Shown piece after piece: positions 1 to 40,000 of a stretch of 40,000 nt of DNA. The position numbers were made by a program, and so were the translations under genes. Within the stretch, counting starts at the first letter, position 1. Each line of letters begins with the position of its first letter. This stretch comes from Lysinibacillus capsici (GTDB lineage: Bacteria > Bacillota > Bacilli > Bacillales_A > Planococcaceae). The stretch covers positions 17,625 through 57,624 of the forward strand of contig NZ_PXXX01000022.1 of NCBI RefSeq assembly GCF_003367505.1. Direction: 5' to 3'. Below the pieces are notes generated by a model. The model saw only the letters and a program-made list of their open reading frames with translations, ran no database searches and was not told where the DNA came from.

Positions 1-366
1 ATGAGAGTCTACTACGCTAGTATGACGGGAAATGTCCGACGATTCATCCAAAAAACTGGATTAGATACAACTGACATTTCATGTAATCCAAATCCGAAAG
101 AGCCGTTTGTACTCGTCACATACACTTTCGGATTTGGCGCAGTACCAAAAGAAGTTGACGCTTGGTTGACGCAAAATTATAAGTTATTAAAAGGGGTAGC
201 TGTTAGTGGTAATCGTAACTGGGGCGATAACTACGGAAAAGCTGGTGACTTAATAGCTCGAAAATATAACGTACCTCTATTACACAAATTCGAGTTAGCA
301 GGTACAGACGAAGATGTACAAATTTTTAACGAAAGGTTGCTGATGGTTTGCGATACTACGAATTAA
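1..366 (+). CDS. nrdI: NrdI flavodoxin-like protein (class Ib RNR accessory)
   Basis: N-terminus MRVYYASMTGNVRRF fits the NrdI Y-x-S-x-TGN pattern. It overlaps the nrdE start in the usual nrdI-nrdE-nrdF order. The ATG is at the window edge. Confidence 0.85.
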   Translation: MRVYYASMTGNVRRFIQKTGLDTTDISCNPNPKEPFVLVTYTFGFGAVPKEVDAWLTQNYKLLKGVAVSGNRNWGDNYGKAGDLIARKYNVPLLHKFELAGTDEDVQIFNERLLMVCDTTN

Positions 367-2429
367 ATAACGAAATAATGCTACAAGGCGATAAAGATAT
401 TTACCAATATGAAAAAGATCAAGAAGCTACACGCGCTTATTTTTTGGATTACGTTAATAAAAAGACAATGTTTTTCCATAACTTACGTGAAAAACTTAAT
501 TACTTATTTGAAAACAATTATTACGAACAAGAATTATTCGATCAATACACATTTGAACAAGTAAAAGCAGTCTATAAACGTGCTTATGCAAAGAAATTCC
601 GTTTTCCTTCTTTCATGTCCGCGTACAAGTTTTATAATGACTATGCGTTAAAGACAGATGATGGAGAATGTATTTTAGAACGTTATGAGGACCGAGTTGC
701 AGTAAATGCTTTATTCTTTGCGAAAGGTGATCCGCAAAAGGCGATTGATTACGCGGACTTGCTTATCGAACAAGAATATCAACCAGCGACACCAACATTC
801 TTAAATGTTGGACGAAAACGTAGAGGCGAATTAGTGTCTTGCTTCTTAACAGAGGTAGGTGACAGTTTAAATGATATTAATATGGCGGAATCAACTGCAA
901 AACAACTCTCGAAGTTAGGCGGTGGCGTCTCATTAAACTTATCTAATATCCGCGCCAAAGGTGAAGCCATTAAGGGCATTAAAAACGTTGCTAAAGGCGT
1001 CGTAGGCGTTATGAAAATGCTTGACCATGCTTTCCGGTATGCAGATCAAATGGGTACAAGACAAGGTGCTGGAGCAGTTTATTTAAATGTATTCCACGCA
1101 GACATTAACGATTTTCTTGATACGAAAAAAATTAGTGCTGATGAAGATGTAAGAGTAAAAACACTATCTATTGGCGTTGTTATCCCAGATAAGTTTATTG
1201 AACTTGCTCGTGATAACAAACCAGCATATGTTTTTTATCCACATACTGTTGAGAAAGCAACAGGCGAACGGTTCTCCGATATTGACATATCAGCACGATA
1301 TGACGAATTAGTAACTAATTCTGCAATCCGAAAAGACCGTGTTAATCCTCGTCAATTGCTTGAAAAGATTGCAGCATTACGCTTTGAGTCTGGCTATCCG
1401 TATATCATGTTTAGCGACAATGTAAATAAAACACATGCTTTAAATGGCACGATAAAATTCTCTAATCTATGTAGTGAGATACTGCAACGATCTGAACAAT
1501 CTACTTATACAGATTACGGACAACAAGATGAAATAGGGTTAGATATTTCTTGTAATTTAGGGTCGTTAAATATTGCGAATATCATGCGATTAAAAGACTT
1601 CGAACGTGCAGTATCATTAGCAACAGATGCCTTAACAGTTGTGTCAGAATCAACGAATATTGCTAATGCTCCAGCAGTTTCAAAAGCCAATAAGGAAATG
1701 CGTTCAATTGGTTTAGGAGCTATGAATTTACATGGTTATCTTGCGAGTGTAGGTATTAGTTACGAAAGTCCAGAGGCGATCGAATTTGTAGATGTATTTT
1801 TTGCAGCAGTCAACTATTACTCTATTAAACGATCAATGGAATTGGCAAAACAAAAAGGGTCTGTATTTACTGGGTTTGAACAATCGAGTTATGCAGATGG
1901 TAGTTACTTTAAATCCTACTTAAACAATAGTTATTTGCTAAAAGACGAGTATATCAAATCATTATTTGACGGGATCGTGCTACCAACAACGGAGGACTGG
2001 CTAGAGTTAGCTTCTGATGTAGCTAAGTATGGCTTATATAATGCTTATCGCCTTGCAATTGCTCCAACAGGTTCAATAAGCTACGTACAATCAGCGACAG
2101 CAAGTGTTATGCCGATTATGGAACGGATTGAAGAACGTACTTATGGCAATTCAAAGACATACTACCCGATGCCTAACCTCTCTTATAAAACGTGGGCTTA
2201 CTACAAAGAGGCGTATGAAATGGACATGCGCAAAGTCGTCGATTTAATTGCAACGATTCAACGCCATATAGATCAAGGCATTAGTTTTACGTTATTCTTA
2301 CGTGACACAATGACAACACGCGATTTAACAAAGATTGATTTATATGCGCATCACAAAGGAATTAAGACGCTTTACTATGCACGAACAAAAGATACGGGCG
2401 CAGATATTTGTCTAGCGTGTCAAGTTTAA
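348..2429 (+). CDS. nrdE: Ribonucleotide reductase class Ib alpha subunit
   Basis: 693 aa, colinear with Bacillus NrdE as I recall it (FRFPSFMSAYKFYNDYALKT, QPATPTFLNVGRKRRGELVSCFL, NLCSEI, APTGSISYVQSATASVMPI, C-terminal CLACQV). TTG start. Uninterrupted, with no intron or intein. Confidence 0.95.
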   Translation: MRYYELNNEIMLQGDKDIYQYEKDQEATRAYFLDYVNKKTMFFHNLREKLNYLFENNYYEQELFDQYTFEQVKAVYKRAYAKKFRFPSFMSAYKFYNDYALKTDDGECILERYEDRVAVNALFFAKGDPQKAIDYADLLIEQEYQPATPTFLNVGRKRRGELVSCFLTEVGDSLNDINMAESTAKQLSKLGGGVSLNLSNIRAKGEAIKGIKNVAKGVVGVMKMLDHAFRYADQMGTRQGAGAVYLNVFHADINDFLDTKKISADEDVRVKTLSIGVVIPDKFIELARDNKPAYVFYPHTVEKATGERFSDIDISARYDELVTNSAIRKDRVNPRQLLEKIAALRFESGYPYIMFSDNVNKTHALNGTIKFSNLCSEILQRSEQSTYTDYGQQDEIGLDISCNLGSLNIANIMRLKDFERAVSLATDALTVVSESTNIANAPAVSKANKEMRSIGLGAMNLHGYLASVGISYESPEAIEFVDVFFAAVNYYSIKRSMELAKQKGSVFTGFEQSSYADGSYFKSYLNNSYLLKDEYIKSLFDGIVLPTTEDWLELASDVAKYGLYNAYRLAIAPTGSISYVQSATASVMPIMERIEERTYGNSKTYYPMPNLSYKTWAYYKEAYEMDMRKVVDLIATIQRHIDQGISFTLFLRDTMTTRDLTKIDLYAHHKGIKTLYYARTKDTGADICLACQV

Positions 2430-2441
2430 GGAGGATTCTAC

Positions 2442-3401
2442 ATGACTATTTATACGGCTGCGAACTATGCGGTAGATGACGACTCATTTACCCAGGCTTT
2501 TTTAAAGCAGAATCATTCACAATTCTGGCTACCCGAAGAAATATCGCTAACACCCGATTTATTGACTTGGAAAGCTCTTTCAAAAGAAGAACAAAAAGCA
2601 TATATGCGTGTACTTGGAGGATTGACTTTACTTGATACAGAACAAGGAGTTGGTATACCTCGATTAATTCCTCATATTAAAGGGCATCAACGACAAGCGT
2701 TGCTTACCTTTATGTCAGCAATGGAAAACTCGGTCCATGCCAAGTCGTACTCTAACATCTTCTTAACTTTGGCAAATCGTGAGGAAATTAAAGAAGTATT
2801 CGATTGGGTACGGGAAAATCAGTATTTGCAAACAAAAGCTGACGTTATTGTGACGCAATATAAGGCAATCAAAAACAATGATGATATTTCACTTTATAAG
2901 GCGCTAGTTTCGTCAGTATTCCTTGAATCGTTCTTATTTTACAGTGGTTTCTACTACCCACTGTATATGTACGGACAAGGAAAATTAATGCAGGCTGGGG
3001 AGATCATAAACTTAATTATTCGTGATGAAAGCATACATGGTGTCTATGTCGGTTTATTAGCGCAAGAAATCTATAACCGACACTCATCAGATGTACAAAG
3101 CGAATTGTCTGCGTGGGTACATGAGACACTCGAAAAGCTATATCAGAACGAGGCGTTATATACAGCAGACATTTATGATGATGTCGGTTTGACATACGAT
3201 GTACTTAATTTCGTTCAGTACAACGCAAATAAGGCATTATCTAACTTAGGATTTGACGCTTATTACACACATGACAACTTTAATCCAATCGTTTTAAACG
3301 GACTATCAACGAAAACAAAATCGCATGATTTCTTTTCAATGAAAGGTAATGGGTATAAAAAAGCAACTGTCGAACCAATTCAAGACTCGGACTTCTATTA
3401 G
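2442..3401 (+). CDS. nrdF: Ribonucleotide reductase class Ib beta subunit
   Basis: 319 aa with metal-ligand motifs ([21 protein letters not shown]) and a C-terminal acidic DSDFY tail. SD ggagg lies upstream. Confidence 0.95.
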
Positions 3402-3415
3402 AAAGGAACGATTCT

Positions 3416-3670
3416 ATGGTAAAAGACATCGAGCATCCCGATATAACGCACGCATTGCGAACAGGCCATGATCGGGAAACCTGGCGTAATATACAAAACG
3501 CAAAGCTGCTTACGGAATCAGTACCACGTGATTATTACGGAGACATTATTGACTTAAAGAACGACCATTACGTCGTGATTCCGACAGGCTATAAGATATT
3601 GCACAGTAACTTACAACGTTATTTGGAAGAAAGAAAAGGCTTCGAATTTAATTACGTATTCAGCGATTAG
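3416..3670 (+). CDS. Hypothetical small protein (possibly YqaI-like)
   Basis: 84 aa ORF tightly packed in the operon. The C-terminal pattern YYGD..(D)HYV.....L...LQRYLEE..GFEF resembles the skin/PBSX-type small protein YqaI, from memory only. Confidence 0.55.
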   Translation: MVKDIEHPDITHALRTGHDRETWRNIQNAKLLTESVPRDYYGDIIDLKNDHYVVIPTGYKILHSNLQRYLEERKGFEFNYVFSD

Positions 3671-3681
3671 GAGGAAAACAC

Positions 3682-4335
3682 ATGGGACTGCCTAAAGATA
3701 CGATGTTATACGGATTTGCTGAAAAATTGACGCGAGAACAATGTGAGTATGTCGATAGTATTTTTGATAATCAAGTAACGATTGTAAACGCAAAGGCTGG
3801 GAGTGGTAAGACTACACTTGCAGTTGCCTGCGCAGCACTACTCGGAAAACCTCTCGTATATATTTTCGCTCCAGTCGAGGAAGGCAAGATGGGTTTTCGT
3901 CCAGGTACTCAACGTGATAAAGAAGCTGAATACTATCAACCATTAATTGACGCTCTATATGAAATCGGCGAGAATCCGTCAAAAGTAATCTATGATGCTG
4001 AAAATATCGAAGCACAAAAGCGTGGCGACGTTTGGGTGTATCCTCGGAGTCACATCTTCGCTCGCGGGACGAATATCAAGGATTCGACGGTGATTATAGC
4101 TGAGGCCCAGAATTTTACGCGAGGTGAACTTAAAAAGGTCCTTACGCGAATTCATGATAGCTGTACGGTAATTATCGAAGGACATGACGGCCAGAACGAC
4201 TTGCCAAATCCGAATAAGAGTGGATTTGTACCGTATATCGAACATTTAGCAGCTTATGAATTTGTAAATGTCGTGCGGTTAAAGAAGAACTTCCGAGGTC
4301 GTTTATCGACTATTGCGGATGAAATGACTTGGTAG
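3682..4335 (+). CDS. PhoH-like ATPase
   Basis: Walker A GSGKTTLA, Walker B-like VIIAEAQN, 217 aa, typical phage PhoH size. SD aggagg lies upstream. Confidence 0.85.
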   Translation: MGLPKDTMLYGFAEKLTREQCEYVDSIFDNQVTIVNAKAGSGKTTLAVACAALLGKPLVYIFAPVEEGKMGFRPGTQRDKEAEYYQPLIDALYEIGENPSKVIYDAENIEAQKRGDVWVYPRSHIFARGTNIKDSTVIIAEAQNFTRGELKKVLTRIHDSCTVIIEGHDGQNDLPNPNKSGFVPYIEHLAAYEFVNVVRLKKNFRGRLSTIADEMTW

Positions 4336-4347
4336 GAGGGGATTTCA

Positions 4348-4560
4348 ATGAAACGGTATACAATTGGCTTAAACGTAAACGATTCGTCAGAATTATTACA
4401 AGCAGCTACGGACATTCAAGCGTTCATTGATACGTTAGGTGTCGCAAGTGAGCTAGACATACAAGTGAGTGTTAATCCGTTATTGTCACAATCTGAAAAT
4501 ACTAACGTTATCGGGTTTGCGATGAAAACTGAGGAAGATTACGAGGAGGATGAAGAGTAA
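4348..4560 (+). CDS. Hypothetical acidic protein
   Basis: 70 aa ORF with SD (aggagggg) and an acidic C-terminus EEDYEEDEE. Its stop overlaps the next start. Confidence 0.55.
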   Translation: MKRYTIGLNVNDSSELLQAATDIQAFIDTLGVASELDIQVSVNPLLSQSENTNVIGFAMKTEEDYEEDEE

Positions 4561-4973
4561 TGAACGAACAACAAGCACAAAAAATCGAGAGAGTGGCAAA
4601 AATGTCGCCAATTAACGATAAACTAACAGAAATGTATGATATGCAAACGAAACTAGACCAACGCATTATTACCGAGCGAGGTATATCAAAAACGACTGAC
4701 GAGTGGGTGGTCGGATTAACTATCGCAATGGAATCTGAGATTGACGAGATTCGTCGCGAGGTTAATTGGCGTTGGTGGAAAAATAGTAAGCCGATTGATC
4801 AAACTGCTTTGCAAGAAGAAATCGTGGACGTGTGGCACTTCTTATTATCTCTTTCTAGAGTAGTCGGAATGTCTCCGGACGATATTCATCGCATTTACAT
4901 GGAAAAGAACGCTGAAAATCACGCAAGGCAAAGTGGTACTAGCGAAAAGGAAGGGTATGAGGTATCGAAATGA
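4560..4973 (+). CDS. Dimeric (all-alpha) dUTPase / MazG-like NTP pyrophosphatase
   Basis: Motifs ESEIDEIRREVNWRWWK and EEIVDVWHFLLSLS are typical of dimeric dUTPases of Firmicute phages. Confidence 0.75.
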   Translation: MNEQQAQKIERVAKMSPINDKLTEMYDMQTKLDQRIITERGISKTTDEWVVGLTIAMESEIDEIRREVNWRWWKNSKPIDQTALQEEIVDVWHFLLSLSRVVGMSPDDIHRIYMEKNAENHARQSGTSEKEGYEVSK

Positions 4974-5344
4974 GTGGATGTCCGAATGAATTCGGTATTT
5001 ACAGCAGAATGGTGACTTTAAAAATGCCAAATCATCTCTTTAAAAAGAACGGTGGGTACTATGTTGATAAAACGGAGTGCGATATTGACCAATGTTTAGT
5101 TGATGAAATCCGATTCTTATGGAGTAAAGGAGTTGTCACAACAGGTTCTTGTTGTGGACATGGAATAAATCAAGGAATGATTAATGTGTTAGAGTCAAGC
5201 GTAAATAAAATGATTGAATTAGGTTATGAATTACTAGACATTCCAGAGCCTTTCTGGAAATATTCGTTTATACCAAAATCTAAACACAAACAGGAGAAAC
5301 TCAATGACGAAAATCGAACGCAAAATAAACGTACTAGACGATAA
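4970..5344 (+). CDS. Hypothetical Cys/His-rich protein
   Basis: 124 aa with the motif TGSCCGHG. It overlaps the thyX-like start by 41 nt. No family recognised. Confidence 0.55.
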   Translation: MSGCPNEFGIYSRMVTLKMPNHLFKKNGGYYVDKTECDIDQCLVDEIRFLWSKGVVTTGSCCGHGINQGMINVLESSVNKMIELGYELLDIPEPFWKYSFIPKSKHKQEKLNDENRTQNKRTRR

Positions 5345-6032
5345 AGGGTATGTAATGATCCACGATGTACTTGGAACAGATTTAACGGTAGCAAATGCGG
5401 CTCGCGTAAGTTACGCAAAGAAGTCCGCAACATTGACCGATGGTGATAAGCGATTAATAGACTTTCTAGCGCGGGAGGGGCATACTTCGCCCTTCCGCCA
5501 CGTGATCGCACAATTCGAATTTAATGCGCCATTGATGGTCGCTAGGCAACATTGGAAATACGTTGTAGGATCGTCAATGCTCGAAGCTACTGGAGATAAT
5601 ATGGATGCTTGGAACGAATCGAGTCGTCGTTATGTAACGGAAGAACCGACATTCTACGTACCACAGCCATATGAATGGCGATCAGCACCAGAAAACAGTA
5701 AACAAGGTTCAGGCGATATAGTTCGTTTTGAAATTGGAGAATCTGCAACAAGTGCGCTCATACAACATGTTGATGTATGCATTAAATTGTACGAGGACGC
5801 TATTTCTAGCGGAATTTGTGCTGAGCAAGCACGCCTATTCTTGCCAGCATACGGAATGTACGTTAAATACTACTGGACAGCATCGTTACAAAGCGTCTGT
5901 CACTTCCTAAATCAGCGTTTAGCTCATGATTCTCAAGTTGAGATACAAATGTATGCGAAGGCAGTTCTTGAACTTATAAAACCGCATTTTCCGATCAGTG
6001 TTGAAAAATTAGTATCGGAGACTTCCGAATGA
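5304..6032 (+). CDS. thyX: ThyX-like flavin-dependent thymidylate synthase homologue (divergent active-site motif)
   Basis: Colinear with ThyX (GHTSPFRH, APLMVARQ, NESSRRY, ASLQSVCHFLNQRLAHDSQVEIQMYA). The canonical RHR position reads KYV and is followed by a ~13-aa insertion. SD caggag lies 7 nt upstream. Confidence 0.8.
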   Translation: MTKIERKINVLDDKGYVMIHDVLGTDLTVANAARVSYAKKSATLTDGDKRLIDFLAREGHTSPFRHVIAQFEFNAPLMVARQHWKYVVGSSMLEATGDNMDAWNESSRRYVTEEPTFYVPQPYEWRSAPENSKQGSGDIVRFEIGESATSALIQHVDVCIKLYEDAISSGICAEQARLFLPAYGMYVKYYWTASLQSVCHFLNQRLAHDSQVEIQMYAKAVLELIKPHFPISVEKLVSETSE

Positions 6033-6703
6033 AAAAACTATACGCGTCAGCTATGGCGCTACTCATCGCTGTTACTTTATTTATCTACTTATATAAACCA
6101 CAAGATCATGAACAGCTTTCCGAAAGTCCCACCGTACGCAATTTAGAACACGTAGAATACAATGGATTTAACGCAATATACACGCAAGTTCTTGAAAAGA
6201 AACGCCTACAAGCCGAATCAGAACGAAAAAAGAAACGTCAACAGGCGTTAGAAGAAGCACATAGACTATACCACGCTAAGATTGCAGAGGAAAAGCGTAC
6301 AAGGCAAGAAGAAAAAAGACGAAATGAACTAAAACGAAAAACACAAGAACAAGTAAGTCGAAATGACGACGTTCAACTGACGCAATTATCGATGATAGCA
6401 ACGCACTACACGTCGACATGTAATGGGTGTTCTGGAATAACTGCCACTGGCTATGATGTGCGCCAAACCATATATGCCGAAGGATTAAGAGTGATTGCAG
6501 TTGATCCGCGAGTGATTCCACTAGGTTCAATAGTGCGCATTGATTACCCTAATGGTACTTCGTTTAAGGCTATTTGTGCTGATACAGGTGGGGCAATTAA
6601 AGGACATAAGATTGATGTACTTGTTTCAAACATTAATGAGGCTTACTCATTAGGAAAACAAACAGTAACAGTAACTATACTTAAAAACGGAAAGGGACGA
6701 TGA
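6029..6703 (+). CDS. Membrane-anchored 3D-domain protein (MltA/YuiC-like cell-wall-binding or lytic fold)
   Basis: N-terminal TM segment and a K/R/E-rich coiled coil. The C-terminus THYTSTCNGCSGITATGYDV...VIAVDPRVIPLGS...CADTGGAIKGHKIDV is typical of the 3D domain. Confidence 0.8.
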   Translation: MKKLYASAMALLIAVTLFIYLYKPQDHEQLSESPTVRNLEHVEYNGFNAIYTQVLEKKRLQAESERKKKRQQALEEAHRLYHAKIAEEKRTRQEEKRRNELKRKTQEQVSRNDDVQLTQLSMIATHYTSTCNGCSGITATGYDVRQTIYAEGLRVIAVDPRVIPLGSIVRIDYPNGTSFKAICADTGGAIKGHKIDVLVSNINEAYSLGKQTVTVTILKNGKGR

Positions 6704-6706
6704 TAC

Positions 6707-7183
6707 ATGGTAAAAGCACAGGAAGGCGATTTGATTCGAATTGTTTCAGTACCAGAAGATTGGTCGTACGATGTTGGAGGAATTTATGAGGTAATTAGTA
6801 TTTCAAACGAAGGCTATCCTCGATTTTACATCGATGATACCGAAGATATTTATTATGCACTACCTGGACAGTATATGATTCATCGCAAAGCTGGCGAAGA
6901 AGATGATCGAGACAAATTAATACCAAGAGAAGTCGCAATTAAAAACGCTGCAGACGCTTTAGGCGACTTAATAATCCGTAAAAATCACGATTACGGAGAT
7001 AGTTTCTCGCAACAGTACGATAAATACGGACTTATGAGCGCTTTAATCCGAATGGATGATAAACTGCGTAGGTTAGAGACTTTACAGGGCGGAGACAAAG
7101 CGAAAGTCAGCGAAAGCATTTCGGATACCCTCTTAGATTTAGCTGGATATGCATTGTTGACATATGTAGAGACGCAGAAATAA
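6707..7183 (+). CDS. DUF1599-like (all-alpha NTP-PPase-related) protein with an N-terminal small beta domain
   Basis: The C-terminal pattern KNHDYGDSF...YG...L.R.DDKLRRL resembles DUF1599 / nucleotide-modification-associated domains. Tentative. Confidence 0.6.
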   Translation: MVKAQEGDLIRIVSVPEDWSYDVGGIYEVISISNEGYPRFYIDDTEDIYYALPGQYMIHRKAGEEDDRDKLIPREVAIKNAADALGDLIIRKNHDYGDSFSQQYDKYGLMSALIRMDDKLRRLETLQGGDKAKVSESISDTLLDLAGYALLTYVETQK

Positions 7184-7205
7184 CGTGAATTAAATATGAT
7201 TAATA

Positions 7206-7246
7206 GCCAACCTAGCGGAATAAAGCCGTGATGGTTGGCGAGTTTT
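7206..7246 (+). terminator. Weak hairpin after the early nucleotide-metabolism operon
   Basis: GCCAACC (7206-7212) pairs with GGTTGGC (7233-7239), followed by gagttttgacgttt. The loop is long (20 nt). Confidence 0.35.
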
Positions 7247-7419
7247 GACGTTTAGGGGGACTCATTTTGGTCAGATACATTGCTCAAGATGCGTATAACC
7301 AGGCAATATACTTTTCTGGAGAAATAACTACTTGCATAACTACTAACGTAGGGAAACGTGGCAGGAACGGTATAAATATTATAGAGCTTTACGAAATAAA
7401 TGAAATGGAGGACTTTATA

Positions 7420-8928
7420 ATGCCGTATGTTAAACATAAGAAAGAAAAAGAAGAAATTATTATTAAGTCTTTCACTTACGCATCAGCATTCGCAGGTATC
7501 GGCGGCATGACTCTCGGACTTAAACCGTTAGGTGGCGAAGGAGTTATCGCATGGGAATATGATCCGACAGAAAAGCGACGCCAATACGCACAGGACGCTC
7601 ACAAACTGTTGCATCCTGAAATACCCATACATGGAGACATTTGCGAAGCTAATACAGATGAGTTACCCGACTTTGACGTATTCTGCTTTACTCCGCCATG
7701 CCAAGCGTTTTCAGTTGCTGGCAAACGAGGCGGATTCGATGATACTCGCGGTACACTCACATTTGAGGCGTTACGAATAGCACAAGCGAAAAAGCCGAAG
7801 ATTCTCTTTATGGAAAACGTTAAAGGTCTCGTAAATCATGATAAAGGGAATACGATGGGGACTATTATTCACGCGATTAATGAAATCGGCTATACAGTCG
7901 ATTTTACCGTTTTAAATTCGAAATACTTTGATGTAGCGCAGAATCGTGAACGCGTCTACTTAATCGCATTTAGAGACGATTTAATCTCGCCAGAGCCGTG
8001 GAATGACGTAAAGGGTACTACAATGCTGCCGAAAGCAAAGCGTCGTTATCAGGAAGAGGGCGCAAGAACGTTTAATTTCGATTGGCCAGAGCAAACGGAA
8101 GTACTAACTAGGTTGCGTGATTTCTTAGAGCCTATCGTCGATGAAAAGTATTATATTGACGAGGAAAAAACGGCTAAGCTAGTTGCGCAGTTAGAAGAAA
8201 AGGCGGATGGAATCGTGATTAGAGAGGCGACTAACAAGGGCTACGCCGTAGCTGCGGAGGGAGACGCCGTTAATATTCAGTTCCCTAACAGCAAAACTCG
8301 CAGAGGACGCGTGGGTAAGCAGATGGCTAATACGCTAGAGGCGAATGGGTGCAATCAAGGCGTTGTGGAGCGTATTGAACAGTTCTCTAAAGGAGACGGA
8401 ATAAGCTGTTGTATAGACGCAAATTATGCGAAAGGTACATCACCTGGAGACGTCGGTAAAGGACGTCGTACACATATCGTAGAAGATTCTCCGATAATGC
8501 TCGGTCATATCGACTTAAAAGGTCACGACGCTATTAAGAGGGTTTACAGTCCGACAGGGCAAGGCCCGACATTAACGACTATGGGCGGAGGACATCGTGA
8601 GCCAAAAATTGTAGAAGAAATTCGTCCAGTATTAACACCAGAACGCCTTGAAAAACGTCAAAATGGACGTAGATTCAAAGAGGACGGAGAAGAATCATTC
8701 ACACTCACGTCTATTGATCGACATGGCGTAGCAGTCGGAGAATATCCGAAATATCGAATCCGCAAGCTAACTCCGCGAGAGTGCCTACGTCTGCAATCCG
8801 TTCCAGAGGACATTATTGACGCTTTATCAACGCATTTTAGCGACAGTCGTTTATACCACTTTGCCGGAAATGGCCTCACAACAAAGGTAATTACAGCGAT
8901 TGGCGAACGCTTAATTAAGTATTTATAG
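7420..8928 (+). CDS. DNA (cytosine-5) methyltransferase with an enlarged, probably multi-module target recognition region
   Basis: Motif I FAGIGG, motif IV PPCQAFS, motif VI ENVKGL, motif VIII QNRERVYLI, motif IX RKLTPRECLRLQSVP, motif X GNGLT. About 290 aa lie between motifs VIII and IX. The start is taken at ATG 7420 (SD ggagga upstream), not the upstream in-frame extension from 7267. Confidence 0.9.
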   Translation: MPYVKHKKEKEEIIIKSFTYASAFAGIGGMTLGLKPLGGEGVIAWEYDPTEKRRQYAQDAHKLLHPEIPIHGDICEANTDELPDFDVFCFTPPCQAFSVAGKRGGFDDTRGTLTFEALRIAQAKKPKILFMENVKGLVNHDKGNTMGTIIHAINEIGYTVDFTVLNSKYFDVAQNRERVYLIAFRDDLISPEPWNDVKGTTMLPKAKRRYQEEGARTFNFDWPEQTEVLTRLRDFLEPIVDEKYYIDEEKTAKLVAQLEEKADGIVIREATNKGYAVAAEGDAVNIQFPNSKTRRGRVGKQMANTLEANGCNQGVVERIEQFSKGDGISCCIDANYAKGTSPGDVGKGRRTHIVEDSPIMLGHIDLKGHDAIKRVYSPTGQGPTLTTMGGGHREPKIVEEIRPVLTPERLEKRQNGRRFKEDGEESFTLTSIDRHGVAVGEYPKYRIRKLTPRECLRLQSVPEDIIDALSTHFSDSRLYHFAGNGLTTKVITAIGERLIKYL

Positions 8929-8950
8929 TGATAAAGCAGCAAGCGATTGC

Positions 8951-9544
8951 CTACTGCTTAAAGATAACGACATTCCCACTAAGTGACGCAGTATCGGCGT
9001 AAAACGTCTGTCCTTCGAATTTCTCTAAATTAAATTGGTTGAAAAGTTTGGCAGCAGTAATGTCTTTCCGATTACTTACGAAGTAACCTGCGGAACGCAT
9101 TTCTTCACTCAATGAAGGTGCAGAAGGCTTAACGATAGCAAAAGCCTGATCTACAGGATTGAACGCAATAAGGACGCGTGAACGTGGTTTAATACCTAGT
9201 TGGGATAATATATCGCCCTTTAGATATAGCCGATTACGCTTACCAACATAAATTTGTGACATACCTTTATTCGGAACAAACGTGAAGCCAGCGAGCAATT
9301 GCGCTTCTTCATCGTCAAACTCCGTTGAAGGAACGGGCTTAAAGTGATATTCGAGTGTTCGGTCAAGCTCCGCACAATATGCGTCAGCTTCTCCAGGCTC
9401 GTTAAGAGTAATCATCGGATAAAATTCGTCTTTAAATTCGATACCTGCGATGTAAGTATCTGCGACCGTATCACAATATGATCGTGCTGATTCATCGATT
9501 TTAGGCAGTAATTCATCAAGCGTATAAAATTTCGCAACAGTCAT
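8951..9544 (-). CDS. Hypothetical protein, acidic N-terminal half with an AbrB/SpoVT-like C-terminal segment (tentative)
   Basis: 197 aa. Strong SD ggagg lies 8 nt before the ATG. It has its own near-consensus sigma-A promoter. The segment RLYLKGDILSQLGIKPRSRVLIAFNPVDQAFAIVKP resembles a swapped-hairpin AbrB-type fold. Confidence 0.75.
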   Translation of the reverse strand: MTVAKFYTLDELLPKIDESARSYCDTVADTYIAGIEFKDEFYPMITLNEPGEADAYCAELDRTLEYHFKPVPSTEFDDEEAQLLAGFTFVPNKGMSQIYVGKRNRLYLKGDILSQLGIKPRSRVLIAFNPVDQAFAIVKPSAPSLSEEMRSAGYFVSNRKDITAAKLFNQFNLEKFEGQTFYADTASLSGNVVIFKQ

Positions 9545-9591
9545 AAGTCACACCTCCGTGTTTTTATATGTGAAAGAACGTCATATTTACG

Positions 9592-9618
9592 TTTTTGATA
9601 AGGATATTATATCAAAAA
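9592..9618. promoter_or_regulatory. 9-bp inverted repeat overlapping the -10/TSS of the minus-strand promoter (operator candidate)
   Basis: TTTTTGATA (9592-9600), 9 nt, TATCAAAAA (9610-9618). Confidence 0.4.
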
Positions 9619-15896: not shown

Positions 15897-17453
15897 ATGC
15901 AAGAAACGGGAACTGTCACCTACACATATGACGCATTTAAACCTGGCGAACAATTTCCGCCAGCTAACGCAATTGAACGTATAGCAAAGTATCGACGTAT
16001 GAAAAAGTTATATGACGGAAAACAGTCCGAACTATATGATAGAGCAACAGCGCTCCTAAAAGATACGCCACATGCTAAACAATTACAGTCACTCTATATT
16101 GCAGCCAATATTGCCGACATCATTGTTACGAAAGCAAGTGATTTACTTGTCGGAGAACCACCAATCTTCGATAGCGGATTAGCAGACGATACGGAGCAAC
16201 AATTTGCAATTAACTCCTACGTTGAGGAAAACGATCTTGTTAAGTTAATTCACGAATCTGCGCTTGCTAATGGTTATCGTGGCGATTCATGGATTAAAGT
16301 TCGTTACGACTATCGCCAGGACTATAGCGCTCTAACAATGAGAGGCCTACCTATCCCAGACGATGCGGTAATGGAGCCTATTATCGAACATATTGCCGCA
16401 GACTGTGTATTCCCAATTACAAGTGACGGTAACGTGAAGAAGTTTAAGTCAGTAGTCATTGCAAGCGTAGAATGGGTAGTTTCTAAAAAGGAAGAAACAC
16501 CGTACTTAAACGTTGAGCACCACCTGCCAGGCTATATCATTAATGAGCGATATAAACTTACGACTTATGAAGGTGGAGTTGACAACAAATACGGCTATCC
16601 AGTACAGCTTTTCTTAATTGATAAAAAGGTCAGCGATAGCGAAATTGTTCCGACAGGAGTTCCGCACTTACTCGTTCATCACATTCCATATAAATCAACG
16701 GACGACCAATGGGAGGGTAAAGGAACATTAGAAGTGCTAGAAACGATTTTAATTGCGATAAATGACCGATTAGCGCAGCTCGATTATGTTCTATGGAAGC
16801 ATAGTGATCCGACAGCGTATGGACCAGAACTAGGGACGCATGGTAACGCAAGATTAACAGGCGCTTATATTCCTTTAACTGCCGAAGATAAAACACCAGG
16901 CTATATGACGTGGGATGGACAGTTGAATAGTGCATTTAAAGAACTTGAAACATTGATTGGCATGGCGTTTCAAATCGCAGAAACTCCGCAATGGCTATTC
17001 GGTACTGTACTTGGAGATCAAAACGCTGGAGGAACAGGCACATCGCATACAGATGGCGCTGCTATTAAAGCGCGCTTTATGCCAATATTGACGAAAGTAG
17101 CTCGTATTAGAACGCACTACGACCGCGCTCTACGAGATGCACTATATAACTGCCAATTGCTTGATATAGCGCATGGCGAAGCTAATTTCGAAGCAGTCTA
17201 TCCGGTTATTCACTGGCAAGATGGCTTACCTCATTCCGAAAAAGAGCAAGCCGAAATTATGGCAATTCGTACTGGCAATAAGCCGACAATTGACGTAGCT
17301 ACAGCGATTAAACGTATGGACGGTGTAGACGACATTCAAGCTACCGAAATCATGACGCGGATTGATGCCGATACAGAGCGTGAAGTTGGTACAGTCGATG
17401 CTTCCATCTTTAATGACCCTTATACAGAAATGGACGAAGGGACTGACGCCTGA
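15897..17453 (+). CDS. Portal protein
   Basis: 518 aa immediately after terL, with size and position typical of a portal. The strong SD at 15851-15860 is better placed for in-frame ATC 15867 (see findings). Confidence 0.85.
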   Translation: MQETGTVTYTYDAFKPGEQFPPANAIERIAKYRRMKKLYDGKQSELYDRATALLKDTPHAKQLQSLYIAANIADIIVTKASDLLVGEPPIFDSGLADDTEQQFAINSYVEENDLVKLIHESALANGYRGDSWIKVRYDYRQDYSALTMRGLPIPDDAVMEPIIEHIAADCVFPITSDGNVKKFKSVVIASVEWVVSKKEETPYLNVEHHLPGYIINERYKLTTYEGGVDNKYGYPVQLFLIDKKVSDSEIVPTGVPHLLVHHIPYKSTDDQWEGKGTLEVLETILIAINDRLAQLDYVLWKHSDPTAYGPELGTHGNARLTGAYIPLTAEDKTPGYMTWDGQLNSAFKELETLIGMAFQIAETPQWLFGTVLGDQNAGGTGTSHTDGAAIKARFMPILTKVARIRTHYDRALRDALYNCQLLDIAHGEANFEAVYPVIHWQDGLPHSEKEQAEIMAIRTGNKPTIDVATAIKRMDGVDDIQATEIMTRIDADTEREVGTVDASIFNDPYTEMDEGTDA

Positions 17454-18733
17454 TGCGTGAAGTACCTCAGCCAGATTACGATTATGATGTTAAAAAGATA
17501 CAAAAAGCTTATACAAAAGCATTAAAAGACGTAAAAAATGAACTTAATAACTTATTTCTTACGGATTTCGAGAGCGCGCAGATCATCGCCGTTGAAAAGT
17601 CTATCCGTAACATATTATCCGACATTGAAAAATACGGAAATGAATGGTCTGCCGTCGCCATAACTAAATCAGCAACAGAAGGTATCGCATCGACTATTTA
17701 TACTTTAGAGCTTACTAAGTCTTATGAGGATGCTCTTAAAATTGTAAAATTTAATACGGTAAATAAACGACTTATTGCTGCAGCTATAGCAGATACTCAG
17801 TCAGATTTACTCGCAATAACGCAAAACATGGAGCGACAAGCAAAGATAGCAATTAGAAAAGCAACGGCCGAAGCCATGCGCGCTAAACTTACGTCTGGTA
17901 TTAACGCTACATCTGACATATCAAAAGAGATACGGGAACGTATCATTAATGCCACCGGCGTTGCGATTATTGACTCTAGGGGGAATCGATGGAAAGTTGA
18001 AAACTACGCAGATGTAGTCGCCAGAACTAATATGATGAACGCGCATCGCGAAGCAAGTATTAACGAAGCGTTATCGGAAGAGTCTTACTATGGTCGAATT
18101 AGTCGTCATGGAGCTAAGGACGCTTGCAGAGAATATGAAGGTAAAATCGTAAAATTAGTAGCAGATGCACCTGGAGATTACCCTTACATTGGCGATATAC
18201 CAAGAAAAAAACTGTTCCATCCTCGTTGCAAACATTTGGTCAGCCCTTTGCGTGATCCAGAGAAGTATAATAACCCAAACGTATGGGAGAAAAAACCAAC
18301 AGAATCAACACTTAAACATGCTAATCTAGGAGACTTTACGATAAAACCTCGCACACAAGAGATTTCTAAAATGAAAAGTGGAGGGCATGGTCAAGATAAT
18401 ATTAGTTTCTTAAAAGAAAATAATATTGATTACAATATTGAAAAGATTTTTTCTAACGGAGTTCGCATAGGTAACGTTCCTAGTCATAAGTCTAAAACAA
18501 AGAAAACTGGAGTAGGGCAGTCATGGTTTCCTGAAAATTGGACTAAAGATGATATTGAAAAAGCAGGTTTACATGTAGCCAACAATCCTGATAATAAAAT
18601 TGTTAACGGATTTCAAATATTTGGCGTTTACAAGAATATTGAAATTGGTGTATTTTTAAACTTAGACAATAATAAAGTTATCAGTACTATTTTCCCTACA
18701 AATAAGCAATCTCATTTAGAGGAAGGTGATTAG
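17453..18733 (+). CDS. MuF/SPP1 gp7-like head morphogenesis protein fused to a C-terminal EndoU-like toxin domain
   Basis: The MuF core ends at FHPRCKHLV (~aa 270). C-terminal ~150 aa carry SGGHGQ...KSKTKKTGVGQSWFPENWTKDDIEKAG...ISTIFPT, resembling bacterial EndoU-type RNase toxin domains. DNA from ~18290 is visibly more AT-rich. Confidence 0.8.
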   Translation: MREVPQPDYDYDVKKIQKAYTKALKDVKNELNNLFLTDFESAQIIAVEKSIRNILSDIEKYGNEWSAVAITKSATEGIASTIYTLELTKSYEDALKIVKFNTVNKRLIAAAIADTQSDLLAITQNMERQAKIAIRKATAEAMRAKLTSGINATSDISKEIRERIINATGVAIIDSRGNRWKVENYADVVARTNMMNAHREASINEALSEESYYGRISRHGAKDACREYEGKIVKLVADAPGDYPYIGDIPRKKLFHPRCKHLVSPLRDPEKYNNPNVWEKKPTESTLKHANLGDFTIKPRTQEISKMKSGGHGQDNISFLKENNIDYNIEKIFSNGVRIGNVPSHKSKTKKTGVGQSWFPENWTKDDIEKAGLHVANNPDNKIVNGFQIFGVYKNIEIGVFLNLDNNKVISTIFPTNKQSHLEEGD

Positions 18734-18735
18734 AT

Positions 18736-19038
18736 TTGATTAACACAGGTAACATTACGAATATTATTGAGAAAATGAAAAAATTGCACATAAACGATCC
18801 CGCAATCGAAAATTATTGGAATCAGTTGGTTTTAGAATTTAATGATGAAAAAGAAACAATTCATTTTTTGGATACATGTACCGAAGAAGAAGCTTCTTGG
18901 ATTTCATCAATTTTTGACGACTTGGCACACGTATTTCAAAGTAAAGAATACGCTGATTGCCTCAAAAGACTTGATAAAAAATATCCTAATTTACTAATAT
19001 CGCTCGATATAGAAATAGCAGAATCTTATCTTTCTTAA
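18736..19038 (+). CDS. Candidate immunity protein for the MuF C-terminal toxin
   Basis: 100 aa, acidic. TTG start 6 nt after SD aaggtga, which lies inside the toxin 3' end. AT-rich like the toxin domain and followed by a terminator. Confidence 0.5.
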   Translation: MINTGNITNIIEKMKKLHINDPAIENYWNQLVLEFNDEKETIHFLDTCTEEEASWISSIFDDLAHVFQSKEYADCLKRLDKKYPNLLISLDIEIAESYLS

Positions 19039-19039
19039 A

Positions 19040-19077
19040 ACCGCACTCTGAGAAATAAATGAGTTGCGGTATTTTTA
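19040..19077 (+). terminator. Rho-independent terminator
   Basis: ACCGCACTC...GAGTTGCGGT followed by atttttat. Confidence 0.7.
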
Positions 19078-19153
19078 TGTCCGAACGGAAAGGACGTTAA
19101 ATAATAACGGAAACTACAGCCTACGTAGGCTCAAAAAACGGAGGTAATACGCT

Positions 19154-19876
19154 ATGATTAACAAATTAAACGCATTATTAACGCTAAACCTACAATATTT
19201 TGCAGAAGACGGCGAACCAGAAGCGCCTGAGACGAATCCAGACGGACAACCGCCCGCTGAATCGCAACTCGAATCGTCTGAGAGCGCAGAAAAGACGTTC
19301 ACACAAGCGCAAATCAACGAGATGATTACAGACCGAATCAAGCGAGAGCGTAAGAAATTTGCAGATTACGACGATTTAAAAGCAAAACTTGCAGAGTTTG
19401 AATCGCAAGCAGAAGAAAAGCGTCAGTCGGAATTAACTGACTTAGAGAAGGCGCAAGAACAGGCGAAACAATTCGAGGCACAATTAGCAGAATTAACGGC
19501 ACAACTCGAAACCGAACGCAATAATGCGCGTCAACAAGCAATTAAGAACGAATTTATTAAGGTAGCATCAAGCGCAAATATTATCGACATTGACGCAGCT
19601 ATTGCATTGTCCGATTTATCCGTCGTAGAAATCGGTGAAGATGGCAAAGTTAACGGAGTCGACGACATTATTAAGTCGCTTGTTGAAAATAAACCGTACC
19701 TGGTAGCGAAGAAACAGACGCAACCTATAGGTACTGCTACAAATGGCGGCACTGGCGGACATTCCGAAAAGACGGCCGATCAATTACTCGCAGAAGCAGC
19801 CGAAAAAGCACGTCGAACAGGCTTACTAAAAGATAAAGCTGCCTATGCACAATTAAAAAAGCAACTTGGTAAATAG
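19154..19876 (+). CDS. Scaffolding protein
   Basis: 240 aa, acidic N-terminus, long coiled coil (AEEKRQSELTDLEKAQEQAKQFEAQLAELTAQLE), located just before the major capsid gene. Confidence 0.75.
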   Translation: MINKLNALLTLNLQYFAEDGEPEAPETNPDGQPPAESQLESSESAEKTFTQAQINEMITDRIKRERKKFADYDDLKAKLAEFESQAEEKRQSELTDLEKAQEQAKQFEAQLAELTAQLETERNNARQQAIKNEFIKVASSANIIDIDAAIALSDLSVVEIGEDGKVNGVDDIIKSLVENKPYLVAKKQTQPIGTATNGGTGGHSEKTADQLLAEAAEKARRTGLLKDKAAYAQLKKQLGK

Positions 19877-19958
19877 TCGTTTAGCGGAATATAGCTAACG
19901 GCTTTTTATATTGGCAGTAAACATCAAAAATAAAAAAAACTAAAGGGGTTAAAAATTT

Positions 19959-21044
19959 ATGACAACGTTACAGAATCAAATCGTAGGTAAAAAAGAATCA
20001 GTTACAGACGAATTATTACTTTTAAATCCACACCAAACACCAATGATTAGCTTAGTCGGCTTTGGTGAACCTGTGTCACAAGTAGAGCATCAGTGGTTTG
20101 AGGACGAAATGTTTGCAGATGAAACAACTGCAACAGCAGCTTTAGTTGATGCAACAACAATCACAGTTGCAGACGGTTCTATTTTCGAGCCTAAGCACGT
20201 TGTAAAAATCGGTGAGGAGTTACTTTTAGTTACAGCTATTAATGCAAACGAATTAACAGTTACTCGCGGATACGCAGGAACTACAGCCGCAGCCGTAGTA
20301 GATGGTGCTAAAGTAGAGTTCCAATTTGTTGAAGGTGTAGAAGGAGCAGATGCTCGTAAAGCACGTTACAAATCTCGTAAACGTGTATCTAACTTAACGC
20401 AAATTTTCGATGAAACAGTATCAATTTCAGGTACAGCCGCAGCAACTTCTGAATACGGCATTGATGATCTTTACGAATACGAAAAACAAAAGAAACTATT
20501 AGAGCTTGCATTACAACTTGAAAAAGCAGTAATCAACGGTGTGAAATACGAATCTCCAGACGGTAAAGTACGTCAAACAGGCGGTATCCGTAACTTTATT
20601 AAGACAAATGTAATTAATGCTAACAATGCTACATTAACGCTTAATATGTTGGGTGATGCGTTCCAAGCTATTTATGAGGCAGGTGGTTTCGCAACAGGCG
20701 GTAACTACAAAATTGTTGTTGGAGCTAAACAAAAGCGTGCTATCTCGGCTGCTGACGTTGACAAGATCAATATCACTCGCCAAGATAACGGTCGTGGTCA
20801 AGTTGTGGATCACTTCTTATCAGACTTCGGTTCTGCAGAAATCTTACTAAATCCTAACGTTGGTCCAGACGAAGTGTTTATCATTGACGCTAATCGTACA
20901 GAAATCAAGCCGTTAAAAGGTCGCGACTTTGCACATACGTTCTTAGGTATCAAGGGAGACTATCTTGAAGGTCAGATTGTTGGTGAGTTCTTATTAGAGT
21001 TCAAGCAAGAGAAAGCGCACGCTCGCATTAAGGGCTTAAAATAA
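19959..21044 (+). CDS. Major capsid protein
   Basis: 361 aa. Called from its position after the scaffold, its high-expression context (SD aaagggg), and a hairpin downstream. Confidence 0.8.
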   Translation: MTTLQNQIVGKKESVTDELLLLNPHQTPMISLVGFGEPVSQVEHQWFEDEMFADETTATAALVDATTITVADGSIFEPKHVVKIGEELLLVTAINANELTVTRGYAGTTAAAVVDGAKVEFQFVEGVEGADARKARYKSRKRVSNLTQIFDETVSISGTAAATSEYGIDDLYEYEKQKKLLELALQLEKAVINGVKYESPDGKVRQTGGIRNFIKTNVINANNATLTLNMLGDAFQAIYEAGGFATGGNYKIVVGAKQKRAISAADVDKINITRQDNGRGQVVDHFLSDFGSAEILLNPNVGPDEVFIIDANRTEIKPLKGRDFAHTFLGIKGDYLEGQIVGEFLLEFKQEKAHARIKGLK

Positions 21045-21106
21045 TCGCTGTTATGGCGGTCTTGCACCGCCTTTAACGCATTATTATTAACGAAAGGAGC
21101 GCAATC

Positions 21107-21319
21107 ATGGCGAAATACGAATCGCGTTATAAATCGTTAGGCTTTTACGCTAATGGCGAGCTAAAGCGATTTAATAACGGCACTTATGTAACGGAAGATA
21201 AGGACGAAATTACCGTCTTAGACGGATTAGCAGACGTAACTCGTGTCGATGAAGAACCAAAAACGGAGGCAAAGCCTGTAATTAAAGCGCCAGCTAAACG
21301 CACAGCCTCCGCTAAATAA
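21107..21319 (+). CDS. Hypothetical head-module protein
   Basis: 70 aa with SD aaaggag and a Pro/Lys/Ala-rich C-terminus. Confidence 0.55.
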   Translation: MAKYESRYKSLGFYANGELKRFNNGTYVTEDKDEITVLDGLADVTRVDEEPKTEAKPVIKAPAKRTASAK

Positions 21320-21335
21320 TACGGAGGTGTGGCGT

Positions 21336-21722
21336 GTGGAATGGAATTTAACAGAAGCATCCGAATATGTAACATATAATGCGGTTGATAATGAAGACTT
21401 TTTAGCATCTGACGATACGCAGAAGATACGCTTTTTAAACGTCGGTGAACGTACTCTGCGTCGAGCCTTTAAAGGTTATACGATTCCAAACGAAGCGTGT
21501 TACTTATTTGCTTGCGTGCTTAACGCTAACTTTAATGATACAACTGTAATGGCGCAGCGAGGCATTGCCGGATTCAGTATCGATGGCATTTCGTTCACCT
21601 TCAAGGATTGGGCGAAGAAAGAGTTAGACGATCTTATTACAGATGACATTCGCGACATAATCGCAGAAGCTAATCAGGATATCGACAGCAATAATGGACG
21701 CGTAAAGTGGGTGACGCTCTAA
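21336..21722 (+). CDS. Head-tail connector (gp6-like) protein
   Basis: Called from position. GTG 21336 lies 8 nt after SD ggagg, whereas the ORF-track start at 21327 overlaps the SD. Confidence 0.55.
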   Translation: MEWNLTEASEYVTYNAVDNEDFLASDDTQKIRFLNVGERTLRRAFKGYTIPNEACYLFACVLNANFNDTTVMAQRGIAGFSIDGISFTFKDWAKKELDDLITDDIRDIIAEANQDIDSNNGRVKWVTL

Positions 21723-22045
21723 TGGCGATTGTACCACTAAAACAAAAGGCGTTTGTGCGTAAATACATCGCAGACAATAACGATGGATGGGCGACTGATG
21801 ATTACGCAGAGCCGGTTGAATATACGGTCAGAGCTACGGAACGCTTCGAAGTTGTTACGAATCAACTTGGTGAAGAAGTTACAACATCTCTTAAACTGCT
21901 GTTCGACAAGATGCCAGATGTCAGCTATGATGATATGTTTTCGTTTACTAACGAGTTGGGCCATACAATAGAGCGCAAGCCTATATCGATAAAGTATACA
22001 CGGATGGTTAATGGTAAAGTTACGTTGACATCCGTTTTCTTGTGA
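21722..22045 (+). CDS. Head closure / head-tail adaptor protein
   Basis: ATG 21722 overlaps the previous stop (taATG). Size and position fit the connector module. Confidence 0.55.
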   Translation: MAIVPLKQKAFVRKYIADNNDGWATDDYAEPVEYTVRATERFEVVTNQLGEEVTTSLKLLFDKMPDVSYDDMFSFTNELGHTIERKPISIKYTRMVNGKVTLTSVFL

Positions 22046-22054
22046 GGTGACGAA

Positions 22055-22456
22055 ATGGCCGAGTTTTATATTGAAGCTAATGGATTAGCACGAACAATGG
22101 AGCGATCAATCGACGCTACAGCTCGCGGAATGCTAAACGGTCTCACAGACGTTAAGAACGATTGGAAAGCTGAATCGATTGATATTGCGCCAATTGATAC
22201 GAGCAATTTACGACAGCAAATAGCTGCGGAAGTGTTTACGGAAGGTAACGAAAAAGGCGTTGAAATCAGCGCTAATGCTACACGTGGAGCAAGACGATTC
22301 AATTATGCATACTACATTCATGAAGAAGATGCGGGTGGTGCAAACGTAAACGGTGAAAAGAAATTCCTCGATAAGCCAGCGCAAAACAACAAGGAAAAAT
22401 GGGCGGAGTGGATCGAGAGGGAAATCGAATCAGAGCTTAGAAGGGCGGGATGGTAG
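22055..22456 (+). CDS. HK97 gp10-like neck/tail-joining protein
   Basis: 133 aa. Called from position and general similarity to gp10-family proteins (tentative). Confidence 0.55.
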   Translation: MAEFYIEANGLARTMERSIDATARGMLNGLTDVKNDWKAESIDIAPIDTSNLRQQIAAEVFTEGNEKGVEISANATRGARRFNYAYYIHEEDAGGANVNGEKKFLDKPAQNNKEKWAEWIEREIESELRRAGW

Positions 22457-22459
22457 TCT

Positions 22460-22921
22460 ATGGCGGACATAATCAAAGAAATCGATACGATAGGTGATTT
22501 ACTGGCGACTGTAGACGTCACTCGCTTGTATAAACAAGACTTACCGTTAAAATATATTGCTAATACGCTCGGTATTCGATGGCAAGGCGATAGTGACGAC
22601 GATTTCACGCAAGCAGCATATGAAATCAACCGTATTTATCAGATTATATACTTCGGTAATAGTGAGATTGATTGTTTAAAAAAATCGAAATTAATCCGTT
22701 CAAAATTGAGCGATTACTTATCCAAAAAAGTACAAATACGAGACTCTAACGACTTTATCACGTTTGAGTCTTTTTCTATGTCCGCCCCATTTAAAACGGA
22801 AACGGACGGAGTTTATGCGGTTGTTGGCGTGCTTAACGCTTTACTACTTGAAGCATATACGCAACCACAATACGAAAAAATGCGTGAAATTCACGCAGCT
22901 ATTAACGAAGGAGGAATTTAG
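22460..22921 (+). CDS. Tail completion / sheath terminator-like protein (XkdJ position)
   Basis: 153 aa immediately upstream of the sheath gene. Confidence 0.5.
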   Translation: MADIIKEIDTIGDLLATVDVTRLYKQDLPLKYIANTLGIRWQGDSDDDFTQAAYEINRIYQIIYFGNSEIDCLKKSKLIRSKLSDYLSKKVQIRDSNDFITFESFSMSAPFKTETDGVYAVVGVLNALLLEAYTQPQYEKMREIHAAINEGGI

Positions 22922-24004
22922 ATGGCGAATGGAGGAACGTGGGAAGCTACGTCTTTACCAGTCCGTCCAGGACTATATATTAATTTCCGCGATGCAGCAC
23001 TTGCATCTATAACGGGCGGTTCACGCGGAACAGTAGCAGTACCGATTTTTAATTACACAGGCGGTACAGCAGAGGCAGGAAAATTCTACACAATTGAAAC
23101 CGTATCAGACGGTATGGAGTTAGTTGGTAGCGCAAATGCAACACCAATTACACGCATTTTACAAGGCGGGGCTAAAGAAGTATTAGTATACGCGGTGCCA
23201 GCAATCGGTGAAAGCGAAACAGCGACAGAACAATACGCTAATTTACGAGATACGTTCTCGGTGCAAGACTTTAACGTCTTTGTATATCCTACTGTAATCG
23301 ATGCAGCAGAACAGACAGCGACTAAAGCATGGGTAGAGAGTTGTCGTGAAGAAGGTAAACACTTTATGTATGTAGCTGGCGGAGATGCAGCGAGCGATGC
23401 TGATATTACAGCGGGCAATGCGCGTTCTGTTATTTTGAAGGATTCGTATATTGTCAACTTGGTTACTGGCGTAGTTTTAGCAGACGGAACCGAAGTTCAA
23501 TCGGCTGATTATGCGCCGTACATCGCGGGACTTATCGCAGGAACACCGATTAACAAGTCTATTACTTATGCAGAGTTACCACTTGCTGACGTTACCCTGC
23601 GACTTAAAAACTCGCAAGTAGAGACAGCGTTAAAATCTGGATCACTCGTAATCATCAAAGACGGCAACAAGGTCCGTATTGAGCAAGGCATCACAACGGA
23701 CTCAAATGCTGGAGAACGTGGTAAAATCCGTACGACTCGCGCTAAACAAGCTGTCGCTACGGACATTCCGTCTACTGCACGCGATTCCTACATTGGTAAA
23801 GTCGATAATAATCCGAATGGCCAAGCATCATTAATTGGTGCTATTAAGGCTTATCTCGAATTGATGGAGACGGACAATGTACTAATGAATCCAGAAGTAA
23901 TGCTCGATTCTCGATATAAGTCAGAAGGTGACAAAGTATTCATCGCTGTTGCTTATACGGAAGTTGACAGTATGGAACGAATTTTCTTGACGATTACTGT
24001 TTAG
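22922..24004 (+). CDS. Contractile tail sheath protein (XkdK-like)
   Basis: 360 aa in the sheath-tube-chaperone-TMP order. N-terminus GTWEATSLPVRPGLYINF is typical of PBSX-type sheaths. Confidence 0.85.
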   Translation: MANGGTWEATSLPVRPGLYINFRDAALASITGGSRGTVAVPIFNYTGGTAEAGKFYTIETVSDGMELVGSANATPITRILQGGAKEVLVYAVPAIGESETATEQYANLRDTFSVQDFNVFVYPTVIDAAEQTATKAWVESCREEGKHFMYVAGGDAASDADITAGNARSVILKDSYIVNLVTGVVLADGTEVQSADYAPYIAGLIAGTPINKSITYAELPLADVTLRLKNSQVETALKSGSLVIIKDGNKVRIEQGITTDSNAGERGKIRTTRAKQAVATDIPSTARDSYIGKVDNNPNGQASLIGAIKAYLELMETDNVLMNPEVMLDSRYKSEGDKVFIAVAYTEVDSMERIFLTITV

Positions 24005-24043
24005 TAGTCGTCTTTTTAAATATAACGCAGGAGGTAATAGTTT

Positions 24044-24475
24044 ATGGTAATGAAATCAACTGATGCCGTATCAGGTACGTTTGGTAAGCTGATCCATGAT
24101 GGACAATGGCTCACAAATGTATACGGTGTTGAAGTGAACGGCGAAATCAACTACGAAGATGTTAAACGTTCGGGTACTCGCGCAAAAGGTAAGAAGGCGA
24201 TGGACTTCGAATTTACTGGAACGATTAAGTCTTACAAGATGAGCAACGAATTTGCGAAGAAGATTGGCCAGATTACAGATGATACTAAAGGCGCGTTTGT
24301 AACAGAGCTTATTGTCGCATTAGAGGATCCAGAAAATGCGCCAGTTGGTGCGGAGAAAATTCGAATTAAGGGTGTACAATTTACGAATATTCCCGTAATC
24401 AACTTTGAGCATGGCGCATTAGTTGAAGAAGAACTGCAGTTTGTTTGTGAAGGTTACGAGTACATCATGATTTAA
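24044..24475 (+). CDS. Tail tube protein (XkdM-like)
   Basis: 143 aa following the sheath gene, with strong SD aggagg. Confidence 0.85.
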   Translation: MVMKSTDAVSGTFGKLIHDGQWLTNVYGVEVNGEINYEDVKRSGTRAKGKKAMDFEFTGTIKSYKMSNEFAKKIGQITDDTKGAFVTELIVALEDPENAPVGAEKIRIKGVQFTNIPVINFEHGALVEEELQFVCEGYEYIMI

Positions 24476-24484
24476 TGCAATTAT

Positions 24485-24516
24485 GACGCAAGGGCTACGG
24501 CTCTTAGCGTCTTTTT
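24485..24516 (+). terminator. Hairpin plus T-run after the tube gene (attenuating terminator)
   Basis: GACGCAAGGGC-tacg-GCTCTTAGCGTC followed by TTTTT. Confidence 0.65.
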
Positions 24517-24552
24517 AAATTCGAAAATAAACTCAACGGAGGTTATCCATAC

Positions 24553-24945
24553 ATGGACGCATTACAAGCATTATTAGGCGCAAAGCCAGCAACGGAAATT
24601 ACGAATCAAGTGAAAATCAAACGTCTAGGAACAGAGTTTACGATTAAGGCGCTTACTGGCGAGGACATTGATAAGATTCGAGATCAAGCAACTGGGCCAA
24701 TGAAAAACGGTAAAAAAATAGAGATGAAAGTTAATGAGGAAGAAGTTGCACGCTTACTTATCGTTAAATCTGTAGTTGAACCTTCATTTTCTAGCCCACA
24801 ACTACTAGAACATTTCGGAGCATCTGACGCAGGAGAATGTGTTCAAAAAGCACTACTAGCTGGTGAAATTGCTACATTACAAAACGAAATTTTAATGTTA
24901 TCCGGCTTTAATGACGAAGAAGAAATCGAAGAAGTAAAAAACTAA
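24553..24945 (+). CDS. Tail assembly chaperone (XkdN-like)
   Basis: 130 aa between the tube and tape measure genes, with an acidic C-terminus. It ends at a slippery heptamer. Confidence 0.75.
   Translation: MDALQALLGAKPATEITNQVKIKRLGTEFTIKALTGEDIDKIRDQATGPMKNGKKIEMKVNEEEVARLLIVKSVVEPSFSSPQLLEHFGASDAGECVQKALLAGEIATLQNEILMLSGFNDEEEIEEVKN
24936..24942 (+). promoter_or_regulatory. Candidate -1 programmed frameshift heptamer A_AAA_AAC
   Basis: The zero frame reads gtA AAA AAC taa. A -1 slip enters the open frame 24948-25121, which has no SD of its own. Confidence 0.55.
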
Positions 24946-24947
24946 TA

Positions 24948-25121
24948 ATGGCGGGTGGCGAAGCGTTTTTGCTACACCGCATATGGCAAGATAAACATGT
25001 ACTGCCTCATGAAATTTACACTCTAGATAGACGTTATAAGAATTTCGTTTACGCATCAGAGTTACTTGTAATTGAGGAAGAAGAAAAGGCGGAAAAAGAA
25101 CGTCAGAAAGGAGGAAAATAA
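24948..25121 (+). CDS. Chaperone -1 frame extension (or small XkzB-like ORF)
   Basis: 57 codons open in the -1 frame relative to 24553-24945, ending 1 nt before the TMP start. Confidence 0.55.
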   Translation: MAGGEAFLLHRIWQDKHVLPHEIYTLDRRYKNFVYASELLVIEEEEKAEKERQKGGK

Positions 25122-25715
25122 TTGGCTGTAAATTTGACAGCTGTGTTTCGTCTACGGGATCAAGGTTCTTCGCGCTTACGACGAATCACGGATATGATGA
25201 ATCGAATGAACAGAGCAGGACGTACAGCGAGTGAGGGCATATCGAGAGTACAAACAGCAACTAATCGTCTAGGAAGTACTGTCTCCACAACATCTAATCG
25301 TATGAATGGATTTGCGGCTAGTGTAAGTCGTTTGCACGTCGGATCGAATGGACTGAGTGCGTCTTTCGGTGGGTTACAAAGCACTTTAATTGGACTCGCT
25401 AGCGCATATATGACTGTACAAGGAGCAGCGAAAGCGTTTGATGCAACAATCGGAGCTGCGGCACGTTACGAGCAATCAGAGGTTGCAGTTAAAGCAATAT
25501 TTAATGACCCGAAAAAGTCAGATGCTTATTTGAAGATGGTTGATAAGATGGCGATAGACAGTCCGTTGCTTAATAGTGGAGATATGCTAAAGTCGTCTAA
25601 AACGCTTGTAGCAATGACAAAAGACGTCGGGGATTTAGGTAAAGCATGGTCAATAATTGAACGTCTGATGGTTCTTGATCCTACGCAAGGAACTGACGGA
25701 GCAGCATTTGCCCTT
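25122..25715 (+). CDS. Tape measure protein, exon 1 of 3
   Basis: TTG start 6 nt after SD aaaggagga. The ORF runs into a stop only after the predicted 5' splice site (U25715 paired with G25722 in P1). Confidence 0.8.
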
Positions 25716-26009
25716 AATTAAGGGGGCAGTAAAAGTGGGTTATATGCTGGAACGAACCTTAGAGCCTAACGTACCAAAGTGTAAAAATCGTTAGGATTGG
25801 TCAATCAGCAGGGAAGGCGACAACCAAGCCACCCTCAACGACTATCGGAATATCCGACTATTATATAGGTGACTATATAATAGAACCCCACCGTGTATAT
25901 CGTGAGATATGCTAATGATATAGTCTGTTCTTTACGTGAAAGCGTAAAGAGTGTAGCAGAAATGACTACACCCTAACTTTAGTGAGTTAGAGTAACAAAA
26001 GGCAAAGAG
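25716..26009 (+). ncRNA. Group I intron (ORF-less) in the tape measure gene
   Basis: P1 is gccctt/gggggc with a U-G wobble at the splice site. Q-like AATCAGCAGGG pairs with upstream TGCTG. R-like CTCAACGACTAT and S-like GATATAGTC form a 6-bp P7. Hairpins carry GNRA loops (GTGA, GAAA). The terminal G is at 26009. Confidence 0.85.
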
Positions 26010-27758
26010 ATGTGGCAAGGAGACGCACTTTCGATGGTTGAGCGTTTTGGATTGAATAAAGGTGAGCTAAACGACATTAAAAAAATGGCAATTCCAGAAC
26101 AAATAGCGGAAATTAATAAAATGCTTAATAAAATGGGTATCACCCAGGAAACTGTAAATGCAATGGGCGAAACTACACTCGGCTATTGGGCGCAGATTCA
26201 AGAACGAGTCGGTAAGTTTTTACGGCAAGTTGGTAATCTCGGTAACTCTAAACTTGGTGAGACACTAGGAAAAATCGTTGAAGCCTTCGATAATATCGAC
26301 CTAGACGGCATGGCAAAAAAGTTAGACGCCAAGCTCGCAGGATTAGTCGATAATGCAATCGCTTTTGGAAAGTTTGTCTGGAAATGGCGAGAGCCAATCG
26401 CTTATATTGCAGGAGCACTTACTGCAGCAATGGGCGCATTTGCCATTGTAGGCGTCATTGCAGCGTTAGCAAATCCAGTTACGTTAATCGCTGCAGGAAT
26501 AGCCGCAGCCGCAGTCGGTTTCAAGGCGCTCTATGATAATAGTAAGGTTTTCAGAGGGTTTATAAACGGTATAAGAAATGCTGTAAAAACGGTTTCAAGG
26601 ATATTTGAGTCTATGTTCATACTAATTAAAGGTGGCTTCAAGGATTATGGTAAAGGACGAAAAATTTTAGAAAATTTAGGACTGGAAGAAAAACAAATAA
26701 AAACAGTTATCCGATTTGCTTATGGCATTAAAGGCGCATTTGATAAGGTGAAAGCTGTTTTCAAAAGTATTTCGTTTATCTTTTCAGGACAACATAAAGC
26801 ATCTATCGACATACTAAAAAGTGTAGGATTTTCTGATGAAAAGATTACTAGTATACGTAAATTCGGAAATAGCCTAAAATCAGCTTTTGACACAGTAGGA
26901 AACATTTTCGGTGGTGTAGGTTCTATATTGTCAGGTGAGGGTTCAGCAGACTTAATAGCTACATTAGGGCTGTCTCCCGAAGTTGCTTCCGTAGTAGACA
27001 GTGTTATCAATAAAATTACATCTAAGATAAAATCACTGTGGAAAGCATTTAAAATGAATGGAGTCAGTGGACTCGTCGATGCAATTTACGGAAAAGGTAC
27101 ATTTGAAGCGATTAAAACGAAATTTGAAGAAGTCAAAGCATATATAGCCGAAAAAGTGACGCAATTTAAAGGTGTATTTGATCGTCTAAAAGAAGCGTTC
27201 TCTAAAGCGTGGACTACTATTTCTGACATCATCTCAAATGTGTGGTCGATTATTGAGCCGTATTTGAGTGGCTTTTGGAACATTTTACAGGTCATTGGGG
27301 ATATCGCAATGAAGGTTTTTGACAACATCATCGCTCCAGCAATCTCGTTTCTAGTTCAACTATTTTCAACGCTGTGGTCAATCGCGAAGCCTGTCCTTGA
27401 ATTATTAGGAATCGCATGGGAGGCGCTCTCAGCAATCATTAAATGGGCATGGGACAACGTGTTGGCTCCGTTAGTTGACTTCATTTTAACTGGCGTTAAA
27501 AACGCGTTAGAAGGATTTTCAGGAGCACTATCTATCGTTCAAGGATGGTTCGAAACACTTAGTGGTTGGATTTCGACTGCAAAGGGACATGTAAAGGACT
27601 TTATCGATTCAATTTCTAATGTTAAATTACCTGGTTGGATTACAAAGGGAATCAGCGCAGGAATAAACTTTGCCGGTAATTTTATTGGTGTTGGGAATGG
27701 GAAGGGTGAGTCTCCGAAATCAAATTATCATGGATTAGATTATGTGCCGTATGACGGT
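26010..27758 (+). CDS. Tape measure protein, exon 2 of 3
   Basis: It continues the TMP sequence (WQGDALSMVERFGL), has a central hydrophobic Ala/Gly-rich segment, and ends at ...LDYVPYDG. Confidence 0.8.
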
Positions 27759-28110
27759 TATTGTATAGCCGCTTAATAGAGAGATCTATTTCGAATAATC
27801 AACCAAAATCGGTAAAAGCTAAGTTGTGAAATCTAATTAACCGAAATTTTACAATATGCTAATACCGAGGTAAGCGAGAACATCACTCGCCACCGTAACG
27901 CATAGGGGTTGAGCGATATGAGAGCAAAAATATCCCCACGAGTGGTTGACACCTTAACGTTAATTTAATGTAGGTGAAAATGTATGCTGAGCCGGGTACG
28001 AATAAGAAATTAGTAAGCGCCTATCGATAAGATATGGTGCTTTTTGACGTACCGTAATGCGAGGAAACTCCCGGAAGTAGAGGATAAAAAGCCTTTACGA
28101 TAACAAACTG
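27759..28110 (+). ncRNA. Second group I-like intron (ORF-less) in the tape measure gene
   Basis: P1 pairs exon CGGU with GCCG (27768-27771), with U27758-G27768 at the splice site. Intron UAU/AUA continues the stem. The 3' exon begins UAU, allowing P10 with the same AUA. S-like AAGATATGGTGC can pair with CACCGT. The terminal G is at 28110. Confidence 0.7.
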
Positions 28111-28311
28111 TATTCGGCACGACTACACAAAGGCGAACGCGTTTTAACTGCGCGAGAAAATCGTGATTATTCAGACAGTAACAGCGGTGGTCCAGGCAGT
28201 GGTGTTTTAATCACTGGTAACTCGTTTACAGTACGTGAAGAAGCCGACATTGAGAAAATTGCGTACGGTATTGCAAAACTAATCGAAAAGGAGCGTGTTC
28301 AGATTGGCTAA
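28111..28311 (+). CDS. Tape measure protein, exon 3 of 3
   Basis: It encodes YSARLHKGERVLTARENRDY..., the conserved TMP C-terminal motif that normally follows DYVPYDG. Confidence 0.75.
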   Translation, partial: YSARLHKGERVLTARENRDYSDSNSGGPGSGVLITGNSFTVREEADIEKIAYGIAKLIEKERVQIG

Positions 28312-28972
28312 AAGCACTATCGGCATATGGCTCAAAGATCGTAACAACGTCTATAAGCAATTTCCAGTCAATCCAGAAGTAATTAATCGCGAGTCTCCTT
28401 TCGATTTCACTCCTGTAAAAATTGCAAGTCTCGGCGATATTATCATTCCAGGTGAGCGAGGATTGAAGAAGTATTCGTTTAGTTCGTTCTTTCCTCGCGA
28501 CTATAACGCTTCATATTGCGAATACGAGGATTTCATGGAGCCGTGGAAGTGGGTTGAGCAAATTGAAAAATGGCGTGATACACGCCTTAATTTACGTTTA
28601 ATCATTACAGGGACGCCAATTAGCGTTCCTGTATTTATTGAAGCCTTTGATTTAGAGCCAGAGAAGGCTGGAGCACCTGGCGATATTTATTATTCGATAA
28701 CACTTGTTGAACATCGTCCATTTACTGCGAAAGAATTGATTACGGATAGTAAAGGTAAAACAACAGCAACTCCCGTGAAGCAAACGCAAACTGCTGTGGA
28801 GAAAAAGCCTACAACGATAACAGTCGCAAAAGGTGATACATTATGGAAGATTGCGAAATCAAAATACGGTGATGGTGGTAAATGGAGCAAGATATACGAA
28901 GCAAACAAAACTACAATCGGCAAGAATCCAGACGTAATTAAGCCTGGTCAGAAGTTGGTGATCCCTACATGA
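28295..28972 (+). CDS. LysM-domain tail protein (XkdP-like)
   Basis: C-terminal LysM ITVAKGDTLWKIAKSKYGDGGKWSKIYEANKTTIGKNPDVIKPGQKLVIP. The start could be GTG 28295 or TTG 28304. Confidence 0.8.
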   Translation: MFRLAKSTIGIWLKDRNNVYKQFPVNPEVINRESPFDFTPVKIASLGDIIIPGERGLKKYSFSSFFPRDYNASYCEYEDFMEPWKWVEQIEKWRDTRLNLRLIITGTPISVPVFIEAFDLEPEKAGAPGDIYYSITLVEHRPFTAKELITDSKGKTTATPVKQTQTAVEKKPTTITVAKGDTLWKIAKSKYGDGGKWSKIYEANKTTIGKNPDVIKPGQKLVIPT

Positions 28973-30054
28973 ATTTACGAATACTACTTAACGGTTCTTA
29001 CGACATATCCGAAATGGTCGTTTCTGCCGAGCTATCTGGAGATACTTCGAAATTCAATCGGCAATTAAATGTTAGCGCAATTGTGACGAAAGATGGACGT
29101 ACTCCTTTATTTCGTATAAGCGAAGGTAGTCGTATTTCATTACGTATCGATAATAAGCTGTTATTTGTCGGTGTAGTATTTTCTCACGAAGTCAATAGTG
29201 AGGGAAACGTTACTTTAACAGCTTATGACAGTAATATTTATCTATCAAAATCTACAGACTCTCGTATATTTAAGAACAAGAAAGCGTCCGAAATTATTAC
29301 GACATTAGCAAAGGAGTTTGGAATTAAGACTGGCAAAATTGCCGACACAGGTTACGTTATTCCTTACTTGCGAATGTCGAATAAAACCCTTTTTGATATG
29401 GTTGTAACTGCACTTAGACTAACGCAAGGTCAAACGGGGAAACGGTATTTTATCGGTAACGATGCCGGTAATCTAACACTAACAGAAGGCGCAAAGTCCG
29501 AAAGGAAATACGTGTTTAAGGACAGTACGAACTTGATTAGTGCTTCTTTTTCATCGTCAATCGAGGACACAATTACGCAAGTCAAAGTAATTGGCGGTGA
29601 AAAAGGTAAAGAACGTACAGTTATTGCTAAAAACGAAAAACTACGCCAAAAGTTTGGTGTTATGCAGGCACTCGAAACAATGGACGAGAAAGCTACAGAA
29701 TCACAAATAAAACAACGTGCAGATATGCTCATGAAGCAAAAGGGTGTTATTGACGAGCAGTATCGTGTTGAGGTTTTAGGTATTCCAGAGGTGGATGTCG
29801 GAACACCTGTTTACATTAAAAATGTAATGACGGGCATTTATGGCGCTTTTTATGTAACAACCATTAATCACACTTATGCAGAAAATCATTTAATGTCGTT
29901 AGAATTAAGCCGTACCTACGATTTGCCTGACATTGATATTAATGACGATGATTTGAAACCTGAAACACCAAAGAAGAAAAAGAAAACGTCAAAGAAAGCC
30001 CTTGAAGCTGAGAAGAAAAAGAACGAAGCCATAAAGAAGGAGGAAGGTAAATGA
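28969..30054 (+). CDS. Baseplate hub / late-control-D-like protein (XkdQ-like)
   Basis: 361 aa in the position after the LysM protein, with a Lys-rich C-terminal tail. Confidence 0.7.
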   Translation: MNLRILLNGSYDISEMVVSAELSGDTSKFNRQLNVSAIVTKDGRTPLFRISEGSRISLRIDNKLLFVGVVFSHEVNSEGNVTLTAYDSNIYLSKSTDSRIFKNKKASEIITTLAKEFGIKTGKIADTGYVIPYLRMSNKTLFDMVVTALRLTQGQTGKRYFIGNDAGNLTLTEGAKSERKYVFKDSTNLISASFSSSIEDTITQVKVIGGEKGKERTVIAKNEKLRQKFGVMQALETMDEKATESQIKQRADMLMKQKGVIDEQYRVEVLGIPEVDVGTPVYIKNVMTGIYGAFYVTTINHTYAENHLMSLELSRTYDLPDIDINDDDLKPETPKKKKKTSKKALEAEKKKNEAIKKEEGK

Positions 30055-30437
30055 TGGAAGGAACTGGAGCATCGCGTTTATATCAACTTCTTGGAGGAAA
30101 TTCAAGCCCATCAGGCGTTGATATAAAACGAGCCGTAATTAAATCTTTACCTCCTGAAATCTCCGTTCAAGTTGACGGAGACTCAATCGATACACCAAGT
30201 GAAGGTATTATCGTTGCAGAACATTTACTTGAACATAAACGAACAATTAGCTTTACTGGCGGAACAGTTAGTGGTCAAGTACAAGATACGTACACTGGAG
30301 GCGGAGACTTACGTTCGCTTGAAATCATTGACGGAGAATTAACGTTTAAATGTGACTTAAAAGTAGATGACCCTGTCATTGTAGCAGTAGCAAATGACGG
30401 TCAAATGATATACGTACTAGATAAGGCGGTGGTTTAA
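30051..30437 (+). CDS. Baseplate protein (XkdR-like)
   Basis: 128 aa, placed by synteny with PBSX xkdR. Confidence 0.6.
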   Translation: MMEGTGASRLYQLLGGNSSPSGVDIKRAVIKSLPPEISVQVDGDSIDTPSEGIIVAEHLLEHKRTISFTGGTVSGQVQDTYTGGGDLRSLEIIDGELTFKCDLKVDDPVIVAVANDGQMIYVLDKAVV

Positions 30438-30438
30438 C

Positions 30439-30879
30439 GTGTCATTAACTCCTATAGAATACGAAATTTTAGCGGAAGAAGAAGATGAACTCGACTTAGA
30501 CACCCATACATTGCCCGTTATAGAAGCGTCCAGCACTTGGCGAATGGACTTAGAAAACGGACGATTACGTACCTTTATCAATGATGAAGATGCTATCCGT
30601 CAATATATCCGAAAAGCCCTTATGACGGCACGTAATCGGTACTTAATTTACGACGATACGTATGGAGAAGAACTGCGCGACCTTATCGGTCAGAACTTAA
30701 CACAAGACCTCATGAACGTTGAAATACCCCGAGTAGTTCGTGAAGCAATCGAAGGTGATGATCGTATTGAGGAAGTTTCTGACGTAACTGTTAAGCAATA
30801 TAATTCCGATGGAATTTTAATCGAAGTCACAGTAATCACTGTAGCAGGAATATTTATAACAGAGGAGGTGACCGTTTAA
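30439..30879 (+). CDS. Baseplate wedge protein (XkdS / gp25-W-like)
   Basis: 146 aa, GTG start, placed by synteny before the baseplate J gene. Confidence 0.6.
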   Translation: MSLTPIEYEILAEEEDELDLDTHTLPVIEASSTWRMDLENGRLRTFINDEDAIRQYIRKALMTARNRYLIYDDTYGEELRDLIGQNLTQDLMNVEIPRVVREAIEGDDRIEEVSDVTVKQYNSDGILIEVTVITVAGIFITEEVTV

Positions 30880-31949
30880 TGGCAATCACGCCACGATTTA
30901 ATGACCAAACAGAAGCGAATATCTTATCTCGTATGCTTGACTCAATTCCTCCAGAAGTTGATAAACGACAAGGGTCGATAGCCTATGATTTATCCGATCC
31001 AGCAGCACAGGAGTTTGCGCAGGCATATATAGCATTAGACAGAACATTGAGTTACGCATTTTTAAACGAAGATATGCCGTCTGATTTATTGACGTTAGGA
31101 GCATCAGACTTCGGTGTTGACCGTAAGCCTTCTGTTATTGCAAAGGGGGAAGTAACGTTTACTGGACCACAGGGTCAATATATACCTAAAGGGACACAAG
31201 TACGTACAGACGACGGTGTTTATTTTGTAACCATAAATGACGTTACTTTGACTTCTGAATCTGCGAAAGAATCTGTTGAAGCTGTACTTGGAGGAGTTAG
31301 TGGGAATGTCGGTATTGGTGAAATTAATACAATTGTCGGCGATCTTGCAGGCGTACTTACAGTTACAAATGAATTGGCGTTTAATAACGGAATAGATGAA
31401 GAAACTGACGAATCATTACTACAACGTGTTTACGATAAAGTCCGAAAGCCTGCAACAAGTGGTAATATCCATCATTACGAACAATGGGCACGGGAGGTAG
31501 CTGGTGTTGGTGCTGTACGAGTGTATCCGACTTGGAATGGTCCAAACACAGTAAAAGTCGTTTTGCTTGGTGATGATAAACGTACACCTTCACAAACAAT
31601 AATTAACGAAGCTACCAAACATATTGAAGATGAACGTCCAGTAGGTGCTAGTGTTACGGTAGTAGGAGCAACGGAAGTATTGATTGATATTACCGCAGAT
31701 TTGACGCTATCGCCAGATGCAACTATTAGTGAAGTACAGACAGCCATTGAAACAGCATTACATGAATACCTGGAGCCTTTAGCGTTTAAAGATCCTACAG
31801 TTAGGTATAACCGTATCGCTGCCATCATTTTAGACATTCCGACTATTGTTGACTATGAAAATCTTACAGTGAATGGCGGTACAGCAAATATCGAGATTAC
31901 AGACGAACAAGTTGCGGTTTTAGGGACGGTGAATATCAATGCCTTATAA
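30879..31949 (+). CDS. Baseplate J-like protein (XkdT-like)
   Basis: 356 aa. The N-terminal pattern ANILSRMLDSIP...DKRQGSIAYDL...P is typical of the Baseplate_J family. Confidence 0.8.
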   Translation: MAITPRFNDQTEANILSRMLDSIPPEVDKRQGSIAYDLSDPAAQEFAQAYIALDRTLSYAFLNEDMPSDLLTLGASDFGVDRKPSVIAKGEVTFTGPQGQYIPKGTQVRTDDGVYFVTINDVTLTSESAKESVEAVLGGVSGNVGIGEINTIVGDLAGVLTVTNELAFNNGIDEETDESLLQRVYDKVRKPATSGNIHHYEQWAREVAGVGAVRVYPTWNGPNTVKVVLLGDDKRTPSQTIINEATKHIEDERPVGASVTVVGATEVLIDITADLTLSPDATISEVQTAIETALHEYLEPLAFKDPTVRYNRIAAIILDIPTIVDYENLTVNGGTANIEITDEQVAVLGTVNINAL

Positions 31950-32586
31950 TCGTAAGCTGATTGATTATGTACCTCCTTATTACGATGAATTGCTCGAATC
32001 AAGCGAGTTATTATCCGCAGAAGATGCAGAGTTTGCACGCCTTAACAGCAGTATTGACGAGTTACTTTTACAGTTTAATGTTAGTACAACAACGTGGGGA
32101 CTACGAGAGTGGGAGCGTATTTTAGCGATTACACCAAAGCTGAATAGCACAGTCGAAACAAGACGCTCACGTATCTTGGCAAAATTGCGAGGTGTTGCAC
32201 CAGCAACAGTTGCAAATATGTTATCCATCATTAACGCTCACGTTCCGAATAAAGACGCCACATTAACGGAATTACCTGAGCCTGGAGTTGTTGTAGTTAA
32301 TATTCCCTTACAAAACGGTATTACTTTAACTGAATTAAATACTGACATTGCAACATATAAGCCAGCACATTTACAATTCGATATTACTGGCACAATCGAG
32401 GACTTAATCACACTAAGAGGTTCAGAGTACACATTCGATGTACCCTATCTTATTTGTGGAGAGTTTACAACGGACGATGCAAATGGCGTAGGCATGGGAC
32501 TTTCTATAAATGGGCAATCACAAGAATATGACTTTAATGTGTCGTATTTAATATGTGGCGAGTTTGAAGCACAGGAGGTGTACTGA
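31939..32586 (+). CDS. Tail protein XkdU-like
   Basis: 215 aa (YYDELLESSELL...EWERIL). The C-terminus has an internal repeat EY.F.V.YLICGEF (two copies). Confidence 0.65.
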   Translation: MPYNRKLIDYVPPYYDELLESSELLSAEDAEFARLNSSIDELLLQFNVSTTTWGLREWERILAITPKLNSTVETRRSRILAKLRGVAPATVANMLSIINAHVPNKDATLTELPEPGVVVVNIPLQNGITLTELNTDIATYKPAHLQFDITGTIEDLITLRGSEYTFDVPYLICGEFTTDDANGVGMGLSINGQSQEYDFNVSYLICGEFEAQEVY

Positions 32587-32888
32587 TGGCAATACAGGCG
32601 TTATATAGAAGTGCAATATTAGAGGCAATAAAAAAATTAGGTGCAAAAGCAATCGTAACAATTGGTGGCGTATCTAAAGAATACCCACTTTTAAATACAT
32701 TACAGACGGATGATACTATTAAACATTTCGTTTACTTAGAGAATGAAGTAGGCTCAATTACTTCTGCAAAACTGGTAGATTCGATGGGCCGCGAACTTCA
32801 AACTTACAACACAGTCATTGAAAAGGGACAAGACGGCTTAGTAATAGTCTTTGCAATTAAATTAGAGATCAAGGAGGGCACGCAATGA
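32586..32888 (+). CDS. Hypothetical tail-fibre module protein
   Basis: 100 aa, with its start overlapping the previous stop. Confidence 0.5.
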   Translation: MAIQALYRSAILEAIKKLGAKAIVTIGGVSKEYPLLNTLQTDDTIKHFVYLENEVGSITSAKLVDSMGRELQTYNTVIEKGQDGLVIVFAIKLEIKEGTQ

Positions 32889-33463
32889 CAGTCTTAGGAC
32901 GTAAAGCAAATCCTTACAATAAAACGGTATGGTATGACCAAATTAAAGACGTAACAACAGGTCAAATCATACAAGAGGGGACTCGTTTTAATCAAAAGCG
33001 AGCTAACAACATCGAGGATGGTATTTATGATGCTTATGAGTATATCATTCAATTGGAATCTACTGTAAAACGATTACAGGCTCAACTAGACATTGATGGT
33101 CGCGCTCCAGGTAACGGAGGTAGTTTTTTTGATGCCTTTGACGGAACACCTAGCCGCATGGTGTTAGATAAAGCCTTAACAGACATTATCGAGACTGTAG
33201 AGATAGGCACAACTACTTTAAAAGTAGCTAGTGTAGAAGGCTTCACAGCTTTTACACAGGTCACTATTTTTGATGATGTCGCAACAGAAGATGTAGTGAT
33301 TACAGAGGTAGGAACAAACACAATCAAAGTACAAGCATTAAAAAATGCGTACAAAAAAGGTGCTAAATTAGCGCGCAGTAACGTGGACATTGACTATATC
33401 AATGCTGAAATGGGTGTCGGTGATTGGCAGACATTTAACGTTGAGTTAGTGGAGGTGGTATAA
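32885..33463 (+). CDS. Tail fibre-associated protein
   Basis: 192 aa directly upstream of the large fibre gene. Confidence 0.5.
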   Translation: MTVLGRKANPYNKTVWYDQIKDVTTGQIIQEGTRFNQKRANNIEDGIYDAYEYIIQLESTVKRLQAQLDIDGRAPGNGGSFFDAFDGTPSRMVLDKALTDIIETVEIGTTTLKVASVEGFTAFTQVTIFDDVATEDVVITEVGTNTIKVQALKNAYKKGAKLARSNVDIDYINAEMGVGDWQTFNVELVEVV

Positions 33464-33465
33464 GA

Positions 33466-35946
33466 ATGGCAAAGTATTTTTATGATAAATATACAACTGT
33501 AGCTACTCAGGTTAAGGCAGACAATGCTCCTTGGCTTAATCATGGTAGTTCGGGATATAACGGAGAATATAGACAAGATTTTAGCATGCTCTATTTAAGT
33601 TATACATTCAATCCTGCCACCAACACATATATCGCAGGTCCTAAGTGGAATCCCAATAGTCCAGTAGAAGTTGGTTCAGTTGGTTATGCTATAACTTACG
33701 ATTCTTCGCAAGGTAGCGCAGTTCAATGGAACCGACTAATGAAATATACAGCATTAGAGGCGAGAAGTGCTGCAGTGGGTACTCTGATATGGGTTGAAAT
33801 GCAGGAGAGGAAAGCAAGTGAAAATACATCTGTAACAGACTATTCTCGGGGATCACTAGTGCAATCTGGTATTCTCGCAGAGGATGGAACGTATCCAGTA
33901 AATGGGCAACATACAGATGGATATTGGTATGTACGAGGTGCAATAAATACACCGCCAACAATGCCAGGGTCATTTACACAACCATCGGGGAATCTCGAAA
34001 TAGGTGATTCTAAAGTATTTTCAGTTGGAGCTGCTTCAGACGCGGAAGGCAATTTGTCCAAGTACATTTGGGAAGCATCTTTAAATGGTGGTGCTTACTC
34101 AAAAGTTGGAGAAACTACAACAAACAATCTAACTTACACAATACCTACAGCTACGAGCCTAAAAATGCGTGTTAAAGCTGTTGATTCAGCAGGGCTCGAA
34201 AGTGCATATCGTGAGAGTGGTTTGTATACTGTACAACCACCACAATATTACTATGATAAATATAACGTTGACGCTAAAAGGACTTATCAAGACACCGCGC
34301 CATGGGAGTATGTGTATGACGATAGTGTGACACCATCACTCGCGAGAAAAGCATTCGGGTTTAATCCGGCAACAAACAAATATTACCTAGGAGAGTTATG
34401 GGGGGAAAATGTCTCTATTACCGACCAAGCATTAATATATAACTATGCGTTTGATGGTTCTTACGTCACTCGTTATCAATTACCTACTTTTAGCGGCACG
34501 GGTAGTTCTAGTCACACTTACACAGGTGCAAAAGTATTTTTTAAGTACGCTAGTAAAAACACGTACACTACACAAGACGTACGCGGTTCATTAGTGCAAA
34601 CGGGAGTTATTGGAAGTGCTACAGCATACCCAGCAGATGGACGTCACACAGACGGTTTTTGGTATGTACGTAAATCACGTGTTAATCTATCCATTGCTTC
34701 ACCAACACCCTTTACATCACCAATACAAGGCAAAAAATTTAAACCGAGTGAGGTTGCTACAATTACTTTCGGAGCTTCTAACGCTGCTAATCTATCACTT
34801 TACGAAGTAGATTACAGATACAACACTACAGGTGCATGGACGCCATTACCATATAACAATACACTTTCTCGTAGTTTAACAATCACTACAGATAAGACAC
34901 TAAAAACGCTTGAATTAAGAGTGCGTGCTAAAGATACAAGTAATGTGTATTCGGATTACGTGTATTCAGAACCGTTTGAAATAGATCACAATGTGGCACC
35001 AACAGTTTCATTAACCGGACCTGGCGATAATACAACTCTATACGAAAATGATTCATATAACATTGCCGGTACTGCATATGACGACGATAAAGACCAATCC
35101 GTCACAGTATATTATCAAATCAACAATGAGCCACGTAAAGTATTAGCAACAAATCTAAGTCAGACGCAAATTTCTTTATTAAAGCAACTTACTTTTAAAG
35201 CAGGAAAATTATTTGATGGCGATACAGCACTTACTGGAACACTTGCCGAAGGTGTAGCACACACTTTAAAGGTATGGGCAGTAGATAGCGAGAATAGTCA
35301 ATCGACTACAGTAGAGCGAACATTCTATGTAGTACCTAACCGAGCACCAATTCTAACAGTCAATCCACCTAAACCATCTGGCATTATTAACTCTGATTCT
35401 TTTGAAATAAACGGTTCATATGAGGATCAAGATCAGAATGAAACAACGGTAAGTTACCGTATTAACGGCGCAAATCCAGTACAGATTACAAAAGGTACTA
35501 GCGGAGTCTTTGACTTTAATGTGTCTTTAGGAAGTCTACAAATTGGCGATAATGCAGTAACCGTTGAAGCAATCGATAGTTACGGAGCAAAGACGACACA
35601 CTCCGTAAAATTACGCAAAAATGAGGTAGCTATACCTGTCAATAAATCGACAGCTCGCTACAAAATTACACCGCCTACTGGTACTGCTTCGGAAATCCTT
35701 GTCTGGATACAACATGACGTTGAATTGACGCTTAAAGCATCGGTAAGCATGACGTTAGCCGGAGAACAGGAGTCATTTACACCTATGACTTTGACTAATA
35801 CAGCAAGTCTACCAAATGGTCAGGTTGAAGATGAGTTTTACCTAGCTGCTAATGAGGCGAAAGATTCGATTGTACTACAACTTCAACTTGAAAAATCGAA
35901 TTCTAACGCAAGCAACGCAATTACATTAATCATGGGGGTGCTTTAA
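33466..35946 (+). CDS. Tail fibre / receptor-binding protein with internal tandem duplications
   Basis: 826 aa. It has two ~250-aa modules, each ending RGSLVQ.G......YP..G.HTDG.WYVR followed by an Ig/FN3-like segment. Two further Ig-like repeats follow. Confidence 0.7.
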   Translation: MAKYFYDKYTTVATQVKADNAPWLNHGSSGYNGEYRQDFSMLYLSYTFNPATNTYIAGPKWNPNSPVEVGSVGYAITYDSSQGSAVQWNRLMKYTALEARSAAVGTLIWVEMQERKASENTSVTDYSRGSLVQSGILAEDGTYPVNGQHTDGYWYVRGAINTPPTMPGSFTQPSGNLEIGDSKVFSVGAASDAEGNLSKYIWEASLNGGAYSKVGETTTNNLTYTIPTATSLKMRVKAVDSAGLESAYRESGLYTVQPPQYYYDKYNVDAKRTYQDTAPWEYVYDDSVTPSLARKAFGFNPATNKYYLGELWGENVSITDQALIYNYAFDGSYVTRYQLPTFSGTGSSSHTYTGAKVFFKYASKNTYTTQDVRGSLVQTGVIGSATAYPADGRHTDGFWYVRKSRVNLSIASPTPFTSPIQGKKFKPSEVATITFGASNAANLSLYEVDYRYNTTGAWTPLPYNNTLSRSLTITTDKTLKTLELRVRAKDTSNVYSDYVYSEPFEIDHNVAPTVSLTGPGDNTTLYENDSYNIAGTAYDDDKDQSVTVYYQINNEPRKVLATNLSQTQISLLKQLTFKAGKLFDGDTALTGTLAEGVAHTLKVWAVDSENSQSTTVERTFYVVPNRAPILTVNPPKPSGIINSDSFEINGSYEDQDQNETTVSYRINGANPVQITKGTSGVFDFNVSLGSLQIGDNAVTVEAIDSYGAKTTHSVKLRKNEVAIPVNKSTARYKITPPTGTASEILVWIQHDVELTLKASVSMTLAGEQESFTPMTLTNTASLPNGQVEDEFYLAANEAKDSIVLQLQLEKSNSNASNAITLIMGVL

Positions 35947-40000: not shown

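Follow-up and report, generated by a model that had tools for sequence, protein, structure and literature searches.

A putative MuF-EndoU toxin and its candidate immunity gene in the head-morphogenesis region of a Lysinibacillus phage

The analysed stretch of Lysinibacillus capsici DNA (40,000 nucleotides, referred to as the window) contains a phage minor capsid gene, the product of which extends beyond the capsid domain, and a short gene for an acidic protein immediately behind it. In our opinion, the region very probably represents a MuF-family polymorphic toxin cassette, in which a packaged MuF-EndoU RNase would be neutralised by the coupled 100-aa protein. Toxins of the MuF type occur frequently in prophages of Firmicutes.

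The minor capsid protein and its C-terminal domain

The fusion gene (muf2::endoU, 17453..18733; like all features described below, on the + strand) encodes a 426-aa protein with the Pfam domains Phage_min_cap2 and EndoU_bacteria. Its start codon is overlapped by the end of the portal protein gene (15897..17453, a 518-aa ORF), whose product is 87-89% identical to those of genes with PF05133 SPP1_portal matches in the related loci L001, L003 and L004. The scaffold protein gene (19154..19876), recognized by PF06810 Phage_scaffold matches on its homologues, follows further downstream. The order terL-portal-muf-scaffold-MCP, with muf directly 3' of the portal gene, is conserved in L001-L004, L018 and L020. 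The fusion protein displayed 94% identity to a Lysinibacillus xylanilyticus protein, named 'EndoU domain-containing protein' by NCBI; the NCBIfam search gave no match.

The N-terminal domain (residues 1-270, 17453..18262) was recognized as Pfam Phage_min_cap2 (PF06152, 'MuF2'; 36.1 bits at a cutoff of 26.3) and matched PHROG 4611, 'minor head protein', at 3e-42. It ends with FHPRCKH (residues 255-261), which the first-pass annotation had rightly taken as the motif closing the MuF part, and LRDPEKYN; about 100 relatives end at this domain boundary. The same annotation had described the protein as an MuF/SPP1 gp7-type minor head protein, of which the MuF-superfamily minor capsid protein encoded after the portal stands, but the family is PF06152, not PF04233. 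Since PF06152 was matched, and PF04233 (Phage_Mu_F, the family of SPP1 gp7) gave no match to the fusion protein in the Pfam profile search, the N-terminus is 'MuF-type' at the superfamily level only. Accordingly, of the two profiles named at first pass, EndoU_bacteria exceeded its gathering score, while Phage_Mu_F had to be replaced by Phage_min_cap2. The toxin-less MuF head proteins SPP1 gp7 and phage Mu gpF share the superfamily and the genomic position with this protein; gp7, however, belongs to PF04233 and possesses neither a toxin extension nor a partner gene, whereas the PF06152 protein described here has both.

A short junction (residues 271-282, 18263..18298), within which the homology to toxin-less relatives stops in the DNA alignment, leads to the C-terminal domain (residues ~283-426, 18299..18733), delineated on the basis of PF14436, residue conservation, the AF2 model and Foldseek. 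The EndoU_bacteria profile (PF14436) covered residues ~289-416 with 52.1 bits for the domain alone and 48.3 bits for the full protein (cutoff 25.3). Alignments of 43 homologues revealed H289 (18317-18319), H312 (18386-18388), S357 and T412 to be invariant or near-invariant, and in the toxin homologue alignments the same holds for R338, H345, K350, QSWFP (356-360) and P415. H289, H312, S357 and T412-I-F-P415 fit both the published Tox-EndoU signature H,H,[SNT],[SNT] (PMC3482391) and the EndoU hallmark, two N-proximal His residues and a C-terminal aromatic-Pro strand (PMC7297114). The motifs SGGH, HKSKTKKTG, QSWFPENW, DDIEKAG and ISTIFP, quoted for the C-terminus in the first-pass annotation, were all found. 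The AF2 model of the domain had a pLDDT of 90.8, with low values in the first 10 residues, and its only high-probability Foldseek matches were EndoU enzymes, the CdiA-CT toxin 5hkq_A and nsp15. PDB sequence searches, whether started from the domain sequence alone or from a profile of 38 sequences, reached no EndoU structure, and no one-to-one mapping of the active site onto 5HKQ was obtained. Judging by the model, the C-terminal domain is predicted to have the EndoU fold. The PF14436 match, the catalytic signature and the structural matches, all of them to EndoU, support the reading of the C-terminus as a putative EndoU-type RNase toxin domain, which had been proposed from the letters of the DNA. 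The characterised Gram-positive LXG tRNase pair YxiD-YxxD was considered as a closer relative and rejected, as it comprises Ntox50 and an Sm-like immunity protein and is unrelated.

An inactive PBECR domain was described in the MuF protein of phage Mu by Iyer et al. (PMC5512222), so that the domain might also be seen as an RNA/DNA-binding appendage that is catalytically dead and serves the head structurally, as was suggested for the inactive BECR domain of phage Mu gp30. We regard this as extremely improbable, given that the EndoU signature is invariant or near-invariant at both His and at the Ser/Thr positions, that a dedicated partner gene is present in 121/125 assessable loci (see below), and that close relatives assemble heads without the domain.

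The small gene behind the toxin domain

The stop codon of the toxin gene (TAG, 18731-18733) is followed after 2 nt by the TTG, at 18736, of the small ORF (18736..19038, 100 aa), the candidate cognate immunity gene. The Shine-Dalgarno (SD) sequence AGGAAGGTGA of the small ORF (18720..18729) lies within the last codons of the toxin, at a spacing of 6 nt to the TTG, just as had been noted at first pass. In homologues of the ORF, an ATG aligns exactly with the TTG and thereby supports it as the start; conservation of the SD block extends to L001 and to stand-alone copies of the small gene. Such an embedded SD, 6 nt before the start codon, implies that translation of the small ORF is probably coupled to that of the toxin. 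The acidity ascribed to the protein was borne out (pI 4.5, net charge about -10). An own promoter for the immunity gene was also considered and dropped: 11 sites resembling -35/-10 elements were counted in the AT-rich 3' end of the toxin, compared with 7.9 +/- 2.6 expected, which is not significant.

The cassette is closed by an intrinsic terminator-like hairpin, ACCGCACTC...GAGTTGCGGT, with a T-run (19040..19077), in agreement with the terminator proposed earlier 3' of the small ORF. The hairpin proper (19040-19070) has a folding energy of -12.2 kcal/mol (z = -2.94 vs shuffles) and was missed by the automatic terminator scan because of its 12-nt loop; its conservation extends to L001, while the cassette-less L003 and L004 lack it.

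The 100-aa protein is a member of an unnamed family of 350 clusters. It had no Pfam match, and its model, an all-alpha six-helix bundle with a pLDDT of 91.4, found no match in PDB or BFVD. When 30 members of the family were compared with Pfam, none scored above threshold, a single sub-threshold match being that to Imm68 (E 0.0011), and the protein itself belongs to none of the named EndoU-associated immunity families it was compared with (CdiI-STECO31, SUKH, Imm-SuFu and Imm28). Nevertheless, it probably works like an immunity protein, yet outside these named families.

The two genes are closely linked. In a census of the EndoU clade, run from the toxin side because the 30 aligned immunity sequences diverged too much to serve for scanning loci, a family member started -16 to +98 nt from the toxin end in 121 of the 125 assessable loci. 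The N-terminal domains in the census loci were Phage_Mu_F (26), Phage_min_cap2 (11), LXG/PT-TG (3) and RHS (1), and the same EndoU clade was also found behind WXG100 N-termini. Homologues of the small ORF follow EndoU in L001, L002, L010, L018 and L020, and none of the muf loci of relatives that lack the toxin domain has the ORF. Family members also occur in fusion with a CdiI_4 immunity domain or in tandem repeats, and stand-alone copies with no toxin nearby were found on chromosomes and in satellite-like elements. The neighbours of the copies in Gottfriedia and Bacillus chromosomes (L014-L016) form no recognisable immunity-gene arrays. Upstream of the stand-alone copies no clear remnant of a toxin 3' end was revealed, only the SD block being in common; since its sharing is explained by function, there is no clear footprint of a lost toxin. 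Taken together, the linkage irrespective of the delivery domain, the absence without toxin, the stand-alone copies and the CdiI_4 fusion provide strong comparative support for the small ORF as the coupled immunity candidate, as which it had been put forward in the first-pass annotation.

Tight linkage and translational coupling to a toxin, in a protein unlike any known immunity family, would also suit a DUF1795/Eag-like chaperone or adaptor acting in folding, stabilisation or procapsid loading of the toxin instead of inhibiting it. However, adaptors track the N-terminal trafficking domain, whereas the small gene tracks the toxin domain across MuF, LXG and Rhs proteins; moreover, its copies occur in chromosomes and satellite-like elements with no toxin nearby, and its relatives are fused to CdiI_4 or arranged in tandem like polyimmunity proteins. 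An adaptor role thus seems quite unlikely, and neutralisation is retained below as the probable function.

Exchange of the cassette and the phage that carries it

About 100 close relatives of the minor capsid protein (70-81% identity) are 274 aa long (range 272-290) and have neither the toxin domain nor the small ORF, while the relatives P0066, P0076 and P0096 carry different C-terminal extensions. The DNA of L001 and L003 is 85-93% identical, except for the last ~190 nt of muf, where identity falls to 57-60%, and for the presence or absence of the cassette; homology to the cassette-less relatives resumes just 5' of the SD of the scaffold gene. This comparison shows a cassette swap with a recombination breakpoint inside the 3' end of muf, which agrees with the exchangeable toxin/immunity cassette suggested earlier.

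The cassette, comprising the toxin domain, the immunity candidate and the terminator, was delimited at 18271..19100 by its GC content, the presence/absence polymorphism and the mosaic breakpoint. Its GC content of 0.314, compared with 0.393 for the window, falls at the 4th percentile of 830-bp windows, so that the AT-richness indicated at first pass is real; as a distinguishing mark, however, it holds only in part, low-GC patches being present elsewhere in the window too (about 10.1-12.3 kb and 36.9-39.9 kb). In every carrier the GC content of the cassette is 7-12 points below that of the flanks and is equal to the GC content of a Listeria LXG locus.

This locus, L010 of Listeria welshimeri (LXG/T7SS), contains the closest homologous pair found, with 58% identity for the toxin domain and 40% for the partner, a 104-aa ORF following the EndoU (BLASTP 2e-18 and hhalign 99.1% vs the small protein of the window). 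Gene order, spacing and low GC are the same as here. Unlike the MuF fusion, the Listeria EndoU is an 'orphan' of 138 aa that stands by itself behind a full-length LXG-Colicin_E5 toxin, and its delivery, if there is any, would require prior recombination onto an LXG/T7SS carrier. The comparative data do show the putative toxin and immunity genes as one exchangeable module, moving by recombination between phages and delivery systems (MuF1, MuF2, LXG/T7SS and Rhs).

The host element is probably a temperate Lysinibacillus-type phage of ~57-62 kb maintained as a plasmid. Neither an integrase nor a repressor was found in the 40-kb window; in relatives, genes for a resolvase, for a segregation protein resembling Alp7A/ParM and for an XRE repressor lie just past the position matching the end of the window. 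The Paenibacillus terrigena homologue belongs to an integrated prophage inside an 819-kb scaffold. Searches of INPHARED (DNA and protein) and PLSDB (DNA) gave no match for this phage lineage.

Plasmid-type maintenance genes of this sort (the resolvase and the Alp7A/ParM-like actin of the relatives), together with the toxin-antitoxin modules noted on plasmid prophages by Jamet et al. (PMC5576092), could suggest a plasmid-addiction module, which would stabilise the extrachromosomal prophage by post-segregational killing, its fusion to MuF being incidental. We find this very improbable. As the C-terminal part of a structural protein made late, from a head-morphogenesis operon, the toxin is unlikely to be produced in lysogens; the same fusion occurs in the integrated P. 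terrigena prophage and in about 37 other MuF fusions; and the immunity gene lies 3' of the toxin, as is the arrangement of polymorphic toxins, vs the usual antitoxin-first order.

Proposed role and relation to known systems

Considering the above, we propose that the MuF protein, whose gene adjoins that of the portal, acquired at its C-terminus a metal-independent RNase domain of the EndoU type, which the translationally coupled acidic 100-aa protein most likely binds and neutralises. Toxin and immunity protein would be co-expressed late; the MuF domain would carry the RNase into the procapsid, from which it would reach the next cell along with the ejected DNA and, unless the immunity protein is present there, cut RNA, most likely tRNA or mRNA, to leave 2',3'-cyclic phosphate ends. 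The immunity protein, for its part, would protect the virion-producing cell, lysogens and other carriers of the gene. Packaging of the fusion is expected because each SPP1 capsid, according to work cited in PMC5576092, has 1-2 copies of gp7 bound to its portal. For the protein described here, a toxic effect, its neutralisation and the packaging into virions are inferred.

The carrier protein itself allows another reading, which we consider possible though distinctly less likely, namely that the EndoU domain is an effector against the phage's own host, which would enter with the injected DNA or act at a late stage, cutting host or defence RNAs (e.g. tRNAs, crRNAs, mRNAs) and so aiding takeover or biasing the lysis-lysogeny choice, with the small protein timing or limiting its activity. 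Enzymatic domains fused to MuF, BECR RNases included, were read by Iyer et al. as early effectors injected against host defences (PMC5512222), a lysogeny-decision model was offered by Jamet et al. (PMC5576092), and the phage has other genes for host takeover and nucleotide metabolism. On the other hand, antibacterial toxins of the LXG/T7SS and Rhs types employ the same toxin/small-protein pair, stand-alone immunity copies in other elements and chromosomes form the pattern expected of inter-strain warfare, and about 100 close relatives without the domain indicate that it is dispensable for infection. We therefore prefer the virion-borne toxin neutralised by its immunity protein.

MuF-toxin fusions had been named at first pass as a described class of temperate Firmicute phages, and indeed MuF toxins with EndoU_bacteria, listed explicitly, and small downstream ORFs were catalogued by Jamet et al. 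(2017; PMC5576092). The locus is a well-supported new example of these known polymorphic toxins and no new kind of system. It shares with them (PMC5576092; Zhang et al., 2012, PMC3482391) the N-terminus from the MuF superfamily, which comprises PF04233, PF06152, MuF3 and MuF4, the position of the gene next to that of the portal, a C-terminal toxin domain that varies and is common to other polymorphic toxin families, close relatives in which the N-terminus is retained while the C-terminus is replaced or missing, an ORF of <150 aa (here 100 aa) immediately downstream, and a Firmicute host. It differs from the catalogued ones in the apparent plasmid-like lysogeny, with no integrase seen, and in the partner family, which had no name or model. 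The text of the supplements of Jamet et al. contains no 'EndoU' entry, and our literature search found no experimentally tested MuF-EndoU member.

The best structural match to the toxin model is the EndoU-fold CdiA-CT(STECO31) of E. coli, paired with the immunity protein CdiI(STECO31) (PDB 5HKQ). According to Michalska et al. (2018), as cited in PMC9086364, this antibacterial RNase has His-His-Lys/Thr in its active site and is neutralised by a dedicated small protein, the gene of which follows immediately; its substrate is given there as tRNA-Glu(UUC). The predicted similarity is distant (12% sequence identity, TM ~0.5), the delivery is by a type V (CDI) system, whereas the phage head is expected to serve here, and CdiI(STECO31) is mixed alpha/beta, in contrast to the unrelated small protein of the phage, predicted to be all-alpha.

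Satellite-like elements of ~10 kb from Lysinibacillus fusiformis and Solibacillus (L006-L009, L012) have a stand-alone immunity gene directly after the capsid gene. They encode a replication initiator, a scaffold-like protein, a capsid protein 54% identical to that of the phage, a tape-measure-like protein and a small terminase, and are devoid of portal, MuF and large terminase; a ~180-bp non-coding stretch is common to them and the terS-terL interval of the phage. One could imagine, with considerable doubt, that satellites travelling in helper-made particles carry the helper's MuF::EndoU but not its immunity gene, and so need their own copy to protect new hosts. If true, the virion-borne toxin would be a selective force on satellite genomes.

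The phage lineage offers a convenient test system, in which the natural L001-type and L003-type differ essentially only by the cassette, and the toxin domain, with a confident model, presents obvious catalytic residues as targets for mutation. The family of the partner protein is by now sufficiently defined for recognition elsewhere. Its near-universal linkage, as a ~100-aa helical family, to the EndoU clade could justify naming a new immunity family, and hundreds of genes now called 'hypothetical' in phages, T7SS and Rhs loci would be better annotated.

Domain composition and gene order of the locus

The forward-strand ORF at 17453-18733 (426 aa) had been read in the first-pass annotation as a MuF head protein fused to an EndoU-like toxin and coupled to an immunity candidate; the observation itself was confirmed, and this reading is supported by the Pfam domains, a conserved signature and a linkage census. 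The Pfam search recognized residues 42-236 as Phage_min_cap2 (PF06152; 36 bits, cutoff 26.3) and gave no match of the fusion to PF04233 (Phage_Mu_F, the family of SPP1 gp7), while PHROGs labels the N-terminus as a minor head protein (3e-42). Since PF06152, the 'MuF2' of Jamet et al., which shares a superfamily with PF04233 (PMC5576092), matches and PF04233 does not, the name 'MuF' is right at the superfamily level only. The C-terminus (residues ~289-416), for which profile searches had been proposed, was assigned to EndoU_bacteria (PF14436; 48-52 bits, cutoff 25.3). The FHPRCKH motif occupies residues 255-261, and SGGH, HKSKTKKTG, QSWFPENW, DDIEKAG and ISTIFP are each present in the C-terminal part. 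Among 43 homologues, H289, G293, GGH 310-312, R338, G340, K350, QSWFP 356-360, W363 and A371 of the EndoU domain are invariant, and H345, T412 and P415 nearly so. These residues fit the published Tox-EndoU signature 'H, H, [SNT], [SNT]' (PMC3482391) as well as the EndoU hallmark of two N-proximal catalytic histidines and a C-terminal strand with an aromatic-Pro pair (PMC7297114); judged by them, the catalytic signature of the domain is intact.

The fusion follows the genes of the small terminase (13066-13437), large terminase (14085-15833) and portal (15897-17453), and after a small ORF (18736-19038, 100 aa) come those of the scaffold (19154-19876) and the SU10-type major capsid protein (19959-21044), these being the structural module of the phage on the same forward strand. 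All ORFs, motifs and signals listed in the annotation were found: the Shine-Dalgarno sequence of the small ORF, AGGAAGGTGA (18720-18729, forward strand), lies within the last codons of the toxin, whose stop codon (18731-18733) precedes the TTG start at 18736, and a forward-strand hairpin with a T-run (-12.2 kcal/mol, z = -2.9) stands at 19040-19077. The start call is supported, because the ATG of homologues aligns with this TTG. The small protein is acidic, as claimed (pI 4.5). The AT-richness of the region also held, the GC content of 18271-19100 being 31.4% vs 39.3% for the window (4th percentile among window stretches of equal size), although two more low-GC patches occur in the window.

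SPP1 gp7, a MuF protein, is a portal-associated head component present in 1-2 copies per capsid, as cited in PMC5576092. Since MuF proteins are such components, the fusion would be expected to be packaged into the virion; ejection of MuF toxins along with DNA was proposed by Jamet et al. (PMC5576092) and Iyer et al. (PMC5512222), and EndoU enzymes cleave RNA independently of metals, leaving 2',3'-cyclic phosphates (PMC3482391). By analogy, we infer that the fusion would be packaged, ejected with DNA into the next cell, and there cut RNA without metal, producing 2',3'-cyclic phosphate ends. Such an activity may serve lysogens in competition with non-lysogens, lysogeny control, or anti-defence.

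Linkage of the small gene to the EndoU domain

Comparison of loci shows the toxin ORF and the small ORF to be a coupled gene pair, as had been suggested. The small ORF is present in all MuF2-EndoU loci (the window, L001, L018, L020 and the Paenibacillus terrigena prophage of L002/L017/L021) and absent from toxin-less ones. In a Listeria welshimeri LXG/T7SS toxin locus, an orphan EndoU module 58% identical to the window domain precedes a 104-aa ORF whose product shares 40% identity with the small protein (BLASTP 2e-18, hhalign 99.1%), the pair adjoining a Ribonuclease-Barstar cassette. A census of the EndoU clade comprised 133 loci (53 viral and 80 metagenomic), and a family member began between -16 and +98 nt (median 18) relative to the toxin ORF end in 121 of the 125 with assessable downstream sequence, the independent observations being fewer than 125 because of near-duplicates. 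The N-termini of 45 distinct long toxin ORFs matched Phage_Mu_F (26), Phage_min_cap2 (11), LXG + PT-TG (3), RHS (1) and WXG100 (1); the partner is therefore linked to the toxin domain and not to the delivery domain. On this comparative evidence, the small protein is the probable partner of the toxin.

Several variants of the arrangement were observed. The homologue in the P. terrigena prophage (L002:~5265-5573) is an intact frame of ~100 codons with no ATG, GTG or TTG near its start, and gene callers miss it for want of a canonical start codon; translation may begin at an ATT or ATA codon downstream of the SD GGAGAGG. In a viral contig (L022), the portal gene is followed by that of a 602-aa MuF-like protein whose C-terminus differs (2123-3931; weak, sub-threshold matches to MPTase-PolyVal and Phage_Mu_F), and a small-protein homologue (4968-5294, 38% identical) lies ~1 kb downstream. 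EndoU is absent here, and the homologue may represent an immunity gene remaining after a swap of the toxin domain. A toxin/immunity array (L011) carries, beside an Endonuclea_NS_2 fragment and a YezG-like gene, a 220-aa ORF (4001-4663) joining in frame the N-terminal ~115 residues of the EndoU clade and a near-complete small-protein homologue, which looks like a cassette decayed through deletion.

The small protein had no match in Pfam, NCBIfam, PDB or BFVD, and its model is a six-helix bundle (pLDDT 91.4). It is not a member of the EndoU-linked immunity families SUKH, SuFu, Imm28 or CdiI-STECO31. Searching 1.84 billion representative proteins with a profile retrieved 350 clusters at E <= 1e-3, mostly of ~100 aa, so far an unnamed family; the small protein would work like an immunity protein. 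The domain also occurs fused behind CdiI_4, HAD_SAK_2 or DUF6678, or in three tandem copies (P0293, P0205, P0203, P0177, P0185). HAD_SAK_2 comes from 'Swiss Army Knife' RNA-repair proteins, and the fusion of an RNase-partner family to an RNA-repair domain is intriguing. Genomes of Lysinibacillus, Solibacillus, Gottfriedia and Bacillus contain stand-alone copies that lack an EndoU neighbour within 5-6 kb. These copies, fusions and repeats correspond to what has been described as 'orphan immunity' and 'polyimmunity' in polymorphic toxin systems (PMC3482391).

Exchange of the toxin cassette

With the fusion as query, a search across 5.8 billion proteins revealed a Lysinibacillus xylanilyticus protein 94% identical to it (NCBI name 'EndoU domain-containing protein'), two more MuF2-EndoU fusions (68% and 47% identity), and ~100 relatives (50-81%) of just 272-290 aa with the terminus '...LRDPSKYNE'. 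A few relatives bear other C-termini, namely P0066 (510 aa), P0096 (557 aa) and P0076 (582 aa), all of the same MuF2 lineage (N-termini 53-63% identical), P0076 having precomputed metallopeptidase-type matches (PF06167 and the anthrax-toxin lethal-factor-like PF07737). This comparison shows that the C-terminal position of the lineage takes several toxin types.

In loci L003 and L004, muf (274 aa) is followed directly by the scaffold gene, with nothing between, while in L001 muf has the EndoU extension and is followed by a 100-aa ORF, its product 57% identical to the window small protein, and by the same terminator. DNA identity of L001 and L003 is 85-93% over the portal gene and the initial ~630 nt of muf, falls to 57-60% in the final ~190 nt that code for MuF, and, after the cassette present in one and absent from the other, returns to 92% in the scaffold gene. 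Such a mosaic is the pattern of recombinational C-terminal replacement typical of polymorphic toxins, and as read from aligned DNA it shows the modular exchange of the cassette that the annotation had anticipated. The GC content of the cassette is 7-12 points under that of its flanks in all carrier phages and is the same as in the homologous Listeria locus (0.31).

Phage lifestyle and satellite-like elements

The window also contains ribonucleotide reductase, PhoH, dUTPase, thymidylate synthase, DNA methyltransferase and M15 endolysin genes; a cluster at 348-8928 comprises the large and small subunits of a class I ribonucleotide reductase, PhoH-like, dUTPase, thymidylate synthase, peptidase-like and DUF1599 proteins and a 553-aa DNA methyltransferase. 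An ORF at 38427-38759 (110 aa), within a stretch of very low GC (36.9-39.9 kb, minimum 0.28), resembles by eye the C-terminal ~90 residues of the endolysin (36899-37567), with common motifs 'GYK.EGQVI.P', 'DDD.MKFT', 'AVRDY..QAV' and 'LIDKS.LEKFD.GT.T.GDF.GL', and may be a duplicated cell-wall-binding domain. Neither integrase nor repressor was found in the 40-kb window. In close relatives (L023:1242-8512 and L068:1-10000), genes for a serine resolvase, an Alp7A/ParM-type actin-like segregation protein, a Phg_2220_C protein and an XRE repressor lie past the window end (anchor gene 90% identical), and those for PolA, a DnaB-like helicase and a Toprim primase upstream of its start. Many relatives are separate contigs of 55-64 kb. 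This gene content suggests that the ~57-62-kb phage group is temperate and kept as a plasmid prophage, which would agree with reports that MuF toxins are confined to temperate phages; a PLSDB search gave no match to this phage.

Small-gene copies 68-70% identical to that of the window occur in Lysinibacillus fusiformis (L006-L009) and Solibacillus (L012), at ~6001-6303 or 5001-5300, directly 3' of an SU10-type capsid gene, within an element of ~10 kb. It also encodes a DnaD-like replication initiator, HTH regulators, scaffold-like and tape-measure-like proteins, its own small terminase and, in L006, an integrase; portal, MuF and large terminase are all absent. Window positions 13711-13889 (~180 bp between terS and terL) share 75% DNA identity with it. 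The element resembles a phage satellite or reduced prophage with ties to this phage group.

The class of MuF polymorphic toxins was established in 2012-2017, EndoU_bacteria being one of its named toxin domains (PMC5576092, PMC3482391), and later experimental work in the literature searched concerned (p)ppApp synthetases and ADP-ribosyltransferases, not EndoU. The window pair is a further case of this described class, solid and well delimited, and no surprise to a specialist. New here are the definition of the partner family, with ~97% linkage to the EndoU clade over four delivery architectures, natural pairs of near-isogenic phages that have or lack the cassette, the lifestyle of the group, probably as plasmid prophages, and the stand-alone copies of the small gene in satellite-like elements. 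The last suggest a testable idea, that satellites may need protection against the virion-borne toxin of their helper.

Follow-up and report, generated by a model that had tools for sequence, protein, structure and literature searches.

The window, which is the whole 40,000-nucleotide stretch of Lysinibacillus capsici DNA analyzed here, covers the phage tail module within a myovirus-type Lysinibacillus prophage. On the 5' side of the tail module lie nrdE, nrdF, phoH, a dUTPase gene, thyX, a C5-methylase gene, and the terminase, portal, and capsid genes, and the open reading frames (ORFs) across the surrounding structural module are intact. The ORF at 17453-18733 encodes a head morphogenesis protein in which a Phage_min_cap2/MuF-like region (residues 42-236) is joined to a bacterial EndoU nuclease domain at the C-terminus (residues 298-416), a fusion that resembles the MuF-type polymorphic toxins of temperate phages. 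The genes nrdE, nrdF, and thyX are classic group I intron targets in Bacillus phages and prophages; in the window (within 348-3401 and 5304-6032) they are uninterrupted ORFs. The tail sheath and tail tube genes are followed by an ORF for an XkdN-type tail assembly chaperone, and directly after it comes a 57-residue ORF (24948-25121) that ends at the start codon of the tape measure protein (TMP) gene. Two chaperone ORFs are the usual layout and are often joined via programmed frameshifting; the stretch 24553-25121 is arranged in this manner. Next come two long ORFs and then the genes for a LysM protein and a YqbQ-like protein (Table 1).

The two long ORFs belong to one interrupted gene, which encodes a phage tail tape measure protein. 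The spliced protein matches PHROG families 991, 58, and 1272, among others, with E-values down to 9e-26, and the annotated TMPs of phages D6E and phiCT453A align over the first junction. The gene occupies the position of a TMP gene, between the gene for the XkdN chaperone on its 5' side and those for the LysM and YqbQ proteins on its 3' side. When the TMP region was compared by megablast with the phage collection, nothing matched. The first ORF has the C-terminus ...GAAFALN*, and the second has the N-terminus MWQGDALSMVERFGL; the original prediction that the frame stops after ...GAAFAL(N*) and resumes further on is borne out by the list of ORFs, with the break at 25721 and a gap of about 290 nt. 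The exon-2 ORF is 100% identical to a Lysinibacillus capsici protein publicly annotated as 'hypothetical protein'. Removal of two introns from the gene is predicted to give a single protein of 848 residues.

Table 1. Positions of the tape measure gene, its two introns, and the neighboring tail genes (coordinates of the window, except in the last line)
Feature	Position	Strand	Details
Tail sheath gene	22922-24004		
Tail tube gene	24044-24475		
XkdN-type tail assembly chaperone ORF	24553-24945		
Two long ORFs of the TMP gene	25122-25721 and 26010-27776		next after the chaperone region; then LysM protein and YqbQ-like protein
TMP exon 1	25122..25714	+	TTG start after GGAGG Shine-Dalgarno; 3' end ...GCC CU
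Group I intron 1	25715..26002	+	288 nt; RF00028 47.3 bits; missing from allele L001
P1 hairpin	25708..25729	+	exon UUGCCCU (25708-14) : guide GGGGCAG (25723-29); 7 bp
UAA stop in frame with exon 1	25719..25721	+	intron nt 5-7; 5' of ribozyme core
UAAAA linker P1-P3	25730-34	+	5 nt
P3	25735-39/25887-91	+	encloses P4 through P7.2; MFE fold, covariation
P4	25745-50/25805-10	+	UGCUGG/UCAGCA
P5	25754-58/25799-802	+	
P5a	25765-71/25789-95	+	
P6/P6a	25811-18/25828-34	+	
P7	25840-45/25920-25	+	6 bp GACUAU/AUAGUC; pseudoknot with P3; presumed guanosine-binding site
P7.1	25846-49/25853-56	+	
P7.2	25858-68/25873-83	+	11-bp hairpin, GUGA loop
P8	25895-901/25906-12	+	GUGA loop; inside P7
J8/7	25913-19	+	
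P9	25930-37/25942-49	+	8-bp hairpin, GAAA loop
P9.1	25951-58/25963-71	+	GAAA loop; loop GCAGAAAUGAC also kept in L147
P9.2	25973-79/25984-90	+	
Terminal guanosine (omega-G) of intron 1	26002	+	4 nt past UAACAA motif
TMP exon 2	26003..27758	+	start C AAA GAG AUG: Leu codon completed, then K E M W Q G D
Co-conversion-like exon flanks of intron 2	27740-27758 and 28111-28230		
Group I intron 2	27759..28110	+	352 nt, no ORF; core unrelated to that of intron 1; P1 wobble U27758.G27768; omega-G G28110
TMP exon 3	28111..28311	+	YSARLHKGERVLTARE... up to stop codon
L147 intron (on the L147 contig)	2605-2926		shares 7-bp P1, UAAAA, P3, P2-less layout, P9.1 loop with intron 1

The segment between the first two exons is, with a probability of roughly 0.88, a self-splicing group I intron of IA type, without an ORF of its own, in the TMP gene of this myovirus-like prophage. 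Four observations carry this reading: the family of its fold, covariation in its helices, alleles from which exactly this segment is absent, and a spliced product that is collinear with uninterrupted homologues. An ORF-less group I intron in the TMP gene had been predicted beforehand, with a scan by the Rfam group I model RF00028 named as a check, and it is strongly backed by that model, by the covariation seen with a second covariance model (R1), and by intron-less alleles. The RF00028 match runs end to end over model positions 1-253 and scores 47.3 bits, with an E-value of 6.9e-11 in a 701-nt scan and 3.9e-9 over the whole window. The curated gathering cutoff of the model is 50 bits, and intron 1 falls 2.7 bits short of it; thus, a default Rfam scan of the window at the gathering threshold reports nothing, and the E-value mode is needed. 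The whole window holds only two RF00028 signals, both inside the TMP gene.

The secondary structure points to the same family. The MFE fold of 25700-26025 has a z-score of -5.05, none of 100 shuffled sequences folds as well, and this fold alone gives P1, P3, P4, P5, P5a, P6, P7.1, P7.2, P8, P9, P9.1, and P9.2. P7 crosses P3, and this crossing is the pseudoknot that defines the group I fold. The P4 pairing with UGCUG, the 6-bp P7, the 11-bp hairpin with a GUGA loop (P7.2), and the 8-bp hairpin with a GAAA loop (P9) had all been proposed by the original prediction and are present at the positions in Table 1. The placement of P7.1 and P7.2 between P7 and P3', together with the P9.1 and P9.2 extensions, is the arrangement of phage IA introns. 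A P2 helix is absent: P1 and P3 are just 5 nt apart, as they also are in a related intron in a DNA polymerase III alpha gene (L147, described below). Intron 1 is therefore of IA type and P2-less and not a strict member of the subclass IA2 (for subclasses, see PMC3984707).

Model R1 was built from the 193-nt core of intron 1, from P3 to P7'. A pattern over both P7 strands retrieved at least 120 stretches each from the viral and the genome collections, and the P7 motif is common to more than 240 intron loci among the matches listed; R1 has full-length matches in more than 140 loci among these P7-motif matches. The alignment of the 34 strongest matches was fitted to the model, and in it 44 of the 50 core pairs have changes on both sides, a result that none of 500 shuffles equals. 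Standard pairs fill 90.7% of the cells in the same 34 matches, compared to 35-46% after a shift of the 3' partners by 1-3 columns. Double changes occur in 5/5 pairs of P3, 7/7 of P5a, 4/4 of P7.1, 11/11 of P7.2, and 7/7 of P8, while P4 is invariant. Since the relatives were preselected by their P7 sequence, the covariation is uninformative for P7, and the result covers the other helices.

Intron 1 is too short, at 288 nt, for a homing endonuclease ORF, and the plus strand of 25715-26002 contains no ORF of at least 40 aa. A scan of 26 ORFs of the window, which covered the small ORFs in part, revealed neither an HNH nor a GIY-YIG domain. Two other kinds of interruption were considered and rejected: an intein, since the break lies at the RNA level and comes with stop codons, and a programmed frameshift, since the gap measures 288 nt and has a ribozyme fold.

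The boundaries of intron 1 are 25715..26002, with the 5' splice site after U25714 and G26002 as the terminal guanosine. The last two bases of exon 1, CU, are the first two bases of a leucine codon, and exon 1 is collinear with uninterrupted homologues. At the junction, all 18 uninterrupted homologues carry two further residues, typically KE, as in ...FALKEMWQGD... or variants of equal length, and the AAA GAG at 26004-26009 encodes K E in frame ahead of the ATG. G26009 had been put forward as the only G that restores the frame; in fact, 29 combinations of U and G restore it, and FALKEMWQGD results only from U25714 and G26002. The intron-less allele L001 reads GCT TTA AAG GAG ATG TGG at the junction and is without exactly those 288 nt. 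P1 contains two adjacent U.G wobbles, U25714.G25723 and U25715.G25722, and the first is hence as legitimate a splice-site pair as the second. The splice sites of the L147 intron are fixed by the DnaE motif DALG|LENIGVI; its P1 has 7 bp, and the 3' strand of this helix starts with the wobble G and runs directly up to UAAAA and P3. By this layout the wobble G in the window is G25723, which is independent support for the same 5' site. In a second independent observation, the spacing of G26002 to UAACAA equals that of the terminal G of intron 2, whose position is fixed by intron-less alleles. The KE of the homologues, the L001 allele, the enumeration of U/G pairs, the L147 layout, and the UAACAA spacing together lead to an intron of 288 nt at 25715..26002.

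The original prediction had placed the same group I intron at 25716..26009, that is, after U25715 and up to G26009, so that the protein would read ...FAL|MWQGD..., and these boundaries are now very unlikely to be correct. They restore the frame, U25715.G25722 is also a U.G wobble of P1, and P10 favors neither option, as its pairing with exon 2 looks weak by eye at both candidate 3' sites and was not used as evidence. On the other hand, they miss the 5' splice site by 1 nt and the 3' splice site by 7 nt and would delete the conserved Lys-Glu, two residues of all 18 homologues, even though AAA GAG sits there in frame. They also disagree with the intron-less allele, which reads TTA AAG GAG ATG, and with the L147 homology, which puts the wobble G at G25723, the start of the 7-nt strand before UAAAA. 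In addition, G26009 is located 11 nt past UAACAA, compared to 4 nt for the terminal G of intron 2. The pairing of GCCCUU with GGGGGC in P1 thus stands, whereas the splice-site wobble U25715/G25722 gives way to U25714.G25723, which fits the homologues. With the corrected boundaries, the predicted spliced junction is GCCCU|CAAAGAGAUG, as against GCCCUU|AUGUGG for the earlier ones. The predicted tryptic peptides differ accordingly: ...LMVLDPTQGTDGAAFALK and EMWQGDALSMVER for the corrected junction, and ...GAAFALMWQGDALSMVER for the earlier one.

Both introns of the window end in UAACAA followed by 3 nt and G (25993-26002 and 28101-28110), and the L147 intron (2915-2926) ends in UAACAAUAUACG. This shared 3'-terminal motif may have a role in P9.0 or in the positioning of the splice site.

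The catalysis and the timing of splicing, as well as the route by which intron 1 arrived at its site, are inferred. Transcription of the late tail operon would run through the intron, and ribosomes translating exon 1 would halt at the UAA at intron nucleotides 5-7, which would free the ribozyme to fold. Group I introns of bacteria and phages generally have such an in-frame stop codon ahead of the ribozyme core (PMC2504315; PMC3984707). The ribozyme would then fold into P3-P9 with its P3/P7 pseudoknot, and the exon end UUGCCCU would pair with the guide GGGGCAG to form P1. A free guanosine held in P7 would attack after U25714; subsequently, G26002 would take the same P7 site, and the 3'-OH of exon 1 would attack after G26002. 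The joining of ...GCC CU to C AAA GAG AUG... would yield an mRNA that encodes ...FALKEMWQGD.... Intron 2 would be excised likewise, resulting in one tape measure protein of 848 residues. It is conceivable, though unlikely, that the excision of the two TMP introns also serves to set the timing or the amount of tape measure production.

A second alternative takes the segment for a decayed relic that can no longer splice, in which case the TMP would be produced in pieces (25122-25721, 26010-27776, and so on) or the prophage would be defective. The AAAGG before the ATG at 26010 could act as a weak ribosome binding site, and the Rfam score lies under the cutoff. Nevertheless, this alternative is highly improbable. 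All core helices are intact, and in a comparison with the metagenomic allele L003 the intron is better conserved than the exons: it has 2 changes in 288 nt, against exon identities of 98.1% and 95.9%. In the homologues, the M of MWQGD is a conserved internal residue and no start codon, splicing gives a perfectly collinear TMP at both introns, and the ORFs of the neighboring structural module are intact. It is scarcely conceivable that the segment is an insertion of another type (an IStron remnant or a MITE, for instance) or a spacer that divides two genuinely separate genes. Some C. difficile loci, probably IStrons, do contain related ribozyme cores (PMC4227781), but here there are no transposase and no terminal repeats, the insertion is nucleotide-exact relative to other alleles, and the group I architecture is complete, including a P1 to which the upstream exon contributes one strand. 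Readings of this kind, a transposon remnant among them, are effectively refuted by the RF00028 match, the exact absence in L001, and the covariation.

Intron 1 is accompanied by a second TMP intron at 27759..28110, which was absent from the original prediction. Its RF00028 match scores 28.9 bits with an E-value of 3.3e-5. The exon-2 ORF runs to ...VPYDGYCIAA* at 27776, and the next ~520 nt contain no ORF. With intron 2 excised, the protein reads ...VPYDG|YSARLHKGERV...; the intron-less alleles L246, L254, and L255 have this very sequence, and L003 is collinear with it. The predicted spliced junction is GACGGU|UAUUCGGCA. L001 has an intron homologous to intron 2. Model R1 does not detect intron 2, and the two introns of the window are thus not close relatives. 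Among the 18 aligned homologues, 7 end in ...DGYCIAA*; because intron 2 was not recognized, at least 7 database TMPs are truncated at ...VPYDGYCIAA*. Intron 2 is common and routinely yields truncated gene calls.

The exons next to junction 2 differ in their affinities from the rest of the gene. Here, the identity to the close intron-less allele L003 falls from ~1.0 to 0.65-0.75, and the identity to the distant intron-bearing allele L001 climbs from ~0.5 to 0.88. This shift indicates that flanking exon sequence moved together with the intron, which is the signature of homing or recombination at the DNA level. Separately, a block of ~47 nt at the 3' end of intron 2 (28062-28108) has short counterparts of 80-97% identity in L001 and in several unrelated viral or MAG loci, namely L096, L009, L112, L147 (6143-6195), L006, L201, and L106. 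Such a block could represent a conserved module at the 3' end of a different subfamily of introns.

Intron 1 occurs at the same site in L003 with 99.3% identity, and one of the two changes in that allele turns the P1 pair U25708.G25729 into U-A. It was found in none of 17 further TMP loci, a count biased against intron-bearing alleles because 2 of the 4 search peptides span the junction. Its closest relatives among the matches listed are ~76-78% identical over P3-P6 and lie in other genes. The best R1 match among those listed, with 124.5 bits, is the L147 intron, which is unannotated and interrupts the gene for DNA polymerase III alpha on a Gastranaerophilales MAG contig; P8 is apparently missing from it in a pairwise alignment. 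The downstream exon of that gene (2925-4862) seems, from its translation, to hold a mini-intein that extends from CVARGEKVLMGDG to VVHNC. Acinetobacter phage YMC13/03/R2096 (L244) follows with 74.7 bits and Bacillus phage vB_BceM_WH1 (L245) with 49.8 bits. The former has two R1-type cores (74.7 and 30.1 bits, at 21034-21562) in the split terminase region, in the unannotated gap between an HNH gene and the gene for the terminase large subunit, and the latter has its DNA polymerase III alpha annotated as three CDSs, with an R1-type core in one gap. The cores of both phages look like unannotated introns. The Acinetobacter copy adjoins an HNH endonuclease gene, whereas none was seen near intron 1 of the window.

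The relatives in L147, the Acinetobacter phage, and phage WH1 differ from intron 1 in their host genes and guide sequences. The related cores in terminase, DNA polymerase III alpha, and TMP genes therefore represent one ribozyme lineage in different genes with different guides. It is possible, if doubtful, that this P2-less lineage without an endonuclease jumped between the three genes across distant hosts by changing only the 7-nt guide. If true, such jumping would be natural evidence of RNA-level retargeting via reverse splicing and not of endonuclease homing.

Intron 1 is an unannotated further example of an already described type of intron, and the general knowledge of group I introns is unchanged by it. 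Its main value is modest and lies in annotation and in a natural series of alleles with and without each intron. Since both introns score below the Rfam gathering cutoff, standard pipelines miss them and fragment an essential tail gene. The alleles come with intron 1 alone, with intron 2 alone, with both introns, or with none, and this set provides natural controls that are usable for studies of gain, loss, and co-conversion. A literature search found no report on introns in the TMP genes of Lysinibacillus phages.

The introns of T4 td and Staphylococcus phage Twort orf142 are the classic phage IA2 ribozymes, and their self-splicing was demonstrated experimentally. They have the same order of elements as intron 1 (P3-P4-P5-P6-P7-P7.1-P7.2-P3'-P8-P7'-P9-P9.1-P9.2), and similarly have GNRA loops on their peripheral helices and are located in protein-coding phage genes. 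In contrast to intron 1, they have a P2 helix, td carries the I-TevI ORF, and the host genes are those of nucleotide metabolism or of unknown function, not TMP genes.

With respect to tail genes, an intron in a minor tail protein gene of mycobacteriophages BAKA and Optimus was described by Pope et al. in 2013, with splicing confirmed by RT-PCR (PMC3706429). Like intron 1, it is small (265 bp), group I-like, without an endonuclease, and located in a tail structural gene. Unlike intron 1, whose splicing is predicted, it belongs to a high-GC actinobacteriophage, and its type was assigned tentatively.

The closest known systems are those of Tourasse & Kolstø (2008), who reported group I introns at three TMP sites in prophages of B. 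cereus, B. anthracis, and B. weihenstephanensis, and a relative, identified by BLAST, in the tape measure gene of Lactobacillus phage JCL1032 (PMC2504315). Terminase and tail-tube genes also contain introns in that study, and an endonuclease is present in only two of the phage introns (PMC2504315). The original claim that an endonuclease-less intron in a structural tail gene is unusual therefore fails, as mostly endonuclease-less introns in prophage TMP genes were reported there (PMC2504315). The introns TMP-IVS1, TMP-IVS2, and TMP-IVS3, including that of B. anthracis lambdaBa01, resemble those of the window in their subclass IA, in their location in the TMP of a Bacillaceae prophage, and in the presence of several introns per gene. 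They also resemble them in mostly lacking a homing endonuclease gene and in having related cores retargeted via changes in P1 (PMC2504315). In contrast to them, intron 1 has no P2. The host TMP differs as well: by description, the TMP-IVS introns interrupt siphovirus TMPs of >1200 aa, whereas the present ones interrupt an XkdO-like myovirus TMP of ~848 aa in Lysinibacillus. Multiple, mostly endonuclease-less TMP introns are thereby extended from the siphovirus-type prophages of Bacillus to a myovirus-type element of Lysinibacillus.

Follow-up and report, generated by a model that had tools for sequence, protein, structure and literature searches.

The classical subgroup IA introns of bacteriophages are those of the T4 td and nrdB genes, the SPO1 polymerase gene and Twort orf142. 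The described systems that lie closest to the one reported here are the group I introns TMP-IVS1, TMP-IVS2, TMP-IVS3a and TMP-IVS3b, which are found in tape-measure genes of Bacillus cereus-group prophages (Tourasse & Kolsto 2008, PMC2504315). In that survey up to two group I introns occur per tape-measure gene; they are typed as IA1 or IA2, most of them are without endonuclease genes, and they occupy conserved stretches, with related cores being fitted to their sites through P1. The same study also refers to a tape-measure intron in Lactobacillus phage JCL1032. A further tail-gene example is the endonuclease-less 265-bp group I intron in a minor tail gene of mycobacteriophages BAKA and Optimus, the splicing of which was shown by RT-PCR and reported to be efficient (Pope et al., PMC3706429).

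Here we analyse a 40,000-nucleotide stretch of Lysinibacillus capsici DNA (the window), which contains a tape-measure gene with two interruptions. All coordinates refer to this window, and all features lie on the plus strand unless stated otherwise. We conclude with high confidence that the second interruption, at 27759-28110 (intron 2), is a structurally intact subgroup IA-type group I intron that breaks the most conserved C-terminal motif of the tape-measure gene, between PYDG and Y. It resembles the TMP-IVS introns in being a subgroup IA group I intron within a conserved stretch of a prophage tape-measure gene, but its host is an XkdO-like gene of about 850 aa rather than a lambda01-like gene of more than 1200 aa, and its site lies in the C-terminal PYDG/Y motif; sequence kinship with the TMP-IVS introns would run only via the Bacillus thuringiensis phage BMBtp13. 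Like the BAKA/Optimus intron it is short, lies in a late tail gene and encodes no endonuclease; the mycobacteriophage intron has an actinobacterial host, lies in another gene, belongs to an unrelated lineage and is known to splice from RT-PCR, where splicing of intron 2 is predicted from sequence. The PYDG/Y site is previously unreported for group I introns, whereas the kind of element is already known and the presence of two self-splicing introns in one tail gene is a situation that has been described before (PMC2504315).

The host gene is the tape measure of a PBSX/XkdO-like contractile-tail module with the gene order sheath, tube, XkdN-like chaperone plus a 57-aa downstream ORF, split gene, LysM protein and YqbQ-like protein. 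The spliced protein matches PHROG tape-measure families with E values of 9e-26 to 1e-7, and single matched stretches cross the junctions. No Pfam tape-measure domain was found in the gene at threshold; the homologue in Sporosarcina phage Lietuvens carries a tape-measure annotation. Exon 1 (25122..25714) has an uncertain start, either TTG 25122 or GTG 25143, the latter being that of the gene caller, and has U25714 as its last base. Exon 2 (26003..27758) ends in ...GLDYVPYDG at U27758, and exon 3 (28111..28311) comprises 66 codons and a stop, its end overlapping the LysM gene, which begins at 28295. The mature product has 849 residues if translated from TTG 25122 or 842 if translated from GTG 25143, and the tryptic peptides predicted for the spliced protein are SNYHGLDYVPYDGYSAR and LMVLDPTQGTDGAAFALK / EMWQGDALSMVER.

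In the unspliced sequence the ORF 26010-27776 (+) reads ...NYHGLDYVPYDG / ...SNYHGLDYVPYDG and then YCIAA-stop, so that unspliced mRNA would stop five codons into intron 2 and its product would be missing the last 66 residues. The conserved continuation lies 352 nt downstream, where 28111-28311 translates as YSARLHKGERVLTARE...VQIG-stop in a frame that differs from that of exon 2 (352 mod 3 = 1). The interval has the G+C content of the exon, 39%, and contains 10, 13 and 8 stops across the three frames, in line with the initial annotation, which had described a displaced continuation and stops in all frames. Excision of 27759-28110 puts ...HGLDYVPYDG onto YSARLHKGERVLT and restores frame and protein exactly.

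The motif across this junction is unbroken in 131 homologous tape-measure loci. It is read through without a break in Brevibacillus phage MRSA107 (YHGLDYVPRDGYTARLHKGERVLTA) and Sporosarcina phage Lietuvens (YHGQDRVPYDGYLSRLHRGEKILT). When one genome per species was scanned, a contiguous GLDYVPYDGY.A.LHKGE.VLT-like sequence was present in 52 of 57 related loci, with Lysinibacillus supplying the closest tape-measure homologues (66-74% identity). Among viral contigs a scan recovered 80 loci, of which 79 are contiguous at the site and one is cut by the contig end. The similarity extends to DNA, as the empty sites of two loci (L191 and L193), CCATATGACGGT|TATTCGGCGCG, match the ligated exons CCGTATGACGGT|TATTCGGCACG at that level. 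The predicted ligated junction is GACGGU|UAUUCG, or ...CCGTATGACGGT|TATTCGGCACGA. Both intron 2 and exon 3 open with UAUU, so the junction could formally slide; no neighbouring shift ends the intron in G while keeping both the frame and the length of the homologues. We therefore place the boundaries at 27758/28110, the only pair with which the 5' site is preceded by U, the intron closes in G and the length of the homologues is kept; these are also the U27758 and G28110 given by the initial annotation.

The fold of the intron begins with a P1 helix of 7 bp (27755..27771), in which exon CGGU (27755-58) and intron UAU (27759-61) pair with AUA (27765-67) and GCCG (27768-71) around a UGU loop. All of its pairs are canonical, the wobble pair U27758.G27768 sits at the 5' splice site, and an alignment to the Rfam group I model RF00028 gives an identical P1; the helix thus agrees with the initial proposal, including the U-G pair and the 3-nt loop. 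Comparable P1 helices with a U.G pair were read by eye in four family members (L001, L002, L016 and L114). The AUA at 27765-67 could also pair with UAU of exon 3 (28111-13) as a possible P10, and this earlier suggestion holds as a pairing of sequences. P1 is followed by a P2 hairpin (27775..27790; AAUAGA/UCUAUU) with a GAGA tetraloop of the GNRA type, and GNRA-capped hairpins were seen by eye at this place in homologues.

Pairing of helices P3 to P9.2 was counted on an alignment, A1, of the window and 24 compact relatives (25 sequences). P3 joins UCAACCA (27799-27805) to UGGUUGA (27943-27949), is 97.7% paired and has compensatory changes in all seven of its pairs. P4 (27809-14 with 27863-68) and P5 (27817-19 with 27858-60) are 95.1% paired, with five covarying pairs, and enclose a long P5a (27823-32 with 27846-55) that is specific to the window and made of canonical pairs. 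P6 consists of G27869-C27894 and G27870-C27893 (100% paired), and P6a, 27874-78 with 27886-90, is 91% paired with covariation in 5/5 pairs. The P7 helix pairs 27898 and 27900-04 with 27983-88; its 5' strand is A[C]GCAUA, with C27899 bulged, and it is 100% paired in the 25 sequences, with AU to GC covariation and its reverse at two pairs (in 10 and 12 sequences). The pair G27900-C27987, next to the bulge, is invariant in all 25, is flanked by pairs that covary between AU and GC, and is the putative guanosine-binding pair. P7.1, with an internal hairpin, occupies 27905..27936 (27905-09 with 27932-36; 99.2% paired, 5/5 pairs covarying), and the P8 hairpin occupies 27950..27976 (CACCU 27950-54 with AGGUG 27972-76; 92.8% paired, 5/5 covarying).

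The true S element is made up of J8/7 and the 3' strand of P7 (27977..27988), which read AAAAUG and then UAUGCU and align with the canonical GAAGAUAUAGUCUGAAC of one relative (L006). The conserved equivalents of the R and S elements are UAACGCAUAG at 27896-27905 and GAAAAUGUAUGCUGA at 27976-27990, where L006 has the textbook form. This differs from the initial annotation, in which P7 had been built from CACCGU (27891-96) and AUGGUG (28034-39) with an "S-like" AAGAUAUGGUGC at 28029-40; that stretch falls inside an insert at 28001-28047 which no homologue has, and this P7 is replaced by the one above.

The P9 domain spans 27992..28074. Within it P9 itself pairs 27992-94 with 28072-74 (100% paired), and P9a pairs 27995-28000 with 28048-53 and carries the 47-nt insert at 28001-28047, which folds into its own hairpin, is specific to the window and is absent from all homologues in A1. 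The long-range helices CCGGG/CCCGG and GGUACG/CGUACC noticed earlier do exist, as P9 and P9a respectively. A GAG-GAAA-CUC hairpin with a GAAA cap (28061-70) completes the domain, and three relatives (L001, L096 and L007) show the same three-way P9 layout with different sequences. The P9.2 hairpin (28077..28098; 28077-83 with 28092-98) is formed by GUAGAGG/CCUUUAC with the loop AUAAAAAG, and the intron ends in the 3' tail GAUAACAAACUG (28099..28110) with terminal G28110. Every helix in the window, including P1, P2, P5a, P9a and P10, consists of canonical pairs.

Michel and Westhof, in 1990, reportedly distinguished subgroup IA by extra P7.1/P7.1a or P7.1/P7.2 helices between the 5' strand of P7 and the 3' strand of P3, and intron 2 has a P7.1 domain between P7 and P3. 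Its extras are one compound P7.1 with an inner hairpin, together with P9 and P9.2, an arrangement that may resemble IA1. Features common to intron 2, RF00028 and the classical IA introns are the P1-P10 architecture, a pseudoknot of P3 with P7, a bulged nucleotide beside the guanosine-binding pair, a J8/7 that leads into P7, and GNRA loops capping P2 and P9; the P7 of intron 2 reads GCAUA/UAUGC where the consensus is GACUA/UAGUC.

On A1, 96.3% of cells are paired, compared with 33-41% when the partners are slid by one to three columns, a control in which real pairing is favoured because the fold was itself worked out on the window and its relatives. Compensatory changes occur at 39 of the 52 pairs, and none of 500 shuffles equalled the observed value on any of five measures. 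The relatives were gathered via the 3' motif, so some columns are fixed by construction, including the inner pairs of P9.2, for which A1 gives 100% pairing and three covarying pairs. We also built a covariance model, R1, from 20 relatives, excluding the window; it has 233 positions, and P7 was left unpaired in it because of the pseudoknot. The whole of R1 (positions 1-233 of 233) aligns with the window at 27795-28111, scoring 168.8 bits with an E value of 6e-52, and the model's one further notable match in the window is to the 3' part of intron 1, at 15.6 bits.

With RF00028, the general Rfam model, intron 2 scores 28.9 bits, where the gathering score is 50; the E value is about 1e-4 when 2.9 kb are searched. 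RF00028 agrees on P1-P8, but the model is exhausted once the long P9 domain is reached. At gathering thresholds Rfam has no match in the 40-kb window, and both introns appear below the cut-off when thresholds are relaxed. In ten homologous phage loci RF00028 missed the family members and found only an unrelated intron, and since homologous introns are missed too, the sub-threshold score reflects the coverage of the model. The Infernal scan suggested as a check in the initial annotation thus aligns the intron over P1-P8 but stays under the gathering score, and a scan of this kind alone would not have confirmed intron 2. What bears out the initial reading of 27759-28110 as a group I intron and as the second interruption of the gene is the combination of the junction in 131 loci, the covarying core and the R1 score.

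The first interruption (intron 1) is likewise a group I intron, at 25715..26002, with a P1 in which UGCCCU (25709-14) pairs with GGGGCA and with a terminal G26002; RF00028 scores it at 47.3 bits (E 2.8e-10), below the gathering score of 50. The closest homologue over this junction, L136, is 84% identical locally and unbroken (AAFALKEMWQGD / DGAAFALKEMWQGD). Only the combination of U25714 and G26002 yields CT|C AAA GAG ATG (L-K-E-M) and hence ...FAL-KE-MWQG as in L136, and we therefore set intron 1 to 25715-26002; U25714 falls in a U.G pair of the 6-bp P1, and the predicted junction is ...GCCCT|CAAAGAGATGTGG (FAL-KE-MW). The FAL/MWQG junction proposed earlier has to be replaced by this one, and the spliced product given as about 847 aa becomes 849, intron 1 having been mis-bounded. 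The two introns had also been called unrelated. They do belong to different lineages, and intron 1 has two hairpins where intron 2 has one compound P7.1 domain, but both are of the subgroup IA type, they share the same layout of P9, P9.x and a UAACAAA..G tail, and R1 weakly matches the 3' part of intron 1 at 15.6 bits, so that the word was too strong.

The family to which intron 2 belongs is common in phages of Gram-positive bacteria and widespread in Firmicutes phages. A blastn search of the 352 nt against phage genomes matched 28 records, and in 12 of 12 loci inspected the match lay between the halves of a split gene or the record was unannotated. Unannotated introns of the family, each lying where a gene is split in two, are found in tape-measure-like genes of Staphylococcus phages 6ec and PT1-1, Arcanobacterium phage TPWB06, Caldibacillus phage CBP1, B. 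thuringiensis phage BMBtp13, C. perfringens phi13O and C. botulinum c-st, while that of Alicyclobacillus phage MMB025 sits in a DNA polymerase gene. The introns of these eight phages have in common with intron 2 the core, the covarying helices and a near-identical 3' end, GGAUAAAAAGCCUUUACGAUAAC..G, given as GGAUAAAAAGCC...GAUAAC by R1; the insertion site and P1 differ for each. In several of them, loops contain ORFs for HNH or other endonucleases, in contrast to intron 2, whose identity to the compact relatives in A1 does not exceed 76% and whose P5a and P9a inserts are peculiar to it. The last ~37 nt of intron 2 are 95-100% identical in many relatives, and the pattern GGATAAAAAGCCTNTNNGATAAC matches at least 120 IMG/VR contigs. 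Segments of 3.4 kb and 25 kb from the window, compared with phage genomes for near-identity, matched over the last ~40 nt of the intron only, so that the source phage is absent from that collection; an exact look-up of the protein gave one match, a Logan contig. A 3' end that is the sole similarity to phages at the DNA level in 25 kb is what is expected of a horizontally moving element.

Given this fold, splicing would follow the standard two-step, guanosine-initiated transesterification. P1 would arise from pairing of the guide AUAGCCG with CGGU of the exon and the opening bases of the intron, which sets U27758.G27768 at the point of cleavage. A free guanosine bound at the P7 pair G27900-C27987 would attack after U27758. 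G28110 would then take over the same site, P10 (AUA with exon UAU) would align exon 3, and ligation of the exons would give GACGGU|UAUUCG. Removal of introns 1 and 2 would yield the 849-aa tape-measure protein. Catalysis by intron 2 is a prediction from its intact core, no feature of the sequence speaks against activity, and tail assembly would depend on splicing.

The longest ORFs within intron 2 are 22 aa on the plus strand and 39 and 36 aa on the minus strand, and none is a homing endonuclease gene; for this reason the intron is probably immobile now, or reliant on an enzyme supplied in trans. It is probably also a rare, secondary insertion, because a search of more than 120 members of the family, and of 137 homologous loci (131 of which cover the site uninterrupted), showed no other intron at PYDG/Y. 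The site shares CGGU with the tape-measure site UUCGGU|ACAAUG of a subset of family members (L001, L091 and L121), which hints at ectopic insertion driven by the guide sequence; we give this low weight, since intron 2 is nearest to the 6ec/TPWB06-type copy and not to the members that share CGGU. That the element is a recent ectopic colonist, lacking an endonuclease and guided by CGGU/GCCG, which arrived by reverse splicing or illegitimate trans-endonuclease repair and not by homing, is in our view unlikely; if true, the window would show transposition of a group I intron inside a single gene family, as caught in nature. Intragenic transposition from the TMWEDQG tape-measure site gained no support, the closest sequence in A1 being the 6ec/TPWB06-type intron, at 76%, and not the members at TMWEDQG.

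The same lack of an endonuclease gene, together with the unoccupied PYDG/Y site in all other loci examined and the unique P5a and P9a inserts, which could in principle slow folding, would also fit a decayed, splicing-dead relic in a defective prophage or tailocin remnant, with a protein that ends ...PYDGYCIAA. The core pairs are however intact, including the G-binding pair and bulge of P7, the U.G pair, the terminal G and P10, and the R1 match is full-length at 168.8 bits with no truncation. Exon 3 retains an intact 66-codon frame that is ~59% identical to the MRSA107 homologue, which would be unexpected if it had long been untranslated, and the inserts lie in peripheral loops, where relatives vary or hold whole endonuclease genes. 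We regard decay of this kind as distinctly improbable. An intron that splices conditionally, being protein-dependent or deliberately inefficient and so tuning the ratio of full-length to truncated protein, receives a slightly lower estimate from us and is very improbable. Unspliced mRNA would indeed give a defined product, ...PYDG plus five residues, and the P9a insert is a stable hairpin followed by UUUUU, but that hairpin was not flagged by a terminator scan, nothing in the sequence requires such control when the core is complete and the GNRA loops L2 and L9 are present, and related tail-gene introns are reported to splice efficiently (PMC3706429).

Least credible of all, to the point that we scarcely entertain it, is that there is no intron and that the locus holds two genes with a spacer or other insertion between them, or one gene whose gap is crossed by translational recoding. 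The GenBank records of CBP1, BMBtp13, 6ec, phi13O and c-st do list the pieces of their genes as separate CDSs. Against this, the halves of an invariant motif flank the gap and are contiguous in 131 loci, the supposed spacer folds as a covarying group I core, and a gap of 352 nt in which each frame has 8-13 stops greatly exceeds any known ribosomal bypass. The exon-3 frame contains no ATG, GTG or TTG start giving an ORF of at least 40 aa, which speaks against 28111-28311 being a separate small gene, the outcome that the initial annotation had named as evidence against an intron. The reading of 27759-28110 as an intact subgroup IA-type intron stands, its boundaries, fold, family membership and intact core pairs being shown by the sequence comparisons.

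For this tape measure the consequence is that what look like three ORFs form a single gene of 849 codons with three exons. Intron 2 leaves the understanding of how group I introns work unchanged, and it adds a new insertion site to the habit of these introns of occupying conserved phage structural genes. In many deposited phage genomes tape-measure or polymerase genes are split by introns of this family, with the pieces annotated as separate proteins. The family is missed by the Rfam group I model, and a family-specific model would correct many of these records.

The site occupied by intron 2 of the tape-measure gene lies within a C-terminal motif of the encoded protein, GLDYVPYDGY.A.LHKGE.VLT, which is near-invariant across 131 of the homologous tape-measure loci (among L134-L270) and in the window is divided between 27735-27758 and 28111-28150. 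Their sources are Firmicutes as well as MAGs carrying labels such as Burkholderiales, Chloroflexota and Treponema.

The final 37 or so nucleotides of intron 2 (28074-28110) comprise P9.2 and a GAUAACAAA.UG tail, a segment that phages of Staphylococcus, Clostridium, Clostridioides and Alicyclobacillus (intron-family loci L001-L133) share at 95-100% identity. It is also the sole DNA-level match to deposited phages in the 25 kb of the window that was searched. Within the intron-2 family this 3' segment is far more conserved than the catalytic core. The only public contig with an identical exon-2 ORF, contig 97677 of Logan SRR34878078, terminates about 4 nt short of the 3' end of intron 2. This points to an assembly that broke off at the conserved tail of the intron, perhaps because the sample contains several intron-family copies. 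Specific to the window is a 47-nt insert in the P9a loop (28001-28047), which is predicted to fold as a long hairpin (AGCGCCUAUC...GAUAUGGUGCU); with the UUUUU after it, this hairpin resembles a terminator. It went unflagged in a simple terminator scan, because the rules of that scan do not cover a loop and stem of this kind.

For intron 1, the initial annotation placed the junction at FAL/MWQG (the slash marking the insertion site); this has to be corrected, as the homologous locus L136 reads FALKEMWQGD across the region corresponding to 25709-26010. The combination of U25714 and G26002 is the only one that gives this reading together with a U in the P1 U.G pair, which places intron 1 at 25715-26002, and the spliced tape-measure protein predicted from the sequence is 849 aa. 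The start of the gene is ambiguous (25122-25145): TTG 25122 is immediately 3' of the stop of a 57-aa ORF (24948-25121), while GTG 25143 is the start picked by the gene caller.

In deposited phage genomes, tape-measure or polymerase genes split by an intron are annotated with each half as a CDS of its own, as in CBP1, phi13O, BMBtp13, 6ec, c-st and MMB025 (L001, L006, L007, L010, L012 and L005 respectively). The Rfam group I intron model RF00028 does not detect the intron-2 family at E<0.01, and the introns in these genomes have therefore been left unannotated.

An uninterrupted PYDG/Y site is found in the tape-measure gene of the viral contig L218, where the intron-family 3' motif lies upstream, at about 755 of the fetched locus; this position would be a candidate further insertion site of the family. 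The intron-2 family members found in tape-measure genes of the CBP1/BMBtp13 type are inserted at ...IFG/TMWEDQG (L001 2400-2740, L007 2300-2560), only about 4 nt from the site of intron 1 of the window at FAL/KEMWQGD; intron 1 (25709-26010 region) belongs to a different lineage from the CBP1/BMBtp13 introns. The conserved MW motif at this position appears to be a hot spot at which introns insert.
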